The notes under the pieces were generated by a model that saw only the letters and a list, made by a program, of their open reading frames with translations, was not told where the DNA came from and ran no database searches. From assembly GCF_036507355.1 (NCBI RefSeq), contig NZ_AP027877.1: a stretch of 64,000 nt of DNA, one strand, 5' to 3'. Positions within the stretch are counted from its first letter, which is position 1. The number at the start of each line of letters is the position of its first letter. A program made the translations under genes and the position numbers. The stretch is from Escherichia coli. GTDB taxonomy: Bacteria > Pseudomonadota > Gammaproteobacteria > Enterobacterales > Enterobacteriaceae. Positions 1-64,000 of the stretch are shown in pieces.

Positions 1-1516
1 CGGCACGCGTATTCTTTCTGACTGGCTGGTGATTGAGTGTAGCGTTAACCCCGGCGAGACATTTCTGGATCGGATGATCGCGATGGTGGAAGGCGCACAG
101 CGACGTAAAACGCCGAACGAGATTGCCCTGACTATTCTGCTGATTGCCCTGACTATCGTCTTTTTACTGGCAACCGCCACGCTGTGGCCGTTTTCCGCGT
201 GGGGCGGTAATGCAGTCAGTGTAACGGTACTGGTGGCGCTGCTGGTCTGTCTGATCCCAACCACTATTGGCGGCCTGTTGTCAGCGATCGGCGTCGCCGG
301 GATGAGTCGGATGCTGGGCGCGAATGTGATTGCCACCAGCGGACGTGCAGTTGAAGCGGCAGGTGACGTTGACGTTCTGCTACTGGATAAAACCGGCACC
401 ATCACACTCGGTAACCGTCAGGCATCGGAGTTTATCCCCGCGCAGGGCGTGGATGAAAAAACGCTGGCTGACGCCGCACAACTGGCTTCGCTGGCTGATG
501 AAACGCCGGAAGGCCGCAGTATTGTGATCCTCGCCAAGCAACGTTTTAACCTGCGCGAGCGCGATGTGCAGTCGCTCCATGCCACCTTTGTACCGTTTAC
601 TGCGCAAAGCCGGATGAGCGGGATAAACATCGACAACCGCTTGATCCGTAAAGGTTCTGTCGATGCCATTCGCCGCCATGTTGAGGCTAACGGTGGTCAC
701 TTCCCTGCCGATGTTGATCAAAAAGTCGATCAGGTTGCGCGTCAGGGAGCCACGCCGCTGGTGGTGGTGGAAGGTTCTCGTGTGCTGGGCGTTATTGCGC
801 TGAAAGATATCGTCAAAGGCGGTATTAAAGAGCGCTTCGCCCAGCTGCGTAAAATGGGCATTAAAACGGTGATGATTACCGGCGATAACCGTCTGACTGC
901 CGCCGCGATTGCTGCGGAAGCGGGTGTCGATGATTTTCTCGCCGAAGCGACACCGGAGGCCAAGCTGGCATTGATCCGTCAGTATCAGGCGGAAGGCCGT
1001 TTGGTGGCGATGACCGGCGACGGCACCAACGATGCTCCGGCGCTGGCGCAGGCAGATGTCGCGGTGGCGATGAACTCCGGTACTCAGGCGGCGAAAGAAG
1101 CGGGCAATATGGTGGATCTCGACTCTAACCCGACCAAGTTGATCGAGGTGGTGCACATTGGCAAACAGATGCTGATGACCCGTGGCTCGCTAACCACCTT
1201 CAGCATTGCCAACGATGTGGCGAAATACTTCGCCATTATTCCGGCGGCATTCGCGGCAACGTATCCACAGTTAAATGCGCTGAACATCATGCGCCTGCAT
1301 TCGCCCGACTCAGCCATTCTCAGTGCGGTCATTTTCAACGCCTTGATTATCGTCTTTTTGATTCCCCTGGCGTTAAAAGGCGTGAGTTATAAACCGCTTA
1401 CCGCTTCTGCCATGTTGCGCCGTAACTTATGGATTTACGGTCTGGGTGGGCTGCTGGTGCCGTTTATTGGTATCAAAGTCATTGATTTACTGCTGACCGT
1501 TTGCGGTCTGGTGTGA
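1..1516 (+). CDS. kdpB: Potassium-transporting P-type ATPase subunit B, 3' portion (5' end lies upstream of the window)
   Basis: ORF 29..1516 is open to the window edge; P-type ATPase motifs DKTGT and GDGTND in the translation; followed by kdpC-kdpD-kdpE. Confidence 0.95.
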
Positions 1517-1524
1517 GGTTTACC

Positions 1525-2097
1525 ATGAGTGGATTACGTCCGGCATTATCGACATTTATCTTTCTGTTATTGATTACTGGCGGCGTTTACCCGCTGCTGA
1601 CCACTGTGCTGGGGCAATGGTGGTTTCCCTGGCAGGCCAATGGTTCGTTGATTCGTGAAGGTGATACGGTGCGCGGTTCGGCATTAATCGGGCAGAATTT
1701 TACCGGCAACGGCTATTTTCAGGGTCGCCCGTCGGCAACGGCAGAAATGCCCTATAATCCACAGGCTTCTGGCGGGAGCAATCTGGCAGTCAGTAACCCT
1801 GAGCTGAATAAACTAATAGCCGCACGCGTTGCTGCATTACGGGCCACTAACCCGGATGCCAGCGCGAACGTTCCGGTTGAACTGGTGACGGCGTCGGCAA
1901 GCGGGCTGGACAATAACATCACCCCGCAAGCGGCGGCCTGGCAGATCCCACGCGTAGCGAAAGCGCGTAATCTCAGCGTTGAACAGCTCACGCAACTGAT
2001 CGCAAAATACAGCCAACAACCGCTGGTGAAATATATCGGCCAGCCGGTCGTCAACATTGTCGAACTCAATCTGGCGCTGGATAAACTTGATGAATAA
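1525..2097 (+). CDS. kdpC: Kdp ATPase subunit C (190 aa)
   Basis: ORF 1501..2097; internal ATG at 1525 gives [15 protein letters not shown]... matching KdpC length; N-terminal transmembrane helix. Confidence 0.93.
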
Positions 2098-4774
2098 CGA
2101 ACCCTTACGTCCCGACCCCGATCGTCTGCTGGAACAAACTGCCGCGCCGCATCGGGGGAAGCTGAAAGTTTTCTTCGGTGCCTGCGCAGGCGTCGGGAAG
2201 ACCTGGGCGATGCTGGCAGAAGCCCAGCGACTGCGGGCGCAAGGGCTGGATATTGTGGTTGGCGTGGTAGAAACCCACGGGCGGAAAGATACCGCCGCCA
2301 TGCTGGAAGGGCTGGCTGTTCTGCCGCCAAAACGCCTGGCGTACCGTGGGCGGCACATCAGCGAGTTTGATCTCGATGCCGCCCTCGCCCGCCGTCCGGC
2401 GCTGATCTTAATGGACGAACTGGCGCACAGTAATGCGCCAGGTTCTCGTCATCCTAAACGCTGGCAGGATATCGAAGAACTGCTGGAAGCTGGCATTGAT
2501 GTTTTCACAACCGTCAACGTTCAGCATCTGGAAAGTCTGAATGATGTGGTCAGCGGCGTCACCGGAATTCAGGTACGGGAAACCGTGCCCGATCCTTTTT
2601 TCGATGCCGCCGACGACGTGGTGCTGGTGGACTTGCCCCCGGACGATCTGCGCCAGCGGCTGAAAGAAGGCAAAGTCTATATTGCCGGGCAGGCGGAGCG
2701 CGCCATTGAACATTTTTTCCGCAAAGGCAATCTGATCGCCCTGCGCGAACTGGCACTGCGCCGTACTGCCGATCGCGTTGATGAGCAAATGCGCGCCTGG
2801 CGGGGGCATCCTGGCGAAGAGAAAGTGTGGCACACGCGCGACGCGATCCTTTTATGCATCGGGCATAACACCGGCAGTGAGAAACTGGTCCGCGCGGCGG
2901 CGCGGCTGGCGTCGCGGCTGGGTAGCGTCTGGCACGCGGTGTATGTTGAAACCCCTGCCCTGCATCGCTTACCGGAGAAAAAACGTCGGGCAATTCTCAG
3001 CGCCTTACGTCTGGCGCAGGAGCTGGGCGCGGAGACGGCAACACTTTCTGATCCAGCGGAAGAGAAAGCGGTAGTGCGTTATGCCCGTGAACATAATCTC
3101 GGCAAGATTATTCTCGGTCGCCCAGCCTCGCGCCGCTGGTGGCGTCGGGAAACGTTTGCTGACCGACTGGCGCGCATCGCCCCCGATCTCGATCAGGTGC
3201 TGGTCGCGCTTGATGAACCACCCGCCCGCACGATTAACAACGCGCCGGATAGCCGCTCTTTTAAAGACAAGTGGCGGGTACAGATTCAGGGATGCGTGGT
3301 TGCCGCCGCGTTATGCGCCGTTATCACCTTAATTGCCATGCAGTGGCTGATGGCGTTTGATGCCGCCAATCTGGTGATGCTGTATCTGCTTGGCGTGGTG
3401 GTGGTGGCGCTATTTTATGGACGCTGGCCTTCGGTGGTTGCCACCGTCATTAATGTGGTGAGTTTCGATCTCTTTTTTATCGCCCCACGCGGCACGCTCG
3501 CCGTCTCTGATGTGCAATATCTGCTGACCTTCGCGGTGATGTTAACCGTCGGGCTGGTGATCGGGAACCTTACTGCTGGCGTGCGTTATCAGGCGCGGGT
3601 AGCCCGTTACCGCGAACAACGCACACGGCACTTATATGAAATGTCGAAAGCTCTGGCGGTGGGCCGCAGTCCGCAGGACATCGCCGCCACCAGCGAACAA
3701 TTTATTGCCTCCACGTTTCATGCCCGCAGCCAGGTATTGTTACCCGATGACAACGGTAAATTGCAGCCGTTAACGCATCCGCAAGGAATGACGCCGTGGG
3801 ACGATGCCATCGCGCAGTGGAGTTTTGATAAAGGCCTGCCTGCGGGTGCGGGCACCGACACGTTACCCGGCGTGCCATACCAGATTTTGCCGTTAAAAAG
3901 CGGTGAGAAAACTTACGGGCTGGTGGTGGTGGAACCGGGGAATCTGCGCCAGTTGATGATCCCGGAACAGCAGCGCCTGCTGGAGACGTTTACGCTGTTA
4001 GTCGCCAATGCCCTTGAGCGGCTGACGCTGACCGCCAGCGAAGAACAGGCGCGGATGGCAAGTGAACGTGAACAGATCCGCAACGCTCTGCTGGCGGCGC
4101 TTTCGCACGATTTACGCACTCCGCTCACGGTGTTGTTCGGTCAGGCAGAAATCTTAACGCTCGATCTGGCAAGCGAAGGATCGCCCCACGCCCGCCAGGC
4201 CAGCGAGATTCGTCAGCATGTGCTGAACACTACCCGACTGGTGAATAATCTACTGGATATGGCGCGAATTCAGTCCGGCGGCTTTAATTTGAAGAAAGAG
4301 TGGTTAACGCTGGAAGAAGTAGTCGGCAGCGCGCTGCAAATGCTGGAACCGGGTTTATCGTCGCCCATCAATCTTTCTCTGCCAGAACCGCTGACCTTAA
4401 TCCACGTTGACGGGCCACTCTTTGAACGGGTGCTGATTAATCTGCTGGAGAACGCGGTGAAATATGCGGGTGCGCAGGCCGAAATTGGTATCGATGCCCA
4501 CGTTGAGGGCGAAAATCTACAACTGGATGTCTGGGATAACGGCCCCGGCCTTCCGCCAGGCCAGGAGCAGACGATATTTGATAAGTTTGCTCGCGGGAAT
4601 AAAGAGTCGGCAGTACCGGGGGTAGGGCTTGGACTGGCAATTTGTCGGGCGATAGTGGATGTACACGGGGGCACTATTACCGCGTTCAACCGACCGGAAG
4701 GTGGTGCCTGTTTTCGTGTTACACTTCCCCAGCAAACTGCCCCTGAACTTGAAGAATTTCATGAGGATATGTGA
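2090..4774 (+). CDS. kdpD: Sensor histidine kinase KdpD (894 aa)
   Basis: ORF 2057..4774; ATG at 2090 gives [10 protein letters not shown]...; Walker-A-like GACAGVGKT, four TM helices, H-box LSHDLRTPL, HATPase domain; overlaps kdpC stop by 8 nt. Confidence 0.95.
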
Positions 4775-5448
4775 CAAACGTTCTGATTGTTGAAGATGAA
4801 CAAGCTATTCGTCGCTTTCTGCGCACGGCGCTGGAGGGCGACGGTATGCGCGTCTTTGAGGCCGAAACGCTGCAACGCGGCTTGCTGGAAGCGGCAACCC
4901 GTAAGCCAGATTTGATTATTCTCGATCTCGGCCTGCCCGATGGTGATGGGATTGAGTTTATCCGCGACCTGCGCCAGTGGAGCGCGGTGCCGGTGATAGT
5001 GCTTTCCGCACGCAGCGAAGAGAGCGACAAAATCGCCGCGCTGGATGCCGGAGCGGATGATTATCTGAGTAAGCCGTTTGGCATTGGCGAATTGCAGGCC
5101 CGTCTGCGCGTCGCATTACGCCGCCATTCAGCCACTGCCGCGCCCGATCCGCTGGTGAAATTTTCCGATGTGACCGTCGATTTAGCCGCCCGCGTGATCC
5201 ATCGGGGCGAGGAAGAGGTGCATCTCACGCCGATTGAGTTCCGCCTGCTGGCGGTGCTGCTCAACAATACCGGAAAAGTGCTCACCCAGCGCCAGCTCCT
5301 TAACCAGGTGTGGGGGCCAAACGCGGTCGAACACAGTCATTATTTGCGTATTTATATGGGGCATCTGCGACAAAAACTGGAGCAGGATCCCGCCCGCCCC
5401 CGCCATTTCATTACCGAAACCGGTATTGGGTATCGGTTTATGCTTTAG
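4771..5448 (+). CDS. kdpE: OmpR-family response regulator KdpE (225 aa), GTG start overlapping kdpD stop
   Basis: ORF 4771..5448; receiver domain (LIILDLGLPDGDG) plus winged-helix output domain; 4-nt overlap with kdpD. Confidence 0.95.
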   Translation: MTNVLIVEDEQAIRRFLRTALEGDGMRVFEAETLQRGLLEAATRKPDLIILDLGLPDGDGIEFIRDLRQWSAVPVIVLSARSEESDKIAALDAGADDYLSKPFGIGELQARLRVALRRHSATAAPDPLVKFSDVTVDLAARVIHRGEEEVHLTPIEFRLLAVLLNNTGKVLTQRQLLNQVWGPNAVEHSHYLRIYMGHLRQKLEQDPARPRHFITETGIGYRFML

Positions 5449-5726
5449 GGGTTGAAATGCCGGATGCGGCGTAAACGCCTTATCCAGCCTACTCATCGTC
5501 CCGTAGGCATGATAAGACGCGTCAGCGTCGCATCAGGCATGGCTCTGTGAATAACGTCGGCAAAAACTGGAAAAAGACCCCGCCCTCGCCATTTTATTAC
5601 CGAAACCGGTATTGGGTATCGGTTTATGCTTTAGGGGCTGACTTGCCGGATGCGGCGTGAACGCCTTATCCAGCCTACTCATCGTCCCGTAGGCATGATA
5701 AGACGCGTCAGCGTCGCATCAGGCAT
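5371..5726. repeat. Imperfect tandem duplication (about 170 bp x 2; copy 1 about 5371..5540, copy 2 about 5561..5726) of the kdpE 3' end plus a REP pair
   Basis: Second copy repeats 'caaaaactgg...ccgaaaccggtattgggtatcggtttatgctttagggg...gccggatgcggcgt(a/g)aacgccttatccagcctactcatcgtcccgtaggcatgataagacgcgtcagcgtcgcatcaggcat' with scattered substitutions. Confidence 0.85.
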
Positions 5727-5747
5727 TGGCACTCATGGCTAAATATT

Positions 5748-6242
5748 TTAATGTGTATTTATCGCTTTCAACTCTTGCTGGCATTTTTCTGACTGGCAGC
5801 GTCGCAACTCAATAATCCCGACATGCATCATCGAGCCAATAAAGCCGCTTTCGCTGACATAATCCTCATTAACTATCGGTCGAGTGCCGGGCTTGCCCTG
5901 GCAAACCAGCATAAAAAATGAGGTGTAGCACTGCCAGCCGGGATTTAAACCGGCTTTTTCTTGTGCTGACATATCGTGAAGATAAATAAGTTCTTTTTCG
6001 TTCCCGCCTGACAACTGCCAGCGGCGGGTATTATCAGGTAAGTTATCGCTACAACAATTTGTCTTACACCGGGAAGGCGCAATATTTACCGCAATGCTAC
6101 CCTTTAACCCTCTGGTTTTATCTTTAGGGGTCAGTAACCAGTCGCCAGCTAATGATGATTGTTCAGGTTGGGCACATGCAGTCAGCAGTAGTGTGGCGGC
6201 AATGAATGTTACTCTTACGACCAGACTCCTTTTGGTCTTCAT
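5748..6242 (-). CDS. ybfP: Small lipoprotein YbfP (164 aa)
   Basis: ORF 5748..6242; signal peptide with lipobox LLTAC-A; family member recalled from E. coli. Confidence 0.85.
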   Translation of the reverse strand: MKTKRSLVVRVTFIAATLLLTACAQPEQSSLAGDWLLTPKDKTRGLKGSIAVNIAPSRCKTNCCSDNLPDNTRRWQLSGGNEKELIYLHDMSAQEKAGLNPGWQCYTSFFMLVCQGKPGTRPIVNEDYVSESGFIGSMMHVGIIELRRCQSEKCQQELKAINTH

Positions 6243-6293
6243 TTTGAATTCCCTTGAGCTATTCAGTTTGTTGGCAAAGTGCGCGTTGTTTTT

Positions 6294-6327
<34 letters not shown>

Positions 6328-6373
6328 GAAATGATGCAAATTCAATATATTGCACCATCAGGCAGTCATACGT

Positions 6374-6407
6374 AAAAAAGGGCGATCTTCCGACCGCCCT
6401 TTTTCTT
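6374..6407 (-). terminator. Rho-independent terminator downstream of pgm (A-tract/hairpin/T-tract, so potentially bidirectional)
   Basis: aaaaaagggcgatcttccgaccgccctttttctt: GC stem flanked by A and T runs, directly after the pgm stop. Confidence 0.6.
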
Positions 6408-6418
6408 ATTTAATGTGT

Positions 6419-8059
6419 TTACGCGTTTTTCAGAACTTCGCTAACAATCTCAACCGCTTCTTTCTCAATCTGCTTGCGATGTTCTTCACCGAGGAAGCTT
6501 TCGCAGTAGATCTTATATGCGTCTTCCGTGCCTGACGGACGCGCGGCGAACCAGCCGTTGTCAGTCATCACTTTCAGACCGCCAATAGAAGCACCGTTGC
6601 CCGGAGCAGCAGTCAGGCGCGCGGTGATCGGGTCACCTGCCAGGGTGCTGGCGCTCACCATTTCCGGAGACAGCTTAGACAGCGCCGCTTTTTGTGCGGA
6701 AGTCGCAGCTGCCTGCAAACGGTTGTAGCTCGGCGCACCAAAGCGTTTTGCCAGTTCGTTGTAGTGTTCCTGCGGGTTCTTACCGGTGACAGCGGTGATT
6801 TCCGCCGCCAGCAGACACATGATGATGCCGTCTTTGTCGGTGGACCACGGCGTGCCGTCGAAACGCAGGAAGGAAGCCCCTGCGCTCTCTTCGCCGCCAA
6901 AGCCGAAGCTGCCGTCGAACAGACCATCAACAAACCATTTGAAACCTACCGGGACTTCTACCAGCTTACGACCCAAGTCATTGACCACACGGTCGATCAT
7001 CGCAGAAGAAACCAGCGTTTTACCAACGGCAACATCTTTGCCCCACTGCGGACGATGCTGGAACAGGTAATTGATCGCCACCGCCAGGTAGTGGTTCGGA
7101 TTCATCAAACCTGCCGGAGTGACGATACCGTGACGGTCATAATCCGGGTCGTTAGCAAAAGCCAGATCGAACTTATCACGCAGTGCCAGCAGGCCCGCCA
7201 TCGCACACTCGGAGGAGCAGTCCATACGGATCGCGCCGTCTTTATCAAGGTGCATAAAGCGGAAGGTTTGATCGACCTGATTGTTAACGATGGTCAGGTT
7301 GAGGTTGTAATACTCGCCAATACGCTTCCAGTATTCGATACCGGAACCGCCCAGCGGATCAACGCCAAGCGTCAGGCCCGCTTTCTGAATCGCCGCCATA
7401 TCAACGATATCGGCCAGCCCTTCCACGAACGGCTGCACCAGATCCTGCTCTTTCACATGACCGGATGCCATCGCTTCGTCGAGGGAGATACGCTTCACGC
7501 CTTTCAGGCCATCGGCCAGCAGTGCGTTGGCTCTGTCTTCCACCACTTTAGTGACGTTGGTATCTGCCGGGCCACCATTTGGCGGATTGTATTTGATTCC
7601 ACCATCTTCCGGCGGGTTATGGGACGGTGTAATCACGATACCGTCTGCCAGCGGGCCACCTTTTTTATTGTGAACCAGGATGGCATTGGAAACGGCAGGC
7701 GTCGGGGTGAAGCCATTGTTTTCCTGCACAATAACATCTACGCCGTTCGCTGCCAGCACTTCCAGAACGGAAATAAATGCAGGTTCGGACAGGGCGTGAG
7801 TATCTTTACCCACATAGCAAGGGCCAGTGATGCCGTTTTTCGCACGTTCTTCAGCAATTGCCTGAGCGATCGCCAGAATGTGCGGCTCGTTAAAGCTGTG
7901 GCGCGCTGCACTGCCACGGTGACCGGAAGTACCGAATTTCACCGCGTGCTCCGCATTCCCTGCTTCTGGTTTCAGTACATAATATTGCGCCGTCAGTTGG
8001 GCGACGTTAATCAAATCACTCTGTTGTGCAGGTTGGCCTGCACGATTGTGGATTGCCAT
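6419..8059 (-). CDS. pgm: Phosphoglucomutase (546 aa)
   Basis: ORF 6419..8110; ATG at 8059 gives [15 protein letters not shown]...; active-site [11 protein letters not shown] motif. Confidence 0.95.
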
Positions 8060-8084
8060 TGCTTTGTCCTTTGTCTGCAACGTT

Positions 8085-8630
8085 TTAGATAGTTCCGCAA
8101 ACCTTCTCAATCAATTCCGCCGGGAATTGCATCGACTGCATGATGTGTTCGATCATGCTGCATTTACGGCCGGTGTTGGTGTTGGTGATCACCCAATACG
8201 GCGTGCCTGGCACATGTTTCGGCTTGGTCTGATTACCATTTTTCAGCAGCGTTTGTTCATCTGCCGCAAAGTAAACGCGTGTACGACCGTGCAACGATTC
8301 CGTTGCTTCGGCAAACGCCTGGGCGTCAAGAGAATATAGTGTAGACAACAGCAGCATAAAGCGATTGACCGCTCGCTTTTGCTCTGCGTATTCATCCGAA
8401 AGCAGAAGTTCACGCATTGCGCGAACCTTGTCTTTAATCGTTTTGACCGGCTTCGCTTCGACGATAGCAGGTGACGCAACGCGAACCTCTTTCGTCACCG
8501 GAGCAGCAGGCTGTGATGCGGCGGAAAATTTCAACATACGCCGTAAAATGTCGGATGCGCTCTCGCCGATATGCTTAGTGTGGCTGGCAATATAGCTGTA
8601 GAGTTCATCATCAACTTCAATCGTTTTCAT
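8085..8630 (-). CDS. seqA: Replication-initiation negative modulator SeqA (181 aa)
   Basis: ORF 8085..8765; ATG at 8630 gives [19 protein letters not shown]...; 25 bp upstream of pgm (seqA-pgm operon). Confidence 0.93.
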
Positions 8631-8814
8631 CTTAATCCAGTGCAGTGTCTTAGCTGAATACAAGTCGCCAGGAGTATATGAATAAATCCCGGCAGCGGAT
8701 AGCGTCAAGCCTGGCTTGCAGAAAAACTCGGAATAAACCTTATTTGTTGCAGCCCTGTGGCACAATGGTCAACATAATACCCTAACCCGACAACGCGAAA
8801 AAAAGAACTTTGCC

Positions 8815-9579
8815 ATGAAATTGAATATCCGCGCGCAAACTGCACAAAACCAGCACAATAATTCTCCCATCGTTCTTGTCCATGGTCTGTTTGGCAGCCT
8901 CGACAACCTTGGCGTACTGGCTCGCGATCTGGTAAACGATCACAATACCATCCAGGTTGATATGCGTAACCACGGTCTTTCACCGAGAGATCCGGTAATG
9001 AATTACCCGACGATGGCGCAGGATCTTGTTGATACCCTGGATGCACTGCAGATCGACAAAGCAACATTTATCGGTCACTCCATGGGCGGTAAAGCGGTAA
9101 TGGCACTTACTGCACTGGCCCCCGATCGCATCGATAAACTGGTGGCGATCGATATCGCACCGGTCGACTATCACGTACGCCGTCATGATGAGATTTTCGC
9201 GGCTATCAACGCGGTCAGTGAATCGGACGCACAAACTCGCCAGCAAGCAGCAGCAATAATGCGCCAGCATCTTAATGAAGAAGGGGTGATTCAGTTTCTG
9301 TTGAAATCTTTTGTTGACGGGGAGTGGCGCTTTAACGTGCCGGTATTGTGGGATCAGTATCCGCATATTGTGGGTTGGGAGAAAATCCCGGCATGGGATC
9401 ACCCTGCCCTGTTTATCCCTGGTAGTAATTCTCCGTATGTTAGCGAGCAGTACCGTGATGATTTACTGGCACAATTTCCACAGGCACGGGCGCATGTGAT
9501 TGCAGGCGCGGGTCACTGGGTCCATGCTGAAAAACCGGATGCGGTATTACGCGCTATCCGTCGCTATCTCAATGATTAA
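8815..9579 (+). CDS. ybfF: Alpha/beta-hydrolase esterase YbfF (254 aa)
   Basis: ORF 8815..9579; nucleophile elbow GHSMGG; divergent from seqA. Confidence 0.92.
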   Translation: MKLNIRAQTAQNQHNNSPIVLVHGLFGSLDNLGVLARDLVNDHNTIQVDMRNHGLSPRDPVMNYPTMAQDLVDTLDALQIDKATFIGHSMGGKAVMALTALAPDRIDKLVAIDIAPVDYHVRRHDEIFAAINAVSESDAQTRQQAAAIMRQHLNEEGVIQFLLKSFVDGEWRFNVPVLWDQYPHIVGWEKIPAWDHPALFIPGSNSPYVSEQYRDDLLAQFPQARAHVIAGAGHWVHAEKPDAVLRAIRRYLND

Positions 9580-9718
9580 CGCAACTGATTAAAAACCCAG
9601 CGTCCGCGTCGCTTTCCGCGCGTGGGCGTTGGCGTGACTCATCGCGCTGATGTATTATGGCGCGCTATCCATCCGGGCAGAGGCCTGGCTGATTGTTTCC
9701 CCCGAAGTCACCAAGATC

Positions 9719-10012
9719 ATGGCCAAAGAACAAACGGACCGTACGACATTAGATCTGTTCGCGCACGAGCGTCGACCGGGACGACCGAAAACAAATCCGC
9801 TTTCGCGCGATGAACAGCTGCGTATTAATAAACGCAACCAGCTAAAACGCGACAAAGTACGTGGCCTTAAGCGTGTCGAACTGAAGCTGAACGCGGAAGC
9901 TGTCGAGGCGCTGAACGAGCTGGCGGAATCGCGCAATATGAGCCGTAGCGAACTGATCGAAGAGATGTTAATGCAGCAACTGGCGGCGCTGCGTAGTCAG
10001 GGCATCGTTTAA
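9719..10012 (+). CDS. ybfE: Small protein YbfE (97 aa), reported as LexA-regulated in E. coli
   Basis: ORF 9650..10012; internal ATG at 9719 gives [14 protein letters not shown]... matching the known 97-aa product; basic/coiled-coil sequence. Confidence 0.8.
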
Positions 10013-10151
10013 ATTTCCACTTTCATGTAGCACAGTGTGCAGTCCTGCTCGTTTGCTGATTCCGCAAGACTGCCTGTTCTGCTATGATTGCCTTTATCCG
10101 TGGGCAATTTTCCACCCCCATTTCAATAAGTTTCAAGAGGTTATTTCACTC

Positions 10152-10682
10152 ATGGCTATCACTGGCATCTTTTTCGGCAGCGACACCGGTAATACCGAAA
10201 ATATCGCAAAAATGATTCAAAAACAGCTTGGTAAAGACGTTGCCGATGTCCATGACATTGCAAAAAGCAGCAAAGAAGATCTGGAAGCTTATGACATTCT
10301 GCTGCTGGGCATCCCAACCTGGTATTACGGCGAAGCGCAGTGTGACTGGGATGACTTCTTCCCGACTCTCGAAGAGATTGATTTCAATGGCAAACTGGTT
10401 GCGCTGTTTGGTTGTGGTGACCAGGAAGATTACGCCGAATATTTCTGCGACGCATTGGGCACCATCCGCGACATCATTGAACCGCGCGGTGCAACCATCG
10501 TTGGTCACTGGCCAACTGCGGGCTATCATTTCGAAGCATCAAAAGGTCTGGCAGATGACGACCACTTTGTCGGTCTGGCTATCGACGAAGACCGTCAGCC
10601 GGAACTGACCGCTGAACGTGTAGAAAAATGGGTTAAACAGATTTCTGAAGAGTTGCATCTCGACGAAATTCTCAATGCCTGA
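10152..10682 (+). CDS. fldA: Flavodoxin 1 (176 aa)
   Basis: ORF 10035..10682; ATG at 10152 gives [20 protein letters not shown]...; flavodoxin FMN-binding signature. Confidence 0.95.
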
Positions 10683-10887
10683 TGTGATGCGGCGTAGACT
10701 CATGTCTACGCCGTATTAATAGATAATGCCAATCAAAATAATTGCTACAAATTTGTAACTTTTGCTGTTGTACCTGTACAATGTTCCGGTGTTCAAGTGG
10801 CCTTGCCGTTGTAAATGTAAGCTGTGCCACGTTTTTATTAACAATATTTGCCAGGGACTTGTGGTTTTCATTTAGGCGTGGCAATTC

Positions 10888-10906
10888 TATAATGATACGC
10901 ATTATC
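10888..10906 (+). promoter_or_regulatory. Fur box (fur autoregulation operator) overlapping a TATAAT hexamer
   Basis: tataatgatacgcattatc matches the 19-bp Fur consensus GATAATGATAATCATTATC at 16/19 positions, immediately 5' of uof-fur. Confidence 0.65.
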
Positions 10907-10978
10907 TCAAGAGCAAATTCTGTCACTTCTTCTAATGAAGTGAACCGCTTAGTAACAGGACAGATTCCGCATGACTGA
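10892..10978 (+). CDS. uof: uof, 28-codon upstream ORF translationally coupled to fur
   Basis: ATG at 10892 gives MIRIISRANSVTSSNEVNRLVTGQIPHD; stop overlaps the fur start by 8 nt. Confidence 0.8.
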   Translation: MIRIISRANSVTSSNEVNRLVTGQIPHD

Positions 10979-11417
10979 TAACAATACCGCCCTAAAGAAA
11001 GCTGGCCTGAAAGTAACGCTTCCACGTTTAAAAATCCTGGAAGTTCTTCAGGAGCCGGACAACCATCACGTCAGTGCGGAAGATTTATACAAACGTCTGA
11101 TCGATATGGGTGAAGAAATTGGTCTGGCTACGGTATATCGCGTACTGAACCAGTTTGACGACGCTGGTATCGTCACCCGCCACAATTTTGAAGGCGGTAA
11201 ATCCGTATTTGAACTGACACAGCAACATCACCACGATCACCTGATCTGCCTCGACTGCGGCAAGGTTATCGAATTTAGTGATGATTCCATCGAAGCGCGT
11301 CAGCGTGAAATTGCCGCAAAACATGGCATTCGCCTGACTAACCACAGTCTCTATCTTTACGGTCACTGTGCCGAAGGCGATTGCCGCGAAGATGAGCACG
11401 CGCACGAAGGCAAATAA
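10971..11417 (+). CDS. fur: Ferric uptake regulator Fur (148 aa)
   Basis: ORF 10971..11417; MTDNNTALKKAGLKVTLPRLKILEVL...; HHHDH and CxxC metal-binding motifs. Confidence 0.97.
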   Translation: MTDNNTALKKAGLKVTLPRLKILEVLQEPDNHHVSAEDLYKRLIDMGEEIGLATVYRVLNQFDDAGIVTRHNFEGGKSVFELTQQHHHDHLICLDCGKVIEFSDDSIEARQREIAAKHGIRLTNHSLYLYGHCAEGDCREDEHAHEGK

Positions 11418-11432
11418 GCCAGTCTGAACGAG

Positions 11433-11462
11433 AAAAGCCAACCTGCGGGTTGGCTTTTTTAT
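11433..11462. terminator. Bidirectional rho-independent terminator between fur (+) and chiQ (-)
   Basis: aaaagccaacctgcgggttggcttttttat: perfect GC-rich hairpin with A and T tracts. Confidence 0.8.
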
Positions 11463-11500
11463 GCAAGGGAAATAAGAAAAGCGAGAGTTACAGCTCTCAC

Positions 11501-11827
11501 TTATTTGTTATTACTGCGAATTTCCTGCCAGACCTTATCACAATCGGCTTTCACCGCCTGATCATTTCCGGTTTGCGTTGCACGCAGACACTGCTGATAA
11601 TCCAGTACGCGTACACTTTCCTGGTCGGCAAACTGCTGATGTTGTTTCTCTTTCTTCAGCACGTTTAACACGCTCTGGCAGGCTTCAATTTTTTCTGGCG
11701 AACCTTGTGCGGTGTTGATACAGGCGCTGTATGCCTCTTTCAGACGGCTGTCTTCCTGTGGCGCGGTTGATTGCGCACAAGCCACCAGCCCCGATGCCAT
11801 CATGGCGATGAGAATCAGTTTTTTCAT
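11501..11827 (-). CDS. chiQ: Lipoprotein ChiQ/YbfN (108 aa), distal gene of the chiPQ operon
   Basis: ORF 11501..11827; signal peptide with lipobox LVAC-A; 49 bp downstream of chiP. Confidence 0.88.
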   Translation of the reverse strand: MKKLILIAMMASGLVACAQSTAPQEDSRLKEAYSACINTAQGSPEKIEACQSVLNVLKKEKQHQQFADQESVRVLDYQQCLRATQTGNDQAVKADCDKVWQEIRSNNK

Positions 11828-11876
11828 AGCAAATTCCTCAAACGTGCGGCAGGCACAAAACCTGCCGCGTCGGGCA

Positions 11877-13283
11877 TCAGAAGATGGTGAATGGTGCGAT
11901 TACCATAAATTTCACGTCACGCTCATCCTGGAAGATGTTGCCGTAACCACCGCCCCAGCTTGGGATGTCGGAGTGGTTGTCGTATTCGGTGAAATGCAGT
12001 TTGAACATCGTGCCTTTGGCGCGGCCGTCCTGAATGGTGTAGACCGCATCCAGGCTGTATGCAGACTCTTCAATAGTCCGGTTTTTGTCGTAGTACGCAT
12101 CCGGATTGCTCTGCCAGGTCGCAGGTTTAGCATCCCATGCGTAAACGTAGGAAGCGCCGATGGCGAAGCCTGGAAGATTCCAGTTTTTCAGGTCATACAT
12201 CGCACCGAAGAAGACCGCTTTTTCGCCGTTGGCGTTGAAGTCAGAACGGTTATCCCACCAGATATCCAGGCGACCGTTCGAGGAAGCGTAGGTTGGAGTC
12301 ATACGTTGCAGGAAGTATCCCTGCTGACCGTCAGCTTTAACCCAGGTGCCTTCGAGGCGCAAATCCACTACGTCAGCCGCCCGGTAACCAAAGGTCAACG
12401 CTTGCAGCCAGGCGGTGCCGTCATAAAGATCGTTGACGCTGCGATCGTCAACTTTATCGCGCGTACCGTAGAACTGGTAGCTGGTGGTTAACGGGCTACC
12501 GGCGATATCAAATTTGTAGCTGGCTTTGGCAAAGTATTGATCGATATACCCTTCCGCCTGACCAAATGCCGCTTCCAGTACGAAGTTATTTTTGAAGTCG
12601 TATTTCGCACCGATGGAGTGCAGATAATCAACTTTGGTAGTTTTATCGTTCTGATAAAACTCATCCATTTCCAGATGCCACGGTGCTTTGTATTCGTTGG
12701 TCCACATGTAGGAGAAACTCAACGCACCGGCATCGCCGTAATCAAAATTCGCTCCGGCTTCCGCACCCTGATAGGTACCTGGCATAAAGCTCCAGTGCGG
12801 CGCTAACAGCGTCTGACCGGTTGGCTGAATATAACCTGCCCTCGCCCAAACCGGACCGTATTTAAATTTGGCCGCAGCTTTATACAGGCTTATACCGCTT
12901 TTGTCGCCGGACCAGTCTTCGTCATAGGCTTTATTACTTTTTGAAAACGCGATTTCGTTCGGGTGAGAGCTGTCGCCGTTTTCCGCCATTTCAATCGCCG
13001 TAAACGCAGCAATATCAAGGCCGAACATATCAGCAGCATAACCGGACTGAAAATCGAGGTTGGCATTCCAGGTGGAGTGAGAAAGGTTGGTTTTGTATTT
13101 GTCGCCGTCGGTAACATCTTTACGGTCGCGTTCACGCTGCCAGTAATATATACCGCCGGTTAAGGTTGAATCGTCGATGAATCCTTCGGCGCGAGCCTCC
13201 GGCATTGCCATAAAGCCCGACATTGCTGTAACACCGGCGATAGCCAGCGCCAGCGTACTACGTTTGCCACTAAACGTACGCAT
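11877..13283 (-). CDS. chiP: Chitooligosaccharide-specific outer-membrane porin ChiP/YbfM (468 aa)
   Basis: ORF 11877..13283; signal peptide, OprD-like beta-barrel with C-terminal aromatic residue (F). Confidence 0.93.
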
Positions 13284-13400
13284 GGGTTAATCCTCTTTGA
13301 CGTATAAATTGCTGCACCAAAGGTGAACAGCGAAAAAAAATAAAAATTAAAAAAGTAGCGTTGAGAAAAGTCTCGCTGACTACAGGAACAGACTATTTTT
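13284..13400 (-). promoter_or_regulatory. chiP 5' leader and promoter-proximal region (expected ChiX sRNA pairing site and NagC control)
   Basis: AT-rich untranslated region directly upstream of the chiP start; regulation inferred from E. coli/Salmonella literature, not demonstrated here. Confidence 0.4.
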
Positions 13401-13632
13401 CGCGACGCGAATTATCAATCTCTTTCTGTAACCAGAATGTAAGAACATGAGCAACCGCACATATTTTGATGATTTTTGTTACAAGGCTTAAGTTTGCGGT
13501 TGAAAGGCTTGCAGAAGAATAAAAGCGTGAATTTCCAGCAAGATGAAAGCGGTTACATTTTATTTAATTATGTTTTGTTATTTTAAATTTATTTTATGGA
13601 TAAATTGCGAAGCGGAATTAATTCGCGAAGAA

Positions 13633-13665
13633 AAGCAGAAAAAACGCCGCTGAACGCGGCGTTTT
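13633..13665 (-). terminator. Rho-independent terminator of glnS
   Basis: Minus strand reads hairpin aacgccgcgttcagcggcgtt followed by a T-run, downstream of the glnS stop. Confidence 0.7.
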
Positions 13666-13685
13666 GGATTGTTTGCATATTTCTT

Positions 13686-13849
13686 GCCGGATGCGGCGTG
13701 AACGCCTTATCCGGCCTACAAAAGCACGCAAACTCAATATATTGCAGAGATCATGTAGGCCTGATAAGCGTAGCGCATCAGGCAATTTAGCGTTTGAAAC
13801 TGTTTGTCTGTTCCTTGCCGGATGTGGCGTAAATGCCTCACCCGGCCTG
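13686..13849. repeat. Cluster of three REP elements (BIME-like)
   Basis: gccggatgcggcgtgaacgccttatccggcctac / gtaggcctgataagcgtagcgcatcaggc / gccggatgtggcgtaaatgcctcacccggcctg. Confidence 0.85.
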
Positions 13850-13862
13850 GTAGAACTTAAAA

Positions 13863-15527
13863 TTACTCGCCTACTTTCGCCCAGGTATCACGCAGCCCAA
13901 CGGTGCGGTTAAATACCGGTTTTTCCGCCGTGGAATGGCGACTGTCGAGGCAGAAGTAACCTTCACGCTCAAACTGGAATGCTTTACCCGCTACCGCATC
14001 TTTCAGCGACGGTTCAGCAAAGCCCTGTTTGATCACCAGCGATTCAGGGTTAATCACCGACAGGAAATCATCCGCAGCACCTGGGTTCGGCACGCTGAAC
14101 AGACGGTCATACAAACGGATTTCAACCGGCAGCGCATGTGCCGCGCTCACCCAGTGAATAACGCCTTTCACTTTACGACCATCAGCCGGATCTTTGCTTA
14201 AGGTGTCGGCGTCATAAGTACAGAAGATGGTGGTGATATTACCTTCGGCATCTTTCTCGACGCGTTCTGCCTTAATCACATAAGCATTACGCAGACGCAC
14301 TTCTTTACCGAGCACCAGACGTTTGTACTGCTTGTTAGCTTCTTCGCGGAAATCGGCGCGATCGATCCAAATCTCACCGCTAAACGGCACCTGACGGCTC
14401 CCCATTTCCGGTTTGTTCGGATGGTTCGGCATGGTAACCATTTCGCCTTCGCCCTGATAGTTTTCGATAACCAGTTTCACCGGATCGATAACCGCCATTG
14501 CGCGCGGGGCGTTTTCGTTGAGATCTTCACGGATGCAGGATTCCAGCGACGCCATCTCAATGGTGTTGTCCTGCTTGGTCACGCCGATGCGTTTGCAGAA
14601 CTCACGAATAGAAGCCGCAGTGTAACCACGACGACGCAGACCGGAAATGGTCGGCATACGCGGGTCATCCCAGCCTTCAACGTGCTTATCGGTCACCAGC
14701 AGGTTCAGCTTACGCTTGGACATCACAGTGTATTCCAGATTCAGGCGCGAGAATTCGTATTGGCGCGGGTGAACAGGAATGGTGATGTTGTCCAGTACCC
14801 AGTCGTACAGACGACGGTTATCCTGGAACTCAAGCGTACACAGAGAGTGCGTAATACCTTCCAGGGCATCGCTGATGCAGTGGGTGAAGTCGTACATCGG
14901 GTAGATGCACCACTTGTTGCCAGTCTGGTGGTGTTCAGCAAATTTAATGCGGTACAGCACCGGATCGCGCATCACGATAAACGGTGAAGCCATGTCGATT
15001 TTCGCACGCAGGCAGGCTTTACCTTCTTCAAAACCGCCGGTACGCATTTTCTCGAACAGCGCCAGGTTCTCTTCAACGCTACGGTCGCGGTACGGGCTGT
15101 TTTTACCCGGCTGCGTCAGGGTGCCGCGGTATTCGCGGATCTGTTCCGGCGTCAGTTCATCAACGTACGCCAGGCCTTTATTGATCAGTTCGATCGCATA
15201 GGCGTGGAGCTGATCAAAATAATCGGAGGAGTAACGGACGTTACCAGACCAGTGAAAACCTAACCACTCTACGTCGTTTTTGATCGAATCGACATACTCG
15301 ATATCTTCTTTTACCGGGTTAGTGTCGTCGAAACGCAGGTTGCACTGGCCTTTATAGTCCTGGGCGATCCCGAAGTTCAGGCAGATAGATTTCGCATGGC
15401 CAATATGCAGATAGCCATTCGGCTCCGGCGGGAAACGGGTGTGTACTGTGGTGTGCTTACCACTGGCCAGATCTTCATCGATGATCTGACGGATAAAGTT
15501 AGTCGGGCGGGCTTCTGCCTCACTCAT
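13863..15527 (-). CDS. glnS: Glutaminyl-tRNA synthetase (554 aa)
   Basis: ORF 13863..15527; class I HIGH (LHIGHAKS) and KMSKS-type (VMSKR) motifs. Confidence 0.97.
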
Positions 15528-15649
15528 CGTGGATTCCTCAAAGCGTAAACAACGTATAACGGCGTATGATCTTATAAGCGGGACAGGCTGACAACTGTTA
15601 GTTAGCGAAAATCGAAAATCTCACTGAGATTATGGGGATGATTGACGAA

Positions 15650-15690
15650 AAAAAAAGCGGCAGAGAAGATCTCCACCGCTTTTGCCAGTC
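15650..15690 (-). terminator. Rho-independent terminator of nagE
   Basis: Minus strand reads hairpin gcggtggagatcttctctgccgc followed by a T9 tract. Confidence 0.7.
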
Positions 15691-15703
15691 CCGCGTCATT
15701 GTT

Positions 15704-15777
15704 GGATGCGCGTCTTATCCAACCAGGACTGAGCTTTTGTAGGCCTGATAAGACGCGTCAAGCGTCGCATCAGGCAT
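15704..15777. repeat. REP elements
   Basis: ggatgcgcgtcttatccaacc ... gtaggcctgataagacgcgtcaagcgtcgcatcaggcat. Confidence 0.8.
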
Positions 15778-15785
15778 AAAGCAGA

Positions 15786-17732
15786 TTACTTTTTGATTTC
15801 ATACAGCGGCGTTTGACCCGCCACAACATGCCCCTGAGCTTTAATGATAAGGCCACTGAAATCGTCGATATTGCTGCAAACCACCGGGCTAATCATCGAA
15901 CGGGCGTTAGCGTTCAGGTAATCCAGATCCATTTCCAGAATCGGTTGCCCTGCGCTTACCTGCGCGCCCTCTTCCACCAGACGTTTAAAGCCTTTACCTT
16001 CCAGCGCTACGGTGTCGATACCCATGTGGACGACAATCTCCGCGCCTTTTTCGGTTTCCAGGCAGAACGCGTGGTTGGTGTTGAAGATTTTCACGATTGT
16101 CCCTGCGGCTGGTGATACGACGATTTTATCTGTCGGTTTCACCGCCACACCGTCACCCACCGCTTTGCTGGCGAATGCTTCGTCAGGAACCTGATCCAGT
16201 GCCACGACATCACCGGTAATCGGCGATACCAGCTCCGCGATAGATACCGCGTTTGGTACAGCCTGCGGTTTTGCTACAGGAGCGGCAGTTGCCGGAGTTG
16301 CTTCAGCAGAGGCAGCTGCTACCGGGCCACGGGCAACGACTTTCTTCATCGCATCGCCGATGGATTCTGCTTTCGCGCCAACAATCACCTGAATAGTCTG
16401 TTTGTTCAGTTTTACTACCCCAGAAGCCCCCAGACGTTTACACATCGTATCGTTAACGCGGGCAGAGTCAGCCACTGTAAGGCGCAGACGGGTGATACAG
16501 GCGTCAATTGCTTTCAGGTTGTCAGTGCCGCCAACCGCAGCAATATAGTTGGTCGCCAGTTGATTGAGGCCTTCTTCAGTGTTGCTGTTGGCTTCTTCAG
16601 TAACGATCTCATCTTCTTTATCTTCACGACCCGGCGTTTTCAGGTTGAACATGCGGATAACCAAACTGAACACCACGAAGTAGATAGCGAAGAAGACAAC
16701 ACCCATCACCAGCAGCATCCAGACGTTCTGGCTGGCGGCCGGCAGGTTATACATCAACGCGTAGTCGATAGCCCCCGCAGAGAAAGAGAAGCCGGCATGG
16801 ATACCCAGCAGCGTTGCCACAAACAGGCTGATACCGGTCAGCAGTGCGTGCAGGAGGTACAGCAGCGGAGCAAGGAACATGAACAGGAATTCCAGCGGCT
16901 CAGTCACACCGGTCAGGAACGCAGTAACAGCAACAGAAAGCAGCATCCCGCCAACCATCGGACGACGCTCTTTCGGTGCTGCGAAGTACATCGCCAGCGC
17001 CGCACCCGGCAGACCGAACATCATGATCGGGAAGAAGCCGGACATGAACATCCCCGCGGTGCCGTCACCAGCGTAGAAACGGTTGATGTCGCCGTGGAAA
17101 ACCGTACCCGCCGCGTTGGTGAATTCACCAATCTGGAACCAGGCGATGGTGTTCAGCACCTGATGCAGACCGGTTGGGATCAGCAGACGGTTGATGAAAC
17201 CAAAGATACCGGAACCCAGCGCGCCCGCAGAAACGATCCACTCGCCGCCTGCATGGATAGCGTGCTGTACCGGCGGCCAGACATAACCAAAAATGGCCGC
17301 CAGCACCAGGCAGAAGAAGCCGGTGGCGATCGGCACAAAGCGTTTGCCGCCAAAGAAGCTCAGGAAGTCCGGCAGTTTAATATCGGACCAACGGTTATAG
17401 GCTGCGCCACCAACCAGACCGGTAATGATACCCGCCAGTACACCCATGTTAATTTCTGGGTTGATGGTCACCATCGCTTTGGTTAACACAAAGTAACCTA
17501 CCGCACCCGCCAGCGCCGCCGCACCTGCGCTGTCTTTCGACCAGCTGGATGCCACACCGATGGCGAAGATTAATGCGAGGTTATCAAAAATCGCACCGCC
17601 CGCCTGGGCAATAAACGCAACGTTAAGTAAATCTGGCTGACCGAATCGCAGCAACAGTGCCGCCACCGGCAGCACCGCGATAGGGAGCTGTAACGCCCTA
17701 CCGAGTCGCTGGAAAAAACCTAAAATATTCAT
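15786..17732 (-). CDS. nagE: PTS N-acetylglucosamine-specific EIICBA component (648 aa)
   Basis: ORF 15786..17732; N-terminal polytopic EIIC, central EIIB, C-terminal EIIA domain. Confidence 0.96.
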   Translation of the reverse strand: MNILGFFQRLGRALQLPIAVLPVAALLLRFGQPDLLNVAFIAQAGGAIFDNLALIFAIGVASSWSKDSAGAAALAGAVGYFVLTKAMVTINPEINMGVLAGIITGLVGGAAYNRWSDIKLPDFLSFFGGKRFVPIATGFFCLVLAAIFGYVWPPVQHAIHAGGEWIVSAGALGSGIFGFINRLLIPTGLHQVLNTIAWFQIGEFTNAAGTVFHGDINRFYAGDGTAGMFMSGFFPIMMFGLPGAALAMYFAAPKERRPMVGGMLLSVAVTAFLTGVTEPLEFLFMFLAPLLYLLHALLTGISLFVATLLGIHAGFSFSAGAIDYALMYNLPAASQNVWMLLVMGVVFFAIYFVVFSLVIRMFNLKTPGREDKEDEIVTEEANSNTEEGLNQLATNYIAAVGGTDNLKAIDACITRLRLTVADSARVNDTMCKRLGASGVVKLNKQTIQVIVGAKAESIGDAMKKVVARGPVAAASAEATPATAAPVAKPQAVPNAVSIAELVSPITGDVVALDQVPDEAFASKAVGDGVAVKPTDKIVVSPAAGTIVKIFNTNHAFCLETEKGAEIVVHMGIDTVALEGKGFKRLVEEGAQVSAGQPILEMDLDYLNANARSMISPVVCSNIDDFSGLIIKAQGHVVAGQTPLYEIKK

Positions 17733-17853
17733 CTTATTCCCCCTACGAGAACCCTATTTGGCTCGTTTAAAGCCGTATTTTTATTGTGCTGCAAATTGTA
17801 CTGCCGATGTTCTGTAATCAGATTGTTAGATCATCTGCCACAGAGTGTGTGAA

Positions 17854-17878
17854 AATTTAATTCGTATCGCAAATTAAA
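17854..17878. promoter_or_regulatory. Candidate NagC operator (nagE-proximal)
   Basis: aatttaattcgtatcgcaaattaaa, an AT-rich dyad (TTAATTCG...CGCAAATTAA) resembling described NagC operators. Confidence 0.5.
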
Positions 17879-17886
17879 CGCGTGTC

Positions 17887-17908
17887 TTTTGTGAGTTTTG
17901 TCACCAAA
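17887..17908. promoter_or_regulatory. CRP binding site in the nagE/nagB divergent promoter region
   Basis: tTGTGAgttttgTCACc matches the TGTGA-N6-TCACA consensus. Confidence 0.6.
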
Positions 17909-18064
17909 TATCGTTATCATCACTCCCTTTTACTGGCTAAATCAGAAAACTTATTTTATCATTCAAAAAATCAGGTCGGATTGACGCCTGTCTGCGCAAA
18001 TCCAAGTTACGCTTAAAGATGCCTAATCCGCCAACGGCTTACATTTTACTTATTGAGGTGAATA

Positions 18065-20073
<2,009 letters not shown>

Positions 20074-20081
20074 GAGAAAGT

Positions 20082-21302
20082 ATGACACCAGGCGGACAAG
20101 CTCAGATAGGTAATGTTGATCTCGTAAAACAGCTTAACAGCGCGGCGGTTTATCGCCTGATTGACCAGTACGGGCCAATCTCGCGGATTCAGATTGCCGA
20201 GCAAAGCCAGCTTGCCCCCGCCAGCGTAACCAAAATTACGCGTCAGCTTATCGAACGCGGGCTGATCAAAGAAGTTGATCAGCAGGCCTCCACCGGGGGC
20301 CGCCGCGCTATCTCTATCGTCACCGAAACCCGCAATTTCCACGCAATCGGCGTACGGCTTGGTCGTCACGACGCCACCATCACCCTGTTTGATCTCAGCA
20401 GCAAAGTGCTGGCAGAAGAACATTACCCGCTGCCGGAACGTACCCAGCAGACGCTGGAACATGCCCTGCTGAATGCCATTGCTCAGTTTATTGATAGCTA
20501 CCAGCGCAAACTGCGCGAGCTGATCGCCATTTCCGTTATCCTGCCAGGGCTTGTTGACCCGGACAGCGGCAAAATTCATTACATGCCGCATATTCAGGTA
20601 GAAAACTGGGGGCTGGTAGAAGCACTGGAAGAGCGTTTTAAAGTGACCTGTTTCGTTGGTCACGATATCCGTAGTCTGGCGCTGGCGGAGCACTACTTCG
20701 GTGCAAGTCAGGATTGCGAAGACTCCATTCTGGTGCGTGTCCATCGCGGAACCGGGGCCGGGATTATCTCTAACGGGCGCATTTTTATTGGCCGCAACGG
20801 TAACGTCGGTGAAATTGGCCATATTCAGGTCGAACCGCTGGGTGAACGCTGCCACTGCGGCAACTTTGGCTGCCTGGAAACTATCGCTGCCAACGCCGCT
20901 ATTGAACAACGGGTGTTGAATCTGTTAAAGCAGGGCTACCAGAGCCGCGTGCCGCTGGACGACTGCACCATCAAAACTATCTGCAAAGCCGCGAACAAAG
21001 GCGATAGCCTGGCCTCGGAAGTGATTGAGTATGTCGGTCGTCATCTGGGCAAAACCATCGCCATTGCCATCAACCTGTTTAACCCGCAAAAAATTGTTAT
21101 TGCCGGAGAAATCACGGAAGCCGATAAAGTGCTGCTCCCTGCTATTGAAAGCTGCATTAATACTCAGGCGCTGAAGGCGTTTCGTACTAATCTGCCGGTG
21201 GTACGTTCTGAGCTGGATCACCGCTCGGCAATCGGCGCTTTTGCGCTGGTAAAACGCGCCATGCTCAACGGTATTTTGCTCCAGCATTTGCTGGAAAATT
21301 AA
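20082..21302 (+). CDS. nagC: ROK-family transcriptional regulator NagC (406 aa)
   Basis: ORF 20082..21302; N-terminal HTH, ROK sugar-kinase-like domain with CxCGxxGC zinc motif. Confidence 0.96.
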   Translation: MTPGGQAQIGNVDLVKQLNSAAVYRLIDQYGPISRIQIAEQSQLAPASVTKITRQLIERGLIKEVDQQASTGGRRAISIVTETRNFHAIGVRLGRHDATITLFDLSSKVLAEEHYPLPERTQQTLEHALLNAIAQFIDSYQRKLRELIAISVILPGLVDPDSGKIHYMPHIQVENWGLVEALEERFKVTCFVGHDIRSLALAEHYFGASQDCEDSILVRVHRGTGAGIISNGRIFIGRNGNVGEIGHIQVEPLGERCHCGNFGCLETIAANAAIEQRVLNLLKQGYQSRVPLDDCTIKTICKAANKGDSLASEVIEYVGRHLGKTIAIAINLFNPQKIVIAGEITEADKVLLPAIESCINTQALKAFRTNLPVVRSELDHRSAIGAFALVKRAMLNGILLQHLLEN

Positions 21303-21349
21303 TGTGCTTTTATAGTGGCGCTTATTGTTGTCAATATTCTGGGTAGTCC

Positions 21350-22102
21350 ATGACCATTAAAAATGTAATTTGCGATATCGACGGCGTGCTGATGCACGAT
21401 AACGTCGCCGTACCGGGTGCAGCGGAATTTTTGCACGGGATTATGGATAAAGGCCTGCCGCTGGTGTTGCTGACCAACTATCCTTCGCAGACCGGGCAAG
21501 ATCTGGCGAACCGCTTTGCCACTGCCGGTGTCGATGTACCTGACAGCGTGTTTTATACCTCTGCGATGGCGACCGCCGATTTCCTGCGTCGCCAGGAAGG
21601 CAAGAAAGCGTATGTGGTGGGCGAAGGCGCGCTGATTCATGAGCTGTACAAAGCCGGTTTCACTATTACCGATGTGAACCCTGATTTTGTGATTGTTGGC
21701 GAAACTCGTTCCTACAACTGGGACATGATGCATAAAGCAGCTTATTTCGTCGCTAACGGTGCACGCTTTATCGCCACCAACCCGGACACCCACGGGCGCG
21801 GTTTTTATCCGGCCTGTGGCGCGTTGTGTGCAGGGATTGAGAAAATCTCCGGGCGCAAACCATTCTATGTGGGTAAGCCGAGTCCGTGGATCATCCGCGC
21901 GGCATTAAACAAAATGCAGGCCCACTCGGAAGAAACGGTGATTGTCGGCGATAACCTGCGTACCGACATTCTGGCGGGCTTCCAGGCGGGTCTGGAGACG
22001 ATTCTGGTGCTTTCTGGTGTTTCATCGCTCGACGATATCGACAGTATGCCTTTCCGCCCAAGCTGGATTTACCCGTCAGTCGCTGAAATCGACGTTATCT
22101 GA
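21350..22102 (+). CDS. nagD: HAD-family UMP phosphatase NagD/UmpH (250 aa)
   Basis: ORF 21350..22102; HAD motif I DIDGVL. Confidence 0.95.
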   Translation: MTIKNVICDIDGVLMHDNVAVPGAAEFLHGIMDKGLPLVLLTNYPSQTGQDLANRFATAGVDVPDSVFYTSAMATADFLRRQEGKKAYVVGEGALIHELYKAGFTITDVNPDFVIVGETRSYNWDMMHKAAYFVANGARFIATNPDTHGRGFYPACGALCAGIEKISGRKPFYVGKPSPWIIRAALNKMQAHSEETVIVGDNLRTDILAGFQAGLETILVLSGVSSLDDIDSMPFRPSWIYPSVAEIDVI

Positions 22103-22107
22103 ATAGC

Positions 22108-22140
22108 AACCACGTCTCAGGACGTGGTTTCTTATTTTTA
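22108..22140 (+). terminator. Rho-independent terminator of the nagBACD operon
   Basis: aaccacgtctcaggacgtggtttcttattttt: hairpin plus T-tract 6 nt after the nagD stop. Confidence 0.75.
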
Positions 22141-22358
22141 CCCATCATTAAAATCATTCCATTCAATAAAACCCGCCAAAAATTATCGATCCATCAATAA
22201 ATACATCACCGCACCCTCCCCTTTTTCACAAATCAGCAATCACCATTACGTTTTTTATTTTTTCACCGCCAAATCGCTTGCGCACAGTGCTGCTTTGCGG
22301 CATTTTTTTAAACAAGCAAACACAACAAGCAACAAATACCAGGTTAACGGAGAAGGTT

Positions 22359-24023
22359 ATGTGTTCAATTTTTGGCGTATTCGATATCAAAACAGACGCA
22401 GTTGAGCTGCGGAAGAAAGCACTCGAGCTGTCACGCCTGATGCGTCATCGTGGCCCGGACTGGTCCGGTATTTATGCCAGCGATAACGCCATTCTCGCCC
22501 ACGAACGTCTGTCAATTGTTGACGTTAACGCGGGGGCGCAACCTCTCTATAACCAACAAAAAACTCATGTACTGGCGGTAAACGGTGAAATCTACAACCA
22601 CCAGGCATTGCGCGCTGAATATGGCGATCGTTATCAGTTCCAGACAGGGTCTGACTGTGAAGTGATCCTCGCGCTGTATCAGGAAAAAGGGCCGGAATTT
22701 CTCGACGACTTGCAGGGCATGTTTGCCTTTGCCCTGTACGACAGCGAAAAAGATGCCTACCTGATTGGTCGCGACCATCTGGGGATCATCCCACTGTATA
22801 TGGGCTATGACGAACACGGTCAGCTGTATGTGGCCTCAGAAATGAAAGCGCTGGTGCCAGTTTGCCGCACGATTAAAGAGTTCCCGGCGGGGAGCTATTT
22901 GTGGAGCCAGGACGGCGAAATCCGTTCTTACTATCATCGCGACTGGTTCGACTACGATGCGGTGAAAGATAACGTGACCGACAAAAACGAGCTGCGTCAG
23001 GCTCTGGAAGATTCCGTTAAAAGCCATCTGATGTCTGATGTGCCTTACGGTGTGCTGCTTTCTGGTGGTCTGGATTCCTCAATTATTTCCGCTATCACCA
23101 AGAAATACGCAGCCCGTCGCGTGGAAGATCAGGAACGCTCTGAAGCCTGGTGGCCGCAGTTACACTCCTTTGCTGTAGGCCTGCCGGGTTCACCGGATCT
23201 GAAAGCAGCCCAGGAAGTGGCAAACCATCTGGGCACGGTGCATCACGAAATTCACTTCACTGTACAGGAAGGTCTGGATGCCATCCGCGACGTGATTTAC
23301 CACATCGAAACCTATGATGTGACCACTATTCGCGCTTCAACACCGATGTATTTAATGTCGCGTAAGATCAAAGCGATGGGCATTAAAATGGTGCTGTCCG
23401 GTGAAGGTTCTGATGAAGTGTTTGGCGGTTATCTTTACTTCCACAAAGCGCCGAACGCTAAAGAACTGCATGAAGAGACGGTGCGTAAATTGCTAGCCCT
23501 GCATATGTATGACTGCGCCCGTGCCAACAAAGCGATGTCCGCCTGGGGCGTGGAAGCACGCGTTCCGTTCCTCGATAAGAAATTCCTTGATGTGGCGATG
23601 CGTATTAACCCACAGGATAAAATGTGCGGTAACGGCAAGATGGAAAAACACATCCTGCGTGAATGTTTTGAGTCGTACCTGCCTGCAAGTGTTGCCTGGC
23701 GGCAGAAAGAGCAGTTCTCCGATGGCGTCGGTTACAGTTGGATCGACACCCTGAAAGAAGTGGCGGCGCAGCAGGTTTCTGATCAGCAACTGGAAACTGC
23801 CCGCTTCCGCTTCCCGTACAACACGCCGACCTCAAAAGAAGCGTATCTGTACCGGGAGATCTTTGAAGAACTGTTCCCGCTTCCAAGCGCCGCTGAGTGC
23901 GTGCCGGGCGGTCCTTCCGTCGCGTGTTCTTCCGCTAAAGCGATCGAATGGGATGAAGCGTTCAAGAAAATGGACGATCCGTCTGGTCGTGCGGTTGGTG
24001 TTCACCAGTCGCCGTATAAGTAA
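22359..24023 (+). CDS. asnB: Asparagine synthetase B, glutamine-hydrolysing (554 aa)
   Basis: ORF 22278..24023; ATG at 22359 gives MCSIFGVFDIK... (N-terminal catalytic Cys of class II amidotransferase); SGGLDSS PP-loop. Confidence 0.96.
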   Translation: MCSIFGVFDIKTDAVELRKKALELSRLMRHRGPDWSGIYASDNAILAHERLSIVDVNAGAQPLYNQQKTHVLAVNGEIYNHQALRAEYGDRYQFQTGSDCEVILALYQEKGPEFLDDLQGMFAFALYDSEKDAYLIGRDHLGIIPLYMGYDEHGQLYVASEMKALVPVCRTIKEFPAGSYLWSQDGEIRSYYHRDWFDYDAVKDNVTDKNELRQALEDSVKSHLMSDVPYGVLLSGGLDSSIISAITKKYAARRVEDQERSEAWWPQLHSFAVGLPGSPDLKAAQEVANHLGTVHHEIHFTVQEGLDAIRDVIYHIETYDVTTIRASTPMYLMSRKIKAMGIKMVLSGEGSDEVFGGYLYFHKAPNAKELHEETVRKLLALHMYDCARANKAMSAWGVEARVPFLDKKFLDVAMRINPQDKMCGNGKMEKHILRECFESYLPASVAWRQKEQFSDGVGYSWIDTLKEVAAQQVSDQQLETARFRFPYNTPTSKEAYLYREIFEELFPLPSAAECVPGGPSVACSSAKAIEWDEAFKKMDDPSGRAVGVHQSPYK

Positions 24024-24030
24024 GAAATGC

Positions 24031-24063
24031 GAAACAGCCCCGGTGAAATCCGGGGCTGTTTCA
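24031..24063 (+). terminator. Rho-independent terminator of asnB
   Basis: aaacagccccggtgaaatccggggctgtttcag: perfect hairpin with flanking A/T runs. Confidence 0.8.
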
Positions 24064-24333
24064 GTTATTGAGGTGCTTGTTGATTCTGATATGCAGTAAG
24101 GAAATGTTCCGGGTTTGCCACATCACTGTTTGACAACTCATCACTGTAGGCCAGTATTTCATAGATTAATTTCCCACCACTATTGTTTAATTCCGAATTT
24201 CATCCTGTATGACAAAAGAATGGCTGTAGGGTGGGAAAAAACACAAAGTAAACAATAATTGACGAATATAGCGCCACGCTGTTCGCAACCTAACCAAACA
24301 GTCACTTTCGAGCAATTTTCCTTGAAAAAGAGG

Positions 24334-24362
24334 TTGACGCTGCAAGGCTCTATACGCATAAT
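24334..24362 (+). promoter_or_regulatory. Candidate sigma70 promoter of the tRNA operon with a GC-rich discriminator
   Basis: -35 TTGACG (24334..24339), 17-bp spacer, -10 cATAAT (24357..24362), then gcgcccc; about 40 nt upstream of metT. Confidence 0.55.
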
Positions 24363-24402
24363 GCGCCCCGCAACGCCGATAAGGTATCGCGAAAAAAAAG
24401 AT

Positions 24403-24479
24403 GGCTACGTAGCTCAGTTGGTTAGAGCACATCACTCATAATGATGGGGTCACAGGTTCGAATCCCGTCGTAGCCACCA
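24403..24479 (+). tRNA. metT: tRNA-Met (anticodon CAU, elongator)
   Basis: GGCTACGTAGCTCAGTTGG...CGTCGTAGCCACCA; cloverleaf with anticodon loop cuCAUaa; encoded CCA. Confidence 0.95.
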
Positions 24480-24487
24480 TCTTTTTT

Positions 24488-24572
24488 GCGGGAGTGGCGA
24501 AATTGGTAGACGCACCAGATTTAGGTTCTGGCGCCGCAAGGTGTGCGAGTTCAAGTCTCGCCTCCCGCACCA
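24488..24572 (+). tRNA. leuW: tRNA-Leu (anticodon UAG), class II with long variable arm
   Basis: GCGGGAGTGGCGAAATTGG...CTCGCCTCCCGCACCA; anticodon loop uuUAGgu. Confidence 0.95.
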
Positions 24573-24595
24573 TTCACCAGAAAGCGTTGTACGGA

Positions 24596-24670
24596 TGGGG
24601 TATCGCCAAGCGGTAAGGCACCGGTTTTTGATACCGGCATTCCCTGGTTCGAATCCAGGTACCCCAGCCA
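24596..24670 (+). tRNA. glnU: tRNA-Gln (anticodon UUG)
   Basis: TGGGGTATCGCCAAGCGGTAAGGCACCGGTTTTTGATACCGG...CCCCAGCCA. Confidence 0.95.
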
Positions 24671-24704
24671 TCTTCTTCGAGTAAGCGGTTCACCGCCCGG
24701 TTAT

Positions 24705-24779
24705 TGGGGTATCGCCAAGCGGTAAGGCACCGGTTTTTGATACCGGCATTCCCTGGTTCGAATCCAGGTACCCCAGCCA
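24705..24779 (+). tRNA. glnW: tRNA-Gln (anticodon UUG), duplicate of the preceding gene
   Basis: Same sequence as glnU; the upstream spacer is also duplicated. Confidence 0.95.
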
Positions 24780-24794
24780 TCGAAGAAACAATCT

Positions 24795-24871
24795 GGCTAC
24801 GTAGCTCAGTTGGTTAGAGCACATCACTCATAATGATGGGGTCACAGGTTCGAATCCCGTCGTAGCCACCA
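24795..24871 (+). tRNA. metU: tRNA-Met (anticodon CAU, elongator), second copy
   Basis: Same sequence as metT. Confidence 0.95.
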
Positions 24872-24919
24872 AATTCTGAATGTGTCGAATATGTTCGGCA
24901 AATTCAAAAACCAATTTGT

Positions 24920-24994
24920 TGGGGTATCGCCAAGCGGTAAGGCACCGGATTCTGATTCCGGCATTCCGAGGTTCGAATCCTCGTACCCCAGCCA
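24920..24994 (+). tRNA. glnV: tRNA-Gln (anticodon CUG)
   Basis: TGGGGTATCGCCAAGCGGTAAGGCACCGGATTCTGATTCCGG...CCCCAGCCA. Confidence 0.95.
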
Positions 24995-25031
24995 ATTTAT
25001 TCAAGACGCTTACCTTGTAAGTGCACCCAGT

Positions 25032-25106
25032 TGGGGTATCGCCAAGCGGTAAGGCACCGGATTCTGATTCCGGCATTCCGAGGTTCGAATCCTCGTACCC
25101 CAGCCA
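25032..25106 (+). tRNA. glnX: tRNA-Gln (anticodon CUG), second copy
   Basis: Same sequence as glnV. Confidence 0.95.
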
Positions 25107-25110
25107 CATT

Positions 25111-25139
25111 AAAAAAGCTCGCTTCGGCGAGCTTTTTGC
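25111..25139 (+). terminator. Rho-independent terminator of the tRNA operon
   Basis: aaaaaagctcgcttcggcgagctttttgc: hairpin with TTCG tetraloop and T-tract. Confidence 0.8.
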
Positions 25140-25149
25140 TTTTCTGCGT

Positions 25150-25255
25150 TCATTCAATGTCGAATGCGATGTTGACACGTCTTATCCTTCAATGTCGGAT
25201 GCGACGCTGCCGCGTCTTATCCGACCTACGGTTGGCACGCATCCGGCAATGTTGT
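25150..25255. repeat. REP-like palindromic repeats (two related copies)
   Basis: caatgtcgaatgcgatgttgacacgtcttatcc / caatgtcggatgcgacgctgccgcgtcttatccgacctac ... gcatccggca. Confidence 0.65.
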
Positions 25256-25259
25256 AAGG

Positions 25260-26435
25260 CTACAACCCTAACGCATATTTCAGCGCCTGACGTTTCAACA
25301 CGCCAGCACGCTCCGCCGCCATCAAACCAAGATTACGCACAAAACGCAGCGGCGGCAGATTATTACTGAATCCGGCATAAAACAGATCCATACCGCTCTG
25401 CATAATGAAGTTATCCGCCATGCGCCGCATCTGGTAGCGCTTGAGGACAGGATAACTGGCCCACGCTTCGCCGTAGCTGCGGGCATTCACCAGAACATCA
25501 ATCAGGGCATCGACATCACGATAACCAAGATTCACCCCCTGCCCCGCCAGCGGATGGATGGTATGCGCGGCATCGCCCACCAGCGCAAGCCCTGGCTGCA
25601 CATACTGCAACGCATGGCGACGCGTCAGCGGAAACGCACCAGCGGCAAGCGGTGTAACGTAACCCAGACGCGACGGGAAATGCTTCGCGATTTCCGCCTG
25701 TAACTGCGCCATGTTCATATTCTGCAACTGGCGAATACGCGCCGGAGAGTCATACCACACCAGCGATGCCCAGTTATCAAACAACGGCAGAAACGCACGC
25801 GGTCCGTCCGGAGTAAATTGCTGCCAGGTGCTATCGCCGGGATCGTTCTCGCACTGGACGCTAATCAACATGCACGACTGCGCATACTGCCATGCATGAA
25901 CGCCAATTCCCGCCATCTGCCGCACCTGCGAATTTGCGCCGTCGGCACCAATCACCAGCTTCGCGCGAATCACTTCACCGCCTTTCAGCTCCAGCTCCTG
26001 AAGATCATTATCTCGATGTAATGCAATCAGCGAGGTTGGCACACGTAACGTTACTTTCGGATGCGCTTCCAGCGCCTGCCACAATGCCTGTTGCAGGACA
26101 GTGTTTTCTACCATATAGCCAAGCAACGGCAACTTTAATTCGGCTGCGTCAAATACCACATGCGCCGTTTCCCACTCCCACGTTTCCAGTCTGCGGTAAG
26201 GATGGCAACGCATAGCCTGTACTGCATCCCAGACCCCTAACCCTTTAAGCAATGATACCGAAGCCGCGCTGATCGCCGAGATCCGCACGTCCGGTTGGCT
26301 ATCAGCGACAAACGGTGCAGGTTCTGCGTGCTCGATCACCGTTACCGTAAATCCGTGCTGTGCCAGCCCCAGCGCCAGTGCGCCGCCGACCATTCCTCCG
26401 CCGACAATGGCAATTTCCGTTGGTTGATTTGTCAT
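25260..26435 (-). CDS. ubiF: FAD-dependent ubiquinone-biosynthesis hydroxylase UbiF (391 aa)
   Basis: ORF 25260..26441; ATG at 26435 gives MTNQPTEIAIVGGGMVGGALALG (Rossmann FAD motif). Confidence 0.93.
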   Translation of the reverse strand: MTNQPTEIAIVGGGMVGGALALGLAQHGFTVTVIEHAEPAPFVADSQPDVRISAISAASVSLLKGLGVWDAVQAMRCHPYRRLETWEWETAHVVFDAAELKLPLLGYMVENTVLQQALWQALEAHPKVTLRVPTSLIALHRDNDLQELELKGGEVIRAKLVIGADGANSQVRQMAGIGVHAWQYAQSCMLISVQCENDPGDSTWQQFTPDGPRAFLPLFDNWASLVWYDSPARIRQLQNMNMAQLQAEIAKHFPSRLGYVTPLAAGAFPLTRRHALQYVQPGLALVGDAAHTIHPLAGQGVNLGYRDVDALIDVLVNARSYGEAWASYPVLKRYQMRRMADNFIMQSGMDLFYAGFSNNLPPLRFVRNLGLMAAERAGVLKRQALKYALGL

Positions 26436-26580
26436 GGTCAATCATCCTGTTAGCAATATGCTTTAAGTTTACAGGATTTTTACCCCCAAGGGCTGATAAC
26501 GCTCATACTGGTCACAACGGCAGCAAAGCATTACACTATGCGCCCTGCATTCCTGGCTACTATTTCGCAAGAGCAAGTCG

Positions 26581-28005
26581 ATGACCAAAAAACTCCATAT
26601 TAAAACCTGGGGCTGTCAGATGAACGAGTACGATTCATCGAAGATGGCCGATCTGCTGGATGCCACCCACGGCTATCAACTGACCGACGTGGCGGAAGAA
26701 GCGGATGTGCTGCTGCTGAACACCTGCTCAATCCGCGAGAAGGCTCAGGAAAAAGTCTTCCATCAGTTGGGTCGCTGGAAACTGTTAAAAGAGAAGAATC
26801 CAGACCTGATTATCGGCGTCGGTGGCTGCGTGGCATCGCAAGAAGGCGAGCACATTCGCCAGCGCGCCCACTATGTCGATATTATTTTTGGGCCGCAAAC
26901 GCTGCACCGTCTGCCGGAGATGATCAACTCCGTGCGCGGCGACCGCAGCCCGGTTGTAGATATCAGCTTCCCGGAAATCGAGAAGTTTGACCGTCTACCG
27001 GAACCGCGCGCCGAAGGGCCGACCGCGTTTGTCTCCATCATGGAAGGCTGCAATAAATATTGCACCTACTGCGTGGTGCCTTACACCCGTGGTGAAGAGG
27101 TAAGCCGTCCGTCTGACGATATTCTGTTTGAGATTGCCCAGCTTGCGGCTCAGGGCGTGCGTGAAGTCAACCTGCTCGGTCAGAACGTGAACGCCTGGCG
27201 TGGTGAAAACTACGACGGCACCACCGGATCGTTTGCCGATCTGTTGCGTCTGGTTGCTGCGATCGACGGGATCGATCGTATTCGCTTTACCACCAGCCAT
27301 CCGATCGAATTCACCGACGATATCATCGAAGTGTATCGCGACACGCCGGAGCTGGTGAGCTTCCTGCACCTGCCGGTACAGAGCGGTTCCGATCGTATTC
27401 TGAACCTGATGGGACGTACCCATACGGCGCTGGAGTACAAAGCGATCATCCGTAAACTGCGTGCGGCGCGTCCGGATATTCAGATCAGTTCTGACTTCAT
27501 CGTTGGCTTCCCTGGCGAAACCACCGAAGACTTCGAGAAAACGATGAAGCTGATTGCCGACGTCAATTTCGACATGAGCTACAGCTTTATCTTCTCTGCA
27601 CGTCCAGGAACGCCTGCCGCTGATATGGTTGATGATGTTCCGGAAGAAGAGAAGAAGCAGCGTCTGTATATTCTGCAAGAACGTATCAATCAGCAAGCGA
27701 TGGCATGGAGCCGTCGGATGCTCGGCACCACCCAGCGTATTCTGGTAGAAGGGACTTCACGTAAGAGCATCATGGAGCTTTCCGGGCGTACCGAAAATAA
27801 TCGTGTGGTCAACTTCGAGGGCACACCGGATATGATCGGTAAATTCGTCGATGTAGAAATTACCGACGTCTACCCGAACTCTCTGCGCGGTAAAGTGGTG
27901 CGAACTGAAGATGAAATGGGTCTGCGCGTGGCAGAAACACCGGAATCGGTGATTGCCCGTACTCGCAAAGAAAACGACCTTGGTGTGGGTTATTATCAGC
28001 CGTAA
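26581..28005 (+). CDS. miaB: tRNA-i6A37 methylthiotransferase MiaB (474 aa)
   Basis: ORF 26581..28005; radical-[11 protein letters not shown] cluster, N-terminal MTTase domain, C-terminal TRAM domain. Confidence 0.96.
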
Positions 28006-28157
28006 TTCTCAGGCCCGCCGTTCCGGTGGGCCTTGTTTTTTCTCTCTTTATCCCCATCTTTATCGCAATGCTTGCGCCTTTTTCCTGTGGCGTGAATAAT
28101 TTCCTTATAGGCCGGTGAATGTTCAGCTTCCGGCGGCATACAGATAAGAGGAACGGT

Positions 28158-29198
28158 TTGAACATAGACACTCGCGAAATCACCCTGGAGCCAGCAGACA
28201 ATGCGCGTCTGTTGAGCCTGTGCGGCCCGTTTGATGACAACATCAAGCAGCTCGAACGCCGTCTCGGCATCGAGATCAATCGCCGCGATAACCACTTTAA
28301 ACTGACCGGCCGTCCGATTTGCGTCACCGCTGCGGCAGACATTCTGCGTAGCCTGTATGTCGATACTGCCCCGATGCGCGGTCAGATTCAGGATATCGAA
28401 CCGGAACAGATCCACCTTGCGATTAAAGAAGCGCGGGTATTGGAGCAAAGTGCGGAGAGCGTGCCGGAGTACGGCAAAGCGGTCAATATCAAAACCAAAC
28501 GCGGCGTAATTAAGCCGCGCACGCCAAACCAGGCGCAGTACATCGCCAATATTCTCGACCATGACATTACCTTCGGCGTTGGCCCGGCGGGTACGGGTAA
28601 AACCTACCTGGCAGTGGCTGCAGCAGTTGATGCCCTGGAGCGTCAGGAAATTCGCCGTATTCTGCTGACTCGTCCGGCGGTCGAAGCCGGTGAGAAACTG
28701 GGCTTCCTGCCTGGCGATTTAAGCCAGAAAGTAGCCCCGTATCTGCGCCCACTGTACGACGCGCTGTTTGAAATGCTGGGCTTTGAGAAAGTCGAGAAAC
28801 TGATTGAGCGCAACGTTATTGAAGTCGCGCCGCTGGCCTATATGCGTGGTCGTACGCTGAATGACGCCTTTATCATTCTCGATGAGAGCCAGAACACCAC
28901 CATCGAACAGATGAAGATGTTCCTGACCCGTATCGGTTTTAACTCAAAAGCGGTTATCACCGGCGACGTCACACAGATCGACCTGCCGCGTAATACTAAA
29001 TCAGGCTTACGTCATGCCATCGACGTGCTGGCCGATGTCGAAGAGATCAGCTTTAACTTCTTCCACAGCGAAGACGTGGTTCGTCACCCGGTGGTGGCGC
29101 GTATCGTTAACGCCTATGAAGCCTGGGAAGAAGCCGAACAAAAACGTAAAGCGGCGCTGGCGGCAGAACGCAAGCGCGAAGAACAGGAACAAAAATGA
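28158..29198 (+). CDS. ybeZ: PhoH-like ATPase YbeZ (346 aa from TTG at 28158; ORF is open from 28119)
   Basis: Walker [11 protein letters not shown] aagaggaa precedes TTG 28158; first gene of the ybeZYX-lnt cluster. Confidence 0.9.
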
Positions 29199-29662
29199 GT
29201 CAGGTGATCCTCGATTTACAACTGGCATGTGAAGATAACTCCGGATTGCCGGAAGAGAGCCAGTTTCAAACATGGCTGAATGCGGTGATCCCGCAGTTTC
29301 AGGAAGAGTCGGAAGTGACGATTCGCGTGGTCGATACCGCCGAAAGCCACAGTCTCAATCTGACCTATCGCGGTAAGGATAAGCCAACCAACGTGCTCTC
29401 CTTCCCGTTTGAAGTGCCGCCCGGCATGGAGATGTCGCTACTGGGCGATCTGGTTATCTGCCGTCAGGTGGTTGAGAAGGAAGCACAGGAGCAAGGCAAA
29501 CCACTGGAGGCGCACTGGGCGCATATGGTGGTGCACGGCAGTCTGCATTTGTTAGGTTACGATCACATCGAAGATGACGAAGCAGAAGAAATGGAAGCCC
29601 TCGAAACAGAGATTATGCTTGCTCTGGGCTATGAGGATCCGTACATTGCCGAGAAAGAATAA
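29195..29662 (+). CDS. ybeY: rRNA maturation endoribonuclease YbeY (155 aa)
   Basis: ORF 29195..29662; metal-binding HGxLHLxGYDH motif; 4-nt overlap with ybeZ. Confidence 0.96.
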
Positions 29663-29751
29663 TTTGCCAGGCATTTGACTGGCAGACGTCCCCGCCGTTG
29701 GTGATTAACGACGGCGTTTTGATTAACTAACATGAGAACCCATACGACGCC

Positions 29752-30630
29752 ATGAGCGACGACAATTCACACAGTAGTGACACGATAAGCAACAAGAAGG
29801 GATTTTTCTCCCTGTTACTCAGCCAACTTTTCCACGGTGAACCGAAAAACCGTGACGAACTGCTGGCGCTGATCCGTGATTCCGGGCAGAACGACCTTAT
29901 CGACGAAGATACGCGCGATATGCTCGAAGGGGTGATGGACATCGCAGACCAACGCGTCCGCGACATCATGATCCCCCGCTCCCAGATGATTACCCTGAAA
30001 CGCAACCAGACGCTGGACGAATGCCTTGATGTCATCATCGAGTCCGCCCACTCACGTTTCCCGGTGATTAGCGAAGACAAAGATCACATTGAAGGGATTC
30101 TGATGGCGAAAGACTTGCTGCCGTTTATGCGCAGCGATGCTGAAGCCTTCAGCATGGACAAAGTGTTACGTCAGGCGGTTGTCGTTCCTGAAAGTAAGCG
30201 CGTAGACCGAATGCTGAAAGAGTTTCGCTCTCAGCGTTACCACATGGCGATCGTCATTGACGAATTCGGTGGGGTTTCCGGTCTGGTGACCATTGAAGAC
30301 ATCCTGGAACTGATTGTTGGTGAGATTGAAGACGAGTATGACGAAGAAGATGATATCGACTTCCGTCAGCTGAGTCGTCATACCTGGACCGTGCGCGCAC
30401 TGGCTTCCATTGAAGACTTCAACGAAGCGTTCGGCACCCACTTTAGCGATGAAGAAGTCGACACTATCGGTGGTCTGGTGATGCAGGCATTCGGGCATCT
30501 TCCAGCGCGTGGTGAAACCATCGACATCGACGGTTACCAGTTCAAAGTGGCGATGGCTGACAGTCGGCGTATTATTCAGGTTCATGTCAAAATCCCGGAT
30601 GACTCACCCCAGCCGAAGCTGGATGAATAA
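29752..30630 (+). CDS. corC: CBS-domain magnesium/cobalt efflux protein CorC/YbeX (292 aa)
   Basis: ORF 29752..30630; tandem CBS domains plus C-terminal CorC_HlyC domain. Confidence 0.95.
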
Positions 30631-30654
30631 AACCGAAACTGGATAGATAACTAC

Positions 30655-32193
30655 ATGGCTTTTGCCTCATTAATTGAACGCCAGCGCATTCGCCTGCTGC
30701 TGGCGTTATTATTCGGTGCCTGCGGAACGCTGGCCTTCTCTCCTTACGACGTCTGGCCTGCGGCGATTATTTCGCTGATGGGGCTTCAGGCGCTGACCTT
30801 TAATCGCCGTCCACTCCAGTCTGCCGCTATTGGCTTTTGCTGGGGATTTGGCCTCTTTGGCAGCGGTATTAACTGGGTCTATGTCAGCATCGCGACCTTT
30901 GGCGGAATGCCTGGCCCGGTTAACATCTTCCTGGTGGTACTGCTGGCGGCGTATTTGTCGCTGTATACCGGACTGTTTGCTGGCGTGCTGTCGCGCCTGT
31001 GGCCGAAAACCACCTGGCTGCGCGTGGCGATTGCCGCTCCTGCTCTCTGGCAAGTGACCGAGTTTCTGCGCGGTTGGGTACTGACAGGCTTCCCGTGGTT
31101 ACAGTTCGGCTATAGCCAGATTGACGGCCCGTTAAAAGGGCTGGCACCGATAATGGGCGTGGAAGCCATTAACTTCCTGCTGATGATGGTTAGTGGCCTG
31201 CTGGCACTGGCGTTGGTCAAACGCAACTGGCGTCCGCTGGTAGTGGCCGTCGTGCTGTTTGCCCTACCCTTCCCGCTGCGTTACATCCAATGGTTTACCC
31301 CGCAACCGGAGAAAACCATTCAGGTTTCGATGGTTCAGGGCGATATTCCGCAATCGCTGAAATGGGACGAAGGCCAGCTTCTTAATACGCTGAAGATTTA
31401 CTACAACGCAACGGCACCGCTGATGGGCAAATCATCGTTGATTATCTGGCCGGAGTCGGCGATAACCGATCTGGAAATTAATCAGCAACCGTTCCTCAAA
31501 GCACTGGACGGTGAGTTGCGTGATAAAGGGAGTACGCTGGTGACCGGGATTGTTGACGCGCGTCTTAATAAGCAGAACCGTTACGATACCTACAACACCA
31601 TCATCACACTGGGTAAAGGTGCACCGTACAGCTACGAATCAGCCGATCGCTATAACAAAAACCATCTGGTGCCGTTTGGCGAGTTTGTCCCGCTGGAGTC
31701 GATTCTGCGTCCGTTAGCACCGTTCTTTGATCTGCCGATGTCGTCGTTCAGCCGTGGGCCATATATCCAGCCGCCGCTGTCGGCAAATGGTATTGAGCTT
31801 ACTGCGGCTATTTGCTACGAGATCATTCTCGGCGAGCAAGTGCGCGATAACTTCCGCCCGGATACCGACTATCTGCTGACTATCTCCAACGATGCGTGGT
31901 TTGGTAAGTCTATTGGTCCATGGCAGCACTTCCAGATGGCGCGAATGCGTGCGCTGGAGCTGGCGCGCCCACTGTTGCGCAGCACCAACAACGGCATTAC
32001 GGCGGTGATTGGCCCGCAGGGTGAGATTCAGGCGATGATCCCGCAGTTCACCCGCGAGGTGTTAACCACTAACGTGACGCCGACCACCGGACTCACACCA
32101 TACGCACGTACCGGCAACTGGCCGCTGTGGGTGCTGACGGCACTGTTTGGTTTTGCTGCTGTGTTGATGAGTCTGCGTCAGCGACGTAAATAA
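30655..32193 (+). CDS. lnt: Apolipoprotein N-acyltransferase Lnt (512 aa)
   Basis: ORF 30655..32193; polytopic N-terminus plus CN-hydrolase domain with catalytic Cys (AAICYE). Confidence 0.96.
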
Positions 32194-32237
32194 CCCCTTC
32201 TTATCGTGCCGGAATACATCCCATATTTCGGCACGCT

Positions 32238-32267
32238 CACCGGATGCGGCATCAGTGCATTATCCGG
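32238..32267. repeat. REP-like palindrome in the lnt-gltI spacer
   Basis: caccggatgcggcatcagtgcattatccgg, a degenerate REP. Confidence 0.45.
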
Positions 32268-32589
32268 ATAACAATATTCTCCTATCCAACTTTGGCACAT
32301 CTATTGCTTTGTTATACAAGGCAAAGCTTTAACCAGCATCAGTACAACCCGGTTGCACCACAGCAATCCGCCGGTAGCACCAAAAGAGTGCATTTTAAGA
32401 ATTTTGCTTCGGAATGGTGCGGTGCACTTCGCAAAAACAAACAATAAAACATCAATATCTTTACATTTAGCCAAACTAAATGTTACCTAACAGTCACAAC
32501 ACTGCACAATAAAGTTGCAGACGATAACAACACAAACACTCACAACGGGTATCCATGCGTTCTTAACGCAGAAGATAAAGGAGTTGGAT

Positions 32590-33498
32590 ATGCAATTACG
32601 TAAACCTGCCACAGCAATCCTAGCCCTTGCGCTTTCCGCAGGACTGGCACAGGCAGATGACGCCGCCCCGGCAGCGGGCAGTACGCTGGACAAAATCGCC
32701 AAAAACGGCGTGATTGTCGTCGGTCACCGTGAATCTTCAGTACCTTTCTCTTATTACGACAATCAGCAAAAAGTGGTGGGTTATTCGCAGGATTACTCCA
32801 ACGCCATTGTTGAAGCAGTGAAAAAGAAACTCAACAAACCGGACTTGCAGGTGAAATTGATTCCGATCACCTCACAAAACCGTATTCCTCTTCTGCAAAA
32901 CGGCACTTTCGATTTTGAATGTGGTTCTACCACCAACAACGTCGAACGCCAAAAACAGGCGGCTTTCTCTGACACTATTTTCGTGGTCGGTACGCGCCTG
33001 TTGACCAAAAAGGGCGGCGATATCAAAGATTTTGCCGACCTGAAAGGCAAAGCCGTAGTCGTCACTTCCGGCACTACCTCTGAAGTTTTGCTCAACAAAC
33101 TGAATGAAGAGCAAAAAATGAATATGCGCATCATCAGCGCCAAAGATCACGGTGACTCTTTCCGTACCCTGGAAAGCGGTCGTGCCGTTGCCTTTATGAT
33201 GGATGATGCTCTGCTGGCCGGTGAACGTGCGAAAGCGAAGAAACCAGACAACTGGGATATCGTCGGCAAGCCGCAGTCTCAGGAAGCCTACGGTTGCATG
33301 TTGCGTAAAGACGATCCGCAGTTCAAAAAGCTGATGGATGACACTATCGCTCAGGTGCAGACCTCCGGCGAAGCGGAAAAATGGTTTGATAAATGGTTCA
33401 AAAATCCCATTCCGCCGAAAAACCTGAACATGAATTTCGAACTGTCAGACGAAATGAAAGCACTGTTCAAAGAACCGAATGACAAGGCACTGAACTAA
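32590..33498 (+). CDS. gltI: Glutamate/aspartate ABC transporter periplasmic binding protein GltI (302 aa)
   Basis: ORF 32515..33498; ATG at 32590 preceded by AAGGAG; signal peptide MQLRKPATAILALALSAGLAQA. Confidence 0.93.
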   Translation: MQLRKPATAILALALSAGLAQADDAAPAAGSTLDKIAKNGVIVVGHRESSVPFSYYDNQQKVVGYSQDYSNAIVEAVKKKLNKPDLQVKLIPITSQNRIPLLQNGTFDFECGSTTNNVERQKQAAFSDTIFVVGTRLLTKKGGDIKDFADLKGKAVVVTSGTTSEVLLNKLNEEQKMNMRIISAKDHGDSFRTLESGRAVAFMMDDALLAGERAKAKKPDNWDIVGKPQSQEAYGCMLRKDDPQFKKLMDDTIAQVQTSGEAEKWFDKWFKNPIPPKNLNMNFELSDEMKALFKEPNDKALN

Positions 33499-33654
33499 TT
33501 ACAAGAACCAGGGGCGGAAATTCTAGCCCTCTCGATTGTTACGTAGCACGGACAGACTATACGCCTGATGGTCGTTCCCCATCGGGCCTGAAAACCGCAA
33601 TACGCTGGGTAACAATCTTCGAGGGTAGCAGTTAACGCTGCTACCCTCTTTTTT
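33499..33654 (+). ncRNA. sroC: SroC sRNA (GcvB sponge) processed from the gltI-gltJ spacer; 5' end approximate
   Basis: The 169-bp gltI-gltJ spacer ends in hairpin gagggtagcagttaacgctgctaccctc plus T6; sequence recalled as the sroC locus of E. coli/Salmonella. Confidence 0.7.
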
Positions 33655-33667
33655 CTGGAGTAGATTT

Positions 33668-34408
33668 ATGTCTATAGACTGGAACTGGGGTATTTTTTTA
33701 CAACAAGCCCCGTTCGGCAACACCACCTATCTTGGTTGGATCTGGAGTGGTTTTCAGGTGACGATCGCTTTGTCGATCTGCGCCTGGATTATCGCTTTCC
33801 TCGTCGGTTCATTTTTCGGCATTTTACGTACCGTTCCAAACCGTTTTCTATCCGGTCTGGGTACGTTGTATGTCGAACTGTTCCGCAACGTGCCGTTGAT
33901 TGTGCAATTCTTTACCTGGTATCTGGTGATCCCGGAGCTGCTGCCGGAGAAAATCGGCATGTGGTTTAAGGCCGAGCTGGATCCCAATATTCAGTTTTTC
34001 CTTTCATCCATGCTCTGCCTGGGGCTGTTTACTGCGGCTCGCGTTTGCGAACAGGTACGCGCCGCGATTCAGTCGCTGCCGCGCGGGCAAAAAAATGCCG
34101 CGCTGGCGATGGGGCTGACGCTGCCGCAGGCTTACCGCTATGTACTGTTGCCTAATGCTTATCGCGTTATCGTCCCGCCGATGACTTCCGAGATGATGAA
34201 CCTGGTGAAAAACTCCGCCATCGCCTCGACTATCGGTCTGGTGGATATGGCGGCGCAGGCGGGTAAATTGCTCGATTACTCGGCCCACGCCTGGGAGTCG
34301 TTTACCGCCATTACGCTAGCGTATGTGTTGATTAACGCTTTTATCATGCTGGTGATGACGCTGGTTGAACGTAAAGTTCGCCTGCCCGGCAACATGGGGG
34401 GCAAATAA
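33668..34408 (+). CDS. gltJ: Glutamate/aspartate ABC transporter permease GltJ (246 aa)
   Basis: ORF 33668..34408; polar-amino-acid permease fold. Confidence 0.95.
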
Positions 34409-35082
34409 TGTACGAGTTTGACTGGAGTTCTATTGTCCCTTCCCTGCCGTATCTGCTGGATGGGCTGGTGATCACCCTGAAAATCACCGTCACGGCAGTC
34501 GTGATTGGTATTTTGTGGGGCACCATGCTGGCGGTGATGCGCTTGTCCAGCTTTGCGCCCGTAGCGTGGTTTGCCAAAGCCTACGTTAACGTATTCCGCT
34601 CGATTCCTTTAGTTATGGTTTTGCTGTGGTTTTACCTGATCGTGCCGGGTTTTCTGCAAAACGTGCTGGGATTATCACCAAAAAATGATATCCGTTTAAT
34701 TTCGGCGATGGTGGCGTTTTCGATGTTTGAAGCGGCCTACTATTCAGAGATTATCCGTGCTGGTATTCAAAGTATTTCTCGTGGTCAGTCGAGCGCCGCG
34801 CTGGCGTTGGGAATGACTCACTGGCAGTCGATGAAACTGATTATTCTGCCGCAGGCGTTCCGCGCGATGGTGCCGCTGCTGCTTACTCAGGGCATCGTAC
34901 TGTTCCAGGATACCTCACTGGTGTATGTGTTATCTCTGGCCGATTTCTTCCGTACCGCCTCAACCATTGGTGAGCGTGATGGTACGCAGGTTGAGATGAT
35001 CCTGTTTGCCGGATTTGTTTATTTCGTTATTAGCCTTAGCGCGTCGTTGTTGGTCAGCTACTTGAAAAGAAGGACAGCATAA
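34408..35082 (+). CDS. gltK: Glutamate/aspartate ABC transporter permease GltK (224 aa)
   Basis: ORF 34408..35082; 1-nt overlap with gltJ. Confidence 0.95.
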
Positions 35083-35807
35083 TGATTACCCTGAAAAATG
35101 TTTCAAAATGGTATGGTCACTTTCAGGTGCTGACCGACTGCTCAACCGAAGTGAAAAAAGGCGAAGTGGTGGTGGTTTGCGGCCCGTCTGGTTCCGGCAA
35201 ATCAACGCTGATTAAAACCGTCAACGGCCTCGAACCGGTGCAGCAAGGTGAAATCACCGTCGATGGTATCGTGGTTAACGACAAGAAAACCGATCTGGCA
35301 AAGCTGCGTTCCCGCGTCGGGATGGTATTCCAGCATTTCGAGCTGTTCCCTCATCTGTCGATTATCGAAAACCTGACCCTGGCGCAGGTGAAAGTGCTTA
35401 AACGCGATAAAGCACCCGCTCGTGAAAAAGCATTGAAATTGCTGGAGCGCGTGGGACTTTCCGCACATGCCAATAAATTTCCGGCACAGCTTTCCGGCGG
35501 TCAGCAGCAGCGTGTGGCGATCGCTCGCGCATTGTGTATGGATCCTATTGCCATGCTGTTCGACGAACCGACATCGGCGCTGGATCCGGAGATGATCAAC
35601 GAAGTGCTGGACGTAATGGTCGAACTGGCGAATGAAGGAATGACCATGATGGTGGTGACCCACGAAATGGGCTTTGCCCGTAAAGTGGCGAATCGGGTGA
35701 TCTTTATGGATGAGGGTAAAATTGTCGAAGACTCGCCGAAAGATGCGTTCTTCGATGATCCGAAATCGGACCGCGCAAAAGACTTCCTCGCGAAAATCCT
35801 GCATTAA
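35082..35807 (+). CDS. gltL: Glutamate/aspartate ABC transporter ATP-binding protein GltL (241 aa)
   Basis: ORF 35082..35807; Walker [13 protein letters not shown] signature LSGGQQQR, Walker [12 protein letters not shown]. Confidence 0.96.
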
Positions 35808-35924
35808 TCACTCTGGCGCGCATCCCCAAGTGCGCGCCATCTCACGCTTTATCGTTTCGCCCCTCGTATCTGTTACATCCTGGCGTTACCCTTGCCGCAA
35901 AGAAGCACACAACAAGGAGCAACA

Positions 35925-36860
35925 ATGGCACTGCCAATTCTGTTAGATTGCGACCCAGGTCATGATGACGCTATCGCAATAGTTCTCGCCCTCGCCTCAC
36001 CAGAGCTTGATGTCAAAGCAATTACGTCTTCCGCCGGAAACCAGACACCAGAAAAAACCTTACGCAATGTTCTGCGTATGCTGACCTTGCTTAATCGCAC
36101 CGATATTCCGGTAGCCGGCGGCGCAGTAAAACCGTTAATACGTGAGTTGATTATCGCGGACAATGTGCACGGCGAAAGCGGTCTCGACGGCCCGGCATTA
36201 CCGGAACCGGCGTTCGCACCGCAAAACTGTACGGCCGTAGAGCTAATGGCGAAAACGCTGCGTGAAAGTGCGGAACCTGTCACGATTGTGTCTACCGGAC
36301 CGCAAACTAACGTTGCCTTGCTGCTCAATAGCCATCCGGAACTGCATAGCAAAATTGCCCGTATCGTGATTATGGGTGGCGCTATGGGGCTGGGTAACTG
36401 GACGCCTGCGGCTGAATTTAATATTTACGTTGACCCGGAAGCGGCAGAAATTGTCTTCCAGTCAGGGATCCCGGTGGTGATGGCCGGTCTGGATGTTACT
36501 CACAAAGCACAAATCCACGTTGAAGACACTGAGCGTTTCCGCGCGATTGGCAACCCTGTTTCAACCATTGTTGCCGAACTGCTGGATTTCTTCCTCGAAT
36601 ATCATAAAGACGAAAAATGGGGCTTTGTCGGCGCACCGCTGCATGACCCATGCACCATCGCCTGGCTGTTGAAACCGGAGTTGTTTACCACTGTTGAGCG
36701 CTGGGTTGGCGTGGAAACACAAGGGAAATATACCCAGGGGATGACGGTTGTTGATTATTATTATCTGACTGGCAATAAACCGAATGCCACTGTAATGGTC
36801 GATGTTGATCGTCAGGGCTTTGTTGATTTACTGGCTGATCGTCTGAAATTTTACGCTTAA
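35925..36860 (+). CDS. rihA: Pyrimidine-specific ribonucleoside hydrolase RihA (311 aa)
   Basis: ORF 35892..36860; ATG at 35925 gives [16 protein letters not shown] (nucleoside-hydrolase aspartate cluster). Confidence 0.93.
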
Positions 36861-36943
36861 CACACGTCATTGATTAAGATCACCACGCGTTACCTGGGTG
36901 GTCTTAATCTGTTTATCTCTTTTTCTTTCAAGATATAAATGCA

Positions 36944-38614
36944 ATGGATAATGCAGAACTCGCCATTGGTATCGATCTCGGTACTACCAATAGTTTAATT
37001 GCCGTCTGGAAAGACGGTGCCGCGCAATTAATTCCAAATAAGTTCGGTGAATATTTAACACCATCCATAATTAGCATGGATGAAAATAATCATATTTTAG
37101 TCGGAAAACCGGCTGTATCACGGCGTACTTCGCATCCGGATAAAACGGCAGCGTTATTTAAACGTGCAATGGGCAGTAATACCAACTGGCGGTTAGGCAG
37201 CGACACATTTAACGCGCCAGAACTGTCCTCTTTGGTATTACGCTCATTAAAAGAAGATGCCGAAGAATTTCTGCAACGTCCGATTAAAGATGTGGTGATC
37301 TCTGTTCCGGCTTATTTCAGCGATGAACAACGCAAGCATACCCGTTTAGCAGCGGAGTTAGCCGGTTTAAATGCAGTTCGCCTGATTAATGAGCCAACGG
37401 CAGCTGCGATGGCGTATGGCCTACATACCCAACAAAATACCCGTTCGCTGGTGTTTGATCTCGGTGGCGGCACGTTTGACGTTACGGTGCTTGAGTACGC
37501 CACGCCGGTGATTGAAGTTCACGCCTCCGCTGGCGACAACTTCCTCGGTGGCGAAGATTTTACCCATATGCTGGTCGATGAGGTTTTAAAACGCGCGGAT
37601 GTCGCCAGGACCACGCTTAACGAGAGTGAACTGGCAGCCTTGTATGCCTGTGTGGAAGCGGCAAAATGTAGCAATCAATCGCTAATGCACATTCGCTGGC
37701 AGTACCAGGATGAAACGCGGGAATGCGAATTTTACGAGAACGAACTGGAAGATTTGTGGTTGCCGCTGCTCAATCGCTTGCGAGTGCCGATTGAACAGGC
37801 GTTGCGCGATGCGCGTCTGAAGCCGAGTCAAATCGACAGTCTGGTGCTGGTTGGCGGCGCGTCACAAATGCCGCTGGTGCAGCGAATCGCCGTGCGTCTG
37901 TTTGGCAAATTACCGTATCAAAGTTACGATCCGAGCACCATTGTCGCGCTGGGCGCAGCAATCCAGGCAGCCTGCCGCTTACGCAGTGAAGATATTGAAG
38001 AAGTGATCCTCACTGATATTTGCCCTTACTCGTTGGGCGTTGAGGTTAACCGTCAGGGCGTTTCCGGCATTTTCTCGCCGATTATTGAACGAAACACCAC
38101 TGTGCCCGTGTCGCGTGTAGAAACTTATTCAACCATGCACCCGGAACAGGATTCAATTACGGTTAACGTCTATCAGGGAGAAAACCACAAAGTTAAAAAC
38201 AACATTCTGGTGGAATCCTTCGATGTGCCGTTGAAGAAAACCGGGGCTTATCAGTCGATTGATATTCGCTTTAGTTATGATATCAACGGGTTGCTTGAAG
38301 TTGACGTGCTTCTGGAAGACGGCAGCGTTAAGTCCAGAGTGATTAACCACAGCCCGGTAACATTGAGCGCGCAGCAGATTGAAGAGAGTCGGACGCGGTT
38401 ATCCGCATTGAAAATTTATCCGCGCGATATGCTCATCAACCGCACCTTTAAGGCCAAACTGGAAGAGTTGTGGGCGCGGGCGCTGGGTGACGAGCGAGAA
38501 GAGATTGGCCGGGTGATCACCGATTTTGATTCGGCGTTGCAGTCAAACGATATGGCCCGCGTCGATGAGGTCAGGCGGCGGGCGAGCGATTATTTAGCCA
38601 TTGAGATCCCATAA
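36944..38614 (+). CDS. hscC: Atypical Hsp70-family chaperone HscC (556 aa)
   Basis: ORF 36944..38614; Hsp70 ATPase signatures IGIDLGTTNS and DLGGGTFDV; shorter than DnaK. Confidence 0.95.
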   Translation: MDNAELAIGIDLGTTNSLIAVWKDGAAQLIPNKFGEYLTPSIISMDENNHILVGKPAVSRRTSHPDKTAALFKRAMGSNTNWRLGSDTFNAPELSSLVLRSLKEDAEEFLQRPIKDVVISVPAYFSDEQRKHTRLAAELAGLNAVRLINEPTAAAMAYGLHTQQNTRSLVFDLGGGTFDVTVLEYATPVIEVHASAGDNFLGGEDFTHMLVDEVLKRADVARTTLNESELAALYACVEAAKCSNQSLMHIRWQYQDETRECEFYENELEDLWLPLLNRLRVPIEQALRDARLKPSQIDSLVLVGGASQMPLVQRIAVRLFGKLPYQSYDPSTIVALGAAIQAACRLRSEDIEEVILTDICPYSLGVEVNRQGVSGIFSPIIERNTTVPVSRVETYSTMHPEQDSITVNVYQGENHKVKNNILVESFDVPLKKTGAYQSIDIRFSYDINGLLEVDVLLEDGSVKSRVINHSPVTLSAQQIEESRTRLSALKIYPRDMLINRTFKAKLEELWARALGDEREEIGRVITDFDSALQSNDMARVDEVRRRASDYLAIEIP

Positions 38615-38622
38615 ACACGGCT

Positions 38623-38655
38623 GCCGGATGCGGCGTAAACGCTGCATCTGGCATC
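38623..38655. repeat. REP element
   Basis: gccggatgcggcgtaaacgctgcatctggcatc. Confidence 0.75.
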
Positions 38656-38673
38656 GGCGCAAAAAACACATCG

Positions 38674-40125
38674 TCAACTAAACAACATCGCGATTTTGCC
38701 GAGAGCATAACCTATCACCAGCACCGTTAAGCTGATTTTGATAATGCTGGTAATGCTCTGTGGTTTTTCATCCTCATCATTTTTTTCTTCATGGTTTTCA
38801 GGTGTTGGCTCATCGACATCTTCATCCTCCGGCTCGAGTTTCACTTTCGTCAACAGCATCCGGGTGATAATGGCCTCTAATGGATGAGCATCTCCACCTT
38901 CCAGCCTTGTATTAAGACGGGCCAGCATCTCTTGTTTCGGAAACGCTTCAAGTACTACCTGTTCCGCTACCCGATACAAATCCAGTAACGGTGAATCTTG
39001 CTCTGTCTCGCTACCGACCCTCGATTTCCACCACGCCCATGCTTTGCGTTTGAAGAATAACGACTCAATAAACGATTGACCTAACGGCGATAGTTTTCCG
39101 CTATGTAAAATTTCCGCCCATAACAGACGCGTCCGGGCGCTCTCACCAGGAACATATTTCAACGGTTTACCTTGCGCATCTACCATGCTCCGTGCTTCGA
39201 TAACCATCACTAATAACGCGAAATAATCCGGGCAATGTTGTGCGCTCCACTGCAACAACAAATTATCGGCTTGTGTAGATGGGTAACTTCCCCAGTACGC
39301 GCAGAGATCGGCAAGCAGGCTTTCCCCCTCGCCGCAGTACAAACGTTGTGCACACTGGTAATACCGGGCATCTTCGCTTTCTGGTTCTTCCGTTTGCCAC
39401 TGTTGGGCAACAGGAATGAGTTCCGCCATACCTGTTTGCACCGAGCTGTACCAGCGCAACAGTTTGCGATGCAACTTCGCATCATCAGGAATTAACCACG
39501 GACCTGCCAACGCCAAAAACGCAGTGACATAGTCAGGATGGTAACGACAGCAACGTTCCAGCGCGAAGTAATACTCAACAGTCTGGTTCTGCAACGCAAT
39601 GGGATATTCCAGAAGGCTAAGGAAATCGAAACAATCACCAGCCTGAATGGCCTCAAGAAAAGCCTCCCTTTCTTCCTCATCCATTCCTACGCTGTCATTA
39701 AACGAATGCCAGTTCAAACGCTCTGCCAGCAAAGAAGCACAATTTAATGAAAGATATCGCGCTTCTATAGCGATTGCACACAGCGGCCAGCGTAATTGAT
39801 CGACATCCTCCATGTTCCAGGTATTTAATTGCTGAATAAATTTCTGCCAGGCGGAAGGCTGAAAACGATCACTTTCTGAATCCAGTAATGTCCTGAATGC
39901 ACGAAGTATTTCATGTTCAGCGGCGGCATCTTTTTCTTCATCATCTGCTTCCTCGACAGGATTTACCGCCAGTCGCAGCGCCTCTTCATAGGCCTGGCGT
40001 AATGCTTTAAACCCCTGCGGATCGGTTTCGGGATGACATAACGGTAAGCGAGCAAAATAAGCCTGGCGGATAATGTCTATTTGCGTCGTGCTTTCAATTT
40101 CGAGGATTTGCCAACATGTTTTCAT
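38674..40125 (-). CDS. djlC: J-domain-like co-chaperone DjlC/YbeV (483 aa) with C-terminal hydrophobic tail
   Basis: ORF 38674..40125; N-terminal J-like segment (...[31 protein letters not shown]), acidic linker, C-terminal TM-like stretch ([19 protein letters not shown]); start overlaps ybeU stop (ATGA). Confidence 0.9.
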
Positions 40126-40829
40126 AGGTCGCTCACATCCTTAAGCGTTACCGGGCATTCAGGCTGGACAGTTAATGGTTGCCAGGGAAGCGTGGCATAG
40201 AAACGATCGCTTCCCGCTGCTAGCTCTTCGAACATATGACTCCTGGCGCTATCGTATTTGTACAGGGTTAGCGCCTCGCGTAGCGAAGTGTTGTCTTCGC
40301 ACTGAGAAGATTGCCAGTAGAGACGCCCTAGTGAATAGGCAGAAAAATAGTGCATCCAGCTGTGATAGTAATGGTGAGCTCGTACATAGACGCGCGATTG
40401 CAGCCATAAACTCTCGTCTTCCGTCAGCCACTTGTTGAGCACACCAACCCGTGATAAAAAACCCATCCGCACATAATCCCAGGCTTTGATTCCCCCTTCC
40501 CCACAACACATAGCGGTTTGGGCAACGAACTGGGTATAAATCAACCCTCTCTCCGAGCCACCAGCAATTAATGCTTTCCACTCTTCAGGGGAAGAGCGAT
40601 GCCATGTCAGATATAAGCCAGCTAAATCATTGGCATGACCATCATCAGTCATCTGATAAATAGTCTGAATTAAATCATCACGATTATTTATTCCCCAGGA
40701 TGATGAGAGATCGAATTCTTTTATCCCGGTATACATTTTTGGCGAGTCATGCGCGGGTTTGCAACCCTGATTAAGTATTTCCATGGGCGCAGAAAGCGCA
40801 AAAAGAAGATATTGTTCTTCCTTATTCAT
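40122..40829 (-). CDS. ybeU: DUF1266-family protein YbeU (235 aa)
   Basis: ORF 40122..40829; paralog of YbeR (shared block [20 protein letters not shown]); translationally coupled to djlC. Confidence 0.9.
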
Positions 40830-40930
40830 TTGTTAATAATCCCTTAAGTGCATTAACTGACTACTTTTTTATTATTGATGAGTATAAACTTGACGCTTTC
40901 AAAATAAAAAGAAAATCGAAACATTCACAC

Positions 40931-41485
40931 ATGAATAAAAAATTAATGTATATATTCGCAATTTTTATAGTTGCAGCAATTACCTGTATTAGCCAACCCA
41001 AGAAAACGACGTTGCGTGATAAAGCCATGGTGAATTATGCCTTTGATTATTTAAGCTCACCGGGCAGTCTTCCATTCACCACGGCAGCCACGGAGCTTTC
41101 CGCGATTCATGGTCACTCAACGTCGCAATATCGCCTTGGAGAATTTTATCTTCATGGTAGCGACGGTAAACCACTGGATTATACACAGGCGAGATACTGG
41201 TATGAGCAATCAGCGGAACAGGAAAATCCACGCGCGCAAAGTAAACTGGGGTGGATCTACCTCAAAGGTCTGGGGGTCAAACCCGACACCCGTAAAGCAA
41301 TTCTCTGGTATAAGGAAGCAGCTGAACAAGGGTATGCTCATGCTCAATATACTTTAGGTTTGATCTACAGAAATGGCTCAGGTATTAATGTTAACCATTA
41401 TGAATCTCAAAAATGGTTAAAACTGGCCGCCAAACAACATTACAAAAATGCGGAAAGATTACTTGCCGGGCTTCCCGCACATTAA
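40931..41485 (+). CDS. ybeT: Sel1-repeat (TPR-like) protein YbeT (184 aa) with N-terminal hydrophobic segment
   Basis: ORF 40931..41485; Sel1-like repeats ([42 protein letters not shown]). Confidence 0.88.
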
Positions 41486-41494
41486 CGTCGACTG

Positions 41495-42922
41495 TCACCC
41501 GAACAGATGGAGTATTTTCCCTATCAAACCAGCAAAGATAAAAATATAGAAAATAATTTTAATGATGCCCAGACAGCCTGGCCCACCATCGTCAACGGGC
41601 ATTGGCTGCGGTTGCGGCTCCGGTTCAACAGTTTGCTTCTCGGTAAAATTCGCCGCCTGAATTAATAATCGACGAATAATTAATGCTTCCAGTGGACAAC
41701 GATTTTCTGCATCAAGACGGCTTACGATCGGCATTAATGATTCTTCTGTTGGTTGGCTGGCCTGCACTAATTGTTTGGCAACTAAATATAATGGCCATAA
41801 GGGATGTTCTGTATCACGCGTGAGTGAGATCCGCGGCTTACGTCCTTTGTGCAAAACCATCTCGACCAGTGAACGCCCCAGAGCAGAGAGTTTTTCATCG
41901 CTGAGTATTTCGTATAAATGAAAACGCGTACGGGCGCTGTCGCCGGGGATATAAAGTAGCGGTTTTCCCTGATCGTTAACCAGTTCACGAGCTTCAATCA
42001 TCATCACCACTAACGGGTAATAATCGACCCGATGCTGACGGCACCATTGCAATATTAAAGCATCCGCCTGGGTGGAGGGATACTCGCGCCAGTAGTCACA
42101 AAGTTCTGCCAGCAAGCTTTCGCCTTCTCCACAATAGACGCGTTGTGCGTATTCATAATAACGCGCATCTTCATTATCAGGTTCAGCTTCCCGCCACGAC
42201 CGGGCGTAATCCAGGAGTTCGGGAATTCCCAGGCGACCTGCGCTATACCAGCGGAGTAAATTTCTGTGCAGTTTTGCATCATCGGGGATAATCACTGCGC
42301 GATGTTGCGCTAAATACAATGTCAGCCATTCTGGATGCGATGACCAAATCCGAGCGAACATTTGGTAAAAATCGATGGTGTCATTTTGCACGGCAACGGG
42401 CAGATGCAGGATGGTCTGGAAGTTAAAAACATTCCCCTTCGCAATGGCATATAAAAAGGATTCCAGTTCTTCTTCGTCTATTTCCCCGACGTTTTCTTCC
42501 TGCAACCACCGCAATCTTTCTGCTAATAACACCACGCACTCGAAGGATAAATGGGCAGTGTTCATGGCTATTGTGCACAGCGACCAGCGTAATTCATCAA
42601 TCTCTTCCATCGAGCAATAATTTAATTGCTGAATGAATCGCTGCCAGGCGGAGGGCAGAAAACGTTCGCTATCAGAGGCAAGTAACGCACGAAAGGCGAG
42701 CAGAATTTCATGTTCTGCTACCTCATATTCTTCTGGTTGCCAAACAGATTTAGCAGGCGACTGCGCAATCCGTAGCGCCTCCTCATACGCCTGACGAAGT
42801 TGTTTAAAACCCTGCGGATCGGTTTCTGGATGAAAGGACGGTAACAGCGCCAGATAAGCGCGGCGGATAATATCGACGTCAGTCGTTTCCTCTATGTTGA
42901 GGATCTTCCAGCAATTTTTCAT
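41495..42922 (-). CDS. djlB: J-domain-like co-chaperone DjlB/YbeS (475 aa) with C-terminal hydrophobic tail
   Basis: ORF 41495..42922; paralog of DjlC with the same N-terminal HPETDPQGF segment and a C-terminal hydrophobic stretch ([22 protein letters not shown]). Confidence 0.9.
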
Positions 42923-43626
42923 AGGTCGCTCATATCCTTAAGCGTTTCCGGGCATGTGGGGTAGTCAGCCAGTGGTTGCCAGGGTAAGGTCGCGTAATAT
43001 GCATCGTCACTGGCAAATAATTGATAAAACATATCATTGCCGGAATCGTCGTATTCTTTACGCGCTAAGAATTCACGTAATAAAGGCAGATTATCATCTT
43101 CGGGAGACTGCCAATATTGCCGACCAAAGGTATAACCGGCAAAGTATTGCCGCCAGTTACTATAATAACGTAGAGCCCGTAGATGAATACGCGACTGGAT
43201 CCATAGACTTTCTTCTTCACTCAACCAGTTATTAAGTACGCCCATTCGACTTAAAAAACCCATCCGGACATAATCCCATGCTTTAATTCCTCCCTCACCA
43301 CAGCATTCGGCTGTGCTGGCGACAAATTGCGCATAAGCCTGACCTTGCTCATTTAATTCAGCAAGATAGTCACGCCATTCACATGGAGAATAACGAAACC
43401 AGCGGTGATAAAACCCTGCCAACCGAGCGGCATGACCGTTATCGATCATTCGGTGAATTGTGCGCAGCAGGTCATCACGGTCATCAATTCCCCAGGAGGA
43501 AGAAAGGTCAAAAAAGCATGTACCTAAATACATTTTGGGGGATGAATGCGAAGGTAAACAGCATTCATTGCGTATTTCCATCGGAGTGGAAAGTGCAAAC
43601 AATATTTTTTGCGACTCCATGTCCAT
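42919..43626 (-). CDS. ybeR: DUF1266-family protein YbeR (235 aa)
   Basis: ORF 42919..43626; paralog of YbeU; stop overlaps the djlB start (ATGA). Confidence 0.9.
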
Positions 43627-43640
43627 ATAATTTATCCTTA

Positions 43641-43659
43641 AACATTCATTTAATGAATG
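43641..43659. promoter_or_regulatory. Perfect 19-bp palindrome in the ybeR/ybeQ divergent promoter region (candidate operator)
   Basis: ACATTCATT-T-AATGAATGT: 9-bp arms, perfect dyad, 15 bp upstream of the ybeR start. Confidence 0.4.
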
Positions 43660-43789
43660 TAAACTACATTAGGAGGCTCATTTATTTATACTTTTCTGAC
43701 ACAACATAATACGCATAAAATAAGACTTACGCAAAAACGGAACACATAAAAATATAATATGTTTTATCTGCAACCATAAGGAAATGATA

Positions 43790-44767
43790 ATGATTTTTAC
43801 GTCAAGTTGCTGCGATAATTTGTCAATAGATGAGATTATCGAACGTGCTGAACAAGGCGATAGTGAGGCTCAATATATTGTTGGGTTTTATTATAATCGC
43901 GATAGCGCAATTGACTCTCCGGACGACGAAAAGGCCTTTTACTGGCTGAAGCTGGCCGCTGAGCAAGGTCATTGTGAAGCACAGTATTCCTTAGGGCAAA
44001 AGTATACCGAGGATAAAAGCCGTCATAAAGATAATGAGCAAGCCATCTTCTGGCTGAAAAAAGCTGCCCTACAAGGCCATACTTTCGCTTCCAACGCCCT
44101 TGGCTGGATACTGGATCGTGGAGAAGACCCCAACTATAAAGAAGCGGTTGCCTGGTATCAGATAGCCGCGGAGAGCGGAATGTCTTATGCGCAAAATAAT
44201 CTTGGGTGGATGTACAGAAATGGCAACGGAGTCGCACAAGACTATACGCTGGCATTTTTCTGGTACAAACAAGCTGCATTACAAGGCCATAGTGACGCGC
44301 AAAACAATCTGGCCGATCTTTATGAAGACGGAAAAGGCGTTGCTCAAAACGAGACACTCGCCGCATTCTGGTATTTGAAAAGCGCACAGCAGGGTAATCG
44401 GCATGCTCAGTTTCAAATTGCATGGGATTATAACGCTGGCGAAGGGGTGGACCAGGACTATAAGCAAGCGATGTACTGGTATCTGAAGGCTGCCGCTCAG
44501 GGGAGCGTCGGCGCTTACGTCAACATCGGTTATATGTATAAACACGGACAAGGCGTTGAGAAAGATTATCAGGCTGCCTTTGAATGGTTTACGAAAGCCG
44601 CTGAATGCAATGACGCCACTGCCTGGTATAACCTGGCCATTATGTATCACTACGGAGAAGGAAGACCTGTCGATCTCCGACAGGCTCTCGACCTGTATCG
44701 TAAAGTTCAGTCATCCGGAACCAGAGATGTCAGTCAGGAAATTCGTGAGACTGAAGATTTACTGTAG
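43790..44767 (+). CDS. ybeQ: Sel1-repeat protein YbeQ (325 aa; ORF is open from ATG 43784)
   Basis: ORF 43784..44767; at least seven Sel1-like repeats (AQYxLGxxYxxGxGV pattern). Confidence 0.88.
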   Translation: MIFTSSCCDNLSIDEIIERAEQGDSEAQYIVGFYYNRDSAIDSPDDEKAFYWLKLAAEQGHCEAQYSLGQKYTEDKSRHKDNEQAIFWLKKAALQGHTFASNALGWILDRGEDPNYKEAVAWYQIAAESGMSYAQNNLGWMYRNGNGVAQDYTLAFFWYKQAALQGHSDAQNNLADLYEDGKGVAQNETLAAFWYLKSAQQGNRHAQFQIAWDYNAGEGVDQDYKQAMYWYLKAAAQGSVGAYVNIGYMYKHGQGVEKDYQAAFEWFTKAAECNDATAWYNLAIMYHYGEGRPVDLRQALDLYRKVQSSGTRDVSQEIRETEDLL

Positions 44768-44836
44768 AGATAAAAACAAGGGCCGGGGAATTTCATTCGG
44801 CCCATATTCTCTTTATTGCTGTGCGAAATCAGACTA

Positions 44837-45319
44837 TTACGGCTCAAACGGGCGTCTCTGGAACTGGTCATGACCACATTTCGGGCATAGCGTCAGCACT
44901 TCCGGTGTGTAGATCGGGAGATGGAAGTGACATTTCTCGCAGACCAGATTTCCCAGCCCGACCACTTCTCCGCTGTGATAAACCCCATGATGATTGAGGT
45001 CCTGGAAAACTTCGCGCCATTCAAGCTGCGTTTTATCGGTGATGTCTGCCAGCTCCTGCCACAAGCTTTCTTTAATCACCCGCATAAAGACGCTGTCAGA
45101 TTCTTCTTTCAGGCTCTCTTCATAGCTCATGGCGAACTCTTCCAGGTCACGTCTGACAGCTCGCGTCAGCTCATCGACCTCGGTTCGCGTTAACTCCCCT
45201 GTTTTTATTACGCGCTCGCGCGCCTGTTCCACCAGTGCGTCGATATCACGTTCGCCATTGCGCAGGCGTTCGCTCAGTGACGCGACCAGTTCACGGTAAT
45301 ATTGAGCAACCTTGTTCAT
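44837..45319 (-). CDS. ybeL: DUF1451 zinc-ribbon protein YbeL (160 aa)
   Basis: ORF 44837..45319; C-terminal CxxC...CxxC (CEKCHF...CPKCGH). Confidence 0.88.
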   Translation of the reverse strand: MNKVAQYYRELVASLSERLRNGERDIDALVEQARERVIKTGELTRTEVDELTRAVRRDLEEFAMSYEESLKEESDSVFMRVIKESLWQELADITDKTQLEWREVFQDLNHHGVYHSGEVVGLGNLVCEKCHFHLPIYTPEVLTLCPKCGHDQFQRRPFEP

Positions 45320-45554
45320 CGTTTCATCTCCCGGGTCGTTAACTGACTATAATAATAGACGTTCTTTGTTCCTTGCTTTGCTAATACGCCCACAAACTCT
45401 GTAAATTAATGTATGAATAATCCGGGCATCATTTCAACGTCGAGTGCGCGAAAGGCTGTTTTGACGCGGACGTTTGGGCTATGCTATGCGGATCTGAAAA
45501 ACCACCTCTAACGCTACTTTTGTAGCCGTAATGAAAACAGGACCACTGGCTGCC

Positions 45555-48137
45555 ATGCAAGAGCAATACCGCCCGGAAGAGATAGAATCCAAAGTACAGC
45601 TTCATTGGGATGAGAAGCGCACATTTGAAGTAACCGAAGACGAGAGCAAAGAGAAGTATTACTGCCTGTCTATGCTTCCCTATCCTTCTGGTCGACTACA
45701 CATGGGCCACGTACGTAACTACACCATCGGTGACGTGATCGCCCGCTACCAGCGTATGCTGGGCAAAAACGTCCTGCAGCCGATCGGCTGGGACGCCTTT
45801 GGTCTGCCTGCGGAAGGCGCGGCGGTGAAAAACAACACCGCACCGGCACCGTGGACGTACGACAACATCGCGTATATGAAAAACCAGCTCAAAATGCTGG
45901 GCTTTGGTTATGACTGGAGCCGCGAGCTGGCAACCTGTACGCCGGAATACTACCGTTGGGAACAGAAATTCTTCACCGAGCTGTATAAAAAAGGCCTGGT
46001 ATATAAAAAGACTTCTGCGGTCAACTGGTGCCCGAACGACCAGACCGTACTAGCGAACGAACAAGTTATCGACGGCTGCTGCTGGCGCTGCGATACCAAA
46101 GTTGAACGTAAAGAGATCCCGCAGTGGTTTATCAAAATCACCGCTTACGCTGACGAGCTGCTCAACGATCTGGATAAACTGGATCACTGGCCAGACACCG
46201 TTAAAACCATGCAGCGTAACTGGATCGGTCGTTCCGAAGGCGTGGAGATCACCTTCAACGTTAACGACTATGACAACACGCTGACCGTTTACACTACCCG
46301 CCCGGACACCTTTATGGGTTGTACCTACCTGGCGGTAGCTGCGGGTCATCCGCTGGCGCAGAAAGCGGCGGAAAATAATCCTGAACTGGCGGCCTTTATT
46401 GACGAATGCCGTAACACCAAAGTTGCCGAAGCTGAAATGGCGACGATGGAGAAAAAAGGCGTCGATACTGGCTTTAAAGCGGTTCACCCATTAACGGGCG
46501 AAGAAATTCCCGTTTGGGCAGCAAACTTCGTATTGATGGAGTACGGCACGGGCGCAGTTATGGCGGTTCCGGGGCACGACCAGCGCGACTACGAGTTTGC
46601 CTCTAAATACGGCCTGAACATCAAACCGGTTATCCTGGCAGCTGACGGCTCTGAGCCAGATCTTTCTCAGCAAGCCCTGACTGAAAAAGGCGTGCTGTTC
46701 AACTCTGGCGAGTTCAACGGTCTTGACCATGAAGCGGCCTTCAACGCCATCGCCGATAAACTGACTGCGATGGGCGTTGGCGAGCGTAAAGTGAACTACC
46801 GCCTGCGCGACTGGGGTGTTTCTCGTCAGCGTTACTGGGGCGCGCCGATTCCGATGGTGACGCTGGAAGACGGTACCGTAATGCCGACCCCGGACGACCA
46901 GCTGCCGGTGATCCTGCCGGAAGATGTGGTGATGGACGGCATTACCAGCCCGATTAAAGCAGATCCGGAGTGGGCAAAAACTACCGTTAACGGTATGCCA
47001 GCGCTGCGTGAAACCGACACTTTCGACACCTTTATGGAGTCCTCCTGGTACTATGCGCGCTACACTTGCCCAGAGTACAAAGAAGGTATGCTGGATTCCG
47101 AAGCGGCTAACTACTGGCTGCCGGTGGATATCTACATTGGTGGTATTGAACACGCCATTATGCACCTGCTCTACTTCCGCTTCTTCCACAAACTGATGCG
47201 TGATGCAGGCATGGTGAACTCTGACGAACCAGCGAAACAGTTGCTGTGTCAGGGTATGGTGCTGGCAGATGCCTTCTACTATGTTGGCGAAAACGGCGAA
47301 CGTAACTGGGTTTCCCCGGTTGATGCTATCGTTGAACGTGACGAGAAAGGCCGTATCGTGAAAGCGAAAGATGCGGCAGGCCATGAACTGGTTTATACCG
47401 GCATGAGCAAAATGTCCAAGTCGAAGAACAACGGTATCGACCCGCAGGTGATGGTTGAACGTTACGGCGCGGACACCGTTCGTCTGTTTATGATGTTTGC
47501 TTCTCCGGCTGATATGACTCTCGAATGGCAGGAATCCGGCGTGGAAGGGGCTAACCGCTTCCTGAAACGTGTCTGGAAACTGGTTTACGAGCACACAGCA
47601 AAAGGTGATGTTGCGGCACTGAACGTTGATGCGCTGACTGAAGATCAGAAAGCGCTGCGTCGCGATGTGCATAAAACGATCGCTAAAGTGACCGATGATA
47701 TCGGCCGTCGTCAGACCTTCAACACCGCAATTGCGGCGATTATGGAGCTGATGAACAAACTGGCGAAAGCACCGACCGATGGCGAGCAGGATCGCGCTCT
47801 GATGCAGGAAGCACTGCTGGCCGTTGTCCGTATGCTTAACCCGTTCACCCCGCACATTTGCTTCACGCTGTGGCAGGAACTGAAAGGCGAAGGCGATATC
47901 GACAACGCGCCGTGGCCGGTTGCTGACGAAAAAGCGATGGTGGAAGACTCCACGCTGGTCGTGGTGCAGGTTAACGGTAAAGTCCGTGCCAAAATCACCG
48001 TTCCGGTGGACGCAACGGAAGAACAGGTTCGCGAACGTGCTGGCCAGGAACATCTGGTAGCAAAATATCTTGATGGCGTTACTGTACGTAAAGTGATTTA
48101 CGTACCAGGTAAACTCCTCAATCTGGTCGTTGGCTAA
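45555..48137 (+). CDS. leuS: Leucyl-tRNA synthetase (860 aa)
   Basis: ORF 45531..48137; ATG at 45555 gives [15 protein letters not shown]...; class I HMGH and KMSKS motifs. Confidence 0.97.
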
Positions 48138-48151
48138 GCGCGGGAGGAAGC

Positions 48152-48733
48152 GTGCGATATCTGGCAACATTGTTGTTATCTCTGGCGGTGTTAATCACCG
48201 CCGGATGTGGCTGGCATCTGCGTGATACCACGCAGGTTCCTTCCACTATGAAGGTCATGATCCTGGACTCAGGCGATCCGAACGGGCCGTTAAGCCGTGC
48301 GGTGCGTAACCAGTTACGTCTGAATGGTGTCGAGTTGCTTGATAAAGAAACCACGCGTAAGGACGTTCCATCCCTGCGTTTGGGTAAAGTGAGCATCGCG
48401 AAAGATACCGCATCGGTATTCCGTAACGGTCAAACAGCAGAGTATCAGATGATCATGACGGTGAATGCGACCGTGTTGATCCCCGGCCGTGATATCTACC
48501 CGATTAGCGCCAAAGTCTTCCGTTCGTTCTTTGATAACCCGCAAATGGCGTTAGCGAAAGATAACGAACAAGACATGATCGTAAAAGAGATGTACGACCG
48601 TGCTGCCGAACAGCTGATTCGTAAGCTGCCAAGCATCCGTGCTGCGGATATTCGTTCCGACGAAGAACAGACGTCGACCACAACGGATACTCCGGCAACG
48701 CCTGCACGCGTCTCCACCACGCTGGGTAACTGA
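48152..48733 (+). CDS. lptE: LPS-assembly lipoprotein LptE/RlpB (193 aa), GTG start
   Basis: ORF 48152..48733; lipobox LITAGC-G; immediately downstream of leuS. Confidence 0.93.
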
Positions 48734-49764
48734 TGATTCGGTTGTACCCGGAACAACTCCGCGCGCAGCTCAATGAAGGGCTGCGCGCGGCGTATCTTTT
48801 ACTTGGTAACGATCCTCTGTTATTGCAGGAAAGCCAGGACGCTGTTCGTCAGGTAGCTGCGGCACAAGGATTCGAAGAACACCACACTTTTTCCATTGAT
48901 CCCAACACTGACTGGAATGCGATCTTTTCGTTATGCCAGGCTATGAGTCTGTTTGCCAGTCGACAAACGCTATTGCTGTTGTTACCAGAAAACGGACCGA
49001 ATGCGGCGATCAATGAACAACTTCTCACACTCACCGGACTTCTGCATGACGACCTGCTGTTGATCGTCCGCGGTAATAAATTAAGCAAAGCGCAAGAAAA
49101 TGCCGCCTGGTTTACTGCTCTTGCGAATCGCAGCGTGCAGGTGACCTGTCAGACACCGGAGCAGGCTCAGCTTCCCCGCTGGGTTGCTGCGCGCGCAAAA
49201 CAGCTCAACTTAGAACTGGATGACGCTGCAAATCAGGTGCTCTGCTACTGTTATGAAGGTAACCTGCTGGCGCTGGCTCAGGCACTGGAGCGTTTATCGC
49301 TGCTCTGGCCAGACGGCAAACTGACATTACCGCGCGTTGAACAGGCGGTGAATGATGCCGCGCATTTCACCCCTTTTCATTGGGTTGATGCTTTGTTGAT
49401 GGGAAAAAGTAAGCGCGCGTTGCATATTCTTCAGCAACTGCGTCTGGAAGGCAGCGAGCCGGTTATTTTGTTGCGCACATTACAACGTGAACTGTTGTTA
49501 CTGGTTAACCTGAAACGCCAGTCTGCCCATACGCCACTGCGTGCGTTGTTTGATAAGCATCGGGTATGGCAGAACCGCCGGGGCATGATGGGCGAAGCGT
49601 TAAATCGCTTAAGTCAGCCGCAGTTACGTCAGGCCGTGCAACTCCTGACACGAACGGAACTCACCCTCAAACAAGATTACGGTCAGTCAGTGTGGGCAGA
49701 GCTGGAAGGGTTATCTCTTCTGTTGTGCCATAAACCCCTGGCGGACGTATTTATCGACGGTTGA
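48733..49764 (+). CDS. holA: DNA polymerase III delta subunit HolA (343 aa)
   Basis: ORF 48733..49764; 1-nt overlap with lptE (TGATG); conserved leuS-lptE-holA-nadD order. Confidence 0.94.
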
Positions 49765-49765
49765 T

Positions 49766-50407
49766 ATGAAATCTTTACAGGCTCTGTTTGGCGGCACCTT
49801 TGATCCGGTGCACTATGGTCATCTAAAACCCGTGGAAACGCTGGCGAATTTGATTGGTCTGACGCGGGTCACAATAATCCCTAATAATGTTCCTCCGCAT
49901 CGTCCCCAGCCGGAAGCGAACAGCGTGCAGCGTAAACACATGCTTGAACTGGCGATTGCCGACAAGCCATTATTTACTCTTGATAAACGCGAGCTAAAGC
50001 GCAATGCCCCCTCTTACACTGCGCAAACACTGAAAGAGTGGCGGCAGGAACAAGGACCGGACGTGCCGCTGGCGTTTATTATTGGTCAGGATTCATTGCT
50101 GACCTTTCCGACCTGGTACGAATACGAAACGATACTCGACAATGCACATTTGATCGTCTGTCGGCGTCCAGGTTACCCACTTGAAATGGCGCAACCGCAA
50201 TACCAGCAATGGCTGGAAGATCATTTGACACATAACCCGGAAGATCTTCACCTTCAGCCTGCAGGTAAAATTTATCTGGCTGAAACGCCGTGGTTTAACA
50301 TCTCGGCGACCATCATCCGCGAACGTTTGCAAAACGGTGAATCGTGTGAGGATTTATTGCCGGAACCGGTATTGACTTACATTAACCAACAAGGCTTGTA
50401 TCGCTGA
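49766..50407 (+). CDS. nadD: Nicotinate-mononucleotide adenylyltransferase NadD (213 aa)
   Basis: ORF 49766..50407; nucleotidyltransferase motif [11 protein letters not shown]. Confidence 0.96.
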
Positions 50408-50430
50408 TACCTGTCGTTACGGAGGGCATG

Positions 50431-51042
50431 ATGCGACTGTGGTTAATTCGTCATGGCGAAACACAAGCGAATGTCGATGGTCTGTACAGCGGTCATGCGC
50501 CCACCCCCCTGACCGCACGCGGTATTGAGCAAGCGCAAAATCTGCATACACTGCTAGATGATGTTTCCTTTGACCTGGTTTTATGCAGTGAACTGGAACG
50601 GGCACAGCATACCGCGCGACTGGTTCTCAGTGACCGCCAGCTCCCCGTTCATATCATCCCTGAACTCAACGAAATGTTTTTTGGCGACTGGGAGATGCGA
50701 CATCATCGCGACCTCATGCAAGAAGATGCCGAAAACTATAGCGCGTGGTGCAATGACTGGCAGCATGCTATCCCCACGAACGGTGAAGGATTTCAGGCAT
50801 TTTCGCAACGTGTGGAACGCTTTATCGCAAGGCTTAGTGAATATCAGCACTATCAGAATATTTTAATCGTCAGCCATCAGGGCGTACTGAGTCTGTTAAT
50901 TGCTCGTTTAATTGGCATGCCTGCCGAGTCTATGTGGCATTTTCGCGTTGACCAGGGGTGTTGGAGCGCCATTGATATCAACCAAAAATTCGCGACGCTA
51001 CGCGTCCTCAATAGCCGTGCCATCGGGGTCGAGAATGCATGA
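50431..51042 (+). CDS. cobC: Histidine-phosphatase-family alpha-ribazole phosphatase CobC/PhpB (203 aa)
   Basis: ORF 50428..51042; second ATG (50431) has better SD spacing; RHGETQAN catalytic motif. Confidence 0.9.
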   Translation: MRLWLIRHGETQANVDGLYSGHAPTPLTARGIEQAQNLHTLLDDVSFDLVLCSELERAQHTARLVLSDRQLPVHIIPELNEMFFGDWEMRHHRDLMQEDAENYSAWCNDWQHAIPTNGEGFQAFSQRVERFIARLSEYQHYQNILIVSHQGVLSLLIARLIGMPAESMWHFRVDQGCWSAIDINQKFATLRVLNSRAIGVENA

Positions 51043-51283
51043 CTTTTCTGTTTTTTTACGGGTAAGCCGCAACGACCATTGACAGCCCCGGGCAGGCTGA
51101 TATTCTCCGCAGCCAGACTTTTTCCGCCAGACACGACTTTGTAGAAATTGTTTTACAAAAATGGCGATGCAATCTGCGGCGCGGGGTGGGATGATAGCCC
51201 ACTTTCGAAAGCCGATTCGGCGACAATTGTCCCGAAATCGCCTCTGGTTCAGGTATACTGACAGACCATTTTTATCTATTTGA

Positions 51284-51619
<336 letters not shown>

Positions 51620-51622
51620 TGC

Positions 51623-52090
51623 GTGAAGCTGCAACTTGTCGCCGTGGGAACGAAAATGCCGGACTGGGTACAAACCGGTTTTACCGAGTACCTGCGTCGT
51701 TTTCCAAAAGATATGCCCTTCGAGCTGATTGAAATTCCGGCCGGAAAACGCGGCAAGAATGCGGACATCAAGCGCATACTCGACAAAGAGGGTGAGCAGA
51801 TGTTGGCGGCCGCAGGCAAAAACCGCATTGTCACCCTCGATATTCCAGGCAAGCCCTGGGATACGCCGCAGTTAGCCGCTGAGCTGGAACGCTGGAAGCT
51901 GGATGGTCGCGACGTCAGTCTACTGATTGGCGGGCCTGAAGGGTTGTCGCCTGCCTGTAAAGCGGCGGCTGAGCAGAGCTGGTCGCTGTCGGCGCTTACC
52001 CTCCCCCATCCGCTGGTTCGCGTGCTGGTCGCAGAGAGTCTGTACCGGGCGTGGAGCATCACCACCAACCATCCTTATCACCGTGAGTGA
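51623..52090 (+). CDS. rlmH: 23S rRNA m3-pseudouridine-1915 methyltransferase RlmH/YbeA (155 aa), GTG start
   Basis: ORF 51623..52090; SPOUT-family methyltransferase. Confidence 0.93.
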
Positions 52091-52120
52091 TAAGGGAGCT
52101 TTGAGTAGAAAACGCAGCGG

Positions 52121-54022
52121 ATGAAACTACAGAACTCTTTTCGCGACTATACGGCAGAGTCCGCGCTGTTTGTGCGCCGGGCGCTGGTCGCCTTTTTGGG
52201 GATTTTGCTGCTGACCGGCGTGCTTATCGCCAACCTGTATAATCTGCAAATTGTTCGCTTTACCGATTACCAGACCCGCTCTAATGAAAACCGCATTAAG
52301 CTGGTGCCTATCGCGCCCAGCCGCGGCATTATCTACGACCGTAATGGTATCCCTCTGGCTCTCAACCGCACTATCTACCAGATAGAAATGATGCCGGAGA
52401 AAGTCGATAACGTGCAGCAAACGCTGGACGCTTTGCGCAGCGTGGTTGATCTGACCGATGACGATATTGCTGCATTCCGAAAAGAGCGCGCACGTTCACA
52501 CCGTTTCACCTCCATTCCGGTGAAAACTAACCTGACCGAAGTACAAGTAGCTCGCTTTGCCGTCAATCAGTACCGTTTTCCGGGCGTCGAAGTTAAAGGC
52601 TATAAACGTCGTTACTATCCTTACGGTTCGGCGTTGACCCACGTCATCGGCTATGTGTCGAAAATCAACGATAAAGACGTCGAACGCCTGAATAATGACG
52701 GCAAACTGGCCAACTATGCGGCAACGCATGATATCGGTAAGCTGGGCATTGAGCGTTACTATGAAGACGTGCTGCATGGTCAGACCGGTTATGAAGAGGT
52801 TGAAGTTAACAACCGTGGGCGTGTTATCCGCCAGTTAAAAGAAGTACCACCGCAAGCCGGACACGATATTTACCTGACGCTGGATCTCAAACTCCAGCAA
52901 TATATTGAAACGCTGCTGGCGGGTAGCCGCGCAGCTGTGGTAGTCACCGATCCGCGTACAGGTGGGGTGCTGGCGCTGGTTTCCACGCCTAGTTATGACC
53001 CAAACCTGTTTGTTGACGGTATCTCCAGCAAAGATTATTCCGCCTTGCTGAACGACCCGAATACACCGCTGGTGAACCGCGCCACACAGGGGGTTTATCC
53101 TCCCGCGTCTACAGTTAAACCCTATGTGGCGGTTTCGGCATTGAGCGCCGGGGTGATCACGCGCAATACGACGCTGTTTGACCCAGGCTGGTGGCAACTG
53201 CCAGGTTCGGAAAAACGTTATCGTGACTGGAAAAAATGGGGCCACGGGCGTCTGAATGTCACAAGATCGCTGGAAGAATCTGCGGATACCTTCTTCTATC
53301 AGGTGGCCTACGATATGGGGATCGATCGCCTCTCCGAATGGATGGGTAAATTCGGTTATGGTCATTACACCGGTATCGACCTGGCGGAAGAACGTTCCGG
53401 CAACATGCCTACCCGCGAATGGAAACAGAAACGCTTTAAAAAACCGTGGTATCAGGGTGACACCATTCCGGTTGGTATCGGTCAGGGTTACTGGACAGCG
53501 ACCCCAATCCAGATGAGTAAGGCACTGATGATCCTGATTAATGACGGTATCGTGAAGGTTCCGCATTTGCTGATGAGCACCGCCGAAGACGGCAAACAGG
53601 TGCCATGGGTACAACCGCATGAACCGCCCGTCGGCGATATTCATTCCGGTTACTGGGAGCTGGCGAAAGACGGTATGTACGGTGTTGCTAACCGCCCTAA
53701 CGGTACGGCGCATAAATACTTTGCCAGCGCACCGTACAAAATTGCGGCGAAATCTGGTACCGCTCAGGTCTTCGGTCTGAAAGCGAACGAAACCTATAAT
53801 GCGCACAAAATTGCCGAGCGTTTACGTGACCACAAACTGATGACCGCCTTTGCGCCTTACAACAATCCGCAAGTGGCTGTCGCCATGATTCTGGAGAACG
53901 GCGGCGCGGGTCCGGCGGTTGGTACGCTGATGCGCCAGATCCTCGACCACATTATGCTGGGTGATAACAACACCGATCTGCCTGCGGAAAATCCAGCGGT
54001 TGCCGCAGCGGAGGACCATTAA
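52121..54022 (+). CDS. mrdA: Penicillin-binding protein 2, elongasome transpeptidase (633 aa)
   Basis: ORF 52121..54022; N-terminal TM anchor; transpeptidase motifs STVK, SAD, KSGT. Confidence 0.97.
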
Positions 54023-54024
54023 TC

Positions 54025-55137
54025 ATGACGGATAATCCGAATAAAAAAACATTCTGGGATAAAGTCCATCTCGATCCCACAATGCTGCTGATCTTACTGG
54101 CATTGCTGGTTTACAGCGCCCTGGTTATCTGGAGCGCCAGCGGTCAGGATATTGGCATGATGGAGCGTAAAATAGGCCAAATCGCGATGGGTCTGGTCAT
54201 CATGGTGGTGATGGCGCAAATTCCTCCACGCGTTTATGAAGGCTGGGCCCCCTATCTCTATATCATCTGTATTATTTTGCTGGTGGCGGTAGATGCTTTC
54301 GGTGCCATCTCTAAAGGCGCTCAACGCTGGCTGGACCTCGGTATTGTTCGTTTTCAGCCGTCGGAAATTGCCAAAATAGCCGTACCACTGATGGTTGCGC
54401 GCTTTATCAACCGCGACGTTTGCCCGCCATCGTTGAAGAACACTGGCATCGCTCTGGTGCTGATATTTATGCCCACGCTGCTGGTGGCTGCACAGCCTGA
54501 CCTGGGAACATCAATCCTCGTTGCGCTTTCCGGTCTGTTTGTACTGTTCCTCTCTGGCCTTAGCTGGCGTCTGATTGGCGTCGCAGTAGTGCTGGTGGCG
54601 GCGTTCATTCCGATTCTGTGGTTCTTCCTGATGCATGATTACCAGCGCCAGCGCGTAATGATGCTCCTGGACCCGGAATCAGACCCACTCGGCGCGGGCT
54701 ATCACATTATTCAGTCTAAAATTGCTATTGGCTCCGGCGGATTACGCGGCAAAGGCTGGCTGCACGGCACTCAGTCACAGCTTGAATTTCTCCCCGAACG
54801 CCATACTGACTTTATCTTCGCGGTACTGGCGGAAGAGCTGGGATTAGTGGGCATTCTGATTCTGCTCGCTCTCTACATTCTGCTGATCATGCGCGGGCTG
54901 TGGATAGCCGCCAGAGCGCAAACCACCTTTGGTCGCGTCATGGCTGGTGGCTTAATGCTGATATTATTCGTTTATGTCTTCGTAAATATTGGTATGGTAA
55001 GCGGTATTCTGCCGGTTGTAGGGGTTCCGCTCCCACTGGTCAGTTATGGAGGATCGGCGCTAATTGTGCTGATGGCTGGGTTCGGGATTGTAATGTCAAT
55101 CCACACCCACAGGAAAATGTTGTCGAAAAGCGTGTAA
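54025..55137 (+). CDS. mrdB: SEDS-family peptidoglycan glycosyltransferase RodA (370 aa)
   Basis: ORF 54025..55137; polytopic FtsW/RodA fold. Confidence 0.97.
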
Positions 55138-55147
55138 GAGGTGCGCA

Positions 55148-56236
55148 ATGCGTAAGCAGTGGCTCGGGATCTGCATCGCGGCAGGAATGCTCGCGGCATG
55201 TACAAGCGATGATGGTCAGCAACAGACGGTAAGTGTACCGCAGCCTGCGGTATGTAACGGCCCCATAGTTGAAATTAGCGGGGCGGACCCGCGTTTCGAA
55301 CCACTGAACGCGACGGCAAATCAGGATTACCAGCGCGACGGTAAAAGCTACAAAATCGTGCAGGATCCGTCTCGATTTAGCCAGGCGGGACTGGCGGCAA
55401 TCTATGATGCCGAACCCGGCAGTAACCTGACGGCCTCTGGCGAAGCTTTCGATCCGACACAGCTGACGGCGGCCCATCCAACGCTTCCGATCCCCAGCTA
55501 CGCCAGAATCACTAACCTGGCTAACGGGCGCATGATCGTGGTGCGCATTAATGATCGCGGTCCTTACGGCAACGACCGCGTTATTTCGCTTTCTCGCGCA
55601 GCAGCTGACCGTCTTAACACGTCAAACAACACCAAAGTTCGTATCGATCCGATTATTGTCGCCCAGGATGGTTCGCTTTCTGGTCCTGGTATGGCTTGTA
55701 CCACAGTCGCCAAACAGACTTACGCCCTGCCTGCACCTCCCGATTTAAGCGGCGGCGCAGGAACAAGTTCAGTGTCAGGCCCGCAGGGTGACATTCTTCC
55801 GGTCAGTAATTCGACGCTAAAAAGCGAAGATCCGACCGGCGCGCCGGTAACCAGCAGCGGTTTCCTCGGCGCACCAACGACCTTAGCGCCAGGTGTACTG
55901 GAAGGCAGCGAACCGACGCCTGCTCCACAGCCCGTTGTTACAGCTCCGTCGACAACGCCTGCAACCTCGCCTGCAATGGTGACACCGCAAGCAGCCTCGC
56001 AAAGCGCCAGCGGCAACTTTATGGTGCAGGTCGGGGCCGTTAGCGATCAGGCTCGTGCGCAACAGTACCAACAGCAACTGGGACAGAAGTTCGGCGTCCC
56101 CGGTCGCGTAACTCAAAATGGCGCAGTCTGGCGGATCCAGCTTGGCCCATTCGCCAGCAAAGCCGAAGCCAGTACCTTGCAGCAACGTTTGCAAACCGAA
56201 GCCCAATTACAGTCATTTATTACCACCGCGCAGTAG
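55148..56236 (+). CDS. rlpA: Septal lytic transglycosylase lipoprotein RlpA (362 aa)
   Basis: ORF 55148..56236; lipobox MLAAC-T, DPBB domain, Pro/Thr/Ala-rich linker, C-terminal SPOR domain. Confidence 0.95.
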   Translation: MRKQWLGICIAAGMLAACTSDDGQQQTVSVPQPAVCNGPIVEISGADPRFEPLNATANQDYQRDGKSYKIVQDPSRFSQAGLAAIYDAEPGSNLTASGEAFDPTQLTAAHPTLPIPSYARITNLANGRMIVVRINDRGPYGNDRVISLSRAAADRLNTSNNTKVRIDPIIVAQDGSLSGPGMACTTVAKQTYALPAPPDLSGGAGTSSVSGPQGDILPVSNSTLKSEDPTGAPVTSSGFLGAPTTLAPGVLEGSEPTPAPQPVVTAPSTTPATSPAMVTPQAASQSASGNFMVQVGAVSDQARAQQYQQQLGQKFGVPGRVTQNGAVWRIQLGPFASKAEASTLQQRLQTEAQLQSFITTAQ

Positions 56237-56375
56237 CGTAAAGCAGGCATCTGATGTGTCAATTTCTGTAAATGACGTTAACAAAGTCACGCGGAAAGTC
56301 AGATGCCTGCCGGTAGTGCATTTGCTATAGTAGGGCACTTTTTTTAATTCCATCACGGATGTCGTAGTTCAGACC

Positions 56376-57587
56376 ATGAATACCATTTTTTCCGCTCGTA
56401 TCATGAAGCGCCTGGCGCTCACCACGGCTCTTTGCACAGCCTTTATCTCTGCTGCACATGCCGATGACCTGAATATCAAAACTATGATCCCGGGTGTACC
56501 GCAGATCGACGCGGAGTCCTACATCCTGATTGACTATAACTCCGGCAAAGTGCTCGCCGAACAGAACGCAGATGTCCGCCGCGATCCTGCCAGCCTGACC
56601 AAAATGATGACCAGTTACGTTATCGGCCAGGCAATGAAAGCCGGTAAATTTAAAGAAACTGATTTAGTCACTATCGGCAACGACGCATGGGCCACCGGTA
56701 ACCCGGTGTTTAAAGGTTCTTCGCTGATGTTCCTCAAACCGGGCATGCAGGTTCCGGTTTCTCAGCTGATCCGCGGTATTAACCTGCAATCGGGTAACGA
56801 TGCTTGTGTCGCCATGGCCGATTTTGCCGCTGGTAGCCAGGACGCTTTTGTTGGCTTGATGAACAGCTACGTTAACGCCCTGGGCCTGAAAAATACCCAC
56901 TTCCAGACGGTACATGGTCTGGATGCTGATGGTCAGTACAGCTCCGCGCGCGATATGGCGCTGATCGGCCAGGCATTGATCCGTGACGTACCGAATGAAT
57001 ACTCGATCTATAAAGAAAAAGAATTTACGTTTAACGGTATTCGCCAGCTGAACCGTAACGGCCTGTTATGGGATAACAGCCTGAATGTCGACGGCATCAA
57101 AACCGGACACACTGACAAAGCAGGTTACAACCTTGTTGCTTCTGCGACTGAAGGCCAGATGCGCTTGATCTCTGCGGTGATGGGCGGACGTACTTTTAAA
57201 GGCCGTGAAGCCGAAAGTAAAAAACTGCTAACCTGGGGCTTCCGTTTCTTCGAAACCGTTAACCCACTGAAAGTAGGTAAAGAGTTCGCCTCTGAACCGG
57301 TTTGGTTTGGTGATTCTGATCGCGCTTCGTTAGGGGTTGATAAAGACGTGTACCTGACCATTCCGCGTGGTCGCATGAAAGATCTGAAAGCCAGCTATGT
57401 GCTGAACAGCAGTGAATTGCATGCGCCGCTGCAAAAGAATCAGGTCGTAGGAACTATCAACTTCCAGCTTGATGGCAAAACAATCGAACAACGCCCGCTG
57501 GTTGTGTTGCAAGAAATCCCGGAAGGTAACTTCTTCGGCAAAATCATTGATTACATTAAATTAATGTTCCATCACTGGTTTGGTTAA
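56376..57587 (+). CDS. dacA: D-alanyl-D-alanine carboxypeptidase PBP5 (403 aa)
   Basis: ORF 56376..57587; signal peptide; SLTK (SxxK), SGN and KTG motifs; C-terminal amphipathic anchor. Confidence 0.97.
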
Positions 57588-57639
57588 AAATCGAACACTT
57601 GAAAGTGTAATTTCCGTCCCCATATACTAAGCATCAGTA

Positions 57640-57675
57640 AAAAACTCCCGCCTTCTGGCGGGAGTTGCTATTTAA
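57640..57675 (+). terminator. Rho-independent terminator after dacA
   Basis: aaaactcccgccttctggcgggagttgctattt. Confidence 0.75.
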
Positions 57676-57696
57676 TTACGTTACGCCGGAGCTGAC

Positions 57697-57960
57697 ATGA
57701 AAACCAAACTTAACGAACTGCTTGAATTCCCTACTCCTTTTACTTACAAAGTTATGGGGCAGGCGTTACCTGAGCTGGTTGATCAGGTGGTTGAAGTGGT
57801 ACAGCGCCATGCGCCAGGTGACTACACCCCAACGGTAAAACCAAGCAGCAAAGGCAACTACCACTCGGTATCTATCACTATCAACGCCACTCATATCGAG
57901 CAGGTTGAAACACTGTATGAAGAACTGGGCAAAATCGATATTGTCCGCATGGTTCTGTAA
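57697..57960 (+). CDS. ybeD: UPF0250 protein YbeD (87 aa)
   Basis: ORF 57697..57960; upstream of lipB. Confidence 0.93.
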
Positions 57961-58060
57961 CTCGCTTCTCCGTTACCCGGCCCCTGGTCGGGTAACTCCC
58001 CTCTCCTCGCTGTGATATACTTTTCCCCCACTTTTACTCATTCTCCACGGAGATGCCGTT

Positions 58061-58702
58061 TTGTATCAGGATAAAATTCTTGTCCGCCAGCTCGGTCTTC
58101 AGCCTTACGAGCCAATCTCCCAAGCTATGCATGAATTCACCGATACCCGCGATGATAGTACCCTTGATGAAATCTGGCTGGTCGAGCACTATCCGGTATT
58201 CACCCAAGGGCAAGCAGGAAAAGCGGAGCACATTTTAATGCCGGGTGATATTCCGGTGATTCAGAGCGATCGCGGTGGGCAGGTGACTTATCACGGGCCG
58301 GGGCAACAGGTGATGTATGTATTGCTTAACCTGAAACGCCGTAAACTCGGTGTGCGTGAACTGGTGACCTTGCTTGAGCAAACAGTGGTGAATACCCTGG
58401 CTGAACTGGGTATAGAAGCGCATCCTCGGGCTGACGCGCCAGGTGTCTATGTTGGGGAAAAGAAAATTTGCTCACTGGGTTTACGTATTCGACGCGGTTG
58501 TTCATTCCACGGTCTGGCATTAAACGTCAATATGGATCTTTCACCATTTTTACGTATTAATCCTTGTGGGTATGCCGGAATGGAAATGGCTAAAATATCA
58601 CAATGGAAACCCGAAGCGACGACTAATAATATTGCACCACGTTTACTGGAAAATATTTTAGCGCTACTAAACAATCCTGACTTCGAATATATTACCGCTT
58701 AA
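58061..58702 (+). CDS. lipB: Octanoyl-ACP:protein octanoyltransferase LipB (213 aa), TTG start
   Basis: ORF 58061..58702; catalytic Cys in KICSLGLR. Confidence 0.95.
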
Positions 58703-58961
58703 TTTCATACCTCAATGGCCCAATTTACACTGGGTCATTACTCATAACACCTGCTAATGCTTTACATCTCCTTCGCGTTTGTATATTTTCTTTATCACTT
58801 GCAGAAATGCGATGCTACGCCTTGCTCCGTAACTCACCCCATTGATTAACTTATTGAAATAGTTGATTATGATGAGCAAAAGCGTTCCGTTCCAATTAGA
58901 CATAAGATTATTGTAATTTTTTTAAATATTATTTTTCCATGAATAAAATTGGAGTAAGTGC

Positions 58962-64000: not shown

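Follow-up and report, generated by a model that had tools for sequence, protein, structure and literature searches.

The window analysed here, a 64-kb stretch of Escherichia coli DNA, carries kdpC, kdpD, kdpE, a 299-nt spacer, ybfP, pgm, seqA, ybfF, ybfE, fldA and fur in this order, collinear with annotated E. coli records (Table 1). The length of the spacer agreed with the roughly 300 bp between the kdpE stop codon and ybfP given in a preliminary description of this DNA. Between glnS and the crcB side, the window was collinear with K-12 at about 98% identity, the IS5 of K-12 being the exception. No insertion sequences were found in the window, this IS5 also being missing. A Shigella origin was considered and rejected, as nothing in the sequence suggested one and the best matches were E. 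coli assemblies. The window is an ordinary segment of the E. coli chromosome. The KdpE product was identical to that of K-12 in 223 out of 225 residues, and pgm, the conserved gene that anchors the variable interval on its right, was collinear with the annotated gene (546 aa) in K-12 and in the complete genomes A30 and GPT24-02. The GC content of ybfP was 46%, compared with 57% for kdpE and 55-57% for pgm, kdpD and kdpE. Searches with YbfP matched only 27 protein clusters, all of them E. coli-like, and the exact protein of the window was listed in 154 blocks of the assembly collection. Two distant homologues were considered as loci from other species and rejected, one (P0010) being E. coli-like with a frameshifted ybfP and the other (P0020) a poor metagenome assembly of the K-12 type. 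An enrichment of ybfP in phylogroup A has been reported (PMC5422975). Between ybfP and pgm, the segment that begins with GTTTGTTGGCAAA had a homologue behind the potE terminator of both K-12 and E. albertii, positions 4149-4192 of the K-12 speF block aligning with 6262-6305 of the window (blastn).

Table 1. Features of the kdpE-pgm interval in the window.
Feature	Coordinates	Strand	Description
kdpE	4771-5448	+	Intact response regulator gene, 225 aa, stop TAG; open reading frame and annotation of collinear records
Repeat copy 1	5368-5546	+	Final 81 nt of kdpE (5368-5448, TAG included), REP pair 1, 7-nt flank
REP pair 1	5459-5539		Y-type REP 5459-5492, 10-nt linker, inverted Z-type REP 5503-5539
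Filler GTGAATAACGT	5547-5557		11 nt between the aligned copies; putative duplication join
Repeat copy 2	5558-5733	+	Non-coding kdpE-tail relic 5558-5634, REP pair 2 5645-5725, flank
REP pair 2	5645-5725		Y-type REP 5645-5678, inverted Z-type REP 5689-5725
ybfP	5748-6242	-	164-aa lipoprotein gene, convergent with kdpE; open reading frame and translation, K-12 annotation 'lipoprotein'
GTTTGTTGGCAAA... segment and REP	6262-6327	+	Between ybfP and pgm
pgm	6419-8059	-	Conserved right-hand anchor of the variable interval; open reading frame

The spacer had been described as an imperfect tandem duplication of the kdpE 3′ end and a REP pair, and our alignments confirmed it. Local pairwise alignment of 5368-5546 with 5558-5733 gave 180 columns, of which 164 were identical, 11 were mismatches and 5 contained gaps. 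Similarly, a repeat search paired 5393-5540 with 5579-5726 (148 nt, 96%) and found a more divergent 5′ extension (5368-5400 and 5558-5590, 79%, with a 4-nt indel). The two units are thus adjacent direct copies, 11 nt apart, with a similarity far above chance. Each of them contains the final 78-81 nt of kdpE including the stop codon; the relic in copy 2 has suffered a 4-nt deletion but kept its TAG. We considered whether a single REP-containing unit could have been spuriously doubled by assembly or sequencing, as REP-rich repeats are prone to misassembly and Tandem Repeats Finder called no array in 5000-6500. However, the copies differ at 11 positions plus indels, and the structure recurred with an identical 290-nt core in seven other assemblies, among them two complete genomes and a gut-metagenome contig of the single-copy form. 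Because the same tandem structure was carried by seven other assemblies, two of them complete genomes, an artefact is extremely unlikely.

Both REP pairs were predicted to fold into hairpins of about 35 bp (-49 and -50.6 kcal/mol, z = -6.0 and -5.0). Their Y-type members, imperfect palindromes of about 35 nt of the GCCGGATGCGGCG...CGCCTTATCCGGCCTAC type, matched the degenerate consensus with 0 mismatches, while none of the shuffled versions of the window gave a match to the Y-type or Z-type REP pattern. Additional REPs of the same type were located at 6294-6327 and 13686-13719. The REP-containing query had a median of 29 matches per E. coli genome, as expected of a dispersed repeat, and the organisation of each pair, with two inverted REPs, a short linker and a long hairpin, is that of a BIME. 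REP pairs 1 and 2 differed at only 1 of 81 positions and shared the variants CCAGCCTACTCAT, at which the single-copy alleles L005 and L009 carry CCGACCTACACAT. Therefore, the two pairs are mutual closest relatives and, as judged from these sequences, they arose from each other within their own haplotype group.

Neither speFL, speF, potE nor ybfG was detectable across the 64-kb window by tblastn and blastn, which bears out the reported absence of the K-12 speF-potE block. The K-12 gene order on which that comparison relied was essentially right, ybfP not being placed directly after kdpE in K-12. The K-12 order is kdpE-speFL-speF-potE-[kdpE-tail pseudogene]-ybfG-ybfP-pgm, ybfG being itself a pseudogene (DUF2625). 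K-12 thus carries its own duplicated kdpE tail, a pseudogene of 140 nt after potE annotated as 'winged helix-turn-helix domain-containing protein, incomplete' (SH05_RS07290), and two kdpE copies bracket speFL-speF-potE. The left side of this relic is joined to half a REP via a short filler. The segment following the potE terminator of K-12 recurs upstream of ybfP in the same genome, and it corresponds to the segment that precedes the potE-pgm REP pair in E. albertii; the K-12 relic was therefore joined at a REP. To judge from these sequences, K-12 seems to combine two haplotypes, one with speF-potE and one with ybfG-ybfP, in a hybrid arrangement.

The K-12 pseudogene and copy 2 of the window are both non-coding direct repeats of the kdpE 3′ end downstream of kdpE, both are joined on their left to a REP by a short filler and both mark where the kdp side of the interval gives way to its ybfP side. 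In contrast, the K-12 relic is 140 nt long and ends in TGA while that of copy 2 has about 80 nt and ends in TAG, and it lies away from kdpE, beyond the 4.2-kb speFL-speF-potE block, with ybfG next to it instead of a REP pair. Orthology of the two relics is not supported, as they start at different points (-80 in copy 2 and -140 in K-12, relative to the end of kdpE) and both flanks differ. They do share the variants CCTCGCC and TTTTATT, which we considered as evidence of common descent and rejected: both variants also occur in the functional kdpE of L009, TTTTATT occurs in those of Nissle and L011, and the K-12-type relic of L026 has neither. Because of this distribution, the sharing is not evidence of common descent, which the sequences do not support. 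The relics also differ in frequency, the K-12 type being present in 1819 out of 5426 genomes and the tandem in 2.

These frequencies were obtained by probing 5426 complete E. coli genomes. Full-length speF-potE was found in 5038 of them and no match at all in 295. In approximately 246 genomes kdpE was joined directly to ybfP, and nearly all of these (about 244 out of 246) had a single copy. In 319 genomes, a probe spanning the potE end, kdpE′ and ybfG of K-12 was matched through kdpE alone. Together with the 295 genomes without a match, these lend indirect support to a loss, rather than a relocation, of speF-potE in genomes of the speF-less type. Altogether, five arrangements were distinguished. 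Type I, kdpE-speFL-speF-potE-pgm, is that of Nissle 1917 and an O157-like strain; type II is the K-12 order with kdpE′ and ybfG; type III is the single-copy kdpE-REP pair-ybfP-pgm (strain 22a, L009, L013 and L015); type IV is the tandem of the window, found in two complete genomes, A30 (NZ_CP028745, isolated from a baboon) and GPT24-02 (NZ_OZ282453), as well as in the drafts L011, L014, L016 and L017; and type V is kdpE-ybfG-ybfP (CUWW10 and GF4-3, and KL53 with the same junction and an IS1). Among the complete genomes, the tandem junction was restricted to 2 out of 5426, a count obtained with a megablast query of 106 nt and possibly too low, and several draft assemblies also carried it, among them GCA_013080365, GCA_047765375, GCA_047978045 and GCA_039105445. 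Given the 295 genomes without a match and the 246 in which kdpE and ybfP are contiguous, the absence of speF-potE is a standing minority polymorphism, present in roughly 5-7% of complete E. coli genomes. The speF-less haplotype is found in hundreds of public genomes and the tandem is a rare sub-variant of it.

The window belongs to this haplotype, with kdpE and ybfP contiguous and no speFL, speF or potE between them. Its closest known relatives are the single-copy genomes, represented by 'capsule spontaneous mutant 22a' (NZ_CM187531), L009, L013 and L015, which have the same genes in the same order, no ybfG, a REP pair right after the kdpE stop codon and a convergent ybfP. They differ from the window in having one unit of kdpE tail and REP pair, with a spacer of 113 nt instead of 299 nt. 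The type V genomes CUWW10, GF4-3 and KL53 resemble the window in the natural loss of speFL-speF-potE with an intact kdpE but, unlike the window, they have kept ybfG and show neither a REP pair after kdpE nor a duplicated tail.

To place these arrangements in order, we took the gene order of outgroups from the loci of SpeF homologues. E. albertii, Salmonella enterica and Citrobacter braakii all presented kdpE-speFL-speF-potE-(...)-pgm, so the absence of speF-potE is derived. Outgroup loci sought through YbfP in genome contigs yielded only one contaminated MAG contig. The outgroup order, the restriction of YbfP to E. coli-like matches and the low GC content of ybfP together indicate that speF-potE is ancestral and that the arrangement of the window is derived. 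The preliminary description had left it at the operon being 'removed or never contained'; at the haplotype level, the derived state settles this in favour of a loss. The strain itself may have received the speF-less haplotype in finished form, if homologous recombination took place in the conserved flanks, kdp and pgm.

The same description had read the tandem as the scar of a REP-mediated removal of speF-potE, and this part was not borne out. According to that model, a REP-mediated deletion of speF-potE and ybfG from a K-12-like arrangement would have left the tandem behind. In favour of such a model, K-12 does have a pseudogene of the kdpE tail that lies between potE and ybfG, the shared CCTCGCC and TTTTATT variants could be added to it, and REP pairs might, speculatively, be hot spots of recombination. 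However, functional kdpE alleles also have these variants and the L026 relic does not, and the K-12 relic starts at -140 with another left flank and is followed by ybfG rather than by a REP pair. None of the speF-positive genomes examined (K-12, Nissle and E. albertii) had a REP pair after kdpE. Moreover, a chimeric probe for the intermediate, with potE, kdpE′, REP pair and ybfP contiguous, found it in 0 out of 5426 complete genomes; 70 matches with at least 80% coverage were considered and rejected as K-12-type variants with a decayed ybfG. By this probe, the 5426 genomes offered no undeleted progenitor in which speF-potE is flanked by the same REP pair and the 80-nt relic. Nor is the join of the window one of REP to REP, as it consists of a REP end, 7 nt, the 11-nt filler and kdpE codons, with no REP on its right side. 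The deletions that do occur between the two kdpE repeats of K-12 remove speF-potE and leave one kdpE joined to ybfG (CUWW10 and GF4-3), with the CUWW10 crossover falling within the final ~20 nt of the kdpE repeat. Finally, the model needs two or more deletions that occurred independently and that were each replaced by nearly the same REP pair. As far as the sequences tell, the tandem does not look like a speF-potE deletion scar, and we regard an origin of this kind as improbable.

We consider it probable instead that the tandem arose by a local duplication in a haplotype that was already speF-less, followed by a replacement of the kdpE allele. The starting haplotype would have been kdpE-REP pair-ybfP-pgm, from which the ancestral speFL-speF-potE was already absent. 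A segment of about 190 nt, made up of the kdpE end (~80 nt), the REP pair and a ~7-nt flank, would then have been duplicated in tandem once, through an illegitimate join adjoining the REP pair and including the 11-nt filler. Later homologous recombination, with a breakpoint in or just before REP pair 1, would have swapped the kdp genes for other kdpE alleles, and copy 2 would have remained as a frozen non-coding relic of the earlier one. We infer both this order of events, with duplication before allele replacement, and the direction of change between tandem and single-copy forms at the same ybfP allele. The differences between the copies were clustered, with 13 in 5368-5473 and 0 in 5474-5540 (Fisher p about 0.003), which fits a recombination breakpoint. 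The kdpE part of copy 1 was polymorphic among tandem-bearing genomes, and at least three copy-1 alleles (those of the window, L011 and L012) are attached to the 290-nt block 5458-5747. This block is invariant, five other tandem loci matching it at 100% identity. The flanks of the tandem loci were 97.7-99.0% identical on the left and 99.2-99.8% on the right. Regarding copy 2, the stretch 5579-5625 had a 100% match in the real kdpE of 12 complete genomes, and the relic matched the kdpE of L009, with the same variants, from CCCGCCCTCGCC up to the stop codon. Five out of the 7 substitutions between the copies fell at third codon positions (p = 0.045, a marginal value that depends on gap placement), which points to a difference between alleles rather than to in situ decay. 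Once formed, the tandem could collapse to one copy via recombination within the matching REP pairs. L013 and L015, whose YbfP is identical to that of the window, are single-copy, with the markers of copy 1 to the left and the flank of copy 2 to the right, a pattern as expected for such a collapse, although these two could alternatively be progenitors of the tandem.

Some observations do not favour a duplication as the initial event. Within its first 21 nt, copy 2 differs from L009, the real allele that matches it best, by 5 substitutions and a 4-nt deletion, which a simple duplication does not predict. In addition, the filler was searched for in the window, the compared loci and metagenome contigs and seen only in tandem loci (one metagenome match was unrelated, occurring by chance). 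A serious rival is a join between two alleles in one step, by unequal crossover or homology-facilitated illegitimate recombination. Here, an incoming kdp...kdpE(allele a)-REP pair would recombine homologously on the kdp side and, on the other side, illegitimately, next to the REP and with the 11-nt filler, into the kdpE of the resident (allele b), 80 nt ahead of the stop codon, stranding the resident tail as copy 2. The 140-nt relic of K-12 would share this mechanism, with speF-potE as the cargo. The match of copy 2 to a different real kdpE allele (in the 12 complete genomes and in L009) and the bias to third codon positions fit this reading as well. The K-12 relic points the same way, since all 6 of its differences from position 53 onward in the aligned segment are at third codon positions, it is also attached to half a REP by a short filler and the equivalence of its post-potE segment with the one before the E. 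albertii potE-pgm REP pair places its join at a REP. Nevertheless, donor and recipient REP pairs would have to be nearly identical (1 difference in 81, shared rare variants) next to kdpE tails that diverge by about 9%, which requires a later gene conversion, and a later crossover is the simpler explanation of the sharp drop at 5473, where 13 differences give way to none. The filler lacks a donor context in the sequences searched for this reading too. For these reasons, we find a one-step join rather unlikely. A broader possibility, which we put forward tentatively and with some doubt, is that the kdpE-pgm interval acts as a cassette-exchange site, occupied by speFL-speF-potE or by ybfG/ybfP, the stranded tails (140 nt in K-12 and 80 nt here) being independent footprints of a single kind of illegitimate joining next to REPs. 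If so, K-12 would be a hybrid of two haplotypes, its kdpE direct repeats would make speF-potE intrinsically deletable and recombination would use the end of kdpE as a joint repeatedly and not at random.

Tandem chromosomal duplications with a REP at the join point were reportedly described in Salmonella by Shyamala, Schneider and Ames (EMBO J 1990); their joins are said to be REP-to-REP exchanges and the duplications large. Like them, the repeat of the window is head-to-tail and one end of its unit abuts a REP pair. In contrast, the unit has only about 190 nt, that end lies ~7 nt outside the REP, the other end falls in coding sequence that has no REP and an 11-nt filler is placed between the two. 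Our literature search found no description of the tandem junction or of speF-potE-negative E. coli lineages. The speF-less haplotype and the tandem are both instances of well-known processes, namely cassette polymorphism at a site with conserved flanks, small REP-adjacent duplication and direct-repeat deletion. The window is an ordinary strain-to-strain structural variant that does not imply a new mechanism or element.

Regarding function, the sequence gives the duplication no evident role, and both kdpE and ybfP are intact. Between the two convergent genes lie two strong hairpins rather than a single one. The roles generally attributed to REP pairs are those of 3′ stabilisers or of barriers between transcripts; by analogy, the hairpins could play either role between the convergent kdp and ybfP transcripts. 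An Rfam scan of 5300-6450 gave no family match, and promoter and terminator scans gave only consensus-level matches at about background level.

These variants matter mainly for the hygiene of annotation and for population genetics. The acid-inducible ornithine decarboxylase/antiporter operon is missing at the kdpE-pgm locus from about 5-7% of complete E. coli genomes, and the K-12 kdpE repeats mediate its natural loss. Both the 'partial winged-helix' pseudogene of K-12 and the tandem of the window are recombination relics, not genes. The speF-less haplotype should have lost the low-pH-inducible exchange of ornithine and putrescine by SpeF and PotE, a predicted consequence that would be unsurprising. 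A negative result in the clinical ornithine decarboxylase test is not automatic, because the constitutive SpeF paralogue SpeC (66.8% identical) is encoded elsewhere (bioRxiv 10.64898/2026.06.11.731642), speC lying outside the 64-kb window. In Salmonella, speC served in one study to distinguish the ornithine-decarboxylase-positive serovar Pullorum from the negative serovar Gallinarum (PMC3768506).

In K-12, the kdpE 3′ end was directly repeated on either side of the speFL-speF-potE block, and naturally occurring derivatives from which the block had been deleted, with the order kdpE-ybfG-ybfP, were found in CUWW10 (L025), GF4-3 (L024) and KL53. Strain 2017-01-4CC presented a distinct, IS-associated way of losing speF-potE: an IS1 replaced the 3′ half of kdpD, kdpE, speF-potE and the kdpE relic (the non-coding copy of the kdpE 3′ end that follows potE in K-12-type loci), and the adjoining ybfG was intact (L008 5232-6049).

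The K-12 arrangement also contained two copies of a ~45-nt segment (GTTTGTTGGCAAA...TGCCG together with the first part of a REP), one located after the potE terminator and the other upstream of ybfP. In Escherichia albertii, the segment was located between the potE and pgm terminators. Its duplication in K-12, together with this position in E. albertii, suggests that the K-12 arrangement is a hybrid in which a REP marks the join between two haplotypes.

Coordinates of repeats, segments and RNA features in the window and in the K-12 (L001) and E. albertii (L019) loci
Feature	Location	Coordinates	Strand	Remark
kdpE 3′-end direct repeats, 140 nt	L001	3669-3809 and 8004-8144		~89% identical
~45-nt GTTTGTTGGCAAA segment	L001	7950-7995 and 9474-9515		
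~45-nt GTTTGTTGGCAAA segment	L019	9560-9600		
~45-nt GTTTGTTGGCAAA segment	Window	6262-6305		
sroC sRNA	Window	33494-33656		Rfam match
cspA-type thermoregulator leader	Window	62792-63234	minus	Rfam match
Cluster of seven tRNA genes	Window	24403-25103		Rfam match

The speF-potE alleles were unusually divergent within E. coli, the best match being 90-95% identical to K-12 (L001 4405-7919) in 1846 of the 5426 complete genomes surveyed, and the kdpE 3′ ends differed by 6-8% among E. coli genomes. The interval has the appearance of a recombination hot spot. In one Salmonella enterica genome (L022), a phage-type integrase gene and small phage-like genes (10239-14199) came directly past the gene downstream of potE, the place occupied by pgm in the other Salmonella locus (L021), and therefore the potE-pgm interval is also a prophage integration site.

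In a variant of the K-12 arrangement, present in 70 genomes, the kdpE relic was frameshifted and ybfG had an internal deletion (e.g. strain 104, L026 454-1102), so the K-12-type relic is old and decaying. In strain 104, an IS200C transposase gene (annotated tnpA) was located immediately past ybfP.

On the minus strand (that of ybfP), the kdpE 3′ coding end of the window contained a terminator-like element, in which a T run comes after a GC-rich hairpin (5379-5400); the matching stretch of the second tandem copy was the site of the substitutions and a 4-nt deletion.

Elsewhere, the window lacked the IS5 that K-12 carries between gltI and lnt (~32483-32490) and differed from K-12 by small intergenic lengths at 15681-15752 and 22129-22160. 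The Rfam matches were as expected for a K-12-like region. Finally, a YbfP 91% identical to that of the window was encoded on a 1.9-kb contig of a 'Collinsella sp.' MAG (L003, JAIJJM010000630.1), which is almost certainly an E. coli contamination of the bin.

Follow-up and report, generated by a model that had tools for sequence, protein, structure and literature searches.

The 288-nt interval between fldA and fur in the Escherichia coli DNA analysed here (64,000 nucleotides of contig NZ_AP027877.1, RefSeq assembly GCF_036507355.1; hereafter the window) is very probably the fldA-uof-fur control region with tiered promoters, and a perfect dyad within it is no separate element. The dyad had been left with no obvious assignment in a preliminary description made from the sequence alone, but its right arm turned out to be the -10 region of Puof, the promoter upstream of the leader ORF uof, and its left arm to be non-conserved promoter spacer. 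Below we lay out the transcription starts and conservation data that bear on this assignment, along with the operators, the leader peptide and the leader RNA structure of the same region.

Results

Reading of the sequence gave the gene order fldA, 288-nt intergenic region and fur, all on the + strand (Table 1). By megablast, positions 10600-11000 were matched in 5424 of the 5426 complete E. coli genomes, in which the matched stretch bears the annotations fldA, 'uof: fur leader peptide' and fur; the best identity of the window to any complete E. coli genome was 99.3% over 12 kb. The fldA-uof-fur region of K-12 MG1655 has the same annotated genes, start sites and Fur box as the window, and the uof ORF is 100% identical to K-12 b4637, the 'RyhB-regulated fur leader peptide'. 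Besides uof, the K-12 system comprises Puof, Pfur (a and b) and the Fur box, with OxyR, SoxS, CRP, RyhB and MiaB as regulators. The fur control region, uof, the promoters and the regulators are all known already in E. coli and appear in the RefSeq annotation. The sole difference between the window and K-12 MG1655 over 10640-11000 is a single base, T10785 (C in K-12), at -4 of Puof; a T at this position occurs in only 3 of the 5426 complete E. coli genomes, and it is present too in the divergent E. coli strain SCPM-O-B-8794. Two further observations concern other parts of the window: seven tRNA genes (Met, Leu, Gln, Gln, Met, Gln, Gln) lie on the + strand at 24403-25106, a cluster that we take to resemble the E. 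coli metT-leuW-glnUW-metU-glnVX cluster, and a short segment within 8000-20000, presumably a REP-type element or another dispersed repeat, has matches at about 37 sites in each E. coli genome.

Table 1. Features of the fldA-uof-fur region in window coordinates. Numbers in the names of 5' ends refer to U00096.2.
Feature	Position	Strand	Basis and remarks
fldA (flavodoxin 1) CDS	10152-10682	+	ORF and translation; annotated fldA in K-12 and other E. coli
fldA 3' stem-loop	10685-10718	+	-26 kcal/mol, z = -4.9
OxyR-type motif ATAG-N7-CAAT-N7-ATTG-N7-TTTG	10719-10755		Predicted; 14/20; abuts Puof -35
Puof -35 TTGTAA	10753-10758	+	Promoter scan; kept as TT(G/T)TAAC across species
5' end 710082	10758	+	5 reads; minor (PMC3415461)
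Puof -10 TACAAT	10777-10782	+	Promoter scan; CTGTACAAT nearly invariant in 76 Enterobacterales sequences
5' end 710051	G10789	+	8 reads; assigned uof; 103-nt leader; 7 nt after TACAAT (PMC3415461)
CRP-like site AAATGTAAGCTGTGCCACGTTT	10813-10834		13/16 of the CRP consensus; no other site in 64 kb scores as high
Pfur -35 TTTTCA	10865-10870	+	Promoter scan
Pfur -10 TATAAT	10888-10893	+	Promoter scan; 76-sequence alignment
Fur box, autoregulatory operator	10888-10906		16/19; covers -10, start 10901 and uof ATG
uof leader ORF	10892-10978	+	28 codons (MIRIISRANSVTSSNEVNRLVTGQIPHD); ATG 10892, TGA 10976-10978; UCA codon 6 (10907-10909)
5' end 709939	A10901	+	46 reads; 70-nt leader; 8 nt after TATAAT (Kim 2012, PMC3415461)
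RNA hairpin TCACTTC / GAAGTGA	10923-10943	+	7-8 bp; inside uof and the fur leader
fur Shine-Dalgarno AGGA	10957-10960	+	Sequence reading; AACAGGAC invariant across species
5' end 709876	10964	+	28 reads; 7 nt before fur ATG (PMC3415461)
fur CDS	10971-11417	+	148-aa ORF; annotated fur

Four 5' ends are listed at this locus by Kim 2012 (Table S1, PMC3415461), and these were converted from U00096.2 to window positions by means of the upstream sequences printed there, as with end 710051, whose printed upstream sequence ends in ...CTGTACAATGTCCCGG and which is placed at G10789. The end with the most reads, A10901, is the first base of uof codon 4 (AUU), and the most abundant fur transcript lacks the uof AUG. 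As argued in the preliminary description, uof needs transcripts started further upstream, because the Pfur start falls 9 nt past its ATG (A10892), and the uof start is indeed covered by a mapped transcript, which begins at 10789, 103 nt upstream of the ATG. The description was half right about the origin of such long transcripts: read-through from fldA, which it had proposed, stands, but it had missed the dedicated promoter Puof. The 5' end at A10964 falls past the fur Shine-Dalgarno sequence and may have arisen by processing.

Puof shows a sigma-70 layout (TTGTAA, an 18-nt spacer and TACAAT, 9/12), and both of its hexamers are conserved in the 76-sequence alignment described below. Its start site comes from one genome-wide data set (8 reads) together with statements in secondary papers. 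According to PMC6191717, Pfur lies within the uof ORF and Puof ahead of it, promoters have been described for fldA and uof along with two for fur (PMC7867234), and ybfE-fldA-uof-fur are co-transcribed, with three promoters feeding the unit (PMC4161252). No entry for this locus was found in the supplements of the Cappable-seq and SMRT-Cappable-seq papers or of Conway 2014.

Upstream of Puof, the stem-loop at the 3' end of fldA has a median folding energy of -20.7 kcal/mol across 70 species, and its stem covaries across genera, with several pair types per position (e.g. AU:27 / GC:24). The stem is G+C-rich, but it is followed by UAUUAAUAG and has no U tract; a terminator scan did not call it, and we rejected it as a canonical intrinsic terminator for its lack of a U tract. 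This lack is consistent with leaky termination and with the documented fldA-fur co-transcript, and we infer that the hairpin is a leaky terminator, or else a 3'-end stabiliser. Long transcripts would then have two sources, read-through of the fldA 3' hairpin and the sigma-70 promoter Puof, and only these long transcripts would carry the uof AUG.

The perfect dyad TTGTAC-CT-GTACAA is present exactly where the preliminary description had put it, at 10768-10781, and spans -21 to -8 of Puof. When the 296-nt region was shuffled 1000 times with dinucleotides preserved, 56% of the shuffles contained one or more perfect inverted repeats (6-bp arms, spacer 0-10; mean 1.06 per shuffle), and the 64-kb window holds 262 such 6-bp inverted repeats, of which 18 have a 2-nt spacer. 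The symmetry of the dyad is not beyond chance, as one such repeat is expected in 296 nt. To follow the two arms across species, fldA-fur spacers were taken from 80 Enterobacterales genomes, and 75 of them were aligned with the window to give 76 sequences. The right arm GTACAA is retained in 65 of the 76, while the left arm TTGTAC occurs in 2 (the window and E. albertii only), and full 6/6 complementarity of the arms is likewise found in 2 of 76. Positions 10762-10773 vary freely, as opposed to CTGTACAAT and the block 10719-10760, which are nearly invariant. Within Escherichia, too, substitutions cluster in the left arm, which is altered in E. coli EC42405 (TGGTAC), while SCPM-O-B-8794 has TGTGTGCC. 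Because the symmetry is at chance level and the left half-site is unconserved across orthologous regions, we rejected the dyad as a palindromic operator. In the literature, its sequence turned up solely as part of a reporter construct and was nowhere treated as a site. The left arm is accordingly best described as a chance complement, specific to E. coli and E. albertii, in the unconstrained spacer of Puof.

The opposite reading, that the dyad is a real operator at which a dimeric or tandem-binding regulator occludes the Puof -10, has OmpR as its only candidate with any experimental hint, and we consider it very unlikely. The region does hold the repeats TGTAAC, TGTACC and TGTACA, and the OmpR consensus scores 11/20 at 10754-10773, overlapping the left arm; 499 positions in the 64 kb score this high, however, so that the match is background, and the sites recognised by OmpR are direct repeats, not dyads. 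A 304-bp E. coli fur regulatory fragment is shifted by OmpR in several steps (at sites that were left unmapped), expression of a plasmid-borne fur promoter-lacZ fusion rises 1.5- to 2-fold when ompR is mutated, two predicted OmpR sites precede the uof start, and mention is made of a genomic SELEX site upstream of uof (all PMC7867234). In light of this in vitro binding and 1.5- to 2-fold repression, sequences overlapping the dyad may have a weak regulatory role. An operator of any kind is nevertheless difficult to reconcile with a left arm that is unconserved across genera and variable within E. coli, with the expectation of one dyad by chance, and with consensus scans for LexA, TyrR and CRP, none of which gave a match on the dyad. 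An operator at Puof restricted to the E. coli and E. albertii lineage is, in our judgement, less likely than the reading considered further below, in which selection keeps a hairpin in the fur leader. The dyad could also be imagined as an RNA hairpin, since it follows the fldA hairpin and would be part of fldA read-through RNA. Its 2-nt loop is, however, sterically impossible, leaving at best a 5-bp A/U-rich stem with a 4-nt loop, its arms do not covary across species, and it is absent from transcripts starting at Puof or Pfur; we give this idea practically no credence. We thus retain the assignment of the dyad to the Puof -10 region and its unconstrained spacer.

At the OxyR-activated sigma-70 promoters of oxyS, katG and ahpC, the activator site lies directly upstream of the -35. 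The block 10719-10760, the most conserved of the fldA-fur spacer, fits this arrangement: akin to those promoters, the window has a 37-bp motif of four ATAG-like elements with 11-bp spacing that ends at the Puof -35. It differs from them in the quality of the match, the predicted motif scoring 14/20 in E. coli. The consensus used, ATAGnTnnnAnCTAT-N7-ATAGnTnnnAnCTAT, is reportedly that of Toledano from 1994; its match at 10719 is the best in the 64 kb. In 61 of 73 species the best intergenic OxyR match lies at the same offset from the -10, mostly with scores of 15-16/20 and up to 17/20, and in Erwiniaceae the motif has a perfect CTAT-N7-ATAG core. Binding and a footprint of OxyR on the fur promoter are credited to Zheng 1999 by later papers, and the Yersinia OxyR site is described as 100% identical to the E. 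coli one (PMC7867234), an identity that is plausible only in the conserved distal block 10719-10755. Together these comparisons lead us to infer that OxyR binds 10719-10755 and activates Puof.

OxyR might instead act at Pfur (at about 10811-10866), with 10719-10755 bound by another factor, possibly Fur. The second-best intergenic OxyR match lies there, at 10811-10847 (12/20), and the distal block does contain a sequence that agrees with 14 of the 19 Fur-box positions (GATAATGCCAATCAAAATA at 10722). The match at 10811, however, stops 18 nt short of the Pfur -35 and falls in poorly conserved sequence, as opposed to the site at 10719, which outscores it, abuts a -35 as is typical of OxyR-activated promoters and keeps its position in 61 of 73 species; the reported identity of the Yersinia and E. 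coli sites (PMC7867234) also speaks against a site at Pfur. We regard this alternative as unlikely and favour OxyR action at Puof. The fur region of Yersinia enterocolitica (PMC7867234) shares the fldA-fur order and a Fur box over the -10 (TATAATGAGACGCAATTGA) with the window, but it reportedly lacks a uof ORF, its fldA and fur genes are further apart (intergenic region of 368-376 bp), and induction by peroxide or paraquat was not seen. Two other sequences of the spacer may be recorded here. A perfect 12-bp palindrome, TACAAATTTGTA, lies at 10746-10757, where it overlaps both the -35 of Puof and the OxyR-type motif at its 3' end, and is broken in many genera by a G to T change. De Lorenzo is said to have described a CAP site at fur in 1988, for which the CRP-like site at 10813-10834 is a candidate by its sequence.

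Turning to Pfur, the 19-mer TATAATGATACGCATTATC at 10888-10906 agrees with the Fur consensus GATAATGATAATCATTATC at 16 of 19 positions and is the single best match among all positions on both strands of the 64 kb (next best 15), a match far above chance. The near-consensus Fur box over TATAAT that had been proposed is thereby borne out, down to its exact position. The promoter itself consists of TTTTCA, a 17-nt spacer and TATAAT, with 10/12 hexamer matches in the promoter scan, and its -35 segment GTTTTCATTT is kept in the alignment as far as Erwiniaceae. The Fur box is placed to occlude this promoter, spanning the -10 hexamer (10888-93) and the mapped start 10901, and it is said in the literature to overlap the Pfura -10 (PMC7867234). 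Fur does bind this sequence, as a gel shift was obtained on a 110-bp fur promoter fragment carrying the exact 19-mer (PMC10318462). With the box over the -10 and start site and this published binding, the earlier proposal of Fur autoregulation is well founded. Pfur would accordingly yield a short fur mRNA that starts at A10901 and lacks the uof start codon, and Fur would repress this promoter through the box across its -10 and start site. Fur-box scores of at least 14 occur at only 6 positions in the 64 kb; a second Fur-box-like sequence (14/19), at 10722-10740, overlaps the OxyR-type site upstream of Puof.

The uof ORF was also described correctly in all particulars (ATG 10892, 28 codons, 8-nt overlap with fur); the fur ATG is at 10971. 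No obvious Shine-Dalgarno sequence was seen ahead of its ATG. The overlap had further been taken as the geometry needed for translational coupling. The overlap is there, and coupling of uof and fur is published (Vecerek 2007, as cited by several papers), but the geometry does not count as independent evidence, since the fur start forces it: fur begins with ATGACTGA, which has a TGA in both non-fur frames, so that any open upstream ORF there ends 4 or 8 nt inside fur. As this follows from the conserved Met-Thr-Asp start of Fur, it is not independent evidence of design. In the published mechanism, RyhB represses through G44/C45, and decoding of the UCA codon depends on MiaB. On long transcripts, translation of fur would be coupled to that of uof through the overlapping AUGACUGA, and this coupling would, according to the literature, be tuned by RyhB and by MiaB-dependent decoding.

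Across the family, the uof frame has a patchy distribution. It is intact (28-29 codons, ending at +8) in Escherichia, most Citrobacter, Enterobacter, Kosakonia, Kluyvera and Pluralibacter, truncated or frameshifted in S. enterica arizonae, C. sedlakii, K. oxytoca, Raoultella and Atlantibacter, and reduced in most Erwiniaceae to a remnant of 4-18 codons (4 codons in Pantoea-like sequences). Where the frame is broken, the Fur box, TATAATG and the fur ribosome-binding region are conserved. Coupling of uof and fur is therefore not universal in the family. Among 23 distinct gap-free sequences, variation at the three codon positions of uof was 0.40, 0.30 and 0.43 bits, with no third-position excess. 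From this pattern the uof peptide appears unconstrained, which fits a role for the act of translation and not for its product.

The fur leader contains one stable element in its centroid fold, the hairpin at 10923-10943. RNAalifold on a plain MAFFT alignment missed this hairpin, as indels misalign its arms, and a covariance-model alignment resolved it. In the latter, which was fitted to the structure itself, both partners have changed in 6 of the 8 pairs, and 86.6% of the hairpin cells are paired, compared to 31-49% with slid partners and with 0 of 500 shuffles as high. The hairpin persists where uof is broken, in S. enterica arizonae, Klebsiella oxytoca and Raoultella. It may already be part of the structure mapping of Vecerek 2007. 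Whole-leader folds were no more stable than shuffles (z = 0.66 and 0.08) and gave no sign of a global structure occluding the fur ribosome-binding site, and a permissive Rfam scan of 10600-11100 found nothing. That selection keeps this covarying hairpin, and not the uof peptide or even its frame, is a tentative reading to which we give a small chance.

Pairing of RyhB with the leader was not recovered computationally. RNAduplex with the full RyhB and the leader gave long-loop artefacts only, and in a search with sliding 24-nt windows the best duplexes (-12.8 kcal/mol at 10807-28 and -12.1 kcal/mol at 10911-25) were within the top 13% of background windows. Complementarity indistinguishable from background agrees with the published remark that the pairing model of RyhB and the fur leader is not computationally predictable.

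Discussion

The discovery value of these results is small, as the fur region is well studied and the interpretation given to it in the preliminary description, though correct, had been established before. The useful outcome is a negative one: the dyad flagged as unexplained consists of a known promoter -10 and unconstrained spacer, and there is no need to look for a new regulator.

For the biology of fur, two points may deserve attention. Most 5' ends (46 reads versus 13) lack the uof start, and one may ask what share of Fur synthesis is actually coupled to uof. For Fur specialists, the point of interest is that the uof frame is unconserved across Enterobacteriaceae while the leader hairpin covaries. 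If selection does act on the hairpin, it would be an undescribed cis element of the post-transcriptional control of fur, for instance a 5'-end stabiliser of the Pfur transcript or an Hfq/RyhB platform, and coupling through uof would be a lineage-restricted overlay on it.

Follow-up and report, generated by a model that had tools for sequence, protein, structure and literature searches.

The AT-rich DNA upstream of chiP in Escherichia coli as a very likely complete cis-regulatory region of the chiPQ operon

We analysed the surroundings of the chiP gene in a 64,000-nucleotide stretch of Escherichia coli DNA, which we call the window throughout. The glnS, chiQ and nagE genes were located from open reading frames and family scans, and the chiP product was assigned by its match to the NCBIfam ChiP equivalog (852 bits). 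The DNA leading from glnS to chiP contains, in this order, the glnS stop codon, three REP elements, a terminator hairpin, an AT-rich stretch and the chiP ATG at 13283. RefSeq genomes also have the gene order glnS-chiP-chiQ.

15786–17732, minus strand: nagE
13863–15527, minus strand: glnS
About 13670–13850: three REP elements, seen as sub-threshold matches to naRNA4 and ES036 (about 39 copies per genome)
13665–13641, minus strand: intrinsic terminator hairpin of glnS, a 10-bp stem followed by a T-run; upstream boundary
11877–13283, minus strand: chiP, 468 amino acids, start codon at 13283
11501–11827, minus strand: chiQ

The glnS terminator hairpin lies outside the chiP control region. The three REP elements form a BIME-like cluster between the glnS stop and this hairpin and, since the cluster precedes the hairpin, it is transcribed within the glnS 3' UTR. 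Some of these elements are missing in related Escherichia, where the spacer measures 447–516 bp as against 579 bp here. No Rfam 15 family reached its gathering score in 12800–14100, and the sub-threshold Rfam matches reaching into 13518–13632 centre on the terminator and REP sequences. Small open reading frames in the intergenic DNA were short and unconserved and were rejected as spurious. The same almost certainly holds for a 52-amino-acid 'hypothetical protein' called by PGAP, since its reading frame crosses both the REP elements and the glnS terminator; in E. coli J6 this call (positions 240–398 of locus L085) corresponds to about 13596–13790 of the window, on the strand opposite to chiP.

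A sequence-only reading of this DNA had described about 350 bp of AT-rich sequence between the chiP start and the glnS terminator and REP cluster. The composition bore this out, with a G+C content of 34.1% for 13284–13632 against a window mean of 51.1%. Equally AT-rich windows of 349 bp amounted to only 0.8%, and the stretch ranked fourth among the non-overlapping AT-rich stretches, its lowest G+C part being 13500–13616 (29%). The segment was found in 5424 of 5426 complete E. coli genomes, once in each and nearly always at 95% identity or more. The published chiP (ybfM) region of E. coli and Salmonella, known for ChiX/MicM, NagC, GalR and ChiZ, is this very locus. Aligned with MG1655, it differs by one SNP (13532) and by two extra T in a T-run (U8 in the transcript instead of the published U6), the operators and the ChiX site being identical.

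For comparison, we fetched 80 orthologous chiP loci from Enterobacteriaceae, one genome per species, and aligned the 400 nt upstream of the chiP ATG; 79 sequences entered the counts. Synteny of glnS and chiP was kept in nearly all 80 loci, with a spacer of 385–580 bp wherever glnS was found. The alignment revealed discrete conserved blocks within otherwise divergent AT-rich DNA. All features of the control region are read on the minus strand, upstream of chiP.

13639–13617, minus strand: distal NagC-like operator TCTGCTTTTCTTCGCGAATTAAT, its centre 223 bp upstream of that of the proximal operator, about -245
13558–13616, minus strand: most AT-rich segment, between the distal NagC-like site and the GalR operator, variable in length among species
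13557–13543, minus strand: GalR operator TGTAACCGCTTTCAT (plus strand ATGAAAGCGGTTACA), centred about -166.5
13484–13476, minus strand: 9-bp palindrome TTGTwACAA, here TTGTAACAA, centred about -97
13461–13447, minus strand: CRP-like site TGTGC-N6-TCAT, centred at -70.5 in apparent class I geometry; extended form TATGTGC-N6-TCAT at 13463–13447
13418–13390, minus strand: putative core sigma-70 promoter, with -35 TTGATA (13418–13413), a 17-nt spacer and -10 TAGTCT (13395–13390)
13416–13394, minus strand: proximal NagC operator GATAATTCGCGTCGCGAAAAATA, an exact match to 'ybfM proximal' in FITBAR Table 1 (PMC3098098)
13383–13284, minus strand: chiP 5' UTR, identical with the ChiZ sRNA, 100 nt here and 98 nt in MG1655
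13354–13333, minus strand: UA-rich tract UUUUUUAAUUUUUAUUUUUUUU, 22 nt between two hairpins, a reported Hfq rim-binding site
13302–13291, minus strand: ChiX pairing site CGUCAAAGAGGA, overlapping the Shine-Dalgarno sequence, 8–19 nt upstream of the AUG

The transcription start of chiP, whose mapping had been proposed from the letters of the window, falls at G13383. This position derives from the RefSeq annotation of MG1655, where the ncRNA chiZ (b4808, 708236–708333) ends one base before the chiP start codon, and it agrees with the published in vitro chiP RNA, which begins with GUAGUCAGC. Only 100 nt (13383–13284) are therefore transcribed leader, the other ~250 bp being promoter and upstream operator DNA. 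The leader is identical to MG1655 chiZ except for the two extra T, which lie in its U-tract. ChiZ has been described as an Hfq-dependent RNA of ~90 nt that acts as a sponge of ChiX and increases upon chiX deletion (Adams et al. 2021, PMC7815308). Its 3' end, at the start codon, is Rho-dependent, and its overexpression raises chiP and lowers ChiX (PMC7815308). ChiZ resembles the IspZ-type sponges derived from 5' UTRs, in which a stable Hfq-bound leader fragment titrates an sRNA (Adams 2021). Unlike them, it sponges the sRNA that represses its own parent mRNA, and Rho, instead of an intrinsic terminator, generates its 3' end. The U-run of the leader (13333–13340) is polymorphic among E. coli strains, with U8 here and in SCU-316, U7 in O111 14614 and AH50, and U6 in MG1655 and CREC-629, so that the ChiZ/5' UTR length ranges from 98 to 100 nt.

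The sequence-only reading had also expected ChiX to pair near the chiP ribosome-binding site and had named the lack of such a duplex as what would speak against it. We compared the single-stranded part of ChiX, taken from MG1655, with 40-nt tiles across the window and found a perfect 12-bp duplex lying over the Shine-Dalgarno sequence, in which chiP CGUCAAAGAGGA and ChiX UCCUCUUUGACG form 12 contiguous Watson-Crick pairs (-21.0 kcal/mol). It ranked first among 12597 distinct duplexes on both strands (mean -6.9, sd 2.5), the best in the 64-kb window. Unrestricted RNAduplex runs of ChiX against long tiles produced long, unrealistic duplexes everywhere and were discarded. The pairing site was conserved at 95% or more across Enterobacteriaceae, and the ChiX-chiP interaction is, as cited in PMC7815308, validated by compensatory mutations, repression in vivo being abolished by mutations in either partner and regained when both are changed to match (Figueroa-Bossi 2009; Overgaard 2009). 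In Kosakonia and a related MAG (five loci), this near-invariant site, elsewhere GUCAAAGAGGA, reads GUCCAGAAGGA, or GUCUAGAAGGA in one of them (L050). Kosakonia chiX would then be expected to carry matching changes, namely UCCUUCUGGACG, complementary to GUCCAGAAGGA.

Folding of the leader predicted, in order, a first hairpin (SL1), a UA-rich single strand, a second hairpin (SL2), a linker and the ChiX site with the Shine-Dalgarno sequence. A UA-rich tract upstream of the pairing site is a feature of class II sRNA targets and is present here; Hfq CLIP crosslinks have been reported within the UA-rich sequence of chiP (PMC5207318). The two-hairpin layout was predicted in 67 distinct leaders from ~25 genera (median z = -2.65 against shuffles), with stems of differing sequence: GUAGU/GCUAC, AGUGG/CCACU, GGUAGUUA/UAACUACC and AGGAG/CCUCC for SL1, and GCUG/CAGC, GCGG/CCGC and CGCC/GGCG for SL2. 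RNAalifold returned zero consensus pairs from a MAFFT alignment of the 67 leaders, because this alignment is not structure-aware, and the apparent conservation of leader structure derives from folds of single sequences. In several Citrobacter spp. and one MAG (six loci), a repeat of ~120 nt lies between SL2 and the ChiX site, extending the 5' UTR to ~220 nt with the ChiX site preserved downstream. This repeat contains GTGAC.GGG.TGAGCGAGGAA and is presumably an ERIC/IRU element.

Upstream of the start, we placed the promoter hexamers from the annotated 5' end, which lies 7 nt downstream of the putative -10. Conserved A residues at 13425–13423 occupy the position of an UP element, and the promoter block is conserved at more than 95% across the 79 species. 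A consensus promoter scan missed the chiP promoter, because its -10 matches just 3/6 positions, and returned a single match elsewhere that was no better than those in shuffled sequences.

Published statements describe chiP as repressed by NagC, and the search for NagC motifs suggested by the earlier reading recovered the published proximal operator as the strongest match. With a matrix built from nine other published sites, the proximal chiP site being left out, it scored 22.8 bits, the top value of the 64-kb window, which it shares with the nagE operator (17856–17878). It is a 23-bp dyad with the TT-N9-AA core and AT-rich arms of NagC sites, nearly invariant in the 79 species; centred at -22, it fills the spacer of the promoter and reaches into both hexamers. 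In E. coli GPEC60-12-649, an IS1 element (positions 748–1500 of locus L089) has inserted ~9 bp upstream of the chiP -35, equivalent to about 13428 of the window. The distal NagC-like, GalR and CRP-like sites are thereby cut off from the promoter, with no damage to the proximal NagC operator, the leader or chiP.

The nearest upstream block is the CRP-like box, whose TATGTGC and TCAT halves are invariant in 79/79 sequences; the six bases between them vary, and the box always lies at one distance from the proximal NagC operator. The core TGTGC-N6-TCATG matches the CRP consensus TGTGA-N6-TCACA at 7/10 positions, with C for A in the first half and a poor second half, and within the window the bare pattern is not rarer than expected by chance. 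CAP sites of similar form occur at chbB (TGTGA-N6-TCATA) and nagE-B, and ybfM has been listed among new CRP targets by genomic SELEX (PMC3105977). Class I sites are 22 bp long and centred near -61.5, -71.5 or -82.5, so we read the candidate site, centred at -70.5, as class I. Further upstream, most positions of the palindrome TTGTwACAA are 87–100% identical in the 79 species, with a central base that is either A or T (46% A) and variable flanks. We take its form to resemble that of GntR-type GT-N-AC operators.

The GalR operator combines a 16-bp hyphenated dyad, GTGNAANC.GNTTNCAC, with published occupancy in vivo. Qian et al. (2016) reported a GalR ChIP-chip peak at 708069, at chiP, with the inferred site ATGAAAGCGGTTACA (PMC5110547, Table 3). 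The peak maps to position 13550 of the window and the chiP site is identical to the inferred one. That paper counts the chiP site as an already known GalR operator, citing Plumbridge 2014 (PMC5110547). The site scored 18.7 bits, the best match in the window to a GalR matrix from which it had been left out. We had first read 13557–13542 as a second CRP-like site; the ChIP-chip match and the matrix identify it as the GalR operator. About 40 of the 79 species share such a site, 143–148 bp upstream of the proximal NagC operator. Citrobacter and Klebsiella have it, as E. coli does, and Salmonella enterica subsp. diarizonae, E. albertii and one further locus (L005) lack it. As it is missing in such close relatives, the GalR input to chiP appears to be lineage-specific.

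The outermost element is the distal NagC-like site, and the label 'proximal' in FITBAR implies that its authors already knew a distal one. Its right half fits NagC sites well, with a perfectly matching arm; its left half is degenerate and overlaps the T-tail of the glnS terminator. With TT-N9-AA kept, the site of this strain scores 7.4 bits with the NagC matrix (9.9 bits in an overlapping alternative frame), as against 9–23 bits for orthologous sites, and it shares 17/23 bases with the published distal operator of chbB. The half-site CGCGAATTAAT (13627–13617; pattern G[CA][GA]AA[AT]TAA[TA]) occurs at the homologous place in 69 of the 79 sequences, and full NagC-like palindromes of 16–23 bits are found there in Klebsiella, Raoultella, Kosakonia and Kluyvera.

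The spacings between the two NagC-type operators fall into classes of 200–203, 210–214, 221–226, 232–238 and 245 bp, with two species as outliers off this phase, at 162 and 170 bp. The best-fitting period was 10.65–10.85 bp; when each spacing value was counted once, 124 of 5000 random sets were as periodic as the data, and a test of this kind is inflated by shared ancestry. As GalR stays 143–148 bp from the proximal operator, the differences in length originate further upstream, in the poorly conserved segment 13558–13616 that separates the GalR operator from the distal site and is probably a loop or spacer. Between the two NagC-type operators, G+C content is 26–46% across genera, and AA/TT periodicity is weak (z = 1.7 here, median 0.8). 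Spacing classes ~11 bp apart suggest a repression loop.

Two other systems of the same kind help to interpret this arrangement. The divergent nagE-nagB control region (17733–18065, 37% G+C), located in the same window, provided an internal positive control for the NagC matrix, its two operators (17856–17972) scoring 22.8 (nagE) and 18.4 bits (nagB) and flanking the CAP site TGTGAGTTTTGTCAC. Two NagC operators and a CAP site lie there in AT-rich DNA, an arrangement that chiP would share through its putative distal NagC and CRP sites. The nagE-nagB operators are ~94 bp apart and both strong, whereas those of chiP are 223 bp apart with the distal one weak in E. coli, and chiP, in contrast to nagE-nagB, has a GalR operator inside the putative loop. 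Repression of nagE-nagB is said, from work by Plumbridge and Kolb, to involve DNA looping. The chbBCARFG operon, with a distal NagC operator, a CAP site, ChbR repeats and promoter, belongs to the same chitosugar regulon as chiP. Like the distal chiP site, its distal NagC operator has CTTCGCGAATTA as its last bases, and the CAP site TGTGA-N6-TCATA comes next. It has two ChbR direct repeats by its -35, to which the box beside the chiP -35 shows a weak resemblance; with only 10/16 matching bases and poor conservation, we rejected this box as a ChbR repeat. Both mRNAs pair with ChiX, that of chb as a decoy titrating it and that of chiP as a target repressed by it. The chiP spacings would fit a NagC loop like those of nagE-nagB and chb.

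The main alternative, which we regard as unlikely, is that function is confined to the promoter-proximal ~140 bp, with the leader, the promoter and its NagC operator and the CRP-like box, 13470–13640 being neutral AT-rich spacer beside a terminator and the distal half-site a chance or decaying match. The 7.4 bits of the E. coli site, the poor conservation and variable length of 13558–13616 and the weak AA/TT periodicity all agree with it, as does the intact chiP retained by the strain carrying IS1 just upstream of the -35. However, 13543–13557 is occupied by GalR in vivo, the half-site CGAATTAAT is kept in 69/79 sequences while its flanks diverge, with a full NagC-like palindrome in many genera, the operator spacings cluster ~11 bp apart, and the glnS-chiP spacer never falls below about 385 bp.

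It is quite unlikely, again, that the stretch serves mainly as a platform for H-NS or another nucleoid protein silencing chiP, as happens with horizontally acquired AT-rich DNA, a role that would be compatible with regulation by the sites described above. A G+C content of 29–34%, among the lowest in the window, and an AT-richness maintained across genera would suit such a platform, but chiP and its linkage to glnS belong to the Enterobacteriaceae core, 5424 of 5426 E. coli genomes having the locus, and so are no recent acquisition, and conservation sits in discrete blocks shaped like dimeric sites and matching NagC, GalR and CRP. Open reading frames of 26–64 codons, PGAP 'hypothetical protein' annotations in some genomes and a promoter-like match at 13586–13557 might point to a hidden gene upstream of the chiP promoter, on one strand or the other, for a small protein or a separate sRNA. 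This is highly improbable, since the annotated frame crosses the REP elements and the terminator, promoter-like matches are no more numerous than in shuffled sequences, the sequence of 13558–13616 is unconserved and no Rfam family reaches its threshold.

We consider it very likely that 13284–13632 is instead the complete cis-regulatory region of the chiPQ operon, exerting control at both the DNA and the RNA level. This agrees with the early suspicion that the stretch held more regulatory content than a simple promoter, now specified as chiZ, the GalR operator, the CRP-like and distal NagC-like sites and the Hfq site. In the mechanism that we propose, the weak sigma-70 promoter (TTGATA, 17 nt, TAGTCT) would initiate transcription at G13383, and NagC bound to its high-affinity operator in the spacer blocks RNA polymerase until inactivated by GlcNAc-6-P. 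The CRP-like site at -70.5 probably provides class I activation, with the GalR operator at -166.5 also lying within the region. The distal NagC-like operator (~-245) probably cooperates with the proximal one, looping out ~200 bp of AT-rich DNA. Once the leader is made, the UA-rich tract between its two hairpins binds the Hfq rim, and Hfq-bound ChiX pairs with the 12 nt over the Shine-Dalgarno sequence and blocks translation. Such a block reportedly exposes the chiP open reading frame to Rho (work of Bossi, 2012). At low levels of ChiX, a 3' end formed by Rho at the start codon frees the leader as ChiZ, and ChiZ then acts as a sponge of ChiX. The literature provides NagC repression, the proximal operator, GalR occupancy, the CRP SELEX listing, the start, ChiX pairing, the Hfq site and ChiZ; our own inferences are the exact hexamers of the promoter, a CRP site with class I geometry, a function for the distal NagC-like site, and the loop.

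A further reading goes beyond this mechanism. It would combine a helically phased loop of 200–245 bp, enclosing the GalR and CRP sites, with a role of TTGTwACAA as the operator of a further chitoporin regulator; we put it forward tentatively, as possible though rather doubtful. The phasing of the loop may have been maintained across Enterobacteriaceae while the distal site of E. coli decayed, and both the NagC loop and the palindrome may be absent from the existing literature.

The region itself is already known: nearly every part of it has been published and chiZ is annotated in RefSeq. Its confirmation brings no new biology, and what it does establish is that a dense, real regulatory region was recognised from sequence. 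The comparative additions are the invariant CRP-like box, the phased distal NagC-like site, the TTGTwACAA palindrome and the conserved two-hairpin leader predicted by folding. The resulting comparative map could guide specialists in choosing which upstream elements to mutate, and natural variants offer ready-made tests: the U6–U8 tract, the IS1 insertion, the ERIC-like insertion of Citrobacter and the altered ChiX site of Kosakonia. chiP stands as a textbook case of layered control, in which transcriptional repression, silencing by an sRNA, an mRNA decoy, Rho polarity and a sponge made from its own leader act on one gene.

What the first reader, a model, noticed from the sequence alone, without database searches (positions are those of the whole stretch)
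17733..18064. nagE/nagBACD divergent control region with a CRP site and AT-rich dyads
The 332-bp spacer between divergent nagE and nagB contains a good CRP site (TGTGAgttttgTCACc, 17887..17908) flanked by AT-rich dyads (aatttaattcgtatcgcaaattaaa at 17854..17878 and cttattttatcattcaaaaaatcagg near 17950..17975) that resemble NagC operators. This matches the described loop-forming NagC/CRP architecture, but the exact operator boundaries are inferred by eye.
Basis: partly seen in the sequence, partly recalled or inferred. Interest (0 to 1): 0.2.

Follow-up and report, generated by a model that had tools for sequence, protein, structure and literature searches.

The report
Known nagE–nagB NagC/CRP control region

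Summary
Confirmed and already known. Window 17733-18064 is the 332-bp spacer between divergent nagE (-) and nagBACD (+) of E. coli. It differs from K-12 MG1655 at 6 bases, none inside a site. The CRP site is 17887-17908, with core TGTGAgttttgTCACc at 17890-17905 matching 9 of 10 consensus bases.

A NagC matrix built only from eight operators of other genes ranks the two sites 2nd and 4th of 63,978 window positions. The CRP core alone is not rarer than chance in 64 kb (2 found, 1.7 expected). Its support comes from its position and its conservation.

Of 80 NagB-anchored genomes, 59 have a divergent nagE (60 regions with the window). In 58 of 60 the operator centres lie 93-94 bp apart, and in 56 of 60 the CRP site lies 30.5 bp from the nagE operator, while both leaders vary widely in length.

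This fits the published mechanism: NagC bound to both operators loops the DNA and CRP activates both promoters. Looping, the transcription starts and induction were not tested here. In passing: two nagE lineages about 45% identical share this control region.

The parts
15786..17732 (-). nagE, the N-acetylglucosamine PTS transporter EIIABC; the leftward regulated gene
   Evidence: NCBIfam NF007608 equivalog, 1449 bits against a cut-off of 1010. Annotated as nagE in E. coli genomes.
17733..18064 (.). The 332-bp nagE-nagB divergent control region
   Evidence: Same length as the K-12 MG1655 spacer. Six SNPs against K-12 (17769, 17786, 17839, 17918, 17942, 18005), none inside an operator or the CRP site.
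17844..17849 (-). Inferred nagE -10 hexamer, CACACT on the minus strand. The inferred nagE transcription start is about 17836.
   Evidence: Inference from sequence. It lies 17 bp downstream of TTGCGA (17867-17872, minus strand). The block GAGTGT at 17843-17848 is conserved at 90% or more in 43 Enterobacterales loci. A start at 17836 puts CRP at -61.5. No transcription start was measured here.
17856..17878 (-). nagE NagC operator (BoxE), 23 bp, centre 17867. This is the weak, Mlc-like operator, and it overlaps the inferred nagE -35 and spacer.
   Evidence: Exact match to the published TTTAATTTGCGATACGAATTAAA. TT at -6/-5 and AA at +5/+6. T and A at +/-11. Leave-out matrix score 19.3 bits, rank 2 of 63,978.
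17887..17908 (.). cAMP-CRP (CAP) site, 22 bp, centre 17897.5. The core TGTGAgttttgTCACc is at 17890-17905.
   Evidence: Matches 9 of 10 core consensus bases. It lies 30.5 bp from the nagE operator centre and 63.5 bp from the nagB operator centre, the same offsets as in 56 and 52 of 60 orthologous regions.
17934..17939 (+). Inferred nagB -35 hexamer, TGGCTA
   Evidence: Lies 17 bp upstream of TATCAT. The block CTGGCTA at 17933-17939 is strongly conserved in the anchored alignment of 49 loci, although it lies outside any operator or the CRP site.
17950..17972 (+). nagB NagC operator (BoxB), 23 bp, centre 17961. This is the strong operator. It covers the inferred nagB -10 (TATCAT, 17957-17962) and the inferred start at about 17969.
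   Evidence: Exact match to the published CTTATTTTATCATTCAAAAAATC. TT and AA at +/-5,6. C at -11 and at +11. Leave-out matrix score 14.3 bits, rank 4 of 63,978.
18065..22102 (+). nagBACD operon: nagB 18065-18865, nagA 18925-20073, nagC 20082-21302, nagD 21350-22102. The repressor gene nagC lies inside the operon it represses.
   Evidence: NCBIfam equivalogs: NagB 627 bits, NagA 745 bits, NagC NF047937 719 bits against a cut-off of 650, NagD-type HAD-IIA hydrolase 550 bits.

Best explanation
This is the nagE-nagBACD divergent control region of E. coli, and it works as published.

- Repression: the ROK-family repressor NagC, encoded at 20082-21302 in the same operon, binds two 23-bp operators whose centres are 94 bp apart, about nine helical turns. 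The strong nagB operator (17950-17972) covers the nagB -10 and start. The weak nagE operator (17856-17878) covers the nagE -35 and spacer. The weak operator is filled only through cooperative binding with the strong one, which loops out the DNA between them and shuts both promoters.
- Activation: cAMP-CRP binds inside the loop at 17887-17908. That is about -61.5 from the nagE start and -71.5 from the nagB start, so it activates both promoters as a class I activator.
- Induction: GlcNAc-6-phosphate releases NagC.

Shown here: the identity and exact positions of the sites, their matrix scores, their spacing, and conservation of the geometry across three bacterial orders.

Taken from the literature or inferred, not tested here: looping, CRP activation, the inducer, and the exact transcription starts.
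For: - Genes identified as nagE and nagB, nagA, nagC, nagD. Locus is 95-99.8% identical to 5,424 E. coli genomes. Six SNPs against K-12, none in a site.
- Both operators are identical to the published NagC operators (PMC3098098 Table 1; located).
- The matrix built without them ranks them 2 and 4 of 63,978 positions. P = 5e-5 for two such hits by chance.
- Both carry the invariant TT/AA at +/-5,6. The nagB operator has C at both +/-11 and the nagE operator has A/T, exactly as PMC4288165 describes for the strong and the 'hybrid' operator.
- PMC4288165 states that the nagE operator relies on cooperative binding with the strong nagB operator through DNA loop formation. PMC5401889 says the same of nagE-B.
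- CRP core matches 9 of 10 bases.
- In 60 regions from Enterobacterales, Aeromonadales, Vibrionales and one Pasteurellales genome, operator spacing is 93-94 bp in 58, and nagE operator to CRP is 30.5 bp in 56. Meanwhile the distance from operator to ATG varies from 64 to 270 bp on the nagB side and 94 to 186 bp on the nagE side.
- The strong/weak asymmetry is conserved. The nagE-side operator has A/T at +/-11 in 58 of 58 loci. The nagB-side operator has C/G at -11 in 57 of 58.
- Conserved blocks match the inferred -35 and -10 elements.
Against: Nothing contradicts it. The limits are these:
- The primary footprinting and looping papers (Plumbridge & Kolb 1991, 1993, 1998; Plumbridge 2001) are not in the held library. 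The CAP positions of -61.5 and -71.5 and the 133-bp distance between starts therefore rest on my recollection plus sequence inference.
- No formal CRP matrix was available. The CRP core by itself is at chance frequency in the 64-kb window.
- The simple consensus promoter scan did not call either promoter, as expected for weak, activator-dependent promoters.
- The leave-out matrix scores the nagE operator above the nagB operator, the opposite of the published affinities. The matrix does not capture the +/-11 rule.
- The orthologous operator pairs were picked with the same matrix, so the 58 of 58 TT/AA count is partly circular.
Confidence: 0.97

Rival explanations
1. The left dyad (17856-17878) is really an Mlc operator, so nagE would belong to the glucose (Mlc) regulon rather than being NagC-controlled.
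For: The site has A/T at +/-11, the hallmark of Mlc sites. PMC4288165 calls it a hybrid Mlc/NagC site that NagC does not repress when it stands alone. A/T at +/-11 is conserved in 58 of 58 loci.
Against: [quoted passage not shown] Its fixed 93-94 bp phasing with the strong NagC operator in 58 of 60 loci argues that it works as the second leg of a NagC loop.
Confidence: 0.03
2. The dyads and the TGTGA...TCAC motif are chance features of an AT-rich promoter region (-10/-35 or UP-element sequence) and not transcription-factor sites.
For: The spacer is 38% G+C. The CRP core occurs in the window at chance frequency. The nagB operator overlaps a -10-like TATCAT, so part of its conservation could come from the promoter.
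Against: The dyads are identical to experimentally defined operators. Matrix ranks are 2 and 4 of 63,978 and the chance P is 5e-5. Spacing stays invariant across three orders while the sequence between the sites diverges.
Confidence: 0.01

Closest known systems
E. coli K-12 nagE-nagBACD regulatory region (NagC BoxE/BoxB plus CAP site; Plumbridge & Kolb)
   Same: Same locus, same 332-bp length, and identical operators and CRP site. There are only 6 SNPs, all outside the sites.
   Different: Nothing functional. The window comes from another E. coli strain, whose best matches are 99.8% identical.
Other two-operator NagC targets (chbB, glmU, fimB, manX, chiP)
   Same: The same 23-bp quasi-palindrome with TT/AA at +/-5,6, and cooperative two-site binding. 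The chiP proximal operator is in this window at 13394-13416.
   Different: Here the two operators each overlap one of two divergent promoters and bracket a CRP site within a short 94-bp loop.
gal, lac and deo repression loops with an internal CRP site
   Same: Two in-phase operators with a protein-induced bend inside the loop. This comparison rests on general knowledge.
   Different: The repressor family differs: ROK here, against LacI/GalR or DeoR. This loop silences two divergent promoters at once.

Membership tests
NagC/Mlc (ROK repressor) operator | 23-bp quasi-palindrome with invariant TT at -6,-5 and AA at +5,+6 (PMC4288165) | tested here: met
   Met for both sites: centre 17867 has TT at 17861-62 and AA at 17872-73; centre 17961 has TT at 17955-56 and AA at 17966-67. 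Also met in 58 of 58 orthologous pairs, although the matrix used to pick them favours this feature.
NagC/Mlc (ROK repressor) operator | Scores as a NagC site with a matrix built from independent known operators | tested here: met
   With 8 non-nag operators as the training set, the sites score 19.3 and 14.3 bits, ranks 2 and 4 of 63,978. Rank 1 is the chiP training site. Rank 3 lacks the TT and lies inside an ORF.
High-affinity NagC-specific operator | C or G at positions +/-11 (PMC4288165) | tested here: met
   nagB operator: C at 17950 and C at 17972. Met.
High-affinity NagC-specific operator | C or G at positions +/-11, applied to the nagE operator | tested here: not met
   nagE operator: T at 17856 and A at 17878. 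This matches its published status as a weak, Mlc-like operator that needs the nagB operator.
Experimentally defined nagE/nagB operators | Sequence identity to the published operators | tested here: met
   Exact 23 of 23 matches to PMC3098098 Table 1.
cAMP-CRP binding site | TGTGA-N6-TCACA core within a 22-bp site | tested here: met
   9 of 10 core bases with the correct 6-bp spacer. One or two mismatches at the same offset in 58 of 60 loci. No curated CRP matrix was available.
Class I CRP-dependent promoter | Site centred near -61.5 or -71.5 from a mapped transcription start | not testable with these tools
   The starts (about 17836 and 17969) are inferred from -10 elements and conservation and from my recollection of a 133-bp distance between starts. 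They were not measured.
Loop-forming dual-operator repression | Operators separated by an integral number of helical turns, with the spacing conserved | tested here: met
   94 bp is 8.95 turns at 10.5 bp per turn. Spacing is 93-94 bp in 58 of 60 loci, while leader lengths vary by more than 90 bp.
Loop-forming dual-operator repression | Physical loop, and loss of repression on half-turn insertions | not testable with these tools
   Stated in the literature (PMC4288165, citing Plumbridge & Kolb 1993). The primary paper is not held.
nag regulon | Cognate repressor gene nagC encoded in the regulated operon | tested here: met
   20082-21302 matches NF047937 (TransRegNagC) at 719 bits against a cut-off of 650.

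The most novel reading that the evidence does not exclude
The control region itself is not new. The most novel readings left open concern what surrounds it.

(a) The NagC-CRP-NagC cassette behaves as a fixed module. It has been kept while the adjacent nagE gene was replaced in situ by a lineage only 44-45% identical. Both lineages occur within the single genus Enterobacter.

(b) Two conserved blocks in the leaders have no assigned role: TTTTTATTGTG at 17779-17789 in the nagE 5'UTR and GTTACGCTTA at 18006-18015 in the nagB 5'UTR. They could mark an undescribed post-transcriptional or extra transcriptional control.
Probability: 0.15. Interest if true: 0.35.

Novelty: already known. Interest (0 to 1): 0.08.

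Why it matters
This region is a classic model for repression by DNA looping combined with CRP activation at divergent promoters. It controls amino-sugar uptake and catabolism, which matters for gut colonisation. Finding it here adds no new biology. The useful outcomes are exact site coordinates in this window and a quantitative demonstration that the 94 / 30.5 / 63.5-bp geometry and the strong/weak operator asymmetry are conserved across Enterobacterales, Aeromonadales and Vibrionales.

Tried and rejected
- Primary literature: Plumbridge 2001 (doi and PMC29661), El Qaidi & Plumbridge 2008 (PMC2446801), Plumbridge & Kolb 1998 (PMC147383) and Plumbridge 1996 (PMC177988) are not held. I could not cite footprint limits or mapped starts.
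- Full-text search for the CRP-site string returned only unrelated vector and primer papers.
- The consensus sigma-70 scan found neither promoter. It reported only a weak match overlapping the nagB start codon, plus a terminator-like hairpin at 17759-17775 (plus strand) inside the nagE leader region. I regard both as chance.
- The inverted-repeat finder reported only an imperfect palindrome at 17867-17894 spanning the operator and CRP junction. It was not informative.
- Rfam with a permissive E-value found nothing real, only a snoRNA model at E = 0.82.
- Neither 5' leader folds unusually: z = -1.1 for nagB and z = -1.5 for nagE. I dropped a structured leader or riboswitch reading.
- A weak NagC-like matrix hit overlaps the CRP site in some Enterobacteriaceae (9-11.6 bits). 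It is absent in E. coli, where G replaces T at -6, so I rejected it as a third operator.
- The matrix hit at 5968-5990 (15.5 bits) lies inside an ORF and lacks the invariant TT, so I rejected it.

Full report
**1. Observation**

Window 17733-18064 is the 332-bp gap between a minus-strand ORF at 15786-17732 and a plus-strand ORF starting at 18065.

- The left dyad, aatttaattcgtatcgcaaattaaa, is at 17854-17878.
- The right dyad, cttattttatcattcaaaaaatcagg, is at 17950-17975.
- The quoted CRP 16-mer is at 17890-17905. The stated 17887-17908 is the full 22-bp site.

**2. Identity of the locus**

The flanking ORFs match NCBIfam equivalog models above their cut-offs:

| Gene | Model | Score (cut-off) |
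|---|---|---|
| nagE | NF007608 | 1449 bits (1010) |
| nagB | NF001685 | 627 bits (513) |
| nagA | NF008371 | 745 bits (483) |
| nagC | NF047937 | 719 bits (650) |
| nagD-type HAD-IIA hydrolase | NF007762 | 550 bits (368) |

- glnS lies beyond nagE.
- The stretch 17500-18300 matches 5,424 of 5,426 complete E. coli genomes at 95-99.8% identity, annotated as nagB and nagE.
- Against K-12 MG1655 the spacer has the same length and six substitutions (17769, 17786, 17839, 17918, 17942, 18005). None lies in an operator or the CRP site.

**3. The NagC operators**

- PMC3098098 (FITBAR), Table 1, lists ten known NagC operators compiled from Plumbridge's work.
- The nagB entry, CTTATTTTATCATTCAAAAAATC, occurs exactly at 17950-17972 on the plus strand.
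- The nagE entry, TTTAATTTGCGATACGAATTAAA, occurs exactly at 17856-17878 on the minus strand.
- The chiP (ybfM) proximal operator is also in the window, at 13394-13416.

Both operators satisfy the rule in PMC4288165: TT at -6,-5 and AA at +5,+6 around the centre. The centres are 17867 and 17961.

- The nagB operator has C at both +/-11, the mark of high-affinity NagC sites.
- The nagE operator has T and A at +/-11. The paper describes this as the unusual, Mlc-like feature that makes the site depend on cooperative binding with the strong nagB operator through a DNA loop.

**4.

To avoid circularity I built a symmetric log-odds matrix from only the eight operators of other genes and scanned all 63,978 positions of the window.

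| Rank | Position | Score | Comment |
|---|---|---|---|
| 1 | 13394-13416 | 24.1 bits | chiP operator, part of the training set |
| 2 | 17856-17878 | 19.3 bits | nagE operator |
| 3 | 5968-5990 | 15.5 bits | inside an ORF, lacks the invariant TT |
| 4 | 17950-17972 | 14.3 bits | nagB operator |

- In 20,000 first-order Markov sequences with the spacer's composition, P(max >= 13.8 bits) = 0.022.
- P(max >= 18.9 bits) = 0.0004.
- P(two separate hits >= 13.8 bits) = 5e-5.
- The matrix ranks the nagE operator above the nagB operator, the reverse of the published affinities, because it does not encode the +/-11 rule.

**5. The CRP site**

- The core TGTGA-N6-TCACc matches 9 of 10 consensus bases.
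- At this stringency the 64-kb window has 2 matches against 1.7 expected, so the motif alone is not significant at window scale.
- The chance of one in a 332-bp sequence of this composition is 0.009.
- The stronger evidence is its conserved position (section 6).
- I had no curated CRP matrix.

**6. Phylogenetic footprint**

A scan of one genome per species, anchored on the NagB protein, returned 80 loci. A nagE-type gene lies divergently upstream in 59 of them. With the window that makes 60 regions from Enterobacterales, Aeromonas, Vibrionaceae and one Pasteurellaceae genome.

- Operator spacing: picking the best pair of leave-out matrix hits in each spacer, the centres are 94 bp apart in 49 regions and 93 bp apart in 9, so 58 of 60.
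- CRP offset: the CRP core is centred 30.5 bp from the nagE-side operator in 56 regions and 63.5 bp from the nagB-side operator in 52.
- CRP quality: the core has at most 2 mismatches in 58 regions.
- Leaders vary: the distance from operator to start codon ranges from 64 to 270 bp for nagB and 94 to 186 bp for nagE.
- Asymmetry is conserved: the nagE-side operator has A/T at both +/-11 in 58 of 58 loci. The nagB-side operator has C/G at -11 in 57 of 58 and at +11 in 51 of 58.

Because 94 bp is 8.95 helical turns, fixed spacing fits a phase-dependent loop with a CRP-induced bend at a fixed place inside it.

**7. Promoters (inferred)**

Outside the three sites, the anchored alignment shows further conserved blocks.

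- CTGGCTA at 17933-17939. TGGCTA lies 17 bp upstream of TATCAT (17957-17962, inside the nagB operator). This gives an inferred nagB start at about 17969.
- GAGTGT at 17843-17848. On the minus strand, TTGCGA (17872-17867, inside the nagE operator) lies 17 bp upstream of CACACT (17849-17844). This gives an inferred nagE start at about 17836.

These starts are 133 bp apart and put CRP at -61.5 (nagE) and -71.5 (nagB). That agrees with my recollection of Plumbridge & Kolb 1991, which I could not read. On this reading NagC covers the -10 and start of nagB and the -35 and spacer of nagE. The generic promoter scan missed both weak promoters.

**8. Mechanism**

- Shown here: site identity, positions, scores, phasing and conservation.
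- From the held literature: NagC represses nagE and nagBACD. Two sites and looping are required. The nagE operator depends on the nagB operator.
- From general knowledge: CRP activates both promoters and stabilises the loop, and GlcNAc-6-P is the inducer.

**9. Other checks**

- No Rfam family matches.
- Neither leader folds unusually.

**10. Noticed in passing**

The gene divergent from nagB falls into two lineages.

- Type A is K-12-like, at 87-99% identity over the first 120 residues. Type B is about 38% identical there and 44-45% identical over the roughly 390 residues available.
- Both exceed the cut-off of TIGR01998, the GlcNAc-specific IIBC model.
- Among 43 Enterobacterales loci, 12 are type A and 31 are type B.
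- Enterobacter cloacae carries type A and E. asburiae carries type B, although their NagB proteins are each 95% identical to the query.
- Both types sit next to the same control cassette.
- One draft contig labelled E. coli (L003) joins an E. coli-like nagB to a type B nagE. No complete E. coli genome carries that DNA. It is either a rare recombinant or a chimeric assembly.

**11. Verdict**

Interest is low.

Noticed in passing
window 15786-17732 (nagE); loci L003, L007, L008 and others, upstream of position 1501: Two deeply divergent nagE lineages occupy the same position opposite nagB. They are 44-45% identical over the IIC domain, and both pass the TIGR01998 cut-off. Among 43 Enterobacterales loci, 12 are K-12-like and 31 are the other type. 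Enterobacter cloacae and E. asburiae differ in type. The NagC/CRP cassette is conserved next to both.
   Followed up: partly
L003:1-1300 (contig NZ_JAATUR010000059.1, labelled E. coli SCPM-O-B-8794): This contig joins an E. coli-like nagB (protein 100% identical to the window's) and right half of the spacer to a non-E. coli-type nagE. That nagE DNA matches no complete E. coli genome. It is a rare recombinant with a breakpoint inside the spacer, or a chimeric assembly.
   Followed up: partly
window 17779-17789: The block TTTTTATTGTG (CACAAUAAAAA in the nagE 5'UTR) is conserved next to both nagE lineages and has no assigned function. There is no unusual RNA fold (z = -1.5) and no Rfam hit.
   Followed up: partly
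window 18006-18015: The block GTTACGCTTA in the nagB 5'UTR is conserved in Enterobacterales and has no assigned function. The leader fold has z = -1.1.
   Followed up: partly
window 13394-13416 and 13599-13621: The published chiP (ybfM) proximal NagC operator is present exactly, upstream of chiP (11877-13283, minus strand). A weaker NagC-like hit of 11.7 bits lies with its centre 205 bp further upstream and could be the distal chiP site.
   Followed up: no
window 17856-17878 versus 17950-17972: A matrix built from known operators scores the weak nagE operator (19.3 bits) above the strong nagB operator (14.3 bits). Matrix score does not follow the published affinity, which depends on C/G at +/-11.
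   Followed up: yes
window 17904 (last core base of the CRP site) and 17905-17913: The one non-consensus base of the CRP core (TCACc rather than TCACA) is C or T, not the consensus A, in most of the 60 regions. The flank aAAtAtcg is conserved as well. This suggests tuned CRP affinity or an added constraint.
   Followed up: no
window 5968-5990: A NagC-matrix hit of 15.5 bits, third best in the window, lies inside ORF 5748-6242 and lacks the invariant TT at -6/-5. It is probably chance.
   Followed up: partly

Follow-up and report, generated by a model that had tools for sequence, protein, structure and literature searches.

The strongly CA-rich tract that precedes asnB in the window (the whole stretch of 64,000 nucleotides, or 64 kb, of Escherichia coli DNA that was analysed) is very probably both the body of the 45-nt asnB 5' UTR and the target site of the R1 seed of the small RNA GcvB. 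The part played by the tract in GcvB control is already known in the literature, and a conspicuous compositional oddity is accounted for as an ordinary feature, without anything new. The value added by the present analysis is comparative: the site was placed at +2 to +28 of a mapped leader, a neighbouring terminator-like hairpin was assigned to promoter DNA, and complementarity to R1 was found to be kept among species while the sequence itself was not. The in vivo interaction between GcvB and asnB, the repression through R1 and the transcription start site (TSS) come from the literature and not from this analysis, and the exact asnB-GcvB base pairs (22315-22341) are those of a predicted duplex.

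GcvB is an Hfq-dependent small RNA with a GU-rich, single-stranded seed region, R1; it is abundant in nutrient-rich exponential growth and is induced by GcvA and glycine. Sharma and co-workers, in 2007 and 2011, reportedly described C/A-rich GcvB R1 sites in amino-acid mRNAs, such as those of gltI, dppA, oppA and yifK. The entry for asnB in Table 1 of Miyakoshi et al. 2021 gives R1 as the seed and grades the target as 'Verified' in E. coli and 'Conserved' in Salmonella (PMC9299463). The same source reports 133 RIL-seq chimeras between asnB and GcvB, all from one LB-exponential data set and with 0 in the other three of the four data sets tabulated, together with 58 hybrids from CLASH, and puts the MAPS enrichment at 37.8; it credits the verification to Lalaouna et al. 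2019. Both AsnA and AsnB have also been cited as repressed by GcvB (PMC8614746). The sequence-only reading had described the tract as not explained by any annotated feature, which holds for the genome annotation and fails for the literature. The suggestion that a factor other than CsrA binds the tract was borne out by the place of asnB in the literature among the verified R1 targets of an Hfq-dependent sRNA. Since the tract is the only R1 complement of a leader whose gene is a verified R1 target, its partner is taken to be this specific sRNA and not an unnamed protein. A CsrA site was not found: a single GGA, within the Shine-Dalgarno (SD) sequence ACGGAG, was present and none occurred in the CA tract, whereas a CsrA site needs at least two, as a rule one in the loop of a hairpin and another over the SD. 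A scan of 21800-22700 against Rfam at a permissive E-value likewise returned only hits far below the gathering score, the best with 21 bits against a threshold of 114.

Gene order, promoter and extent of the asnB leader

The tract lies in the nagD(umpH)-asnB junction at about 22 kb of the window, and a 501-nt query across this junction found a match in 5424 of the 5426 complete E. coli genomes; the genes annotated there (RefSeq) are asnB and nagD. The coordinates of the features are collected in Table 1. The interval singled out earlier as the asnB leader, 22140-22358, was found to be the entire nagD-asnB intergenic region without the terminator stem. Its end is consistent with the asnB ATG, and the mapped TSS supports its description as a leader for the last 45 nt only (22314-22358); the remainder, 22140-22313, takes in the end of the nagD terminator, the conserved motifs further upstream and the promoter.

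Table 1. Features of the nagD-asnB junction (positions in the window)
Feature	Position	Strand	Basis
nagD ORF end	22102		ORF list
nagD (umpH) intrinsic terminator, 9-bp hairpin (22108-22129) followed by TCTTATTTTT	22108-22139	+	Terminator scan, inverted repeat, nagD end, homologous E. coli annotation
Two copies of TCAATAAA (22163-22170 and 22194-22201), 31 bp spacing	22163-22201		Direct repeat; conserved across Enterobacteriaceae
T-rich tract GTTTTTTATTTTTTCA, possibly UP-element-like	22250-22265	+	-64 to -49 from the TSS; column identity 0.69, partly conserved
-35 hexamer TTGCGC of the asnB sigma-70 promoter	22278-22283	+	Conservation, 17-nt spacer, Cho et al. 2014 Table S6
Invariant block TTGCGGCATTTT with -10 hexamer CATTTT (22301-22306)	22295-22306	+	Column identity 0.98
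asnB TSS (A), 5' UTR of 45 nt	22314	+	Cho et al. 2014 Table S6, K-12 coordinates transferred
C/A-rich GcvB R1 target site	22315-22341	+	Predicted pairing to GcvB nt 62-91, 24 bp; literature, asnB verified R1 target
Shine-Dalgarno GGAG inside conserved TTAACGGAGAAGG	22349-22352	+	6 nt upstream of ATG; SD block column identity 0.92
asnB CDS, asparagine synthetase B, 554 aa	22359-24023	+	ORF; 100% protein identity to E. coli AsnB; RefSeq annotation

The spacer between nagD and asnB measures 256 nt in the window, compared with 396 nt in K-12 MG1655. The extra segment of MG1655, REP/BIME-like by eye (gcctgatgcgctacgcttatcaggcctac ... tgtaggccggataaggcg ... gcatccggca), directly follows the nagD terminator hairpin and stands in place of the T-run of the window (22130-22160 region); the difference is an insertion/deletion polymorphism within E. 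coli. Directly 3' of asnB, seven tRNA genes (Met-CAT, Leu-TAG, two Gln-TTG, Met-CAT and two Gln-CTG) occupy 24403-25106, a cluster which we take to be the E. coli metT-leuW-glnU-glnW-metU-glnV-glnX operon.

An asnB TSS at 698445(-), with 72 reads, sigma-70 binding and a promoter motif, is given by Cho et al. 2014 (Table S6). The asnB start in that coordinate system is 698400, which places the TSS 45 nt upstream of the ATG, and the promoter-leader of MG1655 is identical to that of the window; the TSS is therefore A22314 and the 5' UTR 45 nt long. Upstream of this position, in an alignment of 22 Enterobacteriaceae (A1), the CTTGC(G)C block at 22277-22283 presented a column identity of 0.94, with CTTGC invariant, and CGGCATTTT was invariant as well, its final T lying 8 nt upstream of the mapped TSS. 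The promoter reads TTGCGC-17-CATTTT, the 17-nt stretch between the hexamers being variable. It was not detected in a consensus sigma-70 scan, each hexamer matching the consensus at only three of six positions, and its recognition came from conservation together with the published TSS and sigma-70 ChIP data. Sigma-32-like and sigma-54-like readings of the invariant GCGGCATTTT block, compared with the consensus sequences, were dropped, sigma-70 being the sole sigma factor recorded at the TSS. Two weak, minor 5' ends are also assigned to asnB in K-12, namely 698787 (18 reads) and 698862 (3 reads), which correspond to about 22112 in the window, within the nagD terminator hairpin, and to about 22037, within the end of the nagD coding sequence; both are possible products of read-through or processing.

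The promoter spacer and -10 region are overlapped by a hairpin, AGTGCTGC-TTT-GCGGCATT plus T7 (22286-22311, with the stem-loop at 22286-22304), that was returned by the terminator scan and has an 8-bp stem with four GC pairs and a 3-nt loop. An attenuator or terminator within a longer leader, with the CA tract as its downstream flank, was considered on account of this 8-bp stem followed by TTTTTTT and of the weak upstream 5' ends in K-12 (698787 and 698862), and is judged extremely unlikely. Among the 22 species, 58.5% of the cells were able to pair, against a mean of 58.6% for shuffles, and no compensatory pair was found; the 3' arm is invariant in sequence whereas the 5' arm varies freely (alignment A1). 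Furthermore, the invariant blocks fit a -35/17 nt/-10 promoter, the mapped TSS (72 reads, sigma-70) lies downstream of the hairpin, and no upstream leader peptide initiated by ATG was seen by eye in 22140-22300. The hairpin and T7 at 22286-22311 are promoter DNA, and neither an attenuator nor a conserved RNA structure. The block of the 3' arm, GCGGCATT(TT), is conserved beyond the needs of a -10 element, which could hint at an overlapping protein site.

Further upstream, the two TCAATAAA copies lie at about -150 and -120 from the asnB TSS. When 19 Enterobacteriaceae species were aligned (A2), the blocks ATTCAATAAAA and TCATCAATAAA were conserved and the intervening sequence was variable. The pair resembles a phased operator and is a candidate transcription-factor site. 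An 11-nt perfect inverted repeat, CGCCAAAAATT / AATTTTTGGCG, connects 22174-22184 with 22367-22377 (asnB codons 3-7), a match improbable by chance in 321 nt, and shorter complements at a similar distance were found in several species; MG1655 carries one mismatch within the repeat. Conserved long-range pairing through this repeat was rejected, its upstream arm lying in the variable segment between the two conserved motifs and upstream of the main TSS, and the repeat is judged fortuitous.

Composition, structure and R1 complementarity of the tract

The strong CA-richness claimed for the tract was confirmed: the string quoted in support of it, acaagcaaacacaacaagcaacaaatacc at 22312-22340, contains 17 A, 9 C, 2 G and 1 T, that is, 26 A+C in 29 positions (90%). 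With 27 A+C in 30 positions, the 30-mer of the tract is joint most CA-rich in the 64-kb window with both strands counted, a value reached by four of about 64,000 30-mers on the plus strand and by none on the minus strand. Five ACA triplets, of which four are transcribed, occur in 22310-22341, compared with 0.38 expected from their frequency in the window, and the 9-nt sequence AACAAGCAA is directly repeated in the tract (22311-22319 and 22324-22332). The description of the leader as poor in structure also proved accurate, the RNA 22312-22400 having a minimum free energy of -7.4 kcal/mol compared with -10.8 +/- 2.4 kcal/mol for dinucleotide shuffles (z = +1.43); 194 of the 200 shuffles folded at least as well as the native RNA.

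A 13-nt perfect seed within the tract, GCAAACACAACAA (22316-22328), complementary to nt 78-90 of GcvB (MG1655 gcvB), exceeds in length every other R1 complement of the window, both strands included. An exact or one-mismatch match to the seed occurs once in the window, compared with 0.25 expected from shuffles, and within the asnB leader R1 complementarity is confined to the CA tract. The runner-up, with 10 nt (32526-32535), falls in the 5' UTR of gltI; as the validated site of a classic GcvB target with an upstream C/A-rich element, it served as an internal positive control. The predicted asnB/R1 duplex comprises 24 bp with a hybrid energy of -29.0 kcal/mol, from which opening costs of 8.1 (GcvB) and only 2.8 (CA tract of the mRNA) leave a net value of -18.2 kcal/mol, close to the -19.4 kcal/mol of the gltI control. 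The predicted site extends from -44 to -18 relative to the AUG. These values were obtained with duplexes of R1 only plus opening energies, since RNAduplex with full-length GcvB gave meaningless whole-molecule duplexes. The discriminating statistic is the length of the exact seed, as asnB does not stand out by raw duplex energy when accessibility is left aside: its -29.0 was about 2.4 standard deviations lower than the average of 60-nt tiles, and still lower values were obtained for some coding tiles rich in GC. The gcvB gene lies outside the 64-kb window; of 5426 complete E. coli genomes, 5425 carry it, 5389 of these with at least 99% identity.

Two GcvB R1 targets, asnB and gltI, are present in the window, about 10 kb apart. 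The R1 site in the gltI 5' UTR, gataacaacacaaacactcacaacggg at 32512-32549 (gltI ATG at 32590), is predicted to form a 32-bp duplex. The gltI-gltJ spacer (33499-33667) is presumably the origin of SroC, a sponge of GcvB, in E. coli and Salmonella.

A chance fluctuation of composition without function could be argued from a second 30-mer of near-equal CA content at about 62770, which is merely a gene end and an A-run before a terminator, and is effectively refuted by the evidence, namely the extreme composition of the tract, its place within a 5' UTR, an R1 seed unequalled in the window, the complementarity kept across families and the experiments reported in the literature. That 30-mer, at 62770-62800, is the only other one of near-equal content and covers the 3' end of a gene (…caaccgcacactaa), behind which stand an A8 run and the hairpin of a terminator; it lacks a long stretch able to pair with GcvB R1.

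The A-rich composition also recalls the motifs of the Hfq distal face; Hfq binds A-R-N repeats, which in many cases are associated with the SD (PMC4104026). The tract carries AAC-AAG, two consecutive A-R-N triplets, twice, once within each AACAAGCAA copy. A primary role as an Hfq distal-face (A-R-N)n platform, or as a site for another sRNA or protein, is nevertheless very unlikely: at most two consecutive A-R-N triplets occur in any frame, where three are required, part of the first AACAAG copy precedes the TSS, an Hfq contact would add to the pairing with GcvB and not replace it, and the literature on asnB with GcvB or Hfq/sRNA gave no other sRNA partner.

Complementarity among species and the enhancer alternative

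Conservation of the tract across Enterobacteriaceae had been proposed as a check on its significance. Primary sequence did not pass this check, as the segment from the -10 element to the SD is the least conserved of the promoter-leader, with indels and a column identity of 0.64 compared with 0.92-0.98 for the -35, -10 and SD blocks; CA-richness and R1 complementarity, on the other hand, were retained across Enterobacteriaceae and Yersiniaceae. Among E. coli genomes, 2845 carry the 85-nt promoter-leader with at least 99% identity and a further 1616 with 95-99%.

Complementarity was evaluated at 80 AsnB loci, one genome per species, by comparing the longest complement of each leader to R1 with that to 500 composition-matched R1 shuffles; the E. 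coli R1 sequence was applied to all species, and the statistics ignore their shared ancestry. The longest mean complement was found in Enterobacteriaceae (24 loci), with 8.25 nt compared with 5.61 +/- 0.51 nt for shuffles, 0 of 500 of which reached the observed value, followed by Yersiniaceae/Hafniaceae and neighbours (13 loci), with 6.85 nt compared with 5.35 +/- 0.38 nt (4/500). In Pectobacteriaceae (5 loci), Orbales (4 loci) and Vibrionaceae and others (23 loci), complementarity was absent, with means of 4.4, 4.25 and 5.17 nt, respectively, compared with 4.86, 4.84 and 5.12 nt for shuffles (462/500, 481/500 and 196/500), and Erwiniaceae (11 loci) were indistinguishable from chance, with 5.73 nt compared with 5.27 nt (73/500); none of these four groups exceeded the level of chance. 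According to the literature, Pectobacteriaceae, Orbales, Vibrionaceae and Erwiniaceae possess GcvB. Because complementarity is missing in groups that have the sRNA, the regulation of asnB by GcvB is lineage-restricted. Where the complementarity is present, the register differs between lineages: the seed of E. coli falls in the 3' part of R1 (nt 78-90 in Escherichia), compared with nt 75-85 in Pluralibacter and with the 5' part (nt 64-76) in the orthologues of Enterobacter, Serratia and Yersinia. The asnB leader is thus a tidy example of target-site turnover of an sRNA, with the register shifting across Enterobacteriaceae and Yersiniaceae.

The same comparison bears on whether the tract acts only as a constitutive translational enhancer or standby site for 30S/S1, its complementarity to GcvB being a by-product of composition. 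The four transcribed ACA motifs and the very low structure would suit such an element, in yifK and dppA motifs of this kind stimulate translation by an effect that does not depend on GcvB, and reversed R1, which has the same composition, gave fairly long matches in the Enterobacteriaceae leaders (a mean of 7.04 nt, compared with 8.25 nt for the true seed), so that composition explains part of the signal. True R1, however, outperformed both the reversed seed and 500 of 500 composition-matched shuffles in Enterobacteriaceae, no other R1 match in the window equals the perfect 13-nt one, and asnB is listed as a direct R1 target by three independent interactome methods and a reporter study. An enhancer as the sole function is accordingly not likely, and we consider it improbable, while an enhancer as a co-function beside GcvB control is likely, by analogy with the related leaders.

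Proposed regulation and likeness to known systems

The CA tract combines a seed complement, a position in a transcribed 5' UTR, accessibility and conserved complementarity, which are the features of a GcvB R1 target; it also presents those of an ACA/CA-rich enhancer, with ACA motifs upstream of the SD in an unstructured region. The earlier idea that such a tract acts as a translational enhancer is made plausible for asnB by analogy, since ACA motifs act in this way in yifK, dppA and gltI, and the tract likely matters for translation. In the literature, most GcvB targets carry CA-rich repeats in or beside the ribosome-binding site (Yang et al. 2014, PMC3879156). The 27-nt element of gltI was found there to be a transferable translational enhancer, and the ACA motifs of yifK and dppA were found to stimulate translation independently of GcvB and to be silenced by it (PMC3879156).

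During rich growth, GcvB R1 would pair with the asnB mRNA from +2 to +28 and repress the synthesis of AsnB, as part of a global shutdown of amino-acid synthesis and uptake. In the most likely mechanism, drawn by analogy, the unpaired ACA-rich tract would attract the 30S subunit, perhaps through S1, as a landing site or enhancer. The GcvB-Hfq duplex would then mask this element and encroach on the 5' edge of the ribosome footprint, which would reduce initiation. The untranslated mRNA would be more exposed to RNase E, and a secondary destabilisation may follow, by analogy with gltI, yifK and dppA. The predicted duplex stops 8 nt upstream of the SD, plain occlusion of the SD is therefore not expected, and enhancer masking is, by the same analogy, the mechanism suggested for GcvB at asnB. 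As the pairing starts at +2, GcvB might also affect decay of the asnB mRNA that depends on its 5' end.

More tentatively, the asnB leader may be a dual-function module, in which an enhancer that recruits 30S/S1 is also a GcvB silencer. Selection would then act on a CA/ACA-rich leader that pairs somewhere on R1 and not on a fixed sequence; the register would have been re-invented by lineage, and Pectobacteriaceae, Erwiniaceae and Vibrionaceae would have lost the site or never acquired it. We regard this broader proposal as a possibility worth stating, held with distinctly less assurance than the assignment of the tract to GcvB R1. The assignment itself places AsnB, the asparagine synthetase that depends on glutamine, in the GcvB regulon, by which the synthesis and import of amino acids are held back at nutrient plenty.

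Three known systems are comparable to the asnB tract. The leader resembles the Hfq (A-R-N)n motifs in being A-rich, with AAC-AAG pairs near the ribosome-binding site, and differs from a canonical (ARN)3-4 tract in having only two consecutive triplets per run. It resembles the ACA/CA-repeat enhancers of gltI, yifK and dppA (PMC3879156) in its multiple ACA motifs upstream of the SD, in the lack of structure and in the coincidence of these motifs with the GcvB site, the enhancer of asnB being putative. The closest likeness is to the GcvB R1 sites of gltI, dppA, oppA and yifK, with which asnB shares a CA-rich, unstructured 5' UTR just upstream of the SD and a long R1 seed; it is alike, too, as the gene of an amino-acid biosynthetic enzyme, is itself a listed member of this group, and differs in nothing essential. 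Compared with the other R1 sites, that of asnB is missing outside Enterobacteriaceae, Yersiniaceae and Hafniaceae among the 80 loci, and it starts at +2 and fills nearly the whole 45-nt UTR.

Follow-up and report, generated by a model that had tools for sequence, protein, structure and literature searches.

A compact run of seven tRNA genes, in which three gene sequences each occur twice without a single difference, raises the question of how that identity came about. A first-pass annotation of the locus had argued that the array evolved by tandem duplication of whole units, pointing to a duplicated spacer between two of the copies. Here we consider what the array is, how it is expected to be transcribed and processed, how its length varies among strains, and whether its duplicates are old or recent. 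The DNA analyzed is a 64,000-nucleotide stretch of Escherichia coli contig NZ_AP027877.1, hereafter the window, and coordinates count from its first letter.

Gene content and chromosomal position of the array

Across the whole 64-kb window, ARAGORN finds exactly seven tRNA genes, all on the plus strand at 24403–25106, a span of 704 bp that agrees with the approximately 700 bp given by the first-pass annotation. All seven encode their CCA end and score between 57.6 and 71.1 bits against the Rfam tRNA model (gathering threshold of 29). ARAGORN, Rfam, and the RefSeq annotation of an identical region concur on the order Met(CAU)-Leu(UAG)-Gln(UUG)-Gln(UUG)-Met(CAU)-Gln(CUG)-Gln(CUG) on one strand. 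The genes are as follows:

24403–24479, plus strand: metT, elongator tRNA-Met(CAU), CCA encoded (ARAGORN, Rfam, RefSeq annotation)
24488–24572, plus strand: leuW, tRNA-Leu(UAG) (ARAGORN, Rfam, RefSeq annotation)
24596–24670, plus strand: glnU, tRNA-Gln(UUG) (ARAGORN, Rfam)
24705–24779, plus strand: glnW, tRNA-Gln(UUG), same sequence as glnU (ARAGORN, Rfam)
24795–24871, plus strand: metU, tRNA-Met(CAU), same sequence as metT (ARAGORN, Rfam)
24920–24994, plus strand: glnV, tRNA-Gln(CUG) (ARAGORN, Rfam)
25032–25106, plus strand: glnX, tRNA-Gln(CUG), same sequence as glnV (ARAGORN, Rfam)

As the first-pass annotation had stated, the copies are identical: metT and metU at 77 of 77 positions, glnU and glnW at 75 of 75, and glnV and glnX at 75 of 75. 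Between glnU and glnV there are seven differing positions, namely the anticodon base and three swapped, compensated stem pairs. Both metT and metU are elongator rather than initiator genes because positions 1 and 72 are paired (G1-C72). The operon name, gene order, anticodons, and boundaries assigned earlier also stand, since tRNA prediction with ARAGORN and Rfam returns no differing anticodon or boundary and the arrangement is identical in annotated E. coli chromosomes. Open reading frames that overlap the array were not taken as genes; they are mechanical and run across the tRNA genes.

The locus is nearly universal in the species. A 1101-nt operon region matches 5,424 of 5,426 complete E. 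coli genomes, with identity of at least 99% in 4,054 of them and of 100% across the 1101 nt in the best one, strain Res13-Sevr-PER07-33. In the annotated identical record, the array sits between asnB (upstream, same strand) and ubiF (downstream, convergent), and these neighbors are the same in every E. coli strain inspected. Further upstream are nag genes (nagD) and glnS, and further downstream is miaB-ybeZ-ybeY-corC-lnt. Two strains have an extra open reading frame that is absent from the window. The one in G12 (locus 1983–2420) lies between asnB and the promoter and encodes a hypothetical protein of 145 aa; the one in GN02461 (locus 1378–1962) lies between the terminator and ubiF and encodes a hypothetical protein of 194 aa.

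Gene order, anticodons, flanks, promoter, and terminator are all like those of the K-12 metT-leuW-glnUW-metU-glnVX operon (b0664–b0673 region). The operon region of a K-12-derived laboratory strain, TUM22763, is 99.6% identical to the one here. The first-pass annotation had suggested comparing spacer lengths among strains, and against TUM22763 two spacers differ by 1 nt each, solely in homopolymer length: metT-leuW is 8 nt here versus 9 nt, and metU-glnV is 48 nt here versus 47 nt.

We conclude, with a probability of about 97%, that the stretch is the long-studied and experimentally characterized metT-leuW-glnUW-metU-glnVX operon, an essential housekeeping transcription unit. It is the sole source of tRNA-Gln (both isoacceptors), elongator tRNA-Met, and tRNA-Leu(UAG). 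The operon, its suppressor alleles (supB and supE), its processing, and its essentiality are already textbook or published knowledge. We take it to be the unit historically called the supB-E operon and first sequenced in the early 1980s; a literature search on the supB-E name and on strings of conserved motifs returned nothing relevant. Other multi-copy tRNA arrays of E. coli, such as the lysT-valT-lysW-valZ-lysYZQ operon, are similar in being polycistronic, with repeated identical genes behind one promoter, and in being essential or nearly so. The lysT operon differs in its tRNA species, and its processing route is unlike that of argX, glyW, and other operons that depend on RNase E.

Transcription signals, leader, and processing

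The following features flank the genes:

24281–24295, plus strand: upstream block GTTCGCAACCTAACC, a candidate FIS site centered at about −82 (species alignment)
24313–24333, plus strand: A/T-rich tract CAATTTTCCTTGAAAAAGAGG just 5′ of the −35 hexamer, UP-element-like (species alignment)
24334–24362, plus strand: sigma-70 promoter with −35 TTGACG (24334–24339), a 17-bp spacer, and −10 CATAAT (24357–24362) (promoter scan, species alignment)
24363–24369, plus strand: GC-rich discriminator GCGCCCC (read from sequence)
24370–24402, plus strand: 33-nt 5′ leader, its start placed at G24370 (tyrT alignment, transcript design of PMC3985628)
25112–25146, plus strand: intrinsic terminator, an 11-bp hairpin (25112–25137) with a U-rich tail (terminator scan, folding)

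The promoter hexamers match the consensus at 10 of 12 positions and form the only promoter-like site in 23800–25600. All 33 Enterobacterales in a species alignment share one −10 hexamer, and 32 of them have TTGACG at −35 (the remaining one has TTGACC); the spacer between the hexamers is variable. The discriminator GCGCCCC is invariant across the 33 species and is the same as that of tyrT in K-12. The T-run and the A-run of the tract at 24313–24333 are kept in the same alignment, and by analogy with rRNA and tRNA promoters the tract may act as an UP element. At the aligned position, the block at 24281–24295 fits GNNYRNNWNNYRNNC in 30 of the 33 species, although so loose a consensus is matched 1.8 times per region by chance. 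Published work reports a FIS site at this promoter (PMC9122604).

From the GC-rich discriminator, the A/T-rich tract, and the block with a FIS consensus, we infer growth-rate and stringent control (ppGpp/DksA), as of a stable-RNA promoter. The promoter of the first-pass annotation, TTGACG-17-CATAAT followed by GCGCCCC, is confirmed in its hexamers and its GC-rich discriminator, and the stringent type it was given is what these motifs suggest. The promoter of K-12 tyrT (tyrT-tyrV) is also of the stable-RNA type and, like metT, has ATGCGCCCCGC, then 4–5 nt, then CGATAAGG, a stretch that runs from the last part of the −10 hexamer through the discriminator into the start of the transcript; its −35, spacer, downstream leader, and tRNA cargo are unlike those of metT. 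The tyrT precursor begins pppGCUUCCC. By analogy with that start, metT transcription is expected to begin at G24370, giving a leader of 33 nt. This agrees with the design of an in vitro transcript, for which the primers start at CGCAACGCCGATAAGGTA and end just beyond the terminator (PMC3985628). The proposed picture is of a single sigma-70 promoter, its hexamers close to consensus and its discriminator GC-rich, that would direct transcription from approximately G24370 and would have an A/T-rich tract and a probable FIS site upstream of it.

Sequence conservation extends past the promoter. The block at 24357–24385, CATAATGCGCCCCGCAACGCCGATAAGGT, which runs from the −10 hexamer to approximately +16, is essentially invariant in the 33 Enterobacterales, from E. 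coli to Proteus. Three species depart from it by single substitutions, and outside the Enterobacteriaceae a G is inserted (1 nt). The block includes the first 16 nt of the leader, GCAACGCCGATAAGGT, and is partly common to metT and tyrT (GCGCCCCGC...CGATAAGG); the −35/−10 spacer and the later part of the leader vary among species. A stable conserved hairpin in the block was considered and rejected, as the fold is weak (−4.8 kcal/mol, z of −0.9) and the variable 3′ half has no consistent covariation by eye in the 33-species alignment.

The end of the leader has a potential partner on the other side of metT. Its last nine bases, AAAAAAGAT (24394–24402), are the complement of a stretch made up of A76 and the metT-leuW spacer, TCTTTTTT (24479–24487), and a helix of 7–9 bp is formed when these final nine bases, AAAAAAGAU, pair with A76 and the 8-nt spacer. 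Pairing is seen at 78.6% of positions over 66 distinct leader/trailer combinations, compared to 51–61% in shifted registers. When trailers are permuted among species, pairing is 71.2 ± 1.0% and none of 2,000 permutations reaches the observed value, a test that is inflated by the kinship of the species. Most Enterobacterales retain the pairing, with compensatory changes of which CAT/ATG, GTAT/ATAC, and TAGAT/ATCTA are examples. Compensatory variants are present in Tatumella, Edwardsiella, Hafnia, and Budvicia. These patterns are suggestive of a leader-trailer helix around metT that is kept by compensatory change. A shorter leader-trailer extension is seen at glnV, where 24913–24919 pairs with 24991–24997.

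That the invariant −10 to approximately +16 block and the metT helix are functional elements yet to be characterized is an outside chance; older literature may already describe either. If they are, the block might serve promoter escape, pausing, or protein binding, and the helix could govern how efficiently, or in what order, RNase P cleaves at metT.

At the other end of the array, the hairpin at 25112–25137 has 11 pairs followed directly by UUUUUGCUUUU and folds at −16.3 kcal/mol (z of −4.86), which bears out the strong terminator of the first-pass annotation. Five terminator-like sites were listed in 23800–25600, and this hairpin is the one at the end of the array; nearly all of the 33 Enterobacterales aligned have a terminator hairpin at the same place. 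The interval between the terminator and ubiF (25150–25225) holds a REP element with a clear copy at 25197–25222 and a degenerate 35-nt tandem partner at 25150–25184; the window has four more REP matches (5462, 5648, 6297, and 13689). On the upstream side, a 14-bp GC-rich hairpin (24030–24063) lies just 3′ of asnB and is scored as a minus-strand terminator; its stem is symmetric. It probably ends asnB transcription, approximately 270 bp upstream of the metT promoter, and would shield the tRNA operon from read-through. Rfam also reports two elements in the window that are unrelated to the tRNA array, the sRNA sroC (33494–33656, plus strand, 170.8 bits) and a cspA-type thermoregulator 5′ UTR (62792–63234, minus strand, 127.6 bits).

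Northern analysis has shown one full-length transcript with all seven tRNAs (PMC2241853). In the same study, RNase E takes off the terminator and separates the tRNAs that follow metU, separation of the first five falls to RNase P, and 3′ exonucleases complete the ends (PMC2241853). RNase E cleavage of the metT operon transcript has also been obtained in vitro (PMC3985628). The spacers here are, in order, 8, 23, 34, 15, 48, and 37 nt. The sequence fits the published RNase E route because the two longest spacers are those that follow metU and the first of them, at 48 nt, is clearly A/U-rich. For this copy of the operon, a transcript of approximately 770 nt is predicted to span all seven genes up to the intrinsic terminator. 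RNase E would remove the terminator and cut downstream of metU, where the spacers are long and mostly A/U-rich, RNase P would free the first five tRNAs at their 5′ ends, and 3′ exonucleases would trim to the encoded CCA.

The metU-glnV spacer is bimodal across 120 loci from a species survey (described below). It is approximately 40–50 nt in most genera of Enterobacteriaceae (E. coli, Citrobacter, Enterobacter, Klebsiella, and Kluyvera) and approximately 5–8 nt in Pantoea, Erwinia, Yersinia, Photorhabdus, and Pectobacterium. Because RNase E is reported to cut in the long form in E. coli, the processing route may differ between the two groups.

Deletion of the metT unit was possible only with a complementing plasmid (PMC11480407). 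Redundancy within the array allows one Gln copy to turn into a suppressor, with normal decoding left to the other. The laboratory strain TUM22763 carries the anticodon CTA in its seventh gene, which matches the published reassignment of supE44 to glnX (glnX44; PMC4444293).

Variation in array length within E. coli

The length of the array was gauged in 5,424 genomes with flank-only queries, using the match-joining distance as a ruler. Approximately 5,147 genomes (95%) have the standard length, 183 have a shortened array, and in 94 the flanks are further apart than standard. Among 60 shortened arrays listed, 32 are shorter by approximately 112 bp, 16 by approximately 109 bp, and seven by approximately 221 bp; five have other lengths. 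One glnV/X unit is lost in strain E24377A, and one glnU/W unit is lost in strain LY180. Expansions also occur. Strain G12 has an eight-gene array with three Gln(CUG) genes at a spacing of 112 bp, and strain CT29 has eleven genes, the result of a doubled 392-bp metT-leuW-glnU-glnW unit. The junction of the 392-bp duplication is found in at least approximately 10 genomes, including CT29 and Origami2(DE3); totals from the junction query are unusable because overlapping pieces are joined in normal genomes, and only top matches were used.

These patterns support the origin of six-, eight-, and eleven-gene versions by unequal recombination between identical copies. The same identity that characterizes the duplicates would permit such recombination to add or remove units in present-day strains.

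Some deposited arrays are not compatible with viability. Those of MC1061, GF47, HS13-1, AVS0947, and IPCEC48 have only one Met and one Gln gene. In CEA224S (NZ_CP166080.1; locus 6150–6250), all seven genes are absent without a scar, from one base before the 5′ end of metT to the 3′ end of glnX, and no repeat at the junction accounts for such an exact excision. Its other tRNA arrays are intact. Relocation of the operon was rejected, as there are no tRNA genes in the first 50 kb of plasmid pCEA224S and no other match in the chromosome. Matches of the operon to plasmids in general are mostly chromosomes or chromids mislabeled as plasmids. Because essential genes are missing, the Met-plus-Gln and empty arrays must be errors of assembly, and assembly artifact is the most likely explanation of the collapsed MC1061-type and CEA224S records. 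Since some assemblies designated complete show impossible arrays, part of the 183 shortened arrays is also attributable to assembly collapse.

This raises the possibility that all length variants in E. coli are artifacts and that the array is invariant. The records that lack essential unique genes, those of MC1061, GF47, HS13-1, and others with a Met and a Gln and that of CEA224S with none, are in keeping with it, as some of them are certainly wrong. We nevertheless consider it unlikely. The common variants retain all four tRNA species and differ by exactly one unit, one of them is carried by a genome of the Sanger era (E24377A), and expansions to eight or eleven genes cannot come from collapse. 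Copy number varies between species in a like manner. Unequal recombination, alongside a share of assembly errors, is thus the reading we retain. In practical terms, the locus is useful as a quality check on E. coli assemblies designated complete, as several deposited collapsed versions would be lethal.

Age and uniformity of the duplicated genes

To place the array in a wider context, one genome per species was surveyed for a tRNA-Met gene closely before a tRNA-Leu(UAG) gene, which yielded 120 loci from approximately 115 other species, nearly all Enterobacterales with some Alteromonadales. A backbone of Met-Leu-Gln(UUG)n-Met-Gln(CUG)n is general, with Gln copy number ranging from 1 to 4. The seven-gene form of E. 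coli is found at 33 loci (of approximately 115 species sampled), mostly in genera of Enterobacteriaceae. Six-gene forms have one Gln(CUG) at 27 loci and one Gln(UUG) at eight, and other forms have three Gln(CUG) or four Gln(UUG). The arrays of Yersinia, Serratia, Photorhabdus, and Pectobacterium have a single Gln(CUG), and those of several Erwinia, one Pantoea genome, and some others have a single Gln(UUG).

The first-pass annotation had described the glnU-glnW pair as including a duplicated spacer. No such duplication is present, as neither repeat finding nor shuffle-calibrated alignment gives anything above chance. In the repeat search, the family of Gln repeats reaches past the genes by only 2 nt on the upstream side and 3–5 nt on the downstream side. 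When the leader, the six spacers, and the trailer are aligned locally in all 28 pairings, with shuffles for calibration, no pair beats the shuffled controls after allowing for 28 comparisons. The leuW-glnU and glnU-glnW spacers have only TTCACC in common (P of approximately 0.10, uncorrected). Because the flanking spacers are unrelated, glnU/glnW and glnV/glnX are old duplicates.

A tandem duplication that took place recently within the E. coli lineage, and that copied gene and spacer together as the first-pass annotation had argued, would explain why gene copies are 100% identical. Fresh cases of this kind exist elsewhere, with identical spacers of 69 nt and 41 nt in Superficieibacter and Serratia silvae, and the third glnV/X unit of E. 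coli G12 is at the same 112-bp period. In the window, however, the spacers around the paired genes have no likeness beyond chance. The seven-gene order, moreover, is also that of Citrobacter, Enterobacter, Klebsiella, Kluyvera, Cedecea, and others, with spacer lengths that are similar and not identical. The duplications therefore predate the separation of these genera, and a recent origin is very improbable. Across species, a copied spacer of at least 6 nt is found in only six of 146 adjacent pairs of the same type, which indicates that most duplicates are old and a few are fresh. Five of the six are exact copies of the whole spacer (in Superficieibacter, Serratia silvae, and a Pantoea). The proposal of tandem unit duplication hence survives in its conclusion, with which variants among strains, Gln copy number among species, and fresh duplications agree, and fails in its argument, as the spacers are unrelated.

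The identical pairs are best viewed as old duplicates whose spacers have diverged fully while the genes stayed the same. Among 62 genomes with at least two identical copies of Gln(UUG), there are 14 distinct, lineage-specific sequences, and among 31 genomes with identical copies of Gln(CUG) there are 12 distinct sequences. Compensatory changes in stems are frequent among the lineage-specific Gln sequences. Identical pairs that are specific to lineages point to concerted evolution. The identity of the genes is best put down to purifying selection and, probably, to gene conversion rather than to cycles of loss and reduplication.

Arrays at the margins of the survey suggest how the backbone itself may have formed. 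Those of the Alteromonadales Glaciecola and Thalassotalea are only Met-Leu-Gln(UUG)2, without Gln(CUG), and those of Salinimonas and Budvicia are Met-Leu-Gln-Gln-Met-Leu-Gln. Both forms fit an old duplication of a Met-Leu-Gln-Gln unit, after which the second copy would have lost its Leu gene and changed its Gln anticodon.

An involvement of mobile DNA, with the array as part or marker of a mobile element or integration hotspot and its island lost or nearby, is next to impossible: tRNA genes are frequent targets of integrases in general and a few strains have small extra open reading frames adjoining the array, but there is no integrase or phage gene within 12 kb on either side (where the neighbors nagD, asnB, ubiF, and miaB are core genes) and no partial, att-like copy of a tRNA 3′ end outside the array in 24250–25250 (repeat search), locus length from flank to flank is standard or shorter in 5,330 of 5,424 genomes, and asnB-array-ubiF synteny is held in every E. 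coli examined. The first-pass annotation was correct that no integrase or island is attached, and the same is true across the population, but this absence carries no weight.

Old duplication followed by homogenization remains the reading that we favor for the metT operon. Unrelated spacers around identical copies indicate ancient duplicates maintained as one sequence rather than recent duplication, and the array is a small natural case of change in tRNA gene dosage by unequal recombination within a species.

Follow-up and report, generated by a model that had tools for sequence, protein, structure and literature searches.

SroC was reportedly discovered in E. coli in 2003, and its mechanism is said to have been solved in 2015. 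Published experiments, most of them in Salmonella, account for its dependence on RNase E and Hfq, its effect on the decay of GcvB and its growth phenotype on peptides: RNase E frees SroC from the gltI transcript, a step that depends on 5'-P and on Hfq; GcvB has a half-life of 1.7 min, which lengthens to more than 15 min when sroC is missing; and a sroC mutant grows more slowly on peptides (PMC4474525). The 3' end of SroC is a leaky Rho-independent terminator in the gltI-gltJ spacer, and the sites through which it pairs with GcvB are 7-8 nt long, lying 14 nt apart in SroC and far apart in GcvB (PMC4474525). Chromosomal point mutants of sroC stabilise GcvB as much as a deletion does, and the E. 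coli homologues of GcvB and SroC are equally functional (PMC4474525). RIL-seq on Hfq in stationary-phase E. coli yielded 67,138 GcvB-SroC chimeras, amounting to up to ~70% of GcvB reads (PMC9299463), and SroC is also reported as an antagonist of MgrR and a repressor of fliE and flhBAE (PMC9438474).

Other mRNA-derived small RNAs, such as SdhX, OppZ, NarS, and MalH, are promoter-less, with a 5' end made by RNase E and a 3' end provided by the terminator of the host transcript (PMC9438474). SroC departs from most processed small RNAs in that its main target is itself a small RNA rather than an mRNA (PMC9438474), and from those derived from operon ends in that it arises from an internal operon terminator (PMC4474525). 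The chbBC mRNA trap of ChiX is comparable to SroC, being a transcript-derived RNA that pairs with an Hfq-dependent small RNA and thereby de-represses its regulon; however, chbBC pairing alters ChiX's 3' terminator region and renders ChiX susceptible to PNPase, whereas SroC brings about the decay of its partner by RNase E without being consumed itself (PMC4474525).

The locus described here lies in the window (the whole 64-kb stretch of DNA that was analysed) between the TAA of gltI at 33496-33498 and the ATG of gltJ at 33668. As read from the sequence and its open reading frames, the spacer runs from 33499 to 33667 and measures exactly the 169 bp given in the preliminary description. The SroC identity proposed there was upheld by the very covariance-model search that had been suggested as its check: when the whole window was scanned against Rfam 15, RF00369 (sroC) was matched over model positions 1-163 of 163, not truncated, at 170.8 bits (E 7e-36, gathering cut-off 45), and beyond sroC no Rfam family reached its gathering score over the spacer. 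In the curated record of K-12 MG1655, the orthologous 163-nt ncRNA sroC (b4763) stands at 686681-686843 and overlaps the last 5 nt of gltI; the two copies are identical at 162 of 163 positions and agree in place, length, ends relative to the gltI stop, fold, GcvB sites, and terminator. A single base differs among 201 aligned, T33524 instead of C (C31U in SroC numbering), a variant common to O157:H7 strains, and SroC is 100% identical in the O157:H7 strains PV15-279 and RIMD 0509939. Of 5,426 complete E. coli genomes, 5,421 contain the sroC stretch, and the median number of places per genome is one, by which a repeat or mobile-element origin is ruled out. The spacer is thus almost certainly the sroC gene of an O157:H7-like E. 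coli, specifying a GcvB sponge cut from the gltI mRNA.

Table 1. Features of the gltIJKL operon and its internal small RNA, in window coordinates.
Feature	Position	Strand	Basis
CA-rich GcvB R1 target site in the gltI leader, repressed arm of the loop	32515..32547	+	RNAduplex, sequence
gltI, periplasmic Glu/Asp-binding protein, 302 aa, SroC host mRNA	32590..33498	+	ORF; K-12 annotation 909 bp
SroC small RNA, 163 nt	33494..33656	+	Rfam RF00369; K-12 sroC b4763 orthologous
Stem-loop 1, SroC 18-37	33511..33530	+	predicted fold
Stem-loop 2, long interrupted hairpin, SroC 41-124, bearing both GcvB sites	33534..33617	+	predicted fold
GcvB site GGACAGAC, 8 nt, SroC 57-64, complementary to GcvB 156-163 (R3/SL4)	33550..33557	+	exact Watson-Crick
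GcvB site UCGUUCC, 7 nt, SroC 79-85, complementary to GcvB 13-19 (SL1)	33572..33578	+	exact match
Rho-independent terminator, stem 33621-33648 plus T6 33649-33654	33621..33654	+	terminator scan, fold
gltJ, RBS GGAG 33657-33660 and CDS 33668-34408	33657..34408	+	sequence, ORF, K-12 annotation
gltK	34408..35082	+	ORF; K-12 annotation
gltL	35082..35807	+	ORF; K-12 annotation

SroC in this position is an already known gene and an ordinary one, without novelty, and as a discovery the locus matters little; its value is that of a clean positive control, in which a reader of raw sequence recognised an RNA gene inside an operon and had each of its proposed checks borne out. The RefSeq PGAP records of E. 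coli that were matched list gltI and gltJ only, without sroC, the ncRNA being named only in the curated K-12 record. The missing feature is an annotation gap and not a biological difference.

The RNA takes in the last 5 nt of gltI (AC followed by the TAA stop) and finishes 11 nt before the gltJ ATG, so that it occupies the place characteristic of SroC, between gltI and gltJ on the operon strand with its 5' end at the gltI stop codon. Placing it at 33499-33654, as had been done at the outset, was right as to location and inexact as to both ends, by 5 nt on the 5' side and by 2 nt on the 3' side. Similarly, an origin by "processing or termination" of gltI transcripts named two genuine steps but offered as alternatives what are both required, termination for the 3' end and RNase E for the 5' end. 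A consensus scan of the plus strand from 30000 to 37000, which is a weak test, returned no sigma-70-like promoter, and this fits an origin of SroC by processing, the 5'-P end of the RNA being known from experiments (PMC4474525). The lack of a stable small transcript, which had been named in advance as evidence against SroC, is contradicted by the literature, a stable ~160-nt SroC having been repeatedly detected in E. coli, Salmonella, and Klebsiella (PMC4474525).

The start of gltI was set at the ATG at 32590 by the K-12 length of 909 bp, with AAGGAG at 32578-32583; the mechanical open reading frame begins earlier, at a TTG. gltJ is expressed only from transcripts that read through the SroC terminator, and gltK and gltL form the remainder of the gltIJKL operon. 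Further upstream, lnt ends at 32193, and the IS5D element (1,195 bp) that K-12 carries ~100 bp upstream of the gltI ATG is absent from the window, where the empty site is marked by the junction CCTAA (containing CTAA) at 32486-32490.

Fold prediction for the RNA at 33494-33656 gave a 17-nt single-stranded 5' end followed by three elements, namely the two stem-loops and the terminator of Table 1. The minimum free energy was -64.1 kcal/mol, whereas shuffled sequences averaged -40.4 (z = -5.86); of 200 shuffles, not one was as good. The strong mid-operon terminator with a T6 tract that had been noticed at first reading, gagggtagcagttaacgctgctaccctc, was recovered with its hairpin at 33621-33648 and T6 at 33649-33654. 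This Rho-independent terminator inside the operon forms the 3' end of SroC; it covers SroC 128-155 with 12 pairs (7 of them G-C), a 4-nt loop, and a U-tail that presumably also serves as the Hfq-binding tail. Between 30000 and 37000 the scan lists 14 terminator-like sites, more than the 7.9 (sd 2.8) that shuffling yields on average, and the stem in SroC is the longest and the most G-C-rich among them. The sole difference from K-12, T33524, converts the pair G23-C31 of stem-loop 1 into G23-U31 and leaves the predicted structure the same for both alleles (-64.1 kcal/mol in the window vs -66.3 kcal/mol in K-12).

Homologues were sought across GTDB, each species being represented by one genome, using a pattern in which SroC 53-60, 63-68, and 97-104 are fixed and all other positions are free. 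Forty of the 42 resulting loci belong to Enterobacteriaceae, spread over Escherichia, Citrobacter, Kluyvera, Klebsiella, Raoultella, Enterobacter-like genomes, and Superficieibacter. The remaining two, from an alphaproteobacterial MAG (L017) and an OM182-clade bacterium (L030), share only the pattern, have no Rfam match, and were discarded as chance hits, of which about two had been estimated for a pattern of that size. RF00369 was matched by 13 of the 13 enterobacterial loci tested, at 141-177 bits, and in C. braakii (L011), the one locus of the 40 whose flanks were checked, gltI lies upstream and gltJ downstream. Salmonella was not retrieved by the pattern scan, the sequence of its SroC differing enough to escape it; in S. 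Typhimurium the operon context, the terminator-made 3' end, the RNase E-made 5' end, and the two GcvB sites 14 nt apart are nonetheless the same (PMC4474525). For Yersinia pestis, a homologue that is truncated and inactive has been described (PMC4474525).

The 41 aligned sequences come from fairly close relatives, and the fold laid over them was taken from the window sequence, which favours that fold in the slide control. Across the 40 homologues, 92.4% of cells were paired under the window fold, as opposed to 35.5-51.7% when the 3' partners were slid by 1-3 columns; the covariation score was 0.185 against 0.042-0.066 for the slid partners, and 0 of 500 shuffles reached the observed value. In stem-loop 2, helix 2 was 91.5% paired with four pairs changed on both sides, and helix 5, its apical stem, was 99.2% paired with three pairs so changed, one example in the apical stem occurring as UA in 13, AU in 11, and GC in 10 sequences. 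The helix of stem-loop 1 varies between genera, both sides having changed at three pairs, and the terminator (helix 6) was 98.7% paired. The apical loop GGTCGTTCCCC, although free in the search pattern, is invariant in 40 of 40 homologues, and an invariant loop on a covarying stem is the pattern to expect if a structured RNA uses its loop for a sequence-specific contact.

Genera differ in the terminator stem (alignment columns 136-165): in Escherichia and Kluyvera it is extended by CAG...CTG, 6-9 nt more, and Citrobacter, Klebsiella, and Raoultella carry the shorter hairpin GGGTAG-CGCTG-CTACCC. Such a difference could influence the leakiness of the terminator and hence the ratio of SroC to gltJKL. 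In three Citrobacter loci, L011 (2024-2150, minus strand), L026, and L028, an insertion of ~126 bp separates the gltI stop from stem-loop 1 and takes the place of the usual SroC 5' end (ACUAAUUA...), the Rfam score still being ~149 bits in L011 and L028. We take the insert to resemble an ERIC/IRU repeat.

The search for GcvB-complementary stretches that the preliminary description had recommended, conducted with the K-12 gcvB sequence (gcvB itself lies outside the window), found both mapped sites. They are separated by SroC 65-78, a gap of 14 nt as in PMC4474525. The local duplex of SroC 57-64 with GcvB 156-163 was calculated at -15.3 kcal/mol, with C60 (33553) opposite GcvB G160, and that of SroC 79-85 with GcvB 13-19 at -10.9 kcal/mol, with C84 (33577) opposite GcvB G14. 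In the predicted fold, SroC 79-85 constitutes the entire apical loop of stem-loop 2, each base having an unpaired probability of 0.98-1.00, and SroC 57-64 lies partly in an internal bulge; the accessibility of both sites agrees with published probing (PMC4474525). The compensatory mutants made in Salmonella, SroC C63G with GcvB G160C and SroC C87G with GcvB G14C, abolish and then restore regulation (PMC4474525). If, as we infer, Salmonella numbering equals window numbering plus 3, the mutated cytosines correspond to C60 (33553) and C84 (33577) and the protected guanosines to G58, G62, and G81. Conservation of SroC 57-64 is partly built in because the search pattern fixes part of the site; the two bases within it that the pattern leaves free are AG in 40 of 40 homologues.

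In total, two 8-mers and two 7-mers of SroC are complementary to GcvB, which is insignificant on its own, an 8-mer occurring in 571 of 2,000 dinucleotide shuffles (29%) and at least four 7-mers in 103 of 2,000 (5%). Since such complementarity is not rare by chance, the argument is carried by the match to the mapped sites and by conservation. The two further matches, of SroC 101-108 with the GcvB terminator (189-196) and of SroC 146-152, inside SroC's own terminator stem, are probably due to chance. When SroC or the gltI leader was set against GcvB at full length in RNAduplex, the duplexes obtained were long and physically meaningless, and the local calculations were used instead.

The chance level of the short complementarity also speaks for the reading of the spacer as merely an intercistronic attenuator, yielding more GltI than GltJKL, with the ~160-nt RNA an inert remnant of decay that its structure protects. 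In the same direction, the ratio of binding protein to membrane components is indeed set by the terminator (PMC4474525), and SroC was at first considered a processed fragment (PMC9438474). Against this, neither the 7-nt loop nor its flanks vary in any of the 40 homologues while the stem compensates, the opposite of what a merely protective hairpin would show, and the published compensatory mutagenesis of SroC and GcvB, together with the point mutants, has already refuted the notion (PMC4474525); it is accordingly considered highly improbable. More remote still, to the point of being scarcely credible, is that the spacer encodes a small protein, either in a minus-strand 67-codon ORF at 33523-33726 or in a short plus-strand ORF. 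The minus strand does contain a mechanical ORF of 67 aa beginning with GTG; however, it overlaps the start of gltJ on the opposite strand, frame-breaking indels occur among the homologues (Escherichia having 7 nt more than Citrobacter in the terminator, and 1-3-nt differences around stem-loop 1), and substitutions fall in compensatory pairs rather than in third codon positions.

A regulated cis-acting switch, in which conserved bases outside the GcvB sites would bind a factor or ligand adjusting the balance of termination and read-through, and with it both SroC output and gltJKL expression, would supplement the SroC explanation rather than replace it, and is regarded as unlikely. The possibility was raised by the authors of the SroC paper themselves (PMC4474525), and many positions outside the GcvB sites and unfixed by the pattern are invariant in 40 of 40 homologues (C34-T37, C40-T43, A122-G128, and G130-G135 in SroC numbering), as are several pairs within the stems (helix 3, and 5 of the 13 pairs in helix 2). 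The homologues are, however, fairly close relatives, which makes invariance weak evidence; nothing points to a ligand or factor; the Rfam scan placed no other family over the spacer at gathering score; and recognition by Hfq or RNase E, or pairing with the partners MgrR, fliE, and flhBAE (PMC9438474), could explain the extra conservation equally well. That the conserved bases in question are themselves a factor- or ligand-dependent termination switch at the gltI-gltJ junction is quite doubtful. Were it so, the cell would actively set the level of SroC, and hence of GcvB, and SroC would not be a mere mirror of gltI transcription.

Under the SroC reading, to which the window contributes the family, the orthology, the fold with its covariation, the presence, accessibility, and conservation of the pairing sites, and the leader site, transcription starting at the gltI promoter would either stop at the leaky terminator at 33621-33654 or continue into gltJKL. 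The terminated gltI transcript would be cut by RNase E just before the gltI stop codon, in a manner dependent on a 5'-monophosphate and on Hfq, and the cleavage would free the stable, tightly folded 163-nt RNA. Together with Hfq, SroC would pair with GcvB, 57-64 with 156-163 and the loop 79-85 with 13-19, and thereby expose GcvB to RNase E, such that GcvB would be degraded and SroC would survive. The loss of GcvB would de-repress many mRNAs for amino-acid and peptide transporters and biosynthesis, including gltI itself through the CA-rich site at 32515-47, and because repression of gltI would be lifted in this way, a positive feedback loop would result.

The window contains the two arms of the feedback loop described in the literature. 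The gltI leader site, when paired with GcvB 63-92, gave -35.7 kcal/mol (RNAduplex), surpassing every one of 3,198 41-nt windows sampled over the 64 kb, among which the best value was -31.8. The CA-rich GcvB site of gltI has been described (PMC4474525), and gltI is an R1 target verified in Salmonella whose site is conserved in E. coli (PMC9299463). A further CA-rich stretch, AAACAAGCAAACACAACAAGCAACAAATACCA at 22301-22341, lies 18-58 nt upstream of the asnB start (~22359) and gave -29.2 kcal/mol with the GcvB R1 seed, being among the best complements of that seed in the whole window. As GcvB R1 has been verified to target asnB in E. coli (PMC9299463), this stretch indicates that the window holds a second member of the regulon de-repressed by SroC.

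Several minor observations concern the rest of the window. kdpB (cut by the window start), kdpC, kdpD, and kdpE (29-5448, plus strand) directly abut ybfP (5748-6242, minus strand), and the K-12 segment ybfG/ybfI-potE-speF-speFL (~715947-720822) has no counterpart in the window; the K-12 ybfI pseudogene matches the 3' end of the window's kdpE (5305-5446) at 89%. A dispersed intergenic repeat of ~117 bp at 13680-13796 matches K-12 715251-715366 and 699420-699535 at 88-91%, and small intergenic indels relative to K-12 occur at ~15681-15752 and ~22129-22160. Seven tRNA genes at 24403-25103 (plus strand) correspond to metT-leuW-glnU-glnW-metU-glnV-glnX of K-12. Finally, the Rfam cspA thermoregulator model was matched at 62792-63234 on the minus strand with 127.6 bits (cut-off 78); judged by position, this match represents the leader, CDS, and terminator of the cspA paralogue cspE (K-12 657292-657501) and not cspA.
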